From contig OZ024742.1 in the NCBI GenBank assembly GCA_964016885.1, positions 3,782,001 through 3,846,000 of the forward strand: a DNA stretch of 64,000 bases, given 5' to 3'. Positions 1 to 64,000 of the stretch are shown in pieces (the first letter of the stretch is position 1; the number at the start of each line of letters is the position of its first letter). The stretch comes from Eledone cirrhosa (Eukaryota). Under the pieces are notes generated by a model. That model was not told where the DNA came from and did not search any database. It worked only from the letters and a program-made list of their open reading frames with translations. Position numbers and translations under genes: made by a program.

Positions 1-162
1 GAGAGAGAGATGTATATATATGTATATAAAGCGTAGAAATATCCGAGACCCCCAGTAGACAACTGATGAGGAAAACTCCCCTCTCCCCCGTTCTTGCTTT
101 CTTCGTATTCCCACTTCATTTTAATTTACCTTAAATAGCAACTACACAGCCATTTCTATTCT

Positions 163-245
<83 letters not shown>

Positions 246-1184
246 GATTGGTTTACTTGCTTAATATTTGATATATATAATCAGCAGAATACGATGGGAT
301 TACGTTTTAAAAAACATTCCATGTATTCATAATGTTTATATGATGCCACTCGGCATGTGTTACTAAATTCCAGTTTCTGGGCAATGGTATATTTAAAACT
401 ATGATTACACAGGGTTTCTATATAACGCGCTCGAATTATTCTTAACTCGTGTTTATTTCAAAACGGATTTTTAATACTCACTTCTATAAAACGGAAGTTC
501 TGCTGTGAATGAGACATTATTAAATATGAAAGCTACAAAAATCTTCGGAAAGAATTAAGCAACTCATCAATGTAAATCGATACTTCTGATTCCCAGAAGA
601 TCTATCACGTGACATTTCGTGTTTAGAAGTCATGTATGGTAAAAAAAATTGAACACACACAAGAATAAAAACAACGAACGCAAATGAGTGTTACAAAATA
701 ATAACAAACCTCCAAAGACACGCAAAAATTCCCTCACAAAAGCTGATAAATTAATAAAAGTAATAGCGGTATTGATATCAAACTCTGTAATGGCGATCAT
801 AATTCAGAAATGTGGAGTGTTGTATGTGTTAAGGGTTCATTAAACAGTTAATGTAATGTCACGATAAATCACATCTGCATAGCTTTATCTTAATAAAACA
901 TGACTTATTCAATGTATACTGTATTAGGAGTGAAATAAGTCTTTTTATTTTTCTTGGGTTTGTTTTTAATGTACTGCAGTCATTTATTTGTATTGTGCTG
1001 TATTTAAATGAAGACTTCAAACACAGAAATAAATATACATATCACGTTGAATCTTCATGTGCTAAACATATACATAAGGAGACACCAATATAATATTTTT
1101 AGTGTAACTAAGAAATATTTAATCATAATTACTATAATAAATAATTCAGTAAGTTCATTTTGAATTTTACTTTTAAAGATAATT

Positions 1185-1618
1185 TCACCGTTGTAAACAT
1201 TCTCGGAAGCCCCACCCACTCTGTTTTCCATAGCAAATCATACGAATCTGTATGTTTTATATTCCAGCTGTTTCCTCCTATTAATTTATATTATACTGTC
1301 TCATATAAAATCAGCAACACATTGACTTGACACAGTTGACCATCTTATGTACCAGTGTAATTCATTCCTTTATTGAAGTTCAAGGAATCCTGAGCATTAT
1401 ACGAGTAAGCAGAATATTAATCCAGAACAGTATGGAAGCATCAGAGAAGGTGTCTGGGTGGGGTTAACTAAAAACAAAACGGTAGTCTATAGAATACGAC
1501 TTAAAAATAAGCTATGATATGAACAACTTCGGGTGAATCACTAGTATGAGAACCGAAGACACACGACACTTCCAGTGATTCTAGGATACAGTACCGCTCA
1601 TGTGTCCAATTACATCTT
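1185..1618 (-). pseudogene. Decayed 3' part of an RNF145/RNF139(TRC8)-like E3 ligase, including a RING-region remnant
   Basis: Manual minus-strand translation across frameshifts gives DVIGHMSGT/ILESLEVSCVFG, MVNCVKSM, RKQLE, IRMICY and FRECLQR. These are colinear with RNF145 DVIYYVNGT..LEFLVALCV, AVNKIKSL, KEQLE, ICAICY and FHAGCLKKW as recalled from memory. Many stops. Confidence 0.45.
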
Positions 1619-2299
1619 TACTTTACATTTATATAAAATTTAGATTTACTAAAAACCATTGTGTATGATTTGAGAGAGATGTGGTTATTTCTAGCTAATT
1701 CAGCGACATCATAGTCTTTCTCGTTAGTTTTCGAGTAAATTTATTTGGTAAAAATGTTTCTTATTCACCAAGTTTTATGTCCTTATTGCAGCAAAATCAC
1801 TTTTGATAGTGTTGTCTATTTGCGTACAAAATAGATTGTATGAGAAAGTACAGAGAAGAGAGATTTTAAGCAGCAAGCGAAAGAGAAGTGGTTAGAGAGA
1901 AGATATAACATATTTTCAATAACCCAGCTATAGATTTGATGGCTTGAATTCGTTAATGTTAACCATAGAAATATACCTTGAATAATTCATGTCTTGTATT
2001 ATGACTGTCACGTTTAAAGCTACGTGGCTTAATATTCTATTGTACGTAGTCTTGGATAACAATGGCCATGTTTCATGATTGTCGTGCAACTTTGTCCAGT
2101 TTTTGTGTCAATATATATGAAGAATATCAATTGGAAATATCTAAAATCTCTGATTATTCCAAGCGATAAATATTTTTCACTATGTTGGAAATTACTTCCT
2201 TAGAATTACATGCTACGATCCAGGGTGTATAATGATATACTAAAGATATTGAATGCAATATTTTCATTTTCATACACGTCTCCAAATTGATATTAATAA

Positions 2300-2471
<172 letters not shown>

Positions 2472-4136
2472 TTATCTATATATCTGTCTACACGTGTGTG
2501 TGTGTGCGTGCGTGAAAAAAAGTGGTTATTACTGTTTTTGTGTCATTACACAATATTTTCACAGCGAAGGCTTCTAATAAGTTTGGTTGTGCAAAATGAG
2601 ATACAAAACCAAATATATTGTTAGAATCTGTAGAAACTACAATATAAGAACACCAAGTGTTTCAAGCCTGACTTTTAATTCCTATAGTTGTGCAGTACGT
2701 CTCGTTTAAAGTTTTACTGTATTGATAAATAACAGATTTGCTAGCATTTTATTTATCAAATATATACAAAGTAATAGCTTTGTAATTACAAATTTCCAAT
2801 TATTTATCTCTTTATAATGGAAATATTTTCAAAGTATACAAAACGAAATTAAAACAGTGACAGCAATTTAAGCTCTAATTCAATCCATGATGGAGTAATT
2901 TTCTGATAGTTTCATTGTAACTCATAGTTTTAGCTTCAATTGTTTCTTTTTTAATTTTTTTTATATATATTTATTTAATTATTTATTTTATTTTATTTTT
3001 CGTCTTCAGATTTATTTAGTGAGATGACTTCACCGTAATATATCTCAGTTCTATATTTTTCTTTTCACTTGAATTTCATTATTTAGCTGACGCCATTAAT
3101 CATTTATGGTAAATAGGAATCGTGAATATAATCAAATTTAGCGATATCCTTTTAAGCTTGAGAATATGTGCGGTAACATGACCGAGGAACTCGTCAAGCT
3201 ATCATATATGAGGTGGTTTTAGAATGTTTCTTATAGCAAGATTCGGTGAAATAAGATTAATATAATTTAAAATGGTCGTTAAGGTTTGTAAAGAAATATA
3301 GTGAATAGTTTGTAAAGAAATAAAGTGATTTGGTGACATTCTTTCTTTAGCCAATCATGGCACTGTCAAACGAAAGAATCAAATATATGAATTTTCATGA
3401 TCGCACAGTAAGCCGTGAGTGATGAGTTTCTATTGATTTCTAGATTATTGCACTGGGACTCAATTTGTCTTTTTGCCATACCTATAAGAGGGAATTCAAT
3501 TTCGTGATGTAAGCAAACGACAGACGCTCTAAACCTGCGTCGCCTTTGTTGCTTACTCTAATTACAAATTCCACCTCATATTATCGATTGCTGCTATCGA
3601 TATGTCCCAGGCCACCTCTGATTAAACATGTCTATTATCGAAGTAACTGTAGTGATTGCCAACTCGTGCTTTTTCGTTTTCTTTCATCTCATACACCAAA
3701 GGTGCGCAGCCACGTCGTTAAATGTTCGTCTCGAAAAAGTAAAGTTGTAGGTTCTAACTTCACAAGGAGTAATTTCTAGCCTTGAGAAATGTAATTCATT
3801 TAATGTTGTTCCAGTTAACTGGAGTATCCTGAAATATAATGTCCTATTCAGCAACAATAGGATCAATCAGCAATCTAAATATTCAACTTTACGTTCGCGA
3901 GAACTCTAACTGGTGTGTTTTTTACATCCATATGGAAGCATGAAGTGTCATTAAGACATTTACTACAGGACAGTCGTTAGAACCTCGATAGAACTCTTGT
4001 CATATTTGTTTTGGATATCTACTCTTCGAGTTCAAATCCCAGCGAAGTTAACTTTGCCATACATCCATTCGAGGTCGAAAAGCAGTTACCAGTCTAGTAA
4101 TGGATTCTTACTCTATATCTCTTTCTCATTTCCATA

Positions 4137-4228
<92 letters not shown>

Positions 4229-4232
<4 letters not shown>

Positions 4233-4432
4233 CGAAGGAGGTGTGGTAAGGAACCTCATGGACCATAACGCACCTGATTACTCAATACTTAGGGTAGTAG
4301 AGTGGGAAATAGGAAAATGTTTAACCCCGACGACAGAGCTCAAGCCGTTTTGACAGCTATTTCTGGAGTCAGTCCAGAAATAGCTGTCGAAACGGCTTCA
4401 GCGCTGCCGTCGGAGTTAAACATTTTACTATA
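4229..4432. mobile_element. Fold-back fragment of HHR element family H (related to 29618-30750 and 47093-47245)
   Basis: Between (TA)n tracts. Inverted arms about 4310-4367 and 4371-4430 carry the GAAA-CGGCT..GCCG-TC half of the ribozyme. Confidence 0.75.
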
Positions 4433-4439
4433 TATATAT

Positions 4440-6090
4440 AGATTTGATGGCTTAAAGGAGTTACATGAGACATTACCGCACTTGAAGGGCGGCTTATACC
4501 GTGATGACGCCCTCCTCACTCTCGAGTATAAAAAGTGCAATATAGAAAGAACTAGGAAACAGTTACGTAGGTGCTTTAAAAACTTTAATCTAAGTATTAC
4601 CATAGATGCAAATGACAAAACAGTAAACTTCCTAGACGCCACCCTTGACCTAGAAACTAAAACATTTGCACCCTACCATAAACCTAACGATAGACTAACA
4701 TATGTAAACGCCAGCTCCAACCACCCCAAATCAGTCCTAAACGCTATTCCCAAAGGGGTCTCTAATAGAATTAGCAGACTTTCCTGTAATGAGAGTATCT
4801 TCAACTCCAATGCAGAGTATTATGACAAGGCCCTAGCAGAATCTGGTTACGGGAGTAGATTATCATATATACATAAGGACTCCCAAACCATGAGTGTGAA
4901 ACCTACCAACATAATCACACATAGTATGGCCACAAAGCCTAACCAACTTAGAGGCAAGAATAATAGTAAGAACCCTAATGGCGGTAACCCAGCTAAATAT
5001 AAACCACGTAAAGACAATACTAGAGTCCCTCACCACAACTCTAAAACAGCAAATGATCACGCCATGAATATAAACCATCCGGGCTTAAGCAAAACAGACA
5101 ACGCCACTAACGTTAATAACGGAACCTTACAAAATAGTACGCACAGATAAGAAAAATAGAAGAATGAAAAACATGTATTTTAACCCACCTTTTAACTCTG
5201 AGGTCCTCACTAACCTCCCCAGAGTATTCTTCTCATTATTAGAAAAAAACTTCCCACCAGGCATTAGATATCGCAACATAATTAACAAAAACGTGATTAA
5301 ATTATCCTATTCGACCACACCTAACCTCGCATCACACCTAGCACGCACGAACATTACGAAAACTAGGGAAGGTTTCGAAGCAATTAAAATGGCAGTTAAC
5401 CACCAGCAACCGACTACACTGGAAAATGGGCAACATAATAGTATCAATGAGCCATCTAATGATATAGGGGCACCTAGTGATAATGCTAGTAACCAAAGTT
5501 CGGGAGGTACGCTAACTAATCGAACCCGCAGTTGCAATTGTAGGCGGAGTAGTAACTGTCCCCTAAGGGGGGATTGCCTCATGAAAAACATCGTATATGC
5601 ATGTGACGTAACCACACACAACTCTACCAAAACATATATAGGATTAACGTCCAATACATTTAAAACTAGATTTAACGCGCATATGTTCACATTTAGACAC
5701 GATAGACATAATAATGCCACCTCACTGGCGGTATACATCTCCTTTTTAAAAAATAATAGTACCCCATACAAACTTTTTTGGAGGAAGCTTACTAGATCCA
5801 CGCCATACCGACCGCAGAGCGGGATTTGTGACCTGTGTTTACTGGAATGCCATGCCATAATACACTCTAAACTGAACCTGCTTAACAAGAAATCGGAAAT
5901 TTTCTCCTCTTGCCAACACAAAATCCTGAGTTCCTTCTTCTATTTTAAACCTAGCACATAGACGTAACATATATTACGCAACCCCCACCTAGATATACCC
6001 CCTCCTTGACTATAGCTTCCCCCCTCCCCCCAACCCGTAACCTAGATAGATAGGTAGCCTAAGGGTGGAACAGTCCCCTACAAGGTTGGT
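4440..6090 (+). mobile_element. 5'-truncated Penelope-like element: RT C-terminus/thumb plus GIY-YIG endonuclease, broken by a stop/frameshift near 5150
   Basis: GLYRDD, VNFLDATLDL, PYHKPN..YVNASSNHP; then CNCRRSSNCPLRGDC, NIVY..TYIGLT..FKTRF..H, CDLCLLE, LLNKKSE..CQH. Starts directly at a TA tract. Confidence 0.92.
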
Positions 6091-6409
6091 GTTTTGTGTG
6101 TGTGTGTATGTGTGTGTATATGTGTGTGTGTGTGTGTATTCTCCTTTTCTCTCTCTCACACACACATACACACAAACATATGTATATGTGTGTGCGTACG
6201 TGTGTGCACGCATGCATGCATATGTGCGTGCATTGTATACATGTATATTGTATATATATATATATATATAGGTATATTGTATGCATGTGTATTATATTGT
6301 GTGTATGTGTATATGTGATATGTATGTGTATATATGTATGTGTATGTGTGTGTATGTGTTTGTGTGTGTATGATGTGTGTATATATGTGTATATGTATGT
6401 ATATTTTTT

Positions 6410-7368
6410 CTGTAGAAGTCTTCTCTATATGTGGTGTTTGGCATGAATTCCTCCTATAATACTTTTTGAGAGGAGCACGATATGTAGAGTAACACATATG
6501 TATTGTCGAAGTTGAAACTGAGAACCACCACCCCTCCTGCTGGCCCAAATGTTTACTGAGGACCAGAACACCATTCTCCGCAATATAAGAGAGGAATGCG
6601 CTTGCCGGACTATTTATGAGCATAACATCACATTCCAAGGTAATGGCAAAACACAGTGAATGCTAAACACGACCAGAACACCACAAAATGCACATCGGAG
6701 CAACAGAGATATAATATCAATAAGCGAATCAATTGAATTTTTTGAGTTGAAATACATATAAATATGTGTCTGTCTGTACACATAAAGAAACTGCTGACCT
6801 AAATGTACCTGTCATGCCTGTCTGAATTCCTAAGAGAATTTTCGGTCAGTTACTATCTTGACCGATTACCATCACAATTACTACGTAGCGGTTCTTGCAC
6901 GTGACTGCTGGACCCGGATGAAACGAAGACGAAGAATTTCCTTGCGTACCGTTTTGTACCACAGATGCGATCTCACTCTGCCTCGTTAATGTTCAATCGA
7001 CACCAAAGTTCTACGTTCGGGGCAATAGAATTGAATCCAACCACCGACAACATAGTTGGATGACCGATAATCACACCAAACCGGAGTACTGTGAACCTTC
7101 TGATTTCGAGATATACAACCACTGACACTGTTACGAAGACCAGAAAACCATACTTCATAATATTGAACCAAGTGATTGATTTGTGCGACCAAAATAACAC
7201 CACACACATATTGAACTAGGAATATTGGATCTTCCGTCAATGTCTGGCTGTGCAAAAATAGATTTCTATCTGCATTGGAATTTACGAACTTGTGCATCTG
7301 CTGTGGTGTCAAAAACAAACGCACATGACCACACAGATAAACAATGGACTATGCCACGTGGCTTGAAC
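6410..7368 (-). pseudogene. Decayed central exon of an RNF145/RNF139(TRC8)-like membrane E3 ligase
   Basis: Acceptor ttcacttacag at 7369. Across frames: RLFLTP..FVN, HLVQYYEV/YGFL..EIRRFTVLR, ILLGIQTGM about 110 codons later, then EEF. Order and spacing match RNF145 RLCLVP..IIN, ELVQVVEVYG, ILAVQTGL, VEEF and RNF139 RIRFPDILR (recalled). Multiple stops and frameshifts. Confidence 0.55.
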
Positions 7369-8047
7369 CTGTAAGTGAATTGAAGGTTCTGTAACTCTGA
7401 AATACAGATTATTTATTATTAAGATGTATAAACTTGACATAACTATTATCATCTTATATTCTCTCAACTAATCACACTTGATCATATTTCTGTATCCCGT
7501 TTTCTCCCCCCATAATTATAATATTTTTATTTGAAAAATCGTTTTTTTTTACATTGTGTTTTCCTCTTCAAATACTTGCTTATATTTCTTTATATATTCT
7601 CTATATATTTTTTTAATATATATATTTTTTATCTTTATTGTTATTTTCACTTTTATCCTCCTTTATATTTTACCTTATTCTTACTTTTATACCTTATTAT
7701 AGTGTAATCTTCCCCATGCCTTATTAATTATAGATTATTATTATTACTCTTTTTCCATTTCTAATTATCTCATGTACTTTCTCCTCCGTTATATATATAT
7801 TGTATGCCCTTTGTGTGTGTGTAGCCTCTGTACACCCTCTGCACCCTACTATCGACGCCACCCCATCTATGGTTCAGCTAACCACTATACTACCGGGAAT
7901 GAATATGACCGCAGCTAGTAAACAAGGACCCACACCCCACCCTCCCGCACCAAAATTAGACTTATCGTCCACTACTTTTACTCTTTACTCTTTGTTCTTG
8001 AATGTTTTGTTGGTAGAGTCCATAACACCAATCAAACCCCTTTTATA

Positions 8048-8092
8048 GCTCTGACGAACCCTACGGTTACATAAGGAAGAAACATTGTAAGC
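8048..8092 (+). ncRNA. Minimal type-I hammerhead ribozyme (family A) at the 3' end of a non-coding PLE-like pLTR (~7430-8140)
   Basis: GCT CTGACGA [weak stem II] GAAA CATTG TA AGC, followed by AATAAA and then (TA)n. Confidence 0.65.
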
Positions 8093-8134
8093 CAATAAAA
8101 ATCTTTTGATGTTGTAGACGCTCTTGTGTTCTTT

Positions 8135-8183
<49 letters not shown>

Positions 8184-8224
8184 AAATAAATAAGTCAAAT
8201 GTTTAAAATTTGGCTTCGTTTATT

Positions 8225-8279
8225 ACTGCTATATATATTTCGGTGACAGCCATCTTTGGCTGTGACCTCTTCAGGCAGT
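8225..8279 (-). ncRNA. Hammerhead ribozyme, family B (inverted copy)
   Basis: Reverse complement of 8425-8479. Confidence 0.88.
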
Positions 8280-8424
8280 CCGAATTAGTGTGGTAGAGAC
8301 GAGTACATATGTTGTTGAGGTGTTTAACTTTGTCAATACTCTGATATGCCCAGTTCCTGGTTGGGTTGTTATTTCACTGAGGAACTGGAATGTATATGTA
8401 CTCGTCTCTACCACACTAATTCGG

Positions 8425-8479
8425 ACTGCCTGAAGAGGTCACAGCCAAAGATGGCTGTCACCGAAATATATATAGCAGT
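8425..8479 (+). ncRNA. Hammerhead ribozyme, family B
   Basis: ACTGC CTGAAGA GGTCACAGCC-aaagat-GGCTGTCACC GAAA TATATA TA GCAGT: 5-bp stem I, intact core, palindromic stem III. Confidence 0.9.
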
Positions 8480-9171
8480 AATAAACGAAGCCAAATTTTA
8501 AACATTTGACTTATTTATTTTATTTTATTTTATTTTACATTACTCCGGAGTAACCAAACCAACCTGCGCACTTCGTCGAGTGCTCCAATCTGCATACTGA
8601 GGTGTTGGTATACAACCAACATATACTAAAAAAAAAATATATATATATATCCCTCTATCCTCATCTGGAAGAAATATACTGTATTCAGCTCTGGAGAAGC
8701 GGTGAGCGCTTATCAGTTACGGGACCATGTATGTATGCATGCATTAATAGGTAGGACGTGAGTAGTAAATACGATCGCGAAAGCATTTGTCCCAAATGAC
8801 AGTCATTTGTATAGAAATCCCACCACATTACTGCAGGCGAACTTTAATCACTGGGCCATTTATGTGGTGGTATATTTATATGGAAACATATATTGTCGTA
8901 GTTATATTTAATATGTGATATTATTACATAGGATGTGAACATGTATAGTAAATAAGAGTGAACTATTTACAAGTATAACAACGATTCTAATTTCACTAGC
9001 AGATAATATATTAATAGAAACACTCTATATAACTATAGAGCTACATAACTACACAACTATATAACTACACACAATGTCGACATGATAGAACAAAATGTAA
9101 CCACAATGAAGATAAATCGATGTTAATTATATTGAGGCCTCCAGGGGTCTTGATATTCAGCTAACTCCTAC

Positions 9172-9231
<60 letters not shown>

Positions 9232-9330
9232 GTATGTGTATGTGTGTGTATATATATGTGTATGTGTATATATATATATACATGTCTATATGTGTATGTG
9301 TATTTATATATATATATATGTGTGTGTATG

Positions 9331-9371
<41 letters not shown>

Positions 9372-9944
9372 ATGTAGATAGATAGACAGATAGATGTATA
9401 CACACACCACTCTTTTGCTAACTCTCTCTGCCTCTCTATATATATGCATGCATATATATATATATATACACACACACACATACATACACATACCCACACA
9501 CATATACACACAACAACATACATATACACACCCACCCACACCCTTATGTACGTCTTTCTACTTACAATTGTATAAGATGTTTCAAACATTTGTCTTTCCC
9601 TTTCTATTTCCAATACACATGTTAGGATTCCTCTCAGTTTCCTTTCTATTAATTATTTATCAAATAGGTCAGTCATATTTTAAGTTGTAACATTAGTATA
9701 ATGTTTCACTTTATTTATTGCTAGGCCCCTGCAACTAAACTAATAGTTTCAAAGCAGATGTAACATTTAAGCCCCGAAGCACAGAGAAAATGTAAAATGT
9801 AACCCCCGAAGTTGATAACATACCGAATCAAGAGTAACCCTCCCCACCCCAAAACGTTAATATATTCTCAAGCTGGTAATAGAACCTCAAAGATGGTAAC
9901 ACGTCCGAATCAAATGTAAAATAGAGTCTCTTCAAGGTGATAAT

Positions 9945-10095
9945 GGTTTCTGATTTAGGCACAATGACAACAATTTTGTGGGGAGGAGAAAGTTGATGAA
10001 ATCGACCCCAGTGTATTGCTGGTACTTTATTTTATCGACCACGAAGGGATGAAAGGTAAAGCTAACCTCGCCAGAATTTTAACTATACTGCCACT
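9945..10095 (-). mobile_element. tRNA-derived SINE with Meta-domain-like centre, partial
   Basis: Reverse complement contains cctttcatcc..gtcgataaaataaagtaccag, shared with other copies in the window. Confidence 0.7.
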
Positions 10096-10409
10096 CCATA
10101 TCAAATTGATAATATACCCACGCCAGTTATAAGATGTAAACACCACGATCCGTAAAAAAACTGGAACTAAGCCCTGGCCACAGTAAAATATAGGTCCTTA
10201 AGATAGTAATAGCTCATAGCACGTGTAGAATATAGTTCCAAAATTGATAAGCCCAGATCAAATGTTAAATGATGCCCTCTTCTCGTTATTCACTCCATTC
10301 TTCCAAATAAAATAATTTCAAGATAACATTTGGGAAGCTGGCGGACATAGTTTTGACACTTCAGTCTCTGACTTTAATAAAATTACTATGTCTATATTTT
10401 CATGGATTT

Positions 10410-10586
10410 GAAGGTAGGGGAAAGTCGATTACATCAATCCCAGTGTATTACTGTTACTTTATTTTATTGACCCGTAAGGATGAAAGGCGACGATAACCTC
10501 GGTGGGATTTAAACTCAGATCGTAAAGACTCGTAACTATGCCGCAAATGTCGTCTGACGCAACACCTATACATCCAATCCACCCTA
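10410..10586 (-). mobile_element. tRNA-derived SINE (same family)
   Basis: B-box-like gagtttaaatccc and central gcctttcatcctt..gtcaataaaataaagt on the minus strand. Confidence 0.75.
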
Positions 10587-11069
10587 CTAAGGCAGTTTAG
10601 TAATGAAATCGATAGATTTTTGTTATATCCAATATCAACCTGATTGTGAAACCTCAAGCTGAAAGTCATCTAGCAGAGACTATTTTAAGGATTTTGTTTC
10701 TCAACTTCATTATTTAACGTGTCTTAAGTACCAGTAATACACTGGGATAATTGTTGGCCTTGTGCCAAAAGTAGAAACAATTATTTAACGTGTCTCCTTT
10801 TTTCCTCGGATTTGGTTTAATTGGTGGATATTTGAACACTTCTAGCAGGTTGAGTGAGCGCATACTATATCCTTGATCGTCATTTAATCTGATTTTAATT
10901 AAGGTGACGTAATGTGAACATGTTTGCTAATTTAGCCATTAGATATTGGCACATATTAAAGTGAAGTTGATAATAACAGTTATTTAAATATTGTTACATA
11001 ATGTGTTAGTCGGTAATAAGTTATGTAAATATTGATGTTAAAGTAATGTTTTAGTTAGTAATAATAGTT

Positions 11070-11280
11070 TCAGATTTAGACACAAGGCAAACGATTTGGG
11101 GGGAAGGGAATTTTGATTAAATCAACCTCAGTGCGTTACTGGTACTTTAGTTTATGAACCCCGTAAAGGTGCGAGGCAGAACTAACCTCAGAGGGAATTA
11201 AACTGAGAACGTTTAGGACTGTACCTATGTCGTAAATCATGTTGTTCGATGCTCTACTGAGTGTACTAATCCACTGCCCT
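11070..11280 (-). mobile_element. tRNA-derived SINE (same family, diverged)
   Basis: Colinear with the 62465-62650 copy. Confidence 0.7.
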
Positions 11281-11324
11281 GTGTTAGTTGATAATAGTAA
11301 GATATGTAAATACATGTTAAAATA

Positions 11325-11620
11325 AGGGTATAAACCCCCTTAGATCACGATTGACCATGGGATTTGCACCTAGAAAGTTCTCTCATGTGCAAACGCGGGT
11401 AAGTTTGTTTGTGGAAGACCATCAATCACCCTTGCATGCCAGTCTGCCCTCTCCACACCCCTGATGTCATCGAAGCAAGGGTCAATGGCCGATACAGCTT
11501 GGCACGGGTGACGTCGCAACTCATTTCTACAGCTGAGTAAACTGGAGCAACGTGAAATAAACTGTCTGGCTCAAGGACACAACACTTCATCCGGTCCGGG
11601 ATTCAAGATCGCAACCTCAC
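11325..11620 (-). mobile_element. Second tRNA-derived SINE family
   Basis: Minus strand reads ttgaatcccgg..gtgttgtgtccttgagccagacagttta..ccagtttactcagctg. Diverged relatives near 18870-19120 and 38000-38250. Confidence 0.6.
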
Positions 11621-11892
11621 TAAGTAATGTTTGTTGCTAATAACTTATCTAAATATTAATACATGTTAATGTAATATGTTAGCTAAATATTAGTAGATGT
11701 TAATATAATGTGTTAGTTTGTAATAAGTGACCTATATGTAAATATTGGAATATTTTACTGATTAACATTTACTCCATATAAAGAAATTAAGAAATCAAAC
11801 ACTACAAATTCTCATTGATGTTGGTTATTACATAGAAGTTTCATAAATATAATATGAATTGAACGAACATCTACCCTAACCCTAACATCTAC

Positions 11893-12113
11893 CTGCAAAT
11901 CTAGCATATTGACTCGGATATCAGGTTTAGAGTTTAGTGACAACATGCATTGGCAAATTAGAAATAAGAATAAACCTATTTGTGTCCATATTTTGTAATG
12001 CAATAATTTTCCATAAAGAAGGTAAATGAAATAACCGAGGTTATTGTACACACGTGATCAAGCTTTCGCGCATTGAGACCGATACCCAATACACGTGGCT
12101 GTGGAGCGGCCAT
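11893..12113 (-). pseudogene. Probable first exon of the decayed RNF145/TRC8-like gene
   Basis: AAGATGGCCGC start context (MAAPQPRVLGIGL), CpG-richer, two CACGTG. Frameshifted hydrophobic continuation QIGLFLFLICQCMLSL; donor CAG|GTAGAT at 11892. The link to the downstream exons is inferred. Confidence 0.4.
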
Positions 12114-13108
12114 CTTAAGTATAGAGGTATAGAGCTTTCTCTGTGCCAGAATTAGACACACTTACACAAAATTAATGGGTATTTTTTCTTAATATAAAAC
12201 TCCGAGAAATAAGAGAAATGAGTTATTTGTTTTTCCTCTCTCCAACAACTCAATGCCAGGTCATTTTTCACGGTTGATGAAATATTTCAGAATGAAATAT
12301 TTCTCGCCAGTAAATTAACATCTCATCTAGAACGGTAATTCTGACAGCATTTTAGAAACGTGTTTCTTCGTCTGCGAATGACAACCGATATATTTGGAAA
12401 AGTGACAAAACAAATAGATGTTACCAGATGAACGGGAAACAAACGAGGCCGGGGTTAAAGGGCAACAGCAAGCAGCTTTACAACACCACTAATCTATTAT
12501 GATATATAAAACTAATAACAATTTTCATCTTTTCCGAATTATTTTAATACCTTTATCAATTTTATTCTCTACATAAAATAAAAGTAATTAGAAAGCTAAT
12601 CACTTTTGCAATGAATTAAAATAAGCTGGGTTTCTTGATAGCCGTGCAAATTAGAAATATAACAGATTAGAAAGACATGCATATTAACTTAAATAATGCA
12701 ATATCTGACGCCAGTGGTTTTAGGTAACGGGTAACGGGTATTAAAGACAACAATCACATCATAAGTATTGACGTAATAGAAATAATATCTGGCGCCAGTG
12801 TTCTCGGGAAATGAAGAAATTGACAGGATATTTTAATTTCTTCTATTACTCAAGTATGGAAGGATACATATATTAGTTTTAAAACATTTAACCCTAAGTT
12901 ATATTGAACTCTTGTATTCACTGGTTTGAGAGTGCGGCTTTACTAGAGCACCGGCTTATATTCTATTTTCATGTTAGAACAACGTATATTCTTTCTTGAT
13001 CAATATAGCGATACTATAAAAATATTCTCTTCAACATATAATCATAAGAGTGGTTATTGACTTACAATCTACGAAATCCCTGTTCTTTCTCTGTACAAAG
13101 GAAATAAT

Positions 13109-13298
13109 TGTTTCTACTTTTGGCACAAGGTCAGCAATTACCCTGTACATTACTGGTACTTTAGTTTATCTACCCCGTAAGGATGAAAGGCAAAGTCAAC
13201 CTCGGCGGGATTTGAACTCAGAATGGTGAGGGCAGTAACACCATGCGTCAAAGGATGGTGTCCGACCCTCTACCGATACTGCCAACCCATCGCCCTTG
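13109..13298 (-). mobile_element. tRNA-derived SINE, full length, 16-bp TSD
   Basis: TSD gtacaaaggaaataat at 13093-13108 and 13299-13314. Confidence 0.9.
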
Positions 13299-14059
13299 GT
13301 ACAAAGGAAATAATGGAACGGGTTTATACTTCATTCTTTTCACAATTGTTTACATCCAACAGTACAGTTTTAACCACCCATAACCCCACGCACCCCAGGT
13401 CTATTGAATGCAGTCATTGTTGCAGCTCATGTTTCTTTTAGACTTAGATCAACATTGACCTTTCGATAAAATGTTTTGTAGTTTAAGTTCCAGTTCTTTT
13501 GTTTACTACCAGATTTAGCCGTGATATCACTGGTATCTTGTTTTAACAGTCTCTGCTTTATATTGGAAAATATCGTTATCATGTAGATGAGGGCATCTGC
13601 TGCAGGGGTAAAGGATCTTCCAGCAAAATATAGAATGTCTTGACCTGTCCTACCAGATGAATTTTTGAAAGATAAATACATCCTTAACCTTAACTGACGC
13701 GATGCTGTGATTCCCCAGAAATAATGTGATGTGAGCAAATATTATTATAAGAAAAAGGTATTGTCTCCAAAACAGAATTAAATATAACAAGAACATACAA
13801 ACACACCTGTCCAAACACATACACACAAATACACCTGACCTACACTCACACACGCGCGCACATATACATGCATTCACACATATACACCAATTGTGATATA
13901 TATATATCCACTGCTCTAACAATTCTGTCAAATCGACCACATTTTACGGTTAAAATCTCATTATTCTTGTTGACCAATGTTGACCTACAACTGAACATCA
14001 TCTACACTATAACCAGCAGCAACACTACTATAACTAACAGCTACTATAACCAGTACTAA

Positions 14060-14475
14060 TACTACCAACACCACCAACATCACAGCACCAACAACACCAA
14101 CATCACAGCGCCAACATCACGGCGGCGACACCACCAGCACCACAGTGACGACACCACCAACACCACCACCACCATCACGGCGACGACACCACCAACACCA
14201 CCAACACCAGAGCGACGACACCACCAACATCACAGTGCCAACATCACGGCGACGACACCACCAGCACCACAACGACGACACCACCAACACCAACATCACA
14301 GCACCAACAACACCAACATCACAGCGCCAACATCACGGCGACGACACCACCAACACTACCAACACCACCAACACCACCAACACCGCCAACATCACACCAC
14401 CAACACCACCAACACCACCAACACCACATCGCCAACACTACTAACACAAACGTCACCAACACCAAAAACAACCAG
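14060..14475. repeat. Degenerate (CAC/CAA)-rich low-complexity repeat
   Basis: Recurrent caccaccaacatcac units. Confidence 0.85.
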
Positions 14476-15212
14476 CTTGACTTAACCAATCCTAGTATTT
14501 GAACTCTGAACTAATAACCAATGAAACTTTCATTCACTGCACCGTTGCCTGGCGATTAACACCTGTTTACCTACACAAGATAACTATTTACAGGTAGGTG
14601 GACAAATACGTTGGAGAATTTTTCTCGCTTCCATATGAATAGAACACTTAAAATAGTTATGTGATTAAAAAGGACAATTTTTCACTTAGCACTCTCACAC
14701 CACATAAATCTAAATTAGTTTTAGAGCCATACTGCTATAGATAAATTAGAATTCAGTTCGTTTTATTTGAATCATCTTCACACCTTTTCCCTGTTATTTT
14801 TTTTATAATTCCACCCACATCTGTACAGCGTGAAACTCAAATTAGTAATTTCAACAGAATCAAACAAACCACACTTCGTCGCTTTCCATACCAAATTTAA
14901 ACACCCAGAGCTTGATAGCAATTTCTTGTATAATTTTTTATAATGTAATTTAAAAAAACATTTTATCTTTTCTGTTTTATTTGATTATACTTCTAAATAG
15001 AATTCCCTCTTTTAAGCCTTCGATAAAAATATTAGATTATCTAACATTAGTTTTATTTTAATGTTCACATGCATCATTCCTTACAGTATATAAAATCAGA
15101 TTTGGAAAATCTAATCATCATTCACTCTGCAAAATAGATATTGATTTGCACCCGTGATTATTGATATACTTAATTCCGTTCATGTTTTAAGTACTTGGGT
15201 GAGGCAGAGAGA

Positions 15213-15341
<129 letters not shown>

Positions 15342-17007
15342 ATTGTTGTCAGTTATGATTGAATACACGTGAAATATCAGTGACGAAACTAATTTTAAAA
15401 ATCTATTTTTCTGTCAGGAATTAAAACCAGAACCAATACATTTTAACGCAAAGACATTTCAACTTGTTTAAATTCGTTTTAATTTCCTTAAATAATTTGA
15501 TATACTAGAATATATATCGATGGATAATTTTTCAAAATAGAAGACAAAAGATAAGTTATTCGTGACACTGGCACATAGTCATTATTTCAGGATATGACGA
15601 CCCGGTTTGGGGCATGTTCCAGACACAGCTCCGGCTCAAGCTGATAATACTGGTACGTTACTCTATCCAGCGTTGGGAATCATTTGGTACAATGATTAAA
15701 ATACCAGAACACCTGACAGGTGATAGCTATTTTACAGTGGTATTGAATAATGTAGCGTTGCTTGACAATCTTTTAGAGATAGTGTCTCTCAATAAAAATA
15801 CTGGTTGCTGATGAAACTTCTACCAAACAAGTTATGCAGTGATGTGTTCGTAGATTAATCATATATTTTCGATTATGGGAGATTTCATAATTAATTAGAT
15901 TAGGGAAGAAATTTCTCGGAGAACTGTGACAAGTAGTGGGTCCGTGTCGTCTGATTTAGTCGTTTTAACATCAGCAAGCTACTTAGGAACAGGTTCATCC
16001 CTGAAGAACTGATATATGAAATGTAAGAAATGTCTATAGTAATGTGGAGTCATGAGAATGGAGTTCAAATCTGTCGACCTTTAGGGTTTGATATATGAAG
16101 ATCTAATTTGCATCTTATTCAAATTTGTGTAGGATATGAACTTATTACGCAGAGTTGTGACCCCTGCTAAGGAGTTATGTGTTGTGTCCACTGACACCAA
16201 CAATTACAACAACAACAGCTACTAAAATAAGACCAACAATTCATATTCACCATTGAAGCATAGCATTTTTAATAATTTATATATGAATCAAAATATTTAA
16301 TAAGTTGTGAAATGTGCTGCAAATCGATACACAATTAGATCTTAGAAATGAGGTAAGAGTGTTAGAGAAGAGAGAACATAAATACTTATAAATAAAGATT
16401 TACATTAATTTCGATTTAGTTGACAAATGAAATCACCTTCGGAATATAAATGAAGAAGTACTTAGGGAATTGCTGAAGGAGAATTAATGAATAGACATAT
16501 TTATTTGATTGAATTGAATATATTTGCTTGCTGATGGAAATAAAGTAAATTACATTGTTAACTAATTAACAAATATTGAGGATTGACGTTAAACTAAAGA
16601 CACTGAATACCAATAGATGAAACTGAGGTTTTATTAGAACGAAAAAGTAAGTTCGTTTTCTCTCTGTATCTTCTTTGTCATGGGAATTTTAATATACATA
16701 GGACAGTATTGATACACACACAGATACAGAAACAAACAGCCACACACTCACACACACACACACAGGCACGTGTATATATGTATATATATATATATATACA
16801 CATACATATATATAAATATATACATATATATATATGTATATTTATATTATAAGGTATCTATTTTTGAAATTCTAGTTAACTTTAACTAGTCACCTACCTA
16901 ACTATGTGTGCTTGCACACTTGTAAAAATTATCCCCTGTGATTGTTTCATATGTTTATTTATATGTTAATCAATTTCTAGTTGTTATATTTATATATATA
17001 TATATGC

Positions 17008-17042
<35 letters not shown>

Positions 17043-18031
17043 TATGTATGTATGTATCGAGCCCGATATGGCAACTTTACTGGCATTTGATTGTATAGAA
17101 ACTGAAGGATGAAAGACAAAGTTGATATCGCCGGGCGTTTATCTGAAATAACAAGAAAGAATAAAACCCATTGGGATTTGGGTACAGAAACGATTAGAAG
17201 ATACCGCGTTTAATTCTGTAAGAGATATTCTCAAGCATTATTATCTAGTCAATGTACCTTGATGTCCGAATATGTTGGATATTATAGAGAATAGCATAAA
17301 ATATATTTCCAGTTAATCTAATGTATTTTGTAAGAATTCCTTCAATAATCCAGCCCATTTCCGGTATCTTGCAACAGGGACACAGATCTATAATTTTGAA
17401 CCCTTTTCAGGGTTTTATGTTGCTGTTTTATGTTCTGCAGGCTGCGAATTGACAAAGATTTTAGAAAGTAGAACAAAATACCTTTTGGTATTCATAATGA
17501 TTTTTACTACCCGAGATCATCAGGGTGTTTGCTACCCGAGATCAACCGAGGTAAACTACATGTTAACAACAGAAAAATGATAAAAAGCAAAGTACAGATC
17601 CATCTGTAGTCTATTTGACAGGTAATCACAATGAACTACTAGGTATCAATCCACCATCTGATCTTTGTGTGGATTCCCGAATTATACCGAGTGGTGACCA
17701 GTTAAAAAAAGGTACTCAACTCGTTAGGAGATTGTAGGTATATTCATATTAATATAGAAATGTCTTCTGCGGATCTATAATTCGCACGAAATCCTCAGGT
17801 AAGTCAGGCAATCTCGTGTGGTCTGTTTGTGGTGTGTGTGTGTGTGTGTGTATGTGTGTATGTGTGCGTGTGTATGTGAGTATTTCCAAAACTTCATATT
17901 TCGCTATAGCTATATGAAATGACAATTAAGTGATGTCTTTTCCTGACATTATTTCATATAAAGTACAAGTAATGCACTGGGTAATTGCTGGCCTTGTGCC
18001 TAAAGTAGAAACAATTATTTCATATTAATGT

Positions 18032-18217
18032 GGTGGATTGGCAGTATCGGTAGAGGGTCGGGCGCTATGCTTTGACGCACAGAGTTACGGCCCTTGTCAT
18101 TCTGAGTTCGAATCCCGCCGAAGTTAACATTGCCTTTCATCCTTACGGGGTCGATAAAATAAAGTACCAGTAATGCACTGCGTAATTTTGCTGGCCTTGT
18201 GCCAAAAAGTAGAAACA
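18032..18217 (+). mobile_element. tRNA-derived SINE, full length, 18-bp TSD, preceded by a 5'-truncated copy (17960-18013)
   Basis: TSD attatttcatattaatgt at 18014-18031 and 18218-18235; A-box and B-box (gagttcgaatccc). Confidence 0.9.
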
Positions 18218-18332
18218 ATTATTTCATATTAATGTCTTGAAGTTTGGCAGTGTGACTGAAGTGTTTACTTCAAGATTACATGGAATTTGTCTTAAACTAA
18301 GATATTTTAATGTTTGTTTGTGTACCAGACTG

Positions 18333-18436
<104 letters not shown>

Positions 18437-18689
18437 GACACATACATAAATATGTATTATTCTACATATATTTTGCGCTGCGTAACATTCGTTTCATCAG
18501 CTATCGACTGAGGATCTTCCGGATTACGGCGCCTTCCGAAAATATCGTTTCCTCTAGTAGTGCCAAGGTGTATCACTGTAACCACATGTAGCACTGGGTA
18601 CAGATGGAACCAATCCACAAGTTCAGGAATTATTATAGTTACTTCTCACTTAGGATTTCTTCATTGATCTTAGTCTGAGTATTTCCCTC

Positions 18690-18860
18690 AAATGTTTCTC
18701 TCATATCGAACTCGAAGCATGCCCTGCTTCCCTCTCAATTCCTGTATCAAAGCACTACTCTTCTTTCCACGTCCAATATCAAACATGAAGGACTTATTGG
18801 ATTTACCTATCAATCCACGGTGTCCAATTTTAACTCTACACAAACCTCCTCCTACTTCTC
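18690..18860 (-). mobile_element. Possible decayed 3' end of an RLE-type (Hero/R2-group) non-LTR retrotransposon
   Basis: Minus frame reads EVCRVKIGHRGLIGKS..DIG..ALIQEL, resembling the VEVGCRG..S C-terminal motif of restriction-like endonucleases. Confidence 0.35.
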
Positions 18861-19521
18861 ACGACTCCTATTGATCATTCGGTCTCAGCTTATCCCGGCT
18901 TTATTGGCGTTAGGTGATTGAGAGTACAAGATCCCCTTTCTGGATGACACATAAATCCATTGCAGAGGTAAACTCCCCAGCTGCTGTTGGTATTCATTTT
19001 CAATTGATTATATTGGAGCAAAGTAAACTGAATGGAGTGTCTTGCTGAAGAACACAACACCCGGTCCAGTCAAAGAATCGAACACACGATGTTATGATTA
19101 TAATTTAAACACTATAACAACTAACACAAGCATTTTCCAGCAATATACTAGGAAACAAATCCTTTCTTCTCTAACCCCTTCTAATTTCCTGGTAGTTTTC
19201 TTAGTTAAAGAAATAAAACATATCACAACAAATAGTTTCATTGTGTGAGTAATAAATAGTAAGACAGAAATATTCCAGTTTTATATCAGCTTTATTATTC
19301 TCAGCAGAGGGAAATAAATATATTTATTAAATAACAACAGAAAAAAAGGAAGATACACTATGCTGTAGCTTGAAACCGAGAGAATTGAGGTGAAGCTAAG
19401 CAGTAAATTATAGTCACGTATATTAACAAGTACTCATTATTTGTATCCATATATATATTTATTGTAGATCGACTTTGCTTGGCCACAGCCTAAGCTTCGA
19501 TTGTTTTACTAAGCTTCCACT

Positions 19522-20329
<808 letters not shown>

Positions 20330-20331
<2 letters not shown>

Positions 20332-22044
20332 TAAGTACGTTAATGTAAAATCGAACCATCCTCATTCCATTATTAAATCTATCCCTAAAAATATATCCAT
20401 AAGGATCTCCCGACTGTCGTCTAATTTGCAGACCTTCAACGAGCATGCTGAATATTATAATGACGCACTTAGAAAAGCTGGTTACTGCGAGAAAATTGAA
20501 TATCTAGACGATAACCACATAAATACTATGAATAAAACACATCTAAGTCGAACTAGTATTGCACCACACACACACATCAATAGGCATACTAACAGGTGCA
20601 AACCAGCAAATAGAGTCAGACGTAGAGAGTACATATGGTATAACCCCGTGTACAATTCTTCTATTAGCACTAAGATTATCTCACAATTCTATACACTAAT
20701 CAATAAACACTTTACAACTTCACATAAATACTATAAAATCTTTAACTCGCGCACCATTAGACTCTCATACTCCACTGCACCTAACATAGAACAACTAATT
20801 AGAAAACTCAACTCAGCAATACTGAATAAGTACATCCCTAATGACTCAGCGCACCAGCATAGCAACATACAACGCACTAATACGCAGCCACAACCCCACC
20901 AAACTATCCAGGATTCTACTGCAAAACATAAAAATAGTTGTAACTGCACCAAACCAGGTACGTGCCCACTGAATAACCAGTGCCTAGCACGCAATATTGT
21001 CTACCGGTGTACAATAAATTCCGGGACCAACAAATGGTATTACGTCGGATGTACCGCAACTTCTTTCAAGGCTCGCCTATACCAACATCGATCTTCGATC
21101 AGGTACGAGAAAATGCGCTCCGTAACAACCCTCGCCGATAAAGCCTGGCAGCTTCGGAGGAACAATCAAGCGTTCTCCCTTGATTGGCAAATTATTGCAG
21201 CTGCGCCTGCATATCAGCAAAATCATCGATTCTGCAAGTTATGCAATTTAGAGATATACTGCATTTTAACGTCGGTAAACAAACTTTTGAACAGCAAAAT
21301 TGAACGTTCTCTATACTGTAACCATCGTTTGAAAATGACTTTTTCTTTTTTTAAATGCATATAATGTTACCTTTTTACACCAACGTTTGCAAATTTCTGT
21401 CTTATATGTTTATACACTAGATATGGCTTTCTATAATAATAGTACTAAACACTGTTTTTCTGGACCCCTTTAGAAATAACCTGCTACTATAATAGCCCTA
21501 ATAACTTGTCTGTGACATTGTACCACTTTGACCCCTCTAACTAAATTTTGTCCGAACAACACCACTAGAAGTATCTACTTCCCAGCCAACCTTAGCACGC
21601 CTCATTAAGCTAACTGCTGCCAAAACATTCTCTCTTCACAATCTCTACTAGTCTGACAGTCTTAAACCCTAAGACTCCCTCCACCTTACTCACTTCCCTC
21701 TTCCCCTTCTCTTCCTACCTCCTTCTTTATCTTTTATCTAGTGTATAAAATATTTTCATATCATTCTAATACAAAGGTCTGATGACATGGTGTGTTGGCT
21801 TACAGTGTACTTTCGGTTTTTGATAATATTTGTGTATTATTCAAATAGCGAGGTATAGGTAACTCATACACTATAGAAACAATTGTTACCTAATAAATTC
21901 TATATACCCGCATTTCCATTTCGTAAATTTTTTCTCCATATATTTTTTTTTTTTTTTTTTTTTTTTGTTAAATAAGACTCCATTTGCATTTTCGATTACA
22001 TCCTTTACACCTCGATTATTTTTCATTTTGTAAAAAAAAAACAC

Positions 22045-22050
<6 letters not shown>
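20330..22050 (+). mobile_element. 5'-truncated Penelope-like element (thumb plus GIY-YIG, open frame 20330-21364) with 3' pLTR and HHR
   Basis: LKYVNVKSNHP..ISRLS in frame from the TA junction; CNCTKPGTCPLNNQC, NIVY..YYVGCT..FKARL..H, CKLCNLE, LLNSKIE..CNH. Homologous to 4440-5961. Confidence 0.93.
21775..21891 (+). ncRNA. Hammerhead ribozyme (family D) with a large stem II insertion
   Basis: AGGT CTGATGA catggtgtgt..(~70 nt)..atacactata GAAA CAATTG TT ACCT AATAAA. Confidence 0.8.
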
Positions 22051-22105
<55 letters not shown>

Positions 22106-22402
22106 TAGATAGATAGATTAATCAATTTATAAGGTATCTATTTTTAAAGTTTTAGTTAAACTTTAATTAGCTACCTACCTCGCCTATGTGTGCTTTCACA
22201 CTTTTACAAATTATTCCCTGTGAATGTTTCATATGTTTATTTTAGATATATATATTAATGAATTTATATATCAATCAATTTATATATATCAATCAATTTC
22301 TAGTTGATATAAAATGCTCGGATCTATTCATTGGAATCTTGGAGCATATTCTACAGTGGATATGGCGCATGACTCTCTGACATGACACCCTTAATTTCAT
22401 TT

Positions 22403-22435
<33 letters not shown>

Positions 22436-24785
22436 TTAAGGTAAACATTGATGCAATTCAATCAAGCACTCAACGTTCTTTTTCCACATAGGAGTGACGG
22501 AGTATATATCGAATAAGAAAAAGCGAAGTAGTTTCAGATGTTAAAGTCCTTTAATGATAATGCTGTGATACATATTTCAATGACGACAGTGGCCACACCA
22601 TTTGGTGCGCCCAGTGCCGTGACATCATCAGACAGCTTCTTACATAATAAGGTTATGTTTCCGAGGCAATCCATATTGAATCGACATGGGAACGGACAAA
22701 GCGTGTGCTCTCGAATTCTTCGCCCGTTCTCTTGTGAGTCCCAATTCACCCCCACCGGTCTGCGCAGGCGCAAGTCCGAAGGAAGTTGACCATCAACTAC
22801 ACCAAAGTTCTACGAAACTCGCCTAGGCAGGTCCCCCTCTCAACCAAACAATCACCCCATCCAGGTCTGTATTATGACACGGTTATAGTTTACTGCTAGC
22901 CACCCCGCCAGTGGCAGTGGCCGAAAGCTAGTGGGGGTGGGAGAGAATGAGTTTCAATAGGTCTCAATACTATCCCTGAATTAAGTATGGACAGTAGGAT
23001 TGACCATCACCCACTAAGAGAATATATACTTATTTCTAGGTATTATGGTTTCACTGTGGAAATTATGATTGAGAGTTAGAAATTAAAACTAAAAATAAAA
23101 ATAAAAAAAATTAAAAAAAAAAATTTACCAGTTAAAATCTTCATTGAAGTAAGTAAAAAAAATAGGTACATATAATAACTAATAAATAGGGAGATATTTA
23201 AATTATAGTAAGAAGGCTCAATTATACAGATATATTATCCATATATTGAACGATAGTACCGCGCAGTAGAACGGAGGGTAAATTACAGTATGAAACGTAG
23301 TAGTTAGGCAAATACATAGTTAATATCTATATCACATGAATCAAAATAAAAAATACAAAATATAAAATACACAAAAAACACAAAAAATACATAGATGCAA
23401 AATGAGACAGGAGATATATATGTAAAATGAGATAGGAGATATATATGAGAAATATATACGAGGAAATGAGGGTATAAGTGGTTAAGATGATTGTCAATGT
23501 TGTCCATTTAAAGTGCATATAAAAATTCGTTATCTGATGAAGTGAAGGGGCTTCCATTCAAGGCCTCTGTACAAATGCAATTTGCTGCGGAAAATATGGG
23601 TTTATCGTTGCTTTTAGTTCCGCGTATTTATCCTGTCAAAAGTTAGTTTATAATGTTATGTCCGTCCAGTATCAGGGATTTCCAGTGTGTGTAATCAATC
23701 CGCATGGTAGAGGGAATTTCCGGGTGTAGCTGATGGCTGGTTCCTCTCTTCTCCACTATATCGGTTACACCATAGAGCGCTCAACGTTTTGGAGCTAAAG
23801 TCTTAAGGTAAATATTGATGCAATTCAATTCAAGCACTCAACGTTCTTTTTCCACATAGGAGTGACGGAGTATATATCGAATAAGAAAAAGCGAAGTAGT
23901 TTCAGAAAAAGCGAAGTAGTTTCCTTTAATGATAATGCTGTGATACATATTTCAATGACGACAGTGGCCACACCATTTGGTGCGCCCAGTGCCGTGACAT
24001 CATTAGACAGCTTCTTACATAATAAGGTTATGTTTCCGAGGCAATCCAAATTGAATCGACATGGGAACGGACAAAGCGTGTGCTCTTGAATTCTTCGCCT
24101 GTTCCCTTGTGAGTCCCAATTCACCCCACCAGTCTGCGCAGGCGTAATTCCGAAGGAAGTTGACCATCAACTACACCAAAGTTCTACGAAACTCGCATAG
24201 GCAGGTCCCCCTCTCAACGAAACAATCACCCCATGTCGATTCAATTTGGATTGCCTCGGAAACATAACCTTATTATGTAAGAAGCTGTCTGATGATGTCA
24301 CGGAACTGGGCGCACCGAACCGTGTGGCCACTGTCGTCATTGAAATATGTATCATGGCATTATCATTAAAGGACTTTAACATCTGAAACTACTTCGCTTT
24401 TAATTATTCGATATATACTCCGTTACTCCTATGTGAAAAAAGATCGTTGAGTGCTTGATTTGAATTGCATCAATATTTACCTTAAGAATTTAGCTCCAAA
24501 ACGTTGAGCACTCTATGGTGTAACCGATATAGTGGAGTCATATTACAGACCTGGAGGGGATGATTGTTTGGTAAGAAGGGGACATGCCTAGGCGAATTTC
24601 GTAGAACTTTGGAGTAGTTGATGATCAACTGACTTCGGACTAGCGCCTGCGCAGAGCGGTGGGTGTAAATTGGGACTCACAAGGGAACGGGCGAAGAATT
24701 CAAGAGCACACGCTTTGTCCGTTCCCATGTCGATTCAATTTGGATTGCCTCGGAAACATAACCTTATTATGTAAGGAGCTGTCTT
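22436..24785. mobile_element. HHR element family E: ~1.37-kb partial tandem (-) joined to an inverted 494-bp-period version (+)
   Basis: 22436-22860 repeats at 23803-24232; inverted copy 24231-24785 with ccatgtcgat at 24231 and 24725. HHRs at 22562-22636 (-), 23937-24011 (-, G5 mutated) and 24284-24358 (+). Confidence 0.85.
22562..22636 (-). ncRNA. Hammerhead ribozyme, family E
   Basis: GCTGT CTGATGA [~22-bp imperfect stem II] GAAA TATGTA TC ACAGC. Confidence 0.85.
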
Positions 24786-25172
24786 ATCGTTTTCAGTACG
24801 CCCGGCCGACTAACTCACTCGATATGCAAATTAGGCTGCTCAACCGATAATATACATAAGGAAAGTATATACTTTCAAACGTTCAATCGACTGACAGGAA
24901 CGTATACGGTGTTGATGACAGCTAATAAGCTAGAAATTAGTTAATCGCTACTTTGTCAGTGTTGAACAAAAGGGCAATGATGGTTGCCGAACACTATACG
25001 GCTTAATTCGGGATGTTTGTTTACAAACAAACCGAGCATTATAATGAATGTTCGGTAAATCCATACGTACGTATATATATATATATATGTGTGTGCATAT
25101 ATGTATATATATACATACTACTATACGTCTGTATACATATATGTATGTACGTATACATACTTATATATATAT
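24785..25172 (+). mobile_element. HHR element family F (degenerate HHR at 24907-24947); partial inverted copy at 25708-25895
   Basis: Colinear with the reverse complement of 51935-52325. Confidence 0.8.
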
Positions 25173-25174
25173 AT

Positions 25175-25642
25175 AAAACAAAACCTGTCAAAGGGCAAGG
25201 GAGCTCTTAAGAGTCAATAGCCATCCAAAATCACCGGGAGAGATGACCCCTTAGCCTTTGTCAAGGCAGAATTCTAGGAGAAGGAAAACTCTGATATAAC
25301 ACCTGCAACCCTGATGGTATCCAATGATGTTGACTTGTTCTTCTTTTTGGTAAATATCATCTTGGTTAAGAGAGTGGGACTGGCTTTGTGCAGTGCCTTT
25401 GCTCACTATAAAAGCTTCACAGCACAGGCATTTCTTTATATCTGGAGATCTCTCTGCACTTGTCATCACATGGTACCATGGGCCCTGCACTATGTGTCAA
25501 TAATGGTCACAAGTGTAGTCTTTGTACCAGAGTTTTCAAGTCGCTGGCTGGACTAAAAAGTTACATTCGTTCAGCGCATCGGTAGGGGTTCTCCTACATG
25601 GATATAAAGTAGTGGCCGTACTCGAAAACGAGTTGGCAGCCA

Positions 25643-25644
<2 letters not shown>
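25175..25644 (+). mobile_element. Short RTE-like LINE derivative (5'UTR-like part plus 3' end with C2H2-like remnant)
   Basis: HKCSLCTRVFKSLAGLKSYIRSAHR* at about 25503-25585 and a 3' hairpin ctcgaaaacgag. 5' part is homologous to 50995-51048. Inserted in (TA)n. Confidence 0.6.
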
Positions 25645-25711
<67 letters not shown>

Positions 25712-26339
25712 TATGTACACGTACATACATATATGTATACAGACGTACAGTAGTATGTATATATATATATACATACATGCACATATATATATATATATGT
25801 ACGTATGGAGTCACCGAAAATGTATTATAATGCTCGGTGTGTTTGTAAACAAACATCCCGTATTAAGCCGTAGTGTCCAGCAACCATCGCTGCTCGTTTA
25901 TAAGTCATAGGCATGTCTATAACTGTTCCAATATATAGGAGTTAGTCACAGGTCGCTGGCCGACAATTCTATATTTCTAAACGTTACACAACATAGTATA
26001 AAACGTTTTTTATATAAGAATTCAATATTTCATAGGATATGATGCTTCTCTTCTACACAAATACACCAGCACACAAGTCATTCACTCAGACCACACAAAC
26101 ATACACACGAGCATGCCACACATGGAAGCATATATTCATTTTTTATGGTGAAATAGCGTGTATGTATGTATGTAGGAATGGATATGCGCATGCGTGTGTA
26201 AAATGCACAAAATCTCCATATATGACACAAAGTCAGGAGATATATTTTATATCTGAAGTGTATAATTTAAATATATATATATATGAGGGTGTTAAAGTTT
26301 GCTTGAAGCATTGTGAAATATGTAAAATATGTAGTTTAG

Positions 26340-27922
26340 AAAGCCACAACAATGCAGATGGGAAATCTCGAGGTAGGAAGTGAGTGAGAAATAGGAGAAA
26401 AGTGAAAAATGAGAGAAACGAAAACAAAACAAAGTTAGAAGGGTTACCGTAGTGGAGATTTAATCCCAATATTTCGGGCTCACGTCCATCAACGGGGGGA
26501 AAGTTCCAAGAGGGGAGGAACAGGCTAAGCCGGAGAAAGTTGTTGTATTGTCGTTAAAACATAGGAATGCCGTTATGGGGAAAATTCAAACGAGGGAAAG
26601 AATGCGCGTGGCAGGCTGTGACAAAAGCTACTGACCAATTGGGTTAAATCAATAGGGTGCGCTAGCGCGTGAAAGCCGTAAAATATGTGTGTGTAAATAT
26701 ATATGTGTGTGTAACTGTGTGTGTATATGTGTATGTGTGTATGTATGTGAGTGTGTGTGTGTGTGAAAGATAGTGGGCCGTAGAAGCTGGAATTCAAAGG
26801 GTGTGAAAGGTGGTAGGTTGTATAAACATGTGTGCGTGTATAAATATAGATGTGTGTGTGTGTGTGTGTGTATGTGTATGGGTATACATATAAGTGCGTG
26901 TGTGTGAAAGATAGTAGGCCGTAGGGGCTGTTACTGGTCACTATGGTTAGATTAGCCTTGTCAGTTCATTTCTCTCAGCCCGGTTGTTAAGTGGGGGTCT
27001 GAGGTTCTTAATAACAAGTGCTTCCTTTATCCTTAAGGATCCGATGCTGCGTTCAGTCGCAAGGGTGTGCCCTATGTAAAACTTGTTACATTTATCGCAT
27101 TGAATCTTATATACGACATAGGAGCGTAGGCAATCTTCCCCCGTATCGGGCAGTTGCTGAGGGAACACGTCCCATCTGACTCGTCGGGTTTGGTGGAGAG
27201 GCATCTTCGGAGCGAAGGTCCTGTGTGGGCCAAATGTATGTCAAGTCCCTCCCTCCGTATGGCCCTGCGGATGGCGTTCGTGGTATATTCACTCAGGTGG
27301 TGGATTTTAAAGAAGCACTTGTATTTATCTAAGTTTCTAGTGGGTGTCTGTCTATTGGGTCTGGGGTCTCTAATTCCGTTAATTAGTCGCTTGGGATATC
27401 CATTAGACTTAAGTAGATTACGGAATTTCGTGGTATGGGTGAGACCACCCATCGGGTCGCTGCATCTATTAGTGATCCGTGTAAGTTCATTTAGGACATA
27501 GCCTCTCTTAGCGTTGTTGGGGAGGGCTGAGTTGTAATGCACAAATAAGTCCTTGCACGCTGCCTTGCGGTAGAAGGTGGTGTTTATGTCTCCTTCTTCC
27601 GAGATGTTGATACGGAAGTCGAGGAGGGCGAGTGACCCGTCTTCTTCAGGGTGTTCGATGGTGAAATCGACGTGATGGTCAGTGTCGTTAAAGATTTGGT
27701 GAATTTCATTCGCCATCTCCCGGGAAGAAGTGAGTATCAGTATGTCATCAACGTATCTGGAGTAGAAGGCGACGACGTTGGGTTGGCAGGTGTTGAGTGC
27801 CTTGCGTTCCAGGTGGTCCATGTACGAGATCGCAAGTATGCCGGACAGACTAGAGCCCATAGGTAGCCCAGAGATCTGTTTGTACGTGTGGCCGAGGAAA
27901 TTGAAGAAATTGAACTCAACGT
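26340..27922 (-). mobile_element. 5'-truncated Penelope-like element: RT plus internally deleted GIY-YIG (26947-27922)
   Basis: YKQISGLPMGSSLS..YMDHLE, YSRYVDD, FTIE..LALLD, FYRK; frameshift, then CLRSYVVYKIQCDKCNKFYIGHT..IKEALVIK..PPLN. Confidence 0.92.
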
Positions 27923-27966
27923 TTAAATATAAATATAAATATAATAAACTATTCAAGAAAAGTTTA

Positions 27967-28370
27967 TCCTTTCAATATCTTGAGTAAAATATACGTAAGA
28001 TAAATTTCTATACTAAATATATTAAACATATTATTTTAACTTAAAATATTCTATAATATTTTTTAATATTTTAATATTTTGATATTTGTAGAATTCCTTT
28101 GTAGAATTCTTTTGTTTTTTAAGTTATATTGATATAATATTTTATTTACTTTTTATTAGGTTTATTTTTATTCTGATAGCTTCTCATAATTTTCAAATGT
28201 TTGTCCTTTCAATATCTTGAATAAAATATACGTAAGATAAATTTCTATACTAAATCTATTAAACATATTATTTTAGCTTAAAATATTCTATAATATTTTA
28301 AGATATTTTAATATTTTGATATTTGTAGAATTCCTTTGTTTTTATGTTATATTGATATAATTATATTTCC
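27967..28370. repeat. AT-rich direct duplication, period ~237 bp
   Basis: tcctttcaatatcttga at 27967 and 28204 with colinear continuation. Confidence 0.8.
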
Positions 28371-29413
28371 AATATATAATCCTTTTGTATTTTATATACT
28401 CAATTGTACTATGTAATATATTGATGTATACTTATCTCTATACGACCAAATATGTATGTATGTGTATTAACATACATATGCATGTGTTGTATGCATTTTT
28501 ATGAATATATGTCTGTCTATATATATATATGCATGAGTGACGCATGTCTACCAATTGGGTGAAGATGCACACACATGTTTATATATGTATATGTAAGAAT
28601 TGTGTGTGTACATGTACATGTGTACTCATGCAATTTGATTGCAGATATGCATAATTTAACAGCCATAATTTAACAGCCATAGATGCATGAAAGTTAATCC
28701 TATATATTTATATACTAAAAAAATTATTTAATAACACAAGGAATATATAGCAGTAATTTAAAAAAAAAAAAATCATTTATGCTTTGTATGTATATATTAT
28801 ATGCGGAAGTAGATATAGTGTGTATTTTCTGAGTGTGTGTATATATATATATTTATGTATTTTTGCGTATATGTACGTGCTAATTTCTCTAGCAATATAT
28901 ATATTTCGTAATGTTTAAATTCCAATTTTTAATATATTGATCTCAATTTTTAAACTAAATATATAATCATAACTAAACAATGATTAATTTCTCATATTAT
29001 ATATGTATATTCCATTCATGAATATTAATATTTATAATTTTATTTATTCATTTCATCTCAATTGTTAACTCAACTTAATATGACATGACTTAAGGTTTTC
29101 GGTCTCTCCCCCTCTCTCTATCTCTATATTTCTCTCTCTTGATTTTTTCTCTCTGTCTGGTGGTTGGATATCTCTCTGTTGTTTTTCTCTGTTTTTTTTT
29201 TCTTTTTTCTTTCTTCTTTTTCTTTATTTATCTCTCCCTTTCTTTTCTCCACTTTTATCTCTCTCGGTTTCTCTCTCTCTCCGTCGTTTTTCCGTCTCCT
29301 TAACACAACGACTTACTAAAATAAACAAACCACTATCCTGATGTCTTCCAAAAGTAACGGTCGCATTTTGAAAGGGTACATCAATGTTTATTCATAAAAC
29401 TGGTATATATTGC

Positions 29414-29476
29414 ATTTTGTCTGATGAAGGCATACCATAATTTAACATGGTATCCTTGAAATATGTATAATGAAAT
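29414..29476 (+). ncRNA. Hammerhead ribozyme (family G)
   Basis: ATTTTGT CTGATGA AGGCATACC..GGTATCCTT GAAA TATGTA TA ATGAAAT, overlapping AATAAA, about 40 nt before (TA)n. Confidence 0.8.
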
Positions 29477-29544
29477 AAATATGGTTTTATAAATATAGTT
29501 TCCATTTATTAATATCGTATATATATATATATATTCCATATATG

Positions 29545-29617
<73 letters not shown>

Positions 29618-29620
<3 letters not shown>

Positions 29621-30745
29621 AACCAGTAGGACCCCGACGGCTGAGCTCAAGCCGTTTCGACGGCTAATTCTGGACTAAATGAAGATTTTTATCCTGGTAT
29701 ATGAATAGCCGAGCTTCTCAGGGGGTAATTCCATATATGATAAAAGTGATTGTCACAAGGATTGGTCAATGTGGTATCTCTGCTTTAGTTTCTCGCATAT
29801 CAGTATTTATATATTTTTTTGTGGGGGGGATTCTGAATTAATTTTCCGCATCAAATTTTTCATATATATCGCACGAGCATTTATGTAGTTTGTACTAGAA
29901 TTTTTGTATCGTAGCGGCACCCTTAGAGATAGTATTAGTATTCATCTTCGGGATTCTGACTTATTATTTCGTATTAGTTTATGTGTTGCACTGGGTAATT
30001 ACTGGCCTTGTGCCTAGAGTAGAAACAATTATTTCGTATTAGTTTCGGGACTCTGAATTATTATTTCGTGGTAGTTTCTTTAGTATTTTGGCCCCCCACT
30101 TATTGACCTGTCACTGTAAGATATACTCGGTTGATTACTGCTAACTCATAAAATTGTCCCACTACAATTCCGTCTCACCTAGCAAACTGTTCTATAGTTT
30201 AGCAGTACCAGTAAGAGACTTGATGATTGTGGTTAGGGAATAGTAACCAGAAATTGTTTTTTATATTTTTAACATTCTTGGTATTCTTCTATATATTTAC
30301 TCCATATTGATTTACTTATTGTTTCGACTTCCTCCCCCTCCCCTCCCCAGTATACTTCCTTGACCTCCTGTCTTAGGATCCTGCTGTAGTTGGCACTATC
30401 AACGCACGACTGGTTTCCTCCACTCCCTCTCCCTCTTTCTTCTACTGGCAGGTTCAGCTACCCCTTCCTTCCAGAAATTGCCATGATAGAATTATGTGTC
30501 TCAACAAGAAACCTTTGACCAAACCTTGTAACAATCACTTTTACCATATATGGAATTACCCCCTGAGAAGCTCGGCTATTCATATACCAGGATAAAAAGC
30601 TTAATTTAGTCCAGAATTAGCCGTTGAAACGGCTTGAGCTCAGCCGTCGGAGTCCTACTCGTTCCTATTACCCACTCTACTATCCTAAGTATTGAGTACT
30701 TTGGTGCGTTATGGTCCACCTGGTTCCTTACCACATTTCCTTCGT

Positions 30746-30750
<5 letters not shown>
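29618..30750 (+). mobile_element. HHR element family H with inverted 5' arm (29618-29775 vs 30510-30668)
   Basis: HHR-like motif with CTGAGAA core at 29631-29726 (-) and 30558-30653 (+). TA flanks; truncated SINE inside at 29981-30027. Confidence 0.8.
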
Positions 30751-30827
<77 letters not shown>

Positions 30828-31005
30828 GGGAGAGGGAGAGAGAGAGAGAGAGAGGGAGAGAGAGAGAGAGAGAGAGATGTGAGTATGTGTGTATATCGAT
30901 ATATAGCTAGATACACGTACTTTCATATACCGACATATTGTTATTGTGAGTGAGTATTTGTATTTTCTCTATTACTATGTGTGTGTGAGTGTGTGTGTGT
31001 TTGTT

Positions 31006-31084
<79 letters not shown>

Positions 31085-32449
31085 GTGTAAGTATATATAT
31101 GTGTTTGTTGTCTGATTGTAGGATGGCACATAAACCATATCAAAGAAAGATAATTCGATACAGAAATATTCATATATTATACAAAGGAAATTAGCCGTTG
31201 GTACAGATGGTAGGCCGTCATAAATCGTTAAGGAAATAGAAACATCTAGCTATAAATTCACATAATGTTGGAATAAATTATAAATGACCAAACCATAAAC
31301 TCCAACTGACAAAAACAGATTGTAAAAAATAGCTTTAAAGAAATATTTTAGTGTCTGTTAATTCCTATTCAAGCCGGAGATGCCTACATGACTTCATATT
31401 TTATAGAATCCTCACTGAATTTCTAAATACGAAAGAATGTAAATATTTCTAGAATTCTCTTGAGATACTTTTGGAATTATAGAAAATCTTTTCTAAGTAA
31501 CTTCTCAGTAGTTGAGAATTTTCTTTCATCCCTTAGTGAGGAGGTTTGTCAAGGAGTTCAAACCTTCAGAATGACTGAGACTTGTGATAGGGAGTCAAAT
31601 ATCCTCACACAACAGATCGGCCCCAAATGTAACGGAATTAACCCTTCTAAAGATATCCAAGGAAAATATTATTGTCTTGTGTCAGACGTGTGATTAAGTC
31701 TTTTCCAAAGTAACCTACGTTGAGATTAAAAAGCACCAGATACAAATACTTCATTGACCCCTAAAAGATAAATCGTTATCCCCAGCGGTATTTCATTGAA
31801 GCAACCAATCATGATAGAGTGTGTTCACCTATTGCTATTCATTATATACACATCACACACTGGTATCTGCTTTGGTTGACGCGGTCACTATATATTCGTT
31901 TAGGGTGATTGCTACAAAGAAATAATTTCTACAATAGGTACAAGGCCAACAATTTGGGGAGATAGGAAACTCGATCGAATCGATCCCAGTGCATTGCTGG
32001 TGCTTTAGAAGTAATATAAAGAAACCATGTGCATACCTCATTAGTTTTTATATTCTACACACACTAAAGATATGACCTCAGGAAATATAAAATGAACAGT
32101 TGGAAGGAGGGAGGTGTGTACATAAAGATTGGGATTGTATCCATTCTTTATTTCACAAGCTCCTTGAAACTAAATCTATAACTCACTCGCTTTTAGTTAT
32201 ACAAATACTAAAATGTCGTCACAACTAACACCAAAAGCAACGGCTTGAATGCCAGAACTATTTTCTCTAAAGATATGAATTATATTTGTTCTTTAGTATA
32301 TTAGATCTCATCTTTCAGTATATAGTTGCTTTTCATCCTTACATAGTCGATAAAATAAAGTACCAGTCATGCACTGGGGAAGAATTAATCGATCCCGTGC
32401 CCCAACAAAACATTGTTGGTCTTAAATCAGAAACCATTATATTAGATTA

Positions 32450-32629
32450 GGGGCAGTGGATTGGCAGTATCAGTAGAGGGTCGGACGCCATGCTTCGTAG
32501 CAAAGAGTTACGGCCCTTTATGGTCTGAGTTCAAATACTGCCGAGGTTAACTTTGCCTTACGGGGTTGATAAAATAAGTACCAGTAATACACTGGGGTAA
32601 TTGGTGGCCTTGTGCCAAAAGTAGAAACC
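32450..32629 (+). mobile_element. tRNA-derived SINE with TSD attatattagat, preceded by a partial copy (32325-32435)
   Basis: TSD at 32436-32447 and 32630-32641. Confidence 0.88.
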
Positions 32630-33087
32630 ATTATATTAGATCCCTTTATATACTTCAAAATTAATCTGACATTTATTTCATAGCTTATTAAATATTTTAA
32701 ATAATTCTCACTCTTCTCTTTTATTGTCCATTAGTCTGTAACATTGTCCACTTAATCACTGCCATCTAATTAAATACTTCCTTTAATTTTTTATAATTTT
32801 TTTAATATCAATTTCTGTAATCAATGAACTTATTTCATGGAAGTCATTAGTTCAATTTCCCAGTTTGACGAGAAGTATTAACAAGATTTCCCTATCGCAA
32901 ATTTACAGCAGAAATAAAGGTCGATAGGTCACATTTAATATGGATTGTTCTTTGTTTATTTATTTTTTAATTACAATTATGAAATATTGTTTTGATTATG
33001 TCCATACTATATAATTAAGTTATCATTTTAAATTTATTTTACACTAATTGGGAATATAAATGTTTCAATGTAAATATCTGCCAATAT

Positions 33088-33212
33088 TGTTTTATATATT
33101 TATTATAACCAGTATTTTATATATTTATTATAACCAGTATTTTATATATTTATTATAACCAGTATTTTATATATTTATTATAATCAATGTTTTATATATT
33201 TATTATAATCAT
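33088..33212. repeat. 25-bp AT-rich minisatellite, about 5 copies
   Basis: tttatatatttattataaccagtat repeated. Confidence 0.85.
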
Positions 33213-33522
33213 TATTATTATTTTTTGCTTTGTGTGATTTAGGTTCTTGATATATTTAGACAAAGCTAAGGATTTTGGCATCCAATTATTTGCCTGGTAA
33301 TACAAAGCTATAATATTACAATTAAAAACATATTTAATGACAAGCTGTAACAATGTTTTAATGATGTTAAAATGTTCATTGTTATAAGTAAAACATATTA
33401 AATAATGTGGTTAATATCGTATAAATAAGCACATTTTATGAGAAAAACACATATATTTTCTGTTTTTTAATGAAAATATCCATATATTAGAAAAAATTTG
33501 AAAATGAAGCATATGCGTGTAC

Positions 33523-33565
<43 letters not shown>

Positions 33566-34156
33566 CACACACTTCAAGGCTGATTCTTGCCAACAATTTC
33601 GTTGTGGGCATTAATGGAATACATAATACAAGGATTGTTCTTGTAATGCGAACGCATTTCTTTATCCTGTGTAGAGGGGCTTCTGCTCGATTCTGCTCAA
33701 GAATTATGTTGAAGGTTGACACGATTTTGAAATCCACACTTAGAGTATGACATGGAGGAGTGTCCTTTTAACGTCAATGTCCTGGCTTGTCACATTGTGT
33801 CTGCTTCAGAATTCTACTCAGTGACTTGTTAGTACAATGAGAATGACGTTCGGTGAGTCGAAAAATTTGTTACTCATCATTGAAACCGACGGTATTCTAT
33901 TTACCACCATATGTAAACATCATTCTACCGCAGAGAAAATGGTTGAAATTTCTCTGCAAATTCGAAACTTTGAAATGCACTTTGTATTTGTACGGACATT
34001 TGTATAGGAAACCAAATAAAAGATTTATCATCAAAGAATTATTCCTTTGGCGTTAATTAACATTATAACTTAAGGCTAATTCTAAGTACGAATGTGAAGT
34101 CTTCAGTTAGTTTGCCTCCAAATATTATATAATTGGGCGATAAACTCAGCATCGTA

Positions 34157-36490
34157 TAATAATAATAATATTGAAATTATTGTGTACAGTGCTCAGGTGC
34201 ACTACAACTCACAAAGGTGCATGCATAGTACAGAATAATGTACAAATGTCAGAAAATTGAACAGTGTATGATTCATGATATACATGTGTGCGTGTGTATA
34301 GAAGGCCATATCAGGTGTAGTGTTCGCGAATTTCAGGATTCATGGAGGTTTTATAGGATGCAGTGTCCCAGCAGCTAACAACTGATGCAGGTAGTTTGTT
34401 CTGTGCGTCAGCAACTCTGAGTGTGAAAAAATGTTTCGGATGGTTTTGTTGGCATGTCCACGTGTTTTAGACAGATGGAATTCAAAAATGTGCTCAGAGT
34501 TGTTGTTGGGAAGATGGTTAATAATGTTGTGGGTGTTTACCAAGTCAGTTGCCAGACGTCGGAGCTTCAATGTATCCATGCCCTGGGAAGTAAGGCGTTC
34601 AGAGCATGGTAGATGCCTGATTGAGGGTATTCGCTTGGTTGCATGTCTCTGATGAACAGTTTCCATGAGGTCAATGTTCTGAGCAAGATAGGGGTTCCAG
34701 ATTAGTGATGCAAATTCTAAGTGCGGCCGCGCCATAGCTATACACAGCTTTAAATAGATAGCTGGAGAGCAGCTGACAAAAGTCTTGCTGAGTTATGCCA
34801 AGAAACCCGCAACCTTCTTGACAATAATGCCCAGATCACGTTCACAAGAAGACTTCTTGATATTAGTGTTGTGGAGGGAGTATGTGGACGCTGGGTTTTT
34901 CTTCCCAAAATGCATCGTGGTACACTTGCCCACAGCCAGTTTGAGTTGCCAGTCCATGATCCATTGCTGCATTGTATCTAGGTCTGATTGCAGGAAAGAT
35001 CTATAGTGTTCTGGATCTGTCCTTTTTATCTCAAGGTACAGCTTGCATATTTCAGTAATATGGCATTCTTTAAGTTGGCATCTATATCATTAATATATGC
35101 AACATAAAAGGGAACCAATAATAGATCCCTGTGGTACACCAGATGACATCTCATACGGTGAAGAATGCTGTTCTAGAACCGTGACTACCTCTTTTTGACT
35201 GAGAATGAAGGAATTCAACCAGTTGAAAAGATCATTTTTCACTGCCATTGCAGAGAGTTTTGACATCAGTCTTTTGTGTGGCGCATTAAAAGCTTCAGCA
35301 AAGTCAAGGTAAACAACATCCACTCATGAGCCACCATCAGTGATCCGAATGATGTCTTCAAGAAACTCGATAAGTTGATCACAGCAGCTGGAGTTAAGAT
35401 AAATCCAAGTTGCGAGTGCCGGATAAGACTATGAGAATTCCAGAAATTCTAGAGTGTTTCTCCGACACAGGATTCCATCAGTTTGGCAATGCAACTATTA
35501 AGACTGAGGGGACGATAGTTGACAGGTGACACGCGGTCACCTTTTTGAAACAGAGGAATGACACTGTCAGCTTTCCACTGCTCCGGATTAGTACCGTTGT
35601 TAAAAGAGAATTGAAAGAAGAGTGAAAGCTGTTGTAGAAGAAAGTACCCACCACGTTTGAGAAGCAAGTACATAACGCCATCACGACCAGGAGAGGCATA
35701 GTTGCGCTTATTCTTAAGGTGACATCACAGCATTGCAGGTGTCAATTCCATAGTTGCTATAGAATTTGATGTGGTGGAGATGGTACGTTTTGGTTTTCAA
35801 CAGGATCATCAGTAATCTGGCTTGTGTGGGGATTGCGAAGAGGACCAACTGGAGAGTGAGGTCTCTGCTTTGAATGTACATATTTCCAGAAAACCTTACT
35901 ATCAGGGTTGGTTGCTACGAGCTGTTCAAATTAAAGCACTGCCTTTTTTGACACCTGCTTGAAATGGTTGGATGATTTATTGCGCTTTTTTCTATTGATA
36001 TCTGATTTATGCAGTTTGTATCCCGTTCAACATTACGACGTTCTTTCCTGGCAAGTCTGACTGCTGCAGTCTCCCAAGTTGCACTTTGGGGATGTTTTTT
36101 CTGCTTACGTGCTACTGATGCTGCACATGCTGTCCATGTTCAGGATGTTCTGAAGTATAGTGTTCACATCCATCGTAAATTTAAGCCAGTTTGGGCGTTG
36201 TAGCTCGGTGTAATAAGAGTTCCAGTCCGCTTTATTCCAGTCAAAGCGAGTAATTTGTAAATGGTTGTGGTTTTTGTTTCTGCCCATGAGGGACAGATTG
36301 GCAATGATCATAACATGATCAGAGTCACCTAAAGGTTCCTCAGTAGTAACACTAATAACTGTTTCAGGAGTAGTGGTAAAGAGTAGATGCAAAGTATTTT
36401 CACCTCTTGTTGAGTAGGTGACTACTTGGGACCAGTTCGAGTCCAGCACTGTGGATGTGATGCACCTGTGATCTGCATTCGTGAACATAT
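34157..36490 (-). mobile_element. Decayed CR1-clade LINE ORF2 (APE C-terminus plus RT)
   Basis: TRGENTLHLLFT..LGDSDH; WKADSVIPLFQKGD..NYRPLSL; DVVYLDF..PHKRL..SGVPQGS; RPHLEFASLIWNPY..ATKRIP..SERL; (ATT)n tail. Confidence 0.92.
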
Positions 36491-38696
36491 CTGCGCTTGT
36501 CTGTCTGTGTGTGTCCATTATTAAAACTGATGCCATTTTTATTTTGTCTATCATTATCTCCTATTTATCATCATCATCATCACCTTAAACACCATCATAA
36601 GCAACATTCTACCAAAAGTTTCTTTAGCAATCACCAACTGATTCATTTCATTCCATCCAATATCATCATCATCATCATCATTTTATACACACGTGCAACG
36701 TATTTCTTAACACTCTTGTTCTTTATTTTACCCTCATCTTTATTTCTCTTCTCTTCATTTTGTTTGTTTTTTCAGTTTTCCTTTCCCTTGTTTTTCTTCC
36801 TACATAATATCTACCCGCTTCTGACAATCTTCTATTGCCCCACCCCATCATCTCCGCCCCTTTCAATGTGTCTTCCTCTATTTTTATTTAACAAAACTCA
36901 CCCCTTAGCGAAGACACAGAATATTTTTATATACATTCAATACATACATGTGTCTGTGTGTGGAGAGAGAGAAAGATATGGAGAGAGAGGGGGAGAGAGA
37001 GAGAAAGAGAGAGAGGGGGAGAGGAGGAGAGAGAGGGAGAGAGAGCGAGAGAGAGAGAGATGAATAGTCTAGATTTACATTAATTATATATTGTTTGAAA
37101 AATCTATAACAACAATACTTGGAAATATATACGGTTGTTATTATCATTAAAATATATGTAATACATATAACAATCTCGGAAACAAGGTCTAATAAACAAC
37201 AAATATGTCTATATTAACACATATATATATACACATATATACACACATGTATATGTGTATATATTTATGTGTGTGTGTGTGTATCATAAAAAATGTCTGA
37301 TTTATTGTAAGCCTATATTTTCGATAGAGCGAACAATAAATCATCGAGGAAGTGGAATATAAATGAAAATAAAAACCTGTCTCTGCCACAGAAAAAACCA
37401 GGAGGGGGTGAGGCAACTGACAGTATTGCTTCTCCTAAAATAACAGACCATCACCGCTGTGGAAATATATTTTTCATTGCTTTTTTTTTTCCTTTTCTAA
37501 AATGATTAATAGAATTAGTTATGACGTATTTTCATTGTGAAAATACTTATAGTTCAGTCGATATATATGGAATTACTGATGCGTTGGCAGAAATGGCATC
37601 AGATAAAATAACAATTGCCGTATTTGTTCTGGTTCTTTACATTCTGAATTCAAATCCTACAGAAGAGAATTGTGACTTTCATCTTTCCCCGATAAATAAA
37701 GTATCTGACAAGTACTGAGTTTCATGTAATCATCGTTGTCCTTCACTTTGCTGGCCTTGTGCTTAAACTAGATATTAATTAGTATATATGTAGAAGGAAT
37801 AATTGCGGTTAATAAATGAAGCTACTTAGGTTATTTCTTGAACACTACTTTAGTTTATGTTTATATTTTAGACTTAAAGGTTTTATATACTAACTGCCTA
37901 TAGGCTCCTGGTTTTGTGTACTATAGGCACCTGCGTTTGTGGACAATGGACTCCTGAGTTTGTGAACTATCGACTCCTGGGTTTGTGAACTATAGGCTCC
38001 TGGGTTTGTGGGTAACTGAAATGTTCCCCTCAACCGAAGTGTGCATGTCTCCTTTCTCTATACCACATTCATTGTCGAGGGGAAGGTAAAGGCCTATACA
38101 ACTAACTTCACACCAGTATTGTTGAAAATAATTCCCTTTTTTTCCAAATGTGTGAATTGACTTGAAGTCTCATACAAAAATAAAATCGAATCCCTCTCCG
38201 TCCGAGCATCAAATTCATGGCCTTACAATCGTAAACCCAACACCCTCAACACTAATCTTCGTATAAAGTTCTAAATATATTTGTTGTAATTTCAATACTG
38301 TATCTTGATACACCTATCAGATTGCTGACCTTAAAAAATATTTCTCAAATTCTTTTCTTTCACTTTAAAACATTGACAGAAGACACAGAATAAATATTTG
38401 ATATGCTGAATTTAATAACGTTTTCAACGAAATTTCCTTTTCAATGATTTCTATTCAACGTTAAGTGAAGTTCCGACCAGATTTCATTGGAAGAGACGAG
38501 ATCTAGATTATTGAGACATGACACTTACTAACAAACGTGCAAATACGATGGAAAAAAAGGGTTGAATGTATAACGATACGTACATAAATACATACATAGC
38601 TGCGTCTACGTGCACATTGCATACACACACACCCACGCATATATATATATATATAGATAAATATACACGGGTGTGTATGATTATGTATAGAAGATT

Positions 38697-39714
38697 ATAT
38701 TAATAAAAGAAATTCCAACTTTGTCTGATTTACTCGTTTTATTTACAATCCTTTAAAATTTATAATGGTATTAGAATGAAATAGTATGGTAGAATATTAA
38801 ATGTTATGTGTTAATTGAACAAGTACTTTCATGCTTTCGCAATCTTCAGGTTCATATTCTGTGGTGACAGTCAAGTTTGCAATTTCCAACTGTAATGAGA
38901 TGCGTAAATTTTGTGCCTTATATACAGTAAAAAGCGGCTACAGAATGCTAAATCTTGCAAACTGTATTTCGACCAATCTGTGTGTAGTTTCACTGCATTA
39001 CTAAAGCTGATTGGTTTAGGCGTCAGGGTTCGTTGAGCATGTCTAACGACTACTATTTGACCCTATCCAAAGCGTCAATTGTTTTGCTATTTTTAGAAAT
39101 GATGAAAATAGCATTTTCTAGTAATCATCACCATCAACATCACTTCCATTATTATTACTGTTGTTGTTGTTGTTAGTGGTAGTAGTCGACATGGTCGTAG
39201 TCATTATTATTGTTCATTTAGCTTGGGTTGAAATTTATCAATAAAATTCTTTTCTTTGATTTTTCTCTTGATTTCAATTGGGCTGTGTAATATTCTCTGA
39301 CCACATGTTGCTAGATGGTTACTCAGGGGTATCTGACGGACATTTGGGTCTCTGATTTGCTGTCGGTGTACATGCTCAACCAACCGTGACGCCTAAAACA
39401 ATCAGCTTTAGTAATCCAGTGAAACTACACACCGATTGGTCGAAATACAGTTTGCAAGATTTAGCATTCTGTAGCCACTTTTCACTGTATATAAGGCACA
39501 AAATTTACCCATCTCATTACAGTTGAAAATTTCAAACTTGACTGTCACCACAGAATTTGAACCTGGAGATTACGAAAGCATGAAAGTACTTGTTCAATTA
39601 ACACATAACATTTAATATTCTACCATACTATTTCATACTAATACCATTATAAATTTTAAAGGATTGTAAATAAAACGAGTAAATCAGACAAAGTTGGAAT
39701 TCCTTTTATTAATA
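38697..39714. mobile_element. Fold-back HHR element family I (arms ~38697-39050 and ~39362-39714)
   Basis: About 350-bp inverted arms. HHR TGAAC CTGAAGA TTGCgaaaGCAT GAAA GTAC TT GTTCA at 38816-38854 (-); copy at 39557-39597 (+) has CTGGAGA. Confidence 0.87.
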
Positions 39715-39773
39715 TATATATATATATATATTACATGTGCAAACACACATAAACACTCACACCTGAATATATA

Positions 39774-39982
39774 TAGTAGAACTTCTGTTCACAAAAGCCT
39801 CGCATCACGATCAAATTGGTTCACGAACAATTTTTCCGCACATAAAACAACTTGTTTGACGAATAGTGTCTCGAGTATCGAACAAACTAGCCGGCAACAA
39901 TAATTGGCATCAAGCTTCGGGTATCGGAGGCAAAGCGTCACTGGCTGTGTAATTAATATGGAGATATCTATCTGTCTTTTAC

Positions 39983-40074
<92 letters not shown>

Positions 40075-40175
40075 CCTCTCTTCCTCTCTCTCTCTCTCTC
40101 TATCTCGGTTTACGAACATTTCGGTGACTAACTACCTTCAAGAATGAATTAAGTTCGTGAACCGATGTTCCACTA
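39774..40175. mobile_element. Tigger/pogo-like MITE
   Basis: Imperfect TIRs tagtagaacttctgttcacaaa and ttcgtgaaccgatgttccacta, with TA flanks. Confidence 0.7.
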
Positions 40176-40550
40176 TATATATGCATATATATATATGTGT
40201 GTAACATTTTGATTAAATGAAATAGATAACGAGGCGTATAAACCCAGTATACGGAAAAAGATGGATGTCAGCACACTCACATATATATATATATATTTAG
40301 ACTTACATATGTACAACATATTCACGCAAGAATATATCTATACACACACACACACACATATTTAATATATAAGTTTAATCAGGGAATGGCATTTATTCCT
40401 ACACGTAAGAATAACACGGTGTTCTACTCTGGTAGAAACGAGAGCATAAACAAATATTACCTTGCTATGTTTGCTAAAATGTTATATATCTGATAACTGT
40501 TTGAGCTTGGTACTGGAGGGAAATCTCTTCTTTTCATAGGATGTACCACA

Positions 40551-40638
<88 letters not shown>

Positions 40639-40836
40639 TATGTTGTGTAAAGATGAATATATATATGATACACATATTAAACATATATCGAAATAAAACA
40701 AACATCCCGACTTTATTGTTTTGTTAAGAACTAAATGGAAGTAAGATGCGCAAAAAGCCATTTCAGAGTGTAATTATGTAAGAAGGTTACAGAAAATATG
40801 AATTTGTGTAACCACTTCTATATATATATATATATA

Positions 40837-41050
40837 TAGAAGTGGTTACACAACAGTTAGTTCGCCATACCGAGAACAATTGTTTCACCTTAGCGGATCT
40901 TCAGCTCCACTACGAGCTGAAGATCTGCTAAGGTGAAACAATTGTTCCCGGTATGGTGAACTAACTGTTGTGTAACCACTTCTACATAACTCGTCCCATG
41001 GACTGAGTGCTCTACCACTACGGATATTACCTTCCAGTGTTCTACCACTA
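40837..41050. mobile_element. Hairpin HHR element family J
   Basis: Arms 40837-40907 and 40914-40985. HHR GAG CTGAAGA TCCgctaaGGT GAAA CAATTG TT CTC at 40872-40907 (-) and 40913-40950 (+). Confidence 0.87.
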
Positions 41051-41118
41051 TATATATATATAAATATATATATAAATATATATATATATATTATAAACAT
41101 AGACGCACACACCCACAA

Positions 41119-41192
<74 letters not shown>

Positions 41193-41633
41193 TTATTAAA
41201 ATAACAGATTAAAGTTTAAGCAAAGAATCGCTGCTTTCACCCTTAACGGGATCTTCTGAAATTAACAAATTCAATCTGTAAATGCAGAAGTGGATATTTC
41301 AAAAAACGTTGCAACCGGAGGAAGACAGGAAGACGATATACTTTGGTTCGTGGAAACGTTCCCTGGCAAAGAACGGGAAAAAACGAATATAATACGTCAT
41401 TAATAGGAGCGGTGAAAAACAATTACGCGCAAAGACAGAACCACGTTTATAGTATAAAAGAAGTCGTAGACTAATGTTCTCTTAGGTGGTTCAAAGAGAC
41501 GTTCTCTGGCAATGAACGGAAAAAACGAAGACAATACGTCATATGTGGAGCGTGGAGAGCAATTGCACGCAAAGAAAAAAACACGTAAATAGTATAACTG
41601 AAGTCGTAGACTAAATTCTAACTAGGAAACCGA

Positions 41634-44180
41634 ATGAATGCTATCTCTTCATCACGTAATGGAGAGATAGCATGCTTTCCAACAGACAAGTCTGGCAGTA
41701 TGTCGGTTGACAGCCTGCCAAACTACATCCAGGCAATGCAACCCCACAACACTAACACAAGAGAGGTAACACCACAGGAGCATGAGGATAGAGAAAAAGC
41801 CCTCAATGCCCATATGGTGATGTGGACGAATATAATGCAGCCCAACAAAAGGACTGCCAACAACTTCCAGGCCTGGAACAATGACGTGCCGGCGTTGTAT
41901 GGGCTTCCAAAAGACCATAAAACGGGCAGTGACCCTGTCGCGGGACCACCAACACGGCCAGTCTGTGGAGCTAACATTGCTAGTAACTACAGACTGTCCT
42001 ACTTCCTCTCCCTGATCATACGCCCCATCATTGAAATGTCCCCAGATGTATGTGACAGCACGGAGGACCTCCTCAGCAGAATCGGCGTGAGTAACCGATC
42101 TGGGGACCTAATAAACTGCAGAATAAGCAGTATGGATGTTGTGTCCCTGTATCCATCTATTGACGGGGATTTTGCTGTGGAGAAATGCGTAGAAATGATC
42201 AGTGAGAGCAAGGTTGAGTTCCGTGGGATTGATACCAGTGAGCTGGGACTCCTACTTAAGCTTACCTATAGTAATAGTTACCTCGACACATATGACCTTA
42301 GCAACCTGTGCCCTACAAGACCAGCAAGAGGCAGACCACCTATCATTACCTCAATGGCCAAGAAAACCCACACAGATAGATGGAACGGGTGGACCAGAGC
42401 CATACGGACACCCGAAAACTACGATGAACTGAAGAAAATGATTGCACATGCGGTAGGGGCCAGCATAAAACTAACCCTTAAGAAACATATGTTCAAATTT
42501 AATGGAAAAACATATGCCCAAGAGGAAGGAGCAGCCATTGGTGTTAGCATTGCAGGCGACATAGCTAACTAATTCATGGTATGGTGGGACAGTAGACTTA
42601 AACTTAAACTTAAAGAACAATTAGAAGACCCCTTAACCCTGATAATGTACTCCCGCTACGTAGATGATATAAACATCGTAGTTAAGACACCCCCACTAGA
42701 GAACAGTCAGGAACTAGAGAAAAACACAACGGAAAGCATCCAGCAAATAGCAAACTCCATCCACCAGAGCATTAGAGTTACTATAGACTACCCAAGTAAA
42801 CACCCCAACCATCGATTACCTGTACTAGACACAGAGCTCTGGTTAGATACCATTAACAACAAAAAACAAATCCTCCATTCCCATTATGCCAAACCCATGA
42901 CTTCCAAACATCTGATCCACCGAAACTCGGCCATTTCGGACCATACCAAAATCAACATACTGATTGCGGATTTGGTACGGGTGATGAGAAATGTGTCCCG
43001 CATGTGCAACCCCGAAGAACTAGAGAGACACATACAACACTTCATCCACCGTATGCAGTTCTCTGGCTACAATCAGAGAGATAAAATCAGAGTGTATAGA
43101 GGAGCCAGAACCAAATGGGAAAAAATGGTAAATAATGACATAAATGGGACCTGCCCCTTGTATAGGAGCAAATTTTGGAATAGAATAGAAAGAACTAAGA
43201 ATAAGGCCAATAGAATAAACTCATGGTATGATAGCAATAAATACCAGAGTGTAATGCTCATCGATACAACCCCTAGAGGTGAATTAGCTTACAAATTTAG
43301 AAGGGCCCTAAATAAACATAAACTCAATATTAAGATAGTAGAAAGACCAGGTACCTCCGTAAAAACACTTATTAGCAAGACATACCCTTTTCAAAGACCC
43401 TCATGTATAGATAAGAAATGTATAACCCTTAAAATAAGCCCCCATATTAACTGTAAAACTAGAAATGTAGTGTATAGCATAAGATGTACTGAAGGACAAT
43501 GTAGAGACAAAAATATAGTGTACATAGGTGAGACAGCTCGTAGTGTAGGGGAACGGATAAATGAACACTGGCGAGACCTTCAAGATAATAAAGAATCATC
43601 TGTACTCTACCAACATGCTAAGATAGAACACAAGGCTAAATTAGAGAACATAGAAATAAAAATAGAATCTACACACAGAAAAGACGCAATGTTTACACAA
43701 ATTACAGAGGCAATAAACATAAAAGAATTACAACCAAAATTAAATAGAAAATATGAGTGGAACAGCAACATCACAACTTACAATTAAGGAGAAAATGAAA
43801 ACACACACACACATAGAACAAACAACCAACCAGTAACATGTAAATAAACAAATAAATAAATGAACATAAACACACACAGACACCCGGATGTGGCGCATGC
43901 GCAGACTGAGCACACAACACACACACAGAAACAAAATGGCGTAGGACAGAACAAAGGAGAGGCACAGAAACAAAGAAAGGAATCCCCAGTCACTGAAGAG
44001 GTCACAGAGTGTGTGACGAAAGAACTATGACTATATATAAACAACTATCTGGTTGTGGAACCAACCAACCAACCAGAAATCTATAAATTTATAAATTTAT
44101 AAATATATAATAAATTGAAGTGAAACCACTGGTGCGTGTGTTTCTTATTGGCAACATGACCCTCCCAAAGTATAACAATA
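41634..44180 (+). mobile_element. Penelope-like element: RT plus Cys linker plus GIY-YIG (41634-43787, one in-frame TAA at 42570), 5'-truncated
   Basis: PTDKSG, LYGLPKDHK, TRPV, SMDVVSLYPSI, YAQEEGAAIG, YSRYVDD, LPVLD, HYAKP; NVVYSIRC..YIGETAR..ERINEH..EAINI..LNRKYEW. Confidence 0.95.
43988..44032 (+). ncRNA. Minimal hammerhead ribozyme (family K) in the PLE 3' pLTR
   Basis: AGTCA CTGAAGA gGTCAC..GTGAC GAAA GAAC TA TGACT. Confidence 0.8.
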
Positions 44181-44189
44181 TATATATAT

Positions 44190-44220
<31 letters not shown>

Positions 44221-44263
44221 AATATATATATATATCATATATATATATATGTGTGTATGTGTG

Positions 44264-44381
<118 letters not shown>

Positions 44382-44424
44382 CATATATATAAATATATAT
44401 CATATATATATATATATATATATA

Positions 44425-44797
44425 TAAAATAAAGTTAAATAAAAGTCAAATGATTAAAATTTAGCTTCGTTTATTACTGTTATATATATTTCAGTGACAG
44501 CCATCTTTGGCTGTGACCTCTTCAGGCAGTTTGAATTAGTATGGTATAGACAAGTACATATGTTGTTTAGGTGTATAATATTGTCAATACTCTGATATGC
44601 CTAGTTCCTTGTTTGGTTGTTAATTCATTGAGGAACTGGAGTCATATGACTCCAGTTTTCTGGATTCCTGATGATTTCTAAAGAATGAAACAGTTCTATT
44701 CCTGTAGAATCTCATCTATATTAAAACTTTTATACTCTGCAATGTATTGAGTACCTTACTTACTGTGGTTACCTCCGATTCAACCCGGAAAAACGTA
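44425..44797. mobile_element. Chimeric insertion: family B (-, HHR 44476-44530) fused to family L (+, HHR 44663-44711)
   Basis: Joined by the palindrome aactggagtcatatgactccagtt (44633-44656); TA tracts only on the outer flanks. Confidence 0.8.
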
Positions 44798-45271
44798 TAT
44801 ATATATATATATATATGTGTGTAATATATATATATATTATATATTATGCATACTGTTATATTTTCCCAAACATTGAAATGAGAACACACAAAGATAAATA
44901 AGAGAACATATATTTAAACAGTGACCTTTTGAAGGTGGACAAACGACGAAAATGTTACAAACATTGCATCTCTGTATAGAGTGAAGACGTTAGAATGTTC
45001 TGGAACGTGCATGTGTGTCATTCTCTGATTGGACAATAGTAGAATCGCGCATTGAGTGAGATCTGTTGTACTAGTTTCTACCAAACCACATTGAATGCCA
45101 AATATTCACACAAGTGCCTCCTTTCACTCCTCGTCGACTATTTTACATTCGTAGAAAAGCAATGACTTAGTCTTCCTTCATACTTTGAAGGTCATGAATT
45201 CAATTCTCACCTCTGGATTTTCATAACGCACACATGTATGTATGTATATATATATATATAATATAGAAAAA

Positions 45272-45322
45272 GGCTTCTACAGGACTAGAACTGTTTCATT
45301 CGGGAGAAATCATCAGGAAGCC
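45272..45322 (-). ncRNA. Hammerhead ribozyme, family L variant
   Basis: GGCTTC CTGATGA TTTCtcccGAAT GAAA CAG..CTG TA GAAGCC. Confidence 0.87.
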
Positions 45323-45417
45323 GACTGTCCAAGTAATATGGTGGCATTTATATCGTTTCTAGTGGTAGGAGAGGGTGCGTAACCCCCGATTGAACCCGGA
45401 ATATACATATATATATA

Positions 45418-46210
<793 letters not shown>

Positions 46211-46639
46211 TACATATGGATAGATAGATGGATAGATAGATATGAGACACACATATGAAGTTTATAAATATATAATTAGGAGCGAATTCTGCCACAGTTA
46301 AGCAATCTTTATAGAATAGAAACAGTTGGGAAACTTAAGATAAACAATCTATTATTCCTGGTATTAAAGAATTTTTATTTGGAATTATTTACATGGAAAC
46401 TTCATTGCATAATAACGAATGTTTTGTTTGAAGGAAGCTACGACTGTGTAACAGGATTAGGATATATTGAGGGTTATCTGAAATTAGTTCCTACACACAG
46501 ATGAATATCTCATCTATATTTGGAATACATTAGCAGATGATATTTTTGTCAAAGAAAATATATATATTTAATATCTATTTTCGGTAAAATTATATGGAGA
46601 TGTGAATATGTTTACGTCTTATAAATAGAAAATAGTTTT

Positions 46640-46717
<78 letters not shown>

Positions 46718-46720
<3 letters not shown>

Positions 46721-46945
46721 TGAGATTCTACAGGACTAGAACTGTTTCATTCTTTAGAAATCATCAGGAATCTGGCTTTCCAAAAATAAATGTTGTGGTA
46801 TTTATATATTTTCAAGTGGTAGGAGAGGGTGAAGCGTGGATTGGGTGGAGGTCATTGGTTGAAAGAAAAGAGAATTCATTAAAAGCTAATTCTTTAAGGC
46901 TATAATTTATATTTTAGAGTGACAAAGACCAAGAGAATTCTATAA
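46718..46945 (-). mobile_element. Family L element with HHR at 46723-46773
   Basis: AGATTC CTGATGA..GAAA CAG..CTG TA GAATCT. Diverged opposite-orientation copy at 50000-50268. Confidence 0.85.
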
Positions 46946-47052
46946 ACCAGTTCAAAATATTGGGTGCCTATCATATCATTATTGTCATATTTCTCTTAAA
47001 CTATATTCCAGGTGTCAACAGACACATTCACACACACACACATACACACAAA

Positions 47053-47092
<40 letters not shown>

Positions 47093-47093
<1 letters not shown>

Positions 47094-47241
47094 GGAACGA
47101 GTAGGACCCCGACGGCTGAGCTCAAGCCGTTTCGACGGCTAATTCGAGGTCCTACTCGTTCTTATTACCCACTCTACTACCCTAAGTATTGAGTACTTTG
47201 GTGCGTTCTGGTCCACCTAGTTCCTTACCACATTTCCTTCG

Positions 47242-47245
<4 letters not shown>
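47093..47245. mobile_element. Family H fragment with inverted 5' piece
   Basis: Matches 29618-29670, then 30649-30750; TA flanks. Confidence 0.8.
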
Positions 47246-47300
<55 letters not shown>

Positions 47301-47308
<8 letters not shown>

Positions 47309-49844
47309 GATAAGCAGAACAAGTAAAATTCAATCAATTTTTCAAAATACATTAAAAAATATAATATAAATATTTACCTCTTCTAGTGGCCCTTACTGAT
47401 CAGTTTCATATTAACTTATACCTTTTTCTCCGTCCGTTGAGAACAAATCTGTTGCTTTACTAGGCTGCTATTTCTTTAGTAGTAATTGTAGACAGCAAGT
47501 CTTTGATTTTCCCGCTTTTACTTCGGTCCAGTTTACATACGGGTCACTTTTACGACCTTTCAGACCTTTATTAGCTGGCAGGAGGTTGTATATTTTGTCG
47601 TTCCTGGGACGTTTAGCCCTACGATGGGAAAATGCTTCTCTGATGAGCTTTGGTTTTCCATCATGAATCCATCGGATTTATGAGGTTTTACAAAGCGAAA
47701 CTGATCAGTAAGGGCCACTAGAAGAGGTAAATATTTATATTATATTTTTTAATGTATTTTGAAAAATTGATTGAATTTTACTTGTTCTGCTTATCTTAAT
47801 ATTAAAGTTCTGGTGTATCAAATTAACACCATTGAACAACCCTGAATCATTGACAACCTATGTATTTCTAGGGGTACCTAGTATCCCTGGACATATTAAC
47901 TTATACCTTTTTCTCCGTCCGTTGAGAACAAATCTGTTGCTTTACTAGGCTGCTATTTCTTTAGTAGTAATTGTAGACAGCAAGTCTTTGATTTTCCCGC
48001 TTTTACTTCGGTCCAGTTTACATACGGGTCACTTTTACGACCTTTCAGACCTTTATTAGCTGGCAGGAGGTTGTATATTTTGTCGTTCCTGGGACGTTTA
48101 GCCCTAGGATGGGAAAATGCTTCTCTGATGAGCTTTGGTTTTCCATCATGAATCCATCGGATTTATGAGGTTTTACAAAGCGAAACTGATCAGTAAGGGC
48201 CACTAGAAGAGGTAAATATTTATATTATATTTTTTAATGTATTTTGAAAAATTGATTGAATTTTACTTGTTCTGCTTATCTTAATATTAAAGTTCTGGTA
48301 TATCAAATTAACACCATTGAACAACCCTGAATCATTGACAACCTATGTATTTCTAGGGGTACCTAGTATCCCTGGACATATTAACTTATACCTTTTTCTC
48401 CGTCCGTTGAGAACAAATCTGTTGCTTTACTAGGCTGCTATTTCTTTAGTAGTAATTGTAGACAGCAAGTCTTTGATTTTCCCGCTTTTACTTCGGTCCA
48501 GTTTACATACGGGTCACTTTTACGACCTTTCAGACCTTTATTAGCTGGCAGGAGGTTGTATATTTTGTCGTTCCTGGGACGTTTAGCCCTAGGATGGGAA
48601 AATGCTTCTCTGATGAGCTTTGGTTTTCCATCATGAATCCATCGGATTTATGAGGTTTTACAAAGCGAAACTGATCAGTAAGGGCCACTAGAAGAGGTAA
48701 ATATTTATATTATATTTTTTAATGTATTTTGAAAAATTGATTGAATTTTACTTGTTCTGCTTATCTTAATATTAAAGTTCTGGTGTATCAAATTAACACC
48801 ATTGAACAACCCTGAATCATTGACAACCTATGTATTTCTAGGGGTACCTAGTATCCCTGGACATATTAACTTATACCTTTTTCTCCGTCCGTTGAGAACA
48901 AATCTGTTGCTTTACTAGGCTGCTATTTCTTTAGTAGTAATTGTAGACAGCAAGTCTTTGATTTTCCCGCTTTTACTTCGGTCCAGTTTACATACGGGTC
49001 ACTTTTACGACCTTTCAGACCTTTATTAGCTGGCAGGAGGTTGTATATTTTGTCGTTCCTGGGACGTTTAGCCCTAGGATAGGAAAATGCTTCTCTGATG
49101 AGCTTTGGTTTTCCATCATGAATCCATCGGATTTATGAGGTTTTACAAAGCGAAACTGATCAGTAAGGGCCACTAGAAGAGGTAAATATTTATATTATAT
49201 TTTTTAATGTATTTTGAAAAATTGATTGAATTTTACTTGTTCTGCTTATCTTAATATTAAAGTTCTGGTGTATCAAATTAACACCATTGAACAACCCTGA
49301 ATCATTGACAACCTATGTATTTCTAGGGGTACCTAGTATCCCTGGACATATTAACTTATACCTTTTTCTCCGTCCGTTGAGAACAAATCTGTTGCTTTAC
49401 TAGGCTGCTATTTCTTTAGTAGTAATTGTAGACAGCAAGTCTTTGATTTTCCCGCTTTTACTTCGGTCCAGTTTACATACGGGTCACTTTTACGACCTTT
49501 CAGACCTTTATTAGCTGGCAGGAGGTTGTATATTTTGTCGTTCCTGGGACGTTTAGCCCTAGGATGGGAAAATGCTTCTCTGATGAGCTTTGGTTTTCCA
49601 TCATGAATCCATCGGATTTATGAGGTTTTACAAAGCGAAACTGATCAGTAAGGGCCACTAGAAGAGGTAAATATTTATATTATATTTTTTAATGTATTTT
49701 GAAAAATTGATTGAATTTTACTTGTTCTGCTTATCTTAATATTAAAGTTCTGGTGTATCAAATTAACACCATTGAACAACCCTGAATCATTGACAACCTA
49801 TGTATTTCTAGGGGTACCTAGTATCCCTGGACATATTAACTTAT
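47301..49844 (+). mobile_element. Retrozyme-like array: five tandem 485-bp HHR-bearing units plus a ~106-bp inverted 5' segment, in (TA)n
   Basis: catattaacttat at 47407, 47892, 48377, 48862, 49347 and 49832. One HHR per unit; no ORF. Confidence 0.93.
47634..47715 (+). ncRNA. Hammerhead ribozyme, family N (also at 48119, 48604, 49089 and 49574)
   Basis: gcTTCT CTGATGA GCTTTG..TCATGAATCC-atc-GGATTTATGA..CAAAGC GAAA CTGATCAG TA AGGG: intact core, palindromic stem III, wobble-rich stem I. Confidence 0.88.
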
Positions 49845-49861
49845 ATATATATATATGTATA

Positions 49862-50268
49862 TTTAGGTTTGTTGGTTCACCACTGGATAGAATAGGTCAT
49901 TCCGTATGGTCAATCGCGATGTAATATTATGGAGAGTACTCAACGTAGTGCAGTTCACTCGTCTTCGTTTGTGTAGTTGGTGGTGCTAATACGGTGTTAA
50001 TTATTATAGAATTCTTTCTGCCTTTGTCACTCTAAATATAAAGTATAGCCATAAAGAATTAGCTTTTAATTCCCTTTTCTTTCAACCAATGAACTCCACC
50101 CATCCCACTTGCCACCCTCTCCTACGACCGGAAAAGATATAAATACCACAGCATTTATTTTTGGAAAGCCAGATTCCTGATGATTTCTAAAGAATGAGAC
50201 AGTTCTAGTCCTGTAGAATCTCATCTATATTAAAACTTTTATACTCTGCTATGTATTGAGTACCTTAT
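49862..50268 (+). mobile_element. Family L element (HHR at 50171-50221, GAAA mutated to GAGA)
   Basis: Shares the HHR and downstream sequence with 44663-44757. Confidence 0.8.
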
Positions 50269-50274
50269 ATATAT

Positions 50275-50585
50275 TAGGTTTGGTGCTCTGAAATAGCGAT
50301 GTATACATGAATGTATGCATAGTATATTTGGCAATATATCATATGTTTAATTAAAAACATTTTGAAGACGTTACGCTTTCATTTTTAAAGTAGTGACTAT
50401 GTCACTTAGTTCTTTTCGGCGAAAGAAGGCTGAGAAAGTAATAGTCTGTTTCATGCTGTTGGCAATCATCAGAGCTACGTACTGCCCTCTTCCGCCGAAA
50501 ATTGTAGAAGCTGGATTCTTTTAGAATTCCAGTAATAATCAGGAGCTGATTATACAGAGCGATTGCCGGTCCAGCAAAAATTACA
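50275..50585 (-). mobile_element. Diverged family C element with CTGATGA core at 50429-50475
   Basis: Colinear with 19617-19935. Confidence 0.75.
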
Positions 50586-50751
50586 TATATATACAGAGAG
50601 AGAGAGAGGAGAGTGTGAGAGAGAGAGAGTCTGCGGTGCTGAGACCGAGGAGACCACTAATCATGGGAGTACTCGATGCATGGAGAGATGCAGAATGGGT
50701 ATAGAGATACGTAAAATCCCGACCGCGGCGTCAATGCTCTATCTCTCTCTC

Positions 50752-50840
<89 letters not shown>

Positions 50841-50852
50841 GTATATATATAT

Positions 50853-51050
50853 TATGTCAGGTCACTCTTGAGTGCTACTGGTAACATGTTAACCAGTACA
50901 ACCTGTCGCATGGTCGGGTCGTCGGCGACTAAACCGGCAACCCCACCAAGTTCACTTGGTGAGGAGGGTTATTTTGGACACCCTGCAGGACAAAAAACAA
51001 AACCAGACAAAGGGCGGAAGAACTTATAAGGATCAACGGCCATCCAAATA
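50853..51050 (+). mobile_element. Structured RTE-like 5'UTR fragment
   Basis: 3' part is homologous to 25175-25230; hairpins and a gg-gtcg-tcgg-cga-ctaaa motif. Confidence 0.45.
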
Positions 51051-51111
51051 TGTGTAAATATGTATGAACATGTACATATGTATGTGTATGTATATGCGTG
51101 TGTATATGCCT

Positions 51112-51828
51112 GGGGTTTCAGGGAGGGACATGTACCTCTGTAGGGAGGGCTAGCCATGCCCCTTTCAGGACAGCTCGTCCTGCATTAGGTCCCACCTGAC
51201 ACTCACCTCTTACCTGTGGCCCCAAGAAGCTGTAGCATGCGACAGTGACTACACCCCGGTAAACCGCCTTGGCTGGCGGACCGAACCAGGTTGAGGGTCG
51301 CCGGACGGGTCTGAAACCCTCAGATGAGTTAGATAGGGGATGCCTGCCCCTGCATGCGAAGACTGGACCCGGCAGAGTGAGTGGAGGAGGACAACATCGT
51401 CCCAATGGTCACAATGGTCAAACAGTGTGGAGCGCTAGAGCACGTCAAGGCACTACAGACGTCGTGGCCATCCACTGTAGCCAAGAAAGTCCCCGGTCGT
51501 GACGGTCATCCGTACCACTGGATTCTGGCTTCTGCGGCCGAGTGAGTGGGACCGTCACGGTGCACTGGCCCTCCCACTATAAATATTTCCCGCAGAGGTT
51601 TCTTCCTTAGCGTGCACTCCCAAAGCCCTACGGCATTGGGCGAGAGGTGGAGGTAACAGATGGAGGTAACCTCTGGGAGTTGCCAGTCTTACTCCGGTCT
51701 CTTCCCCTGCCCCCACTGTCCCCGGACTTGCAAGTCAAGGATCGGCCTCCACAGCCACCTTCGTGCCCACGGCAGACGGGAACTACAATAAAGAAGATGT
51801 CATCATCGTTAACGATGGACAACCAAGA
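51112..51828 (+). mobile_element. Short non-autonomous RTE-like element (GC-rich 5'UTR plus 3' hairpin) with candidate HDV-like ribozyme
   Basis: Ends gtcatcatcgttaacgatggacaaccaaga then (TA)n; no RT coding; nested-pseudoknot-compatible segments at 51112-51291. Confidence 0.55.
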
Positions 51829-51934
51829 TATATATATATACATATATATATAGGGAGGTGCCCCAGCTTGGCCTTAGTCGAATGGCTGAAACAGGTAAAA
51901 GAGTAAAAGAGTATATATATATATATATATATAA

Positions 51935-52325
51935 ATATAAGTATGTATACGTACATATATATAAGTATACAGACGTACAGTAGTATGTATATACATACAA
52001 ACATGCACACACATATATATATATATATATATGTACGTATGGGTTTACCGAAGATTTATTATAATGCTGGGTTTGTTTGTAAACAAACAGCCCGAATTAT
52101 TAGCCGTACAGTGTTTGGCAACCATCGTTGCACTTTTTTTTCAACAGTGAAAAAGGAACGATGAACTAGTTTCTAGCTTATTAGCTGTCATCAGCACCGT
52201 ATACCTTCCTGTCAGTCGATTGAACGTTTGAAGGTATATACTTTCCTTATGCATATTAACGGCTGAACAGCCTAATTTGTATATCGAGTGAGTTAGTCAG
52301 CCGGGCGTACCGAAAACGATACGTA
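51935..52325 (-). mobile_element. Family F element with HHR at 52159-52199
   Basis: CGGTG CTGATGA cAGCTaataAGCTa GAAA CTAG TT CATCG. Confidence 0.87.
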
Positions 52326-52370
52326 CATATATATATATATGTTCATGCATGTATGTATATACATACTACT

Positions 52371-52685
52371 GTTATACGGAACAGGAAGGACAACCGTACG
52401 AACGCGCATGCGCAGAAACGATCACTTCACTCAGGCAATACTAAAATGCGTGCGAGAGGTGTAAGGGTATTACCTGTGTGAAGTGATCGTTTCTGCGCGT
52501 GCGCGTTCGTACGGTTGTCCTTCCTGTTCCGTATAACCATGTCCATTACGAGCTGAGGATCCGCTAAGGTGAAACAATTGCTCTCGGTTTGGTGAACTAA
52601 CTCTTGTGTAACCACTTCTACCTAATTCGTCCCATGGACTGAGTGCTCTACCACTACGGATATTACCTTCCTGTGTTCTACCACA

Positions 52686-52686
<1 letters not shown>
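52371..52686 (+). mobile_element. Family J element with 5' inverted repeat (52371-52441 vs 52467-52537) and HHR at 52549-52586 (U16.1 mutated)
   Basis: Colinear with 40906-41050. Confidence 0.82.
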
Positions 52687-52730
<44 letters not shown>

Positions 52731-52732
<2 letters not shown>

Positions 52733-54023
52733 ACAATATATTTAGAAACACACAGATACATGCGGACACACACATATATACATGAATGCATCCGCACCCA
52801 ACTGTGAGTTAAGGGTGCCAACTTCACCGATGTTGCTCAATGAATAACCGGGACAGACCAATTCAGTTGAACTAGACTGAACCAGTATCAGAGTTAAAAT
52901 ACATTATGAAGAGAGAAGAAACATTTAGATATAATTAGTAATAAAATGTATCATACCTAAACTGCTCCTAAATTCCTCGACTACGTAGTTTCGTGGCATA
53001 AACAAAAACAATATATCATAAAGATATAGAGTCCCTGCGAGGTCTGCCGACTTATCAAGAGGATACCTCATTTTACTAGTCTCAAGAACGCGTCTACACG
53101 ACGTGAGAAAGAATCCCAAAAGGCGGAGGGGGAGATAGTCACGCGATATAACGGTCGAGAAACAGAGCTAAGCCTCTTATAACCACGAAGAAAATACCAC
53201 AGAGGCGGAGGGGGTATTCATATCGAGGCCGCAGAAGAGGTGGTGAAGAAGGCTAGAAGTATGAGTAATGGAAGCTTTCCAGTTGTCCCCACACCTCAAA
53301 GATTGCTCGACCAGTGGGAGTTATTAACAATATATTTAGAAACACACAGATACATGCGGACACACACATATATACATGAATGCATCCGCACCCAACTGTG
53401 AGTTAAGGGTGCCAACTTCACCGATGTTGCTCAATGAATAACCGGGACAGACCAATTCAGTTGAACTAGACTGAACCAGTATCAGAGTTAAAATACATTA
53501 TGAAGAGAGAAGAAACATTTAGATATAATTAGTAATAAAATGTATCATACCTAAACTGCTCCTAAATTCCTCGACTACGTAGTTTCGTGGCATAAACAAA
53601 AACAATATATCATAAAGATATAGAGTCCCTGCGAGGTCTGCCGACTTATCAAGAGGATACCTCATTTTACTAGTCTCAAGAACGCGTCTACACGACGTGA
53701 GAAAGAATCCCAAAAGGCGGAGGGGGAGATAGTCACGCGATATAACGGTCGAGAAACAGAGCTAAGCCTCTTATAACCACGAAGAAAATACCACAGAGGC
53801 GGAGGGGGTATTCATATCGAGGCCGCAGAAGAGGTGGTGAAGAAGGCTAGAAGTATGAGTAATGGAAGCTTTCCAGTTGTCCCCACACCTCAGGGACTCT
53901 ATATCTTTATGATATATTGTTTTTGTTTATGCCACGAAACTACGTAGTCGAGGAATTTAGGAGCAGTTTAGGTATGATACATTTTATTACTAATTATATC
54001 TAAATGTTTCTTCTCTCTTCATA

Positions 54024-54030
<7 letters not shown>
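52731..54030 (-). mobile_element. HHR element family O: ~1.95 copies of a 594-bp unit plus an inverted 140-bp segment, in (TA)n
   Basis: Units start at 52731 and 53325. HHR TCCTC TTGATAA GTcGGCA..TGCCAC GAAA CTACGTAG TC GAGGA at 52974-53063 and 53568-53657. Confidence 0.9.
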
Positions 54031-54059
<29 letters not shown>

Positions 54060-54217
54060 TTAAGGATACTATTTATGGTTATGTATATAATAAAACCTTT
54101 TATGGTTATATATTTTTTATATAAACCCCAAATAGTGAAAGATAGTCATTCATTACTATCTTATTAACAGTAAGATAAATAGCTCAATGTTATAACATCA
54201 GTTGTTTTACAGAGCAG

Positions 54218-54256
<39 letters not shown>

Positions 54257-54337
54257 CTTTAAACCTTTTTCAATTCTAGTTTAACTGATCCAGTTGTCTA
54301 TTATTCTGAGATAGATAGATGGTAGATAGATAGATGG

Positions 54338-54422
<85 letters not shown>

Positions 54423-54433
54423 TGATAGATATA

Positions 54434-54523
54434 TTTCTTTATTTGCCAGAAAGGCGCACAAGCAAAGGGGACCATACAAAGACATATGGCGTGGATTTTA
54501 CATACTATCGTGTAAAAATATTT
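54434..54523 (-). mobile_element. Short 3'-end fragment of a Tx1-like LINE in (GATA)n
   Basis: Ends ..ggcaaataaagaaata then (TATC)n on the minus strand; similar to the ends at 54644 and 60471. Confidence 0.7.
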
Positions 54524-54591
54524 TAGATAGATAAATAGATATATAGATAGATAGATATGTTTCTTTATAATTTATATATATATATATATAT

Positions 54592-54642
<51 letters not shown>

Positions 54643-54643
54643 T

Positions 54644-57600
54644 ATTTCTTTATTAGCCACAGGGGCACAAAAGAAGGGACAAAAACAAAGGGGGGAGTTT
54701 ACATACAATAAAAACGTGTAAAATGTTATCACAAATGCAATTTAAAAAGTTAGTCGATTTTCTCCAATAGGGAGAGACAGTTTATATGGGTAACACATAC
54801 CCCCGAAAAAATGTGCAACCCTCATCTCCAGGAGTACGAAGAGTTTGTACTCCTTTCCTCTCCTCCTCCTTTTCCTCAACCTACAGGCTGATATAGAGAG
54901 AAGGCCCATTCACTCGGGCCATTCTCGCCACTTTCACCCACCTTCATAAAACTTGCTGGGGTACAGCACCTCTCTCTCCATCCTGCTTCTTCTTCCAAAG
55001 TGGTATTTGAAAAAAAGAATCAGTTGTTGGCCGGAGAGAAAGGTCTCTAACCTCAGCCCTTTCAACCTTGTCCACCATACAACCTCTTTCGCCATAGCCA
55101 TCACACAAAGGAAAACCGCCTCTCCTTCGTTTTTGAAGGAGGGTGGCGGTTTGATCATGACAATGGACTCGGTGGTCAACCGGATTGGTCCCACCCGCGA
55201 CGATTTTCGTTCTACATAGCCCCACAGGTCAGTGACGCCCGGGCAGTGTATGAATGCGTGGGCGACGGTTTCTTCGTCTCGCACGCACCTCGGACAGATC
55301 TTTTTTGCAGGGTTCCTGCCCGGGCGCCCATGTCTGTAGAGCTTCTCTCGAACTGGTAGAGCTCCTCGGTAGCACTGCCAGGCCAGGGACTTTTGGAAGT
55401 TGTCCATCGGTCCCGGGAGGAAGGTCCTACCGAACAGACTGGCCAGTTCATCTTCCTCTACGCCTAGAGTTTCACCGAGCGCGTCGTCGCACTTGCTGCG
55501 GATCAACCCTCTATAGAATGACGAAGTGAAGACTCCACTGATCGCCGGGTCCGCTTGCCAGAGGGCTGTGAGTGCCTGAGCACATTCGATGTGCCAGTCG
55601 CCCATTTTCCTCGGTCTTTGCTTGACCCAGGACTGCAGCTCGGTCAGCGAGACGAGTCGTGGGAAGGCTCGCCTCACGAACGGGGCCCACACCGGTTGTC
55701 CGGTGAGGAATACGTAGAGATGCCGCAGCCTGAGCGCGTGTTTGCGCATCGTCAACCACGGCATTCCCAGCCCACCGTTAGAAGGGTGTTGGCAGCAGAT
55801 GGATCTCCTCACCAAAGGAGCCCGCCTCCTCCAAAGGAATTGGAAGAGCGCGCGTTCCATTTTGGCGAGCGTTTTGGCTGGACAAGGCACGACGGTCAAG
55901 CGGTAGTAGATGGCGGACGCTATAAAAGTGTTCGCCACCTCCGCTCGACCTTTCAAGGATAGTTTGCACTCGGCCCACGTCTGGGTGAGTGCAAACACCT
56001 TGGCTGTCACTTCGTTCCAGTTCTTCTCCACCTGGAGGTCCGGACCAAACCAGACCCCGAGCAGCTTTACAGGTCCTTCCGTCCAGCGTCCGACGACGCC
56101 ATCGGAAGGCATCGGTTTGCCTCTCCACGATCCGAGTTGCAAACTGATGGACTTGTCCCGGTTCAGCTTCGCTCCTGTGAAATTTTCGTATTCCTTCAGT
56201 AAGGTGCCGACTTCCTCGATTTGCGAGGCGCTCAACACCATTACTGTCACATCGTCGGCGTAGGCCGACGCCGATTTCCGCAGTCCCGGTTCCAGAGGGA
56301 TGCCCTGCAATAGCTCCAACTTCCGCAGTAGTGGCTCGATAGTCAGTACGTACAGAAGGGAGGAGAGAATGGATCGCGTAATATGGAACGGCTCCGAGAG
56401 GTAGCCGTTCACCTTGACCCTTGAGCAGATGTTGCTGTTGTGCATTGCAGCAATCTAGCCCCTGAACACGGGTCTGAAGCCTGCCGCCTCGAGCACCGCA
56501 TCCAGGTAACGATGGTCAACCCTATCGAAAGCCTTAGACTGATCCAAGTTGATCAGGGCCCCACCGAAGCCGGGTTTACACCCTACCCTCTCTATGATGT
56601 ATCGCATGAGGTGGAGGTTGTCGTGTATGGACCTGGTCGGGATTGCGCATGTCTGCGCTTCTTCCACCAGGATCTCGACGACAAGCGCCAGCCTCTTTGC
56701 ATACACCTTGGCCAAAATCTGTAACTCTGTGTTTAGCAGAGTTATGGGCCGGCAGTTGCCTATGTCATCCCCCTTATTCTCGTCCTTCCTGATTAGTGTG
56801 ACTACGCCCCCGGTTACAGAACTGGGGATTCTCCCGTTCTGTTGCCAGTTGCAGTAGACCGCTTCCAGGAGACCGGCAGAAATCGGCTTTTCGCAGAAAT
56901 TTGCCTCGCTGTCCAAGAGTCGCGGTAGGCCGTCGAGGTATGGACCGAAATCCATAGCCCCTCCCGGCGCGCCGCCCCGCCCGAACAGTTGAGTAAAGTG
57001 CCGCTGAAAGGCCGCACACATCTGCTTCGGCTCACGTATCACGGTCCGTTTTGGTCCTTCAAAGACCGAATCGTGGACTTGTTGCCACTTTTTGCCTCCG
57101 TCACTCGGGCCCAGCTAACAGCTTTGGCTCCCTCGTTTCCCAGAGCACCCATTTTGCTTCTGACAACGCAGCCCTCGTGCTTTGCGTCGAAGAACTGGTC
57201 CAAGGCCGTTCTCGTTGCTAGCACGTTGCCTACGTTGCCACTTCTAATTGCCTCTTCTACTTTATCTACCAGTTCCTTCTCGGTTCTATTTCTATCTAAC
57301 GCAAATTCTTTACTAAAAACTAACGAGTCTAATCTAACTGTCCTCTTGAGAGAGTACCACCATCTGTTGTTGACAATGGCCCCTGTCAAGAGCTGTTTAA
57401 CTAATGTGCTAATCCGTCTACTGTAGGCTTTGCTTGTCGGTAACGACAAGTTCAGCTCCCAGTAGCCGGGTCCTTGTCTATGGGTTCTATCAAGGCTGGC
57501 CATGCAGGTCACTAGTTTGTGATCTGAATAGGCAACCATGAACATTTGTGGACAGCTTAACATGTCCCTATCCTTATTTCTAACAAGAACCCTATCTAGG

Positions 57601-60376
57601 TACGATCTAGATGTTCCGCTACGATTACTCCACGTCCACAGTGGCGCAGTCGGAAAATCTAGTCGATATCTATGGGCCAGGTCAAATCGGTCGATTAACT
57701 GTTTGAGGCTGTTACACCCCCCTTTATCGGGACATGCTCCCAGATAGTCCCAACGTGCATCTAGGATTCCATTCCAGTCCCCCACTAAAAGCAAGGAGCG
57801 GGACGTTCCTAGAAAAGTCTCTAGACGTTTGAAGAAGTCTGGCCGCGGTGTCCCGGATGGGGCATATGCGGCCACCAGCCTGAAGGCTCCACCTTCACTA
57901 CCGCCAACGTCTAGGACCACCAGTCGACCCTCCGGGTCCAGATGTACCGTCTGTGTTACGAGGCCCAGGTGTTTCCGCAGCAAAACGGCAACTCCGCCCC
58001 CACCCCACGGTTGACAGAGAGATGCGTAGATCTCAAAGTCATCGAAGATGGGGCCAGCTGTCGCTCGCTGTGGATCCTGGATTCGCAAATGGCTACCACA
58101 TCCTTACTGTGTGACCTGAGGTCGTTTAAGAGTTTGCCCTGTTTAAGGGCATCCCCAGGCCGCGTACGTTCACACATCCAACTCTTATATTGGCCATGTT
58201 GGTGCTGAAAAGTTAAAAGAGGAAAAGAGATCACTCACCCTTCATCTCCTGGGGACCAGGCCGCACGATTTCCATGGGGTTGTTGGAGGGGTTGTCTGGA
58301 TGGGTGGTGGTTTCCGGCGGGGTGGGGACGGAGTTGTTTGGTGGGGTGGGGTCTGGTGGGATGGGGGTGTCTGGGGTGGGGAGACATTTGAGAAGGACGC
58401 GGTTAAGTGGTTTCACGCAGGAATTACCCCCATCCTTCTCAAATGTTTCTTTTAGAGACCTATAAGTTTGTATAGGGACCCTAATCAGTCTTAGGTTCAG
58501 TTTTTTGTTATTTTTAATAGAGTGGGCGAAAGTTTTCCCTTCGGTTTTCACCGAAGGGTCGTTCGTGATGGTCTCCATTAGTGTTTATGTTTTCAGTGTT
58601 TATGTAAGTGTAAGCGTAATCTTGTGTTGTGTTTGTTTTTGTCTGTAGTTCTTGTGTGTGCTTTCGTTTTGTTGTAGGTATTTTGTTTTCATGAGGTGGG
58701 GGTTTTGTTTGTGATGTTTTTGTTGTTTGTGTTGGTGGTTGTATGTTTGTGGTAGTGTGTGCTGGTTTTTTGCTTTTGTGATGTCTTTTCTTTCCTTTCG
58801 AGCGATGGGGTTTTCCCTCGTATTCACTGGGTGATGGCGAGATAGCCTCATCTGTTGTATCGTCTGTGTGATTGGGGAGGGGTATGTCTTGGGGAGCTGT
58901 TGTGTCTGCATGTGATTTTGCAGTGGTTTTAGGTGGAGTGGGGTTGGGTGGGTCTGTGTTTGTTGTGGTTATGTTTGTGTGTTGGTGTTGTTGTTGTTGT
59001 GGTGGTGTTGGTGGTTCGTGTTGTTTTGATGGGTGTCGGCAGAAGAGCCTTTTTTGACTCATTAATTTAGGACAGGAAGCCCTCAGGTGACCCCTGCTAA
59101 AGCAATGGTAACATGAAGGCCGCCTACCCTCAACCGAAAAGTTTATGTAGGTGAGTCCGTCCAGGAGTACACGTTGTGGTATCATATCTATTCGCTCTGG
59201 GCTCATTTGCACCAGAACTTCAATGCTAGTCCCATTGAATACATCTCTGGGGGACTTTCCTACTGACAGTATTCTGTCTTCCTCAAAATTGATGAAGCCG
59301 CACAGTATCCATCATATGTTCACCTTTGGTGTGACACTCGTGATTTTGATCTTTTGAGTCTTTTTTCCCATGTATGTAGGGAAAAAGATGTACAGGTTGG
59401 ATACAATTGGCGACACAGAGTAATTTTGGACCGTCAATTGATCCTTCATGAGTACCGAAATACTCCCAAAAAGTTAGCTTCTTTGAATGAATGCAATATC
59501 ATTCATTGAATTTTTGAAAACCAATCAATTTCTTTCTGTGACAATTGGACTGGTTTTCGGGTAGAATTGGAAACTGTCCTAAAAACTATCGTTTTGAGAG
59601 CAGTTTCCTTGCGAATTTCTACCGGAGAATTGATGCTGAGAGCACCATTTTTTTCGAAAGTGACATATCTCCTAGCGTCCTTTAAAAGTTGTTCGGCATT
59701 TGTTATGTCGAGATATATCAGTTCCTCCTTTTTTTTAACTATCTGTGCAAAGGAAATTTTTGGTTTCTTTGTGGAATTATCCGTGTTGGTGGTGTTGTCA
59801 TTATTGTTGTTATTGTTGTTGTTATTCTTGTTGTCAACGATGTTGATATTATTCGTGTTTTCCTTGGTGTTGGTGTTGGTGTTGGTGTTGCTGTTGTTGT
59901 TGTCTTTGATGCTGGTGTTATTGGTGTTGTCTTTATTTTTTTCTTTATTGTTGTTATCATTGTTGTTTTTATCATCATTATTGGTGTTGTTGTTATTTTT
60001 GTTGTCATTGAACTGTTTGGTGTCATTTGTGTTGTTTGGATATGAATTTGTTTTTACATTTTCATTTCGTCTTTCCATCTCTATAGTATCTGTTGAGAAG
60101 GAAGGGAAGACGACGATGTTGACTGCGAGCTTTGTAGTCTTACCGACTATCCACCACCATTATCGTTGGACGCAGCGTTCATAACGTAATCAAACTTTTA
60201 CAATATTTTTTCAAAAATTCGATGGAGAAAACATTTTTCAAACGAATATTTCGCCTCTGTAGGGGCGAAAATGAGTTGACCCACCACCTGAGGGTCCAGA
60301 CGGGGGTCAAGTTACACAATAATATAAAATTTAACTGTAAACTCACGTTTTTTTTCTAACATAAATTAACGTCTGA
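54644..60376 (-). mobile_element. Near full-length decayed Tx1/L1-clade LINE
   Basis: ORF1 (~58231-60078): Asn/Thr-rich, CYHCFSRGHLRASC knuckle. ORF2 (58197-54881): MANIRVGCVNVRG, GGGVAVL, YAP, GDWN, SYLDR, SDH; RPITLLN, LDQSKAFDRV, SAYADD, GGLG, CPRC..ETVAHAFIHC. Several frameshifts. Confidence 0.95.
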
Positions 60377-60385
60377 TAGAGAGAG

Positions 60386-60470
<85 letters not shown>

Positions 60471-60471
<1 letters not shown>

Positions 60472-60905
60472 ATTTCTTTATTAGCTACAAGGGCACAAAA
60501 GAAGGGGACACATACAAATGGGGAGTTTACATACAGGTATATGAAAATAAAACTATTAATAAAATAACAAATAACAATTGAAATCCCCAATAGGGGGGGT
60601 GGGCGTTACACAGGGTTGTTCACACCCCAAAAAAATGTACAACCCTCAACTCCAGGAGCACCAAGAGTGAGTACTCCATTCCTCTCTTCCTTTTTTTCCT
60701 CAACCTACAAGCTTATATAGAGAGAAGCCATCTTTGCCACATTCACCCACCGTTTATAAAATTTGCTGGTGTACAGCACCTCTCTCTCCATCCTCATTCT
60801 TCTTCCAAAATGATATTTGAAAAAACGAATCAGTTGTTAGCCGGAGAGAAAGGTGTCTGACCTCAGCCCTTTTAACCTCGTCCACCATATAACCTCTTTC
60901 ACCAT
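60471..60905 (-). mobile_element. 5'-truncated copy of the same Tx1-like family
   Basis: Colinear with 54644-55095. Confidence 0.9.
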
Positions 60906-61464
60906 AGAAAGAGGAAGACCTTTCTTCCTCTTTCTTTCTATCTTCCTTCTTGTAGCCATCAACCCTTACTCTTCTACTTCTTCCTTTTCTTCCTTCTTTT
61001 CTCCCCTCTTTCTGTCTTCCTCCCGCAGACTTATCTTCCTTCCCTCTTTTTGTTTGCCTATATCTGACCGGTTGTAGTTGTTTAGATACGGGTCCCGTAG
61101 AATAAAAAAAAATTCTTCGCGACAATCCTGGCCTGACTGTAATACCGACCTTTCCTCCTCTTTCTTTCTGTCTTTCTTCTTATAGCTGACATTGAACCCT
61201 GGCTTCTCTTCTTCTTCCTTCCCCCTTCTTCTCTCTCCTTCATTTCTTTCTTTCTTTTGTCTTGTGGCATGAGATTAACGCTAACTTATGTTCCCATCCC
61301 TTTCTGTTTTCCTTTATCTGACCGGTAGTAGCACACTGTGAGCTTTAGCCACGTCACTCGAGGGCGACCGGCTAAGGTAGAAGGTGCAAGATAGCGGTCG
61401 CCCTCGGGTCCTCGATTTTCAGCCCCATGGATTTTATCTATTACATTCACGTATTATATTTCGA

Positions 61465-61522
61465 ATACCTGATGATATCACCGGATTCATACGGAACCCG
61501 GTCATTGAAATGATCATAGTAT
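61465..61522 (+). ncRNA. Hammerhead ribozyme (family P) near the 3' end of a non-coding element (~60905-61580)
   Basis: ATAC CTGATGA tATcACCGG..CCGGTcATt GAAA TGATCA TA GTAT AATAAA. Confidence 0.85.
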
Positions 61523-61576
61523 AATAAACCTTTCAAGGATTTACACAAATCCAGCCTCCTGTCATTTCATTATAAT

Positions 61577-61633
<57 letters not shown>

Positions 61634-61701
61634 AATGATATTTGTATCTTGGTTCACTGGTACTAGAATCTCGCGGAATCTGTCGATAATTTATTCAATG
61701 T

Positions 61702-61801
<100 letters not shown>

Positions 61802-62464
61802 ATGTTTGTGTTTATACAGGAACCAGTGGAATGCTGTTAAAATAATAACTACTACATCTCCACAATCTTATTTTATCTCCGCTGAAAGCTTTCTCACAAT
61901 ATTCGCTTTCACGTTCAAATGTTTATACAGCCAAACAGCAAACATGTGTCTTCAGAATTACGCATGCGTATCAAACCAGGCATTTGTTTGATTTTTGGCT
62001 CTTTGACTACGAAATCTCTTCTTCGTGATTCTGAACCATATTGATAATAGTCATTCTCGATAATTCGATTATCGAACGGTCATGGGTGTGTTTTACAAAT
62101 CCAAATGCAATGCTTACTGCAGATGTATTGTTTTGTTTTCTAAGAATATTGCATGTAGTTTGAGAGTGATTTGTGTGCTATTTCTAACATGTCCAGTAAC
62201 CACATCGTTTGTTCATCTTGTGTTTGAAGCTTGCCTTAAACTAGGATCAGATAATACGTGTCGGAGTATTGGTGTATGCTGTGTTTAATGCATGTATAGA
62301 TAATCATAAACAGGTTTCAAGAAAGTTATTTTGTGTATTGATATATAAACCTAGAAGACCTTGTACTAGCAACTGACCTAGAGCTGCACAGAAACTCTTT
62401 CTGTTGATAACAGCTGCAATAAATGAAGTAATGACTAACTAGATATATCACCACAAGAAATAAT

Positions 62465-62650
62465 TGTTTCTACTTTAGGCACAAGGCCAGCAAATACCCA
62501 GTGCATTACTGGTACTTTATTTTATCAACCCTGTAAGGATGAAAGGCAAAGTCAACCTCGGCGGGATTTGAACTCAGATCGTAAAGGGACGTAACTATGC
62601 TGGAAAGCATGGCGTCCGACCCTCTACCGACACTGCCAATCCACCGCCGA
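62465..62650 (-). mobile_element. tRNA-derived SINE, full length, 18-bp TSD
   Basis: TSD atcaccacaagaaataat at 62447-62464 and 62651-62668. Confidence 0.92.
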
Positions 62651-62846
62651 ATCACCACAAGAAATAATGTTTCCTTTCAATCAAGCTGTTAGTTGAGTGA
62701 GAAAATCCGCTAAATTTACAGAAGCAGTCGTTAATTCATTTGAAGTTATTCGAGATTTAGAAGTTCTGTAATAAAAAACAAATTTCATCCGTGATAAAGT
62801 AATTTATTCCGACGAGTATATCAGCATGCATCACATTTTCTTCTTT

Positions 62847-63264
62847 ATATAAAAACAAGAGTATATTATTTGAGGGTTATATTTATATGAAAACAAGAGT
62901 ATATCATTTGAGGGTTATATTTATATAAAAACAAGAGTATATAATTTGAGGGATATGTTTGTATAAAAACAAGAGTATATCATTTGAGGGTTATATTTAT
63001 ATAAAAACAAGAGTATATAATTTGAGGGTTATATTTATATAAAAACAAGAGTATATCATTTGAGGGTTATATTTATATAAAAACAAGAGTATATAATTTG
63101 AGGGTTATATTTATATGAAAACAAGAGTATATCATTTGAGGGTTATATTTATATAAAAACAAGAGTATATAATTTGAGGGTTATATTTATATGAAAACAA
63201 GAGTATATAATTTGAGGGTTATATTTATATAAAAACAAGAGTATATAATTTGAGGGATATGTTT
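62847..63264. repeat. 38-bp minisatellite, about 11 copies
   Basis: atataaaaacaagagtatat(a/c)atttgagggttatattt repeated. Confidence 0.95.
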
Positions 63265-64000
63265 GCTGATATTTTCAGTACGTCGACTGATCAAAAATGG
63301 ACCAAACCGTTCACTCACGAGAGCTTATCCACCCTCCACTGTATCCATGTGAAAACTGGGGTCATTAAACTGAGAAGGGATTTGAGTGAACCACAAAATA
63401 TCTGAAAGTGGTGTCTCTTTCGGGATATTTGAGGAAAAGGAGTTATATTAACGAAATTCAGTTCCGCTCATAATATCGCTTCGGCCACAAACCCGGGCTC
63501 AACTTGCCGAAATGAAAAGGAGAGGAAGATAGCTTCGTCGACCGATTCATCTTTGTACCGGTCTCCTTGGTCCCTGCACTGCTGATTTCCTCTGTAAAAT
63601 CGGAAAAACGGGAGCCTGCTTGAAGACCGTCCCATGAGATGTGGTGGCTGTTGCAGAGGGCTTAGCTGGCCATTTTCTACGGTAAAGCTGTTGCTATTTT
63701 GCCACCGATGTGCGATTGAATTACCACTCAGACTGGGGTGTAGTGTCAGTCCCTGCCCCTCTCCTCTTCTTCCGTTGCTGATTCTTTTTTCCTTTGTCTT
63801 CTTTTCCTTTCCTTATTTTTTTCCTTATTTGTTCCCTTTCTTAATGTGTTTTGTTTGTGTATTGCCTGCTTGAACGTTGCATTGTTTCAAACAAAATAGC
63901 CTACATAAACATCTTTCACTCAAGATATATTTATATGTGTGTGTACACACACATTTAGATTGCATGTACAGAAACATTGGAACGATTTACAATAGAAGAG

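Follow-up and report, generated by a model that had tools for sequence, protein, structure and literature searches.

The tandem array in the analysed window, a 64,000-nt stretch of Eledone cirrhosa DNA (contig OZ024742.1 of GCA_964016885.1, positions 3,782,001 to 3,846,000), is one insertion of a young and dispersed family of non-LTR retrozymes, a previously known class, and its sequence suggests that the enzyme of a Penelope-type element (PLE) copied a circular RNA several times round. The best explanation overall, to which we assign a probability of roughly 0.6, is insertion in trans, by a PLE and from circular RNA, of a non-LTR retrozyme that is itself non-autonomous. A preliminary description had proposed a very recent insertion by a PLE reverse transcriptase (RT) going five times round a 485-nt circle; the PLE part is supported by direct footprints, namely two fixed ends, A and B, and their pairing in inverted insertions, and the circle is favoured rather than proven.

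The array (47407-49845) comprises five 485-bp units and 14 bp, i.e. 5.03 units, with a GC content of 36%, and the units differ by exactly three substitutions (47622, 48300 and 49081), in agreement with the five units and about three substitutions counted previously and with a very recent insertion. The 106 bp at 47302-47407 match unit positions 291-396 exactly in reverse complement, where unit position 1 is 47407, and overlap the array by 1 nt. As also described, (TA)n runs lie on either side of the insertion, at 47243-47305 and 49842-49856; both insertion ends fall within them, where a target-site duplication, longer than 4 bp in non-LTR retrozymes that have one, is unreadable. The reported lack of an ORF was confirmed, the longest ATG-started frame in three joined units being 19 aa on the plus strand and 34 aa on the minus strand, and the array holds no ORF with RT and GIY-YIG endonuclease, by which an autonomous PLE is recognised. 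LTR structure was absent from 79 family-1 loci. Assembled contig sets (four from one study, kind unspecified) hold pieces of the unit and none spans the whole array. The features of the insertion are as follows.

47243..47301, no strand: left half of the (TA)n target, proposed to have primed the site-A cDNA; ATAT, the last 4 nt of arm A, is common to the run.
47302..47407, minus: arm A, inverted cDNA of unit positions 291-396, whose outer end falls at fixed site A and whose inner end is a truncation point.
47407..49845, plus: arm B, 5 x 485 + 14 bp (2,439 bp); outer end at fixed site B.
47636..47714, plus: type I hammerhead of unit 1, predicted to cut after 47710; stem I 47636-39/47711-14, CUGAUGA 47640-46, long stem II 47647-96, GAAA 47697-700, palindromic stem III 47700-09.
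47719..47795, plus: predicted AU-rich hairpin lying 3' of the cut and 5' of site A, repeated in each unit.
47807..47840, plus: superfamily motif GTTCTG...CATTGAACAAC, just 3' of site A, repeated in each unit.
48121..48199, plus: hammerhead of unit 2, predicted cut after 48195.
48606..48684, plus: hammerhead of unit 3, predicted cut after 48680.
49091..49169, plus: hammerhead of unit 4, predicted cut after 49165.
49576..49654, plus: hammerhead of unit 5, predicted cut after 49650.
49743..49845, plus: 'tail' of about 100 nt from site A to site B, at the right end of the insertion only.
49846..49856, no strand: right half of the (TA)n target, proposed to have primed the site-B cDNA.

The surroundings are rich in repeats. 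Two older copies of another abundant repeat with a hammerhead-like motif, mutually inverted, lie at 46720-46960 and about 49990-50230 (CTGATGA at 46761 on the minus strand and 50177 on the plus strand), and this motif also ends at (TA)n in loci L101, L104, L108 and L115. A short, very abundant hairpin repeat with deep contig cover lies at 47094-47226, immediately to the left of the insertion and with a (TA)n run on each side, and broken PLE fragments of several types, together with a decayed LINE remnant, occupy 4293-5961, 20240-21364, 27072-27971, 41622-43787 and 54934-59311 of the window.

CTGATGA recurs at 47640 + n x 485, and every unit has core, stems and GUA in the order CUGAUGA, 50-nt stem II, GAAA, palindrome ACUGAUCAGU and GUA site, with the palindrome present in the array units as ACTGATCAGT and the GUA sites ending at 47710, 48195, 48680, 49165 and 49650. 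An intact type I hammerhead with palindromic stem III, as claimed beforehand, is thus found in all five units. A search of the window against Rfam gave no match at the gathering score, so that the hammerhead was not called, and at E <= 10 it returned only TA-repeat artefacts and again missed it; our call relies on covariation and on the sequence of the core, which is intact in 187/191 family-1 copies, some of which were ascertained on the GAAA-GUA side, and in 32/35 family-2 copies. An alignment of nine copies, with the pair count limited to stems I and IIb because stems IIa and III are one column off register in it, has 96% of cells paired; 4/14 pairs show changes on both sides, whereas sliding the partners gives at most 1, a comparison that is not a probability because the nine copies are mutually related. 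Intact cores and two-sided pair changes suggest that the hammerhead is under selection.

The cut-to-cut monomer is predicted to fold at −132.6 kcal/mol (z −4.5), and none of 100 dinucleotide shuffles was as stable. Stem III has no predicted stability as a hairpin but reaches −13.6 kcal/mol as a duplex, and the palindrome occurs as ACTGATCAGT at 77 loci, ACTAATTAGT at 7, ACTGTACAGT at 1 and ACCGTCGGT at 17, of which the first three are distinguished by changes at inner positions where pairing is possible only between two copies. The palindrome is therefore preserved despite changes at positions unable to pair within one hairpin, which supports the proposed cleavage as dimers, known for hammerheads of this type (PMC6765202; PMC7229834). 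One locus, L208, has a weak form of the palindrome. GGAAA at 47624-47630 (unit 218-224) and TTTCC in the internal loop of stem II at 47654-47659 (unit 248-253) are conserved in families 1 and 2 with no covariation seen, and their pairing could produce a pseudoknot linking stems I and II, or else an inhibitory hairpin. At L117:534-620 there is a further hammerhead with a long stem II and an inverted piece upstream of it, not placed in any of families 1-4. Viroid-like replicons undergo RNA-to-RNA rolling-circle replication and often carry ribozymes on both strands. The minus strand of the array has no hammerhead core and nothing points to RNA-to-RNA replication, so the self-propagating viroid-like loop of the preliminary description is an overstatement.

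The retrozyme is abundant in this 3.0 Gb genome, where a 25-mer of the hammerhead core has 600 exact matches. A genome search returned 1,811 candidates, and the 39 scored places account for 188 matches at 97-100% identity. The expected further loci with other copy numbers were found, dispersed over many contigs and with unique junctions, and the retrozyme identity proposed earlier holds for every sequence-testable feature of animal non-LTR retrozymes. Family 2 has a unit of about 460 bp that is 61% identical to family 1, family 3 a unit of 482 bp and family 4 a unit of about 520-560 bp, and a profile of families 1-2 run over 671 kb of loci matched two retrozyme families beyond those in the profile and no PLE sequence. 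The motif just 3' of site A is common to the families and has 15,499 matches in comparison with 21 for its reversed control; 20 single matches, chosen for variety from the first 100 of the 15,499, were all retrozyme-type and included no PLE. By these sequence comparisons the superfamily is made up of at least four retrozyme families, and the motif is a candidate RT-binding element.

The ends of the sister copies were determined in three samples: 40 loci picked in positional order among the first 100 core matches listed, with four already examined being skipped (this sample requires the 25-mer, and very short arms are missing from it); the 39 best-hit loci of 1,811, with one arm at a contig edge dropped; and 21 family-2 loci, i.e. 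20 of 40 scored and L100. The 3' ends fall at two places. Among the 46 arms of the first sample, 36 end at A (unit 395-398), 8 at B (unit 11-17) and 2 elsewhere; the corresponding numbers are 32, 26 and 3 for the 61 arms of the best-hit loci and, at homologous places, 15, 17 and 2 for the 34 arms of family 2. Site A, at unit position 396 (47802 in unit 1), lies 92, 86 and 81 nt after the cut in families 1, 2 and 3, and site B 190-198 nt after it in the three families (cut+192 to 198 in family 1); the family-3 query contained A, and only the B ends of that family are informative. Each site is a few bases 3' of a predicted hairpin, and 122/134 of the A/B ends run into TA-like sequence. TA microhomology by itself was rejected as the origin of A and B, because a better TA-like patch (unit 322-347) forms the 3' end in only 1/107 arms. 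The 5' ends are scattered, with some clustering at a TA-like patch (unit 317-330).

Head-to-head insertions with two arms pair A with B in 35/40 cases, with no A+A and no B+B and with one end not resolved in the other five; if the arms chose independently at even odds, the chance of 35 A+B pairs would be 0.5^35 = 3e-11. Both inverted insertions of family 3 (2/2) are also A+B. The array is itself an A+B case, with an arm A of 106 bp and an arm B of 2,439 bp. Three points of the preliminary description change in this light. The inverted segment was correctly seen and is exact at 106 bp, but its meaningful end is the outer one, at unit 396, and not GAAA, which is one among many scattered truncation points; the segment is a second primed cDNA and not a 5' accident; and the permutation of the array is not free, being set by two fixed priming sites (44/46 arms in the first sample). 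Microhomology overlaps at head-to-head junctions are mostly 0-8 nt. The same inversion junction occurs at L049:1819-1826 and L138:1305-1312, in different haplotypes and at a complementary patch of 8 nt, which suggests annealing between the two nascent cDNA ends.

Inverted 5'-truncated PLE copies with a 30-40-bp tail at one end have been described (PMC3846280, PMC8557442), and a purified PLE was reported to extend both target strands and to start reverse transcription at two internal RNA sites that bound the tail (PMC11167929). In that account the first start is 111-118 nt into the ORF and the ORF hammerhead cuts at 26, which places the start about 85-92 nt after the cut, in comparison with 81-92 nt in the retrozyme families. 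The fixed A/B ends in nearly all sister copies examined make it very probable that a Penelope-type enzyme inserted the array. In the sequence of events that we propose, the arrays would be transcribed, the hammerheads would cleave the transcript, probably as dimers via the palindromic stem III, and the 485-nt monomers would be ligated into circles. The PLE endonuclease would then cut a (TA)n run, and both DNA ends would prime reverse transcription on the RNA, one at A and the other at B. In the window insertion, the A-primed cDNA would have stopped after 106 nt, the B-primed cDNA would have run five times round the circle, and the two arms would have joined head to head with their 1-nt overlap.

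The distribution of variants bears on the form of the template. Seventeen variants are fixed within the arrays of the 39 best-hit loci, where mixed locus-by-site cells amount to only 3/593 and 73 singletons are unhomogenised. The 445T variant is found in 10 places only, the five units of the array and five in both arms of L049, which lacks all three singletons of the window array, and private variants occupy both arms in L032, L045, L048 and L049. None of 156 crossings of the cut site has an indel, and among 108 arms, loci with the same haplotype have no 5' junction in common. A single non-TA 5' junction was seen twice, 198|118 (8-nt microhomology), and it arose twice, since its two loci differ in haplotype. 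Arrays of one haplotype, together with the restriction of 445T to two loci, favour a circular monomer, which we regard as the probable RNA template. Periodic recurrence was observed for seven variants in 4/39 loci (L034, L037, L042 and L057). The pattern of L034 fits a DNA-level block duplication, and long arrays can therefore grow after insertion, a qualification to the five turns first proposed; a multimeric circle was rejected for L034, where the periodicity is incomplete. In L037 and L042, two independent changes affect one conserved bulged A (unit position 254) in alternate units, which may reflect a duplication in DNA or, alternatively, a dimeric circle produced where a unit did not cleave. 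Against the circle, only 1/9 Xenopus retrozyme dimers was reported to cleave in vitro (10.64898/2026.07.22.740005).

The same two-site PLE insertion could have used an uncleaved linear multimer, with units multiplying in DNA by unequal exchange or slippage and circles as a by-product, an explanation that we consider rather unlikely. It agrees with the in vitro work on PLE, in which hammerhead cleavage was dispensable and unprocessed RNA was the main substrate (PMC11167929), and with the periodic variants in 4/39 loci. Most insertions are about 1-1.3 units long, so that frequent single-unit bottlenecks could fix variants, and L049 would fit by length within a linear transcript of the window array if the three singletons came later. 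The active hammerhead fold is not the predicted minimum; in the ensemble predicted for the circle, the probability of stems I and III is 0, a feature that could equally protect a circle. Retrotransposition of a linear multimer alone, however, could never increase the unit number, and re-expansion would be needed after each new variant, yet singletons stay unhomogenised and the three in the window are aperiodic. Both arms exceed one unit in L050 and L066, and inherited mixed arrays or common junctions are absent.

A cleaved linear monomer, with the RT reaching its 5' end and jumping repeatedly to the 3' end of either that monomer or a different one, appears improbable. The 5' ends lie within 4 nt of the cut in 7/155 arms against 2.9 expected (p about 0.03, under a uniform null uncorrected for arm length), but the cut-site crossings are free of indels, and the mixed haplotypes expected from jumps between molecules are not seen. 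A stop of the RT at the cut site was itself rejected as weak at best on these 7/155 arms, the 5' ends gathering at the patch noted above. Amplification of a satellite at a single locus, or an assembly artefact, combined with an inactive ribozyme look-alike, would account for the near identity of the units and was named in the preliminary description as the refuting outcome; copies with varied unit numbers and unique junctions across many contigs, fixed A/B ends and covarying stems make it highly implausible. A possible error in the count of five units would leave the mechanism unchanged. For the template, the circular monomer is retained as the preferred reading.

The genome is rich in PLEs, with 10,597 GIY-YIG candidates. 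One family, represented by L099:4306-7122, is very young, with many intact 775-aa ORFs and 131/131 scored matches at 98-100% identity, and is probably active now. The L099 element has an RVT_1 match below the cut-off, along with a GIY-YIG domain at its C terminus, and its linker is CX4CxxC, which we take, by motif, to resemble that of Neptune/Nematis. Copies of the family run into (TA)n at cut+80 and near cut+146, and five inverted resident PLE copies (L104, L108, L110, L114 and L118) are A+B. By age, target and anatomy alone, the family qualifies as a candidate partner. BLAST of the retrozyme against 50 GIY-YIG loci of the 10,597 revealed no common sequence, the only match being another retrozyme family, and tblastn of 14 PLE frames against 98 retrozyme loci found PLEs as neighbours and none joined to a retrozyme arm. 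The superfamily motif is absent from the PLE 3' ends examined, and the similarity of the retrozyme to two PLE 3' ends is no better than that of shuffles. We give even odds to the fuller proposition that double-primed rolling-circle reverse transcription on a ribozyme-made circle is what these insertions record in DNA, a process in which the PLE enzyme would bind the conserved element and place one end at A and the other at B, each able to run for more than one turn, and the circle would constitute a self-sufficient lineage of parasites, comprising at least four families and more than 15,000 motif copies, with its own RT-recruiting motif and no detectable descent from present PLE ends.

Hammerhead viroids and satellite RNAs (PMC7761336) are likewise small non-coding RNAs whose multimers are processed to monomers by hammerheads; unlike them, the retrozyme is genome-encoded, spreads via DNA, has its core on one strand only and gives no sign of RNA-to-RNA replication. 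Metazoan non-LTR retrozymes, as described, are also dispersed and non-coding; each of their tandem units carries one type I hammerhead, GC is below 50%, the monomer is strongly self-paired and PLEs are co-resident. The 485-bp unit is above the 150-450 bp given in PMC7229834 and within the 51-972 bp of 10.64898/2026.07.22.740005. Rolling-circle reverse transcription of retrozymes by PLEs is a published hypothesis (PMC7229834, 10.64898/2026.07.22.740005) resting, as presented there, on co-occurrence and pLTR similarity; pLTR homology was reported for 24/57 Xenopus families (10.64898/2026.07.22.740005), whereas none was found here, and PMC7761336 describes retrozyme repeats without a conserved motif to indicate the partner. 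The very long stem II, the defined RT start sites, the A+B inverted insertions and the cross-family motif set the present element apart from these accounts. We found no account of fixed RT start sites or A+B inversions in retrozymes in the open literature searched; supplements and subscription papers lie outside it, and a prior description is possible.

PLE insertions (PMC3846280, PMC8557442, PMC11167929) share with the present ones a head-to-head inverted and 5'-truncated copy, a tail at one end and a microsatellite target, as well as two internal RT starts downstream of a hammerhead (PMC11167929); they differ in that here there is no ORF, the tail is about 100-110 nt rather than 30-40 nt and the arms cross several units. 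MRC1 and other non-autonomous Chlamys elements (PMC8557442) are likewise passengers of PLEs with multicopy head-to-tail insertions, but they resemble their autonomous partner at the 3' end and their clade is described as lacking canonical hammerheads. In the retrozyme, the junctions record the PLE mechanism through two start sites and strict A+B pairing, and the haplotypes are distributed as copying from a one-unit template would predict. Mapped start sites, a simple (TA)n target and the presence of a young, intact PLE in this genome make the choice between a circular and a linear template directly testable in vitro, and the strict A+B pairing constrains how any PLE makes inverted, one-tailed insertions.
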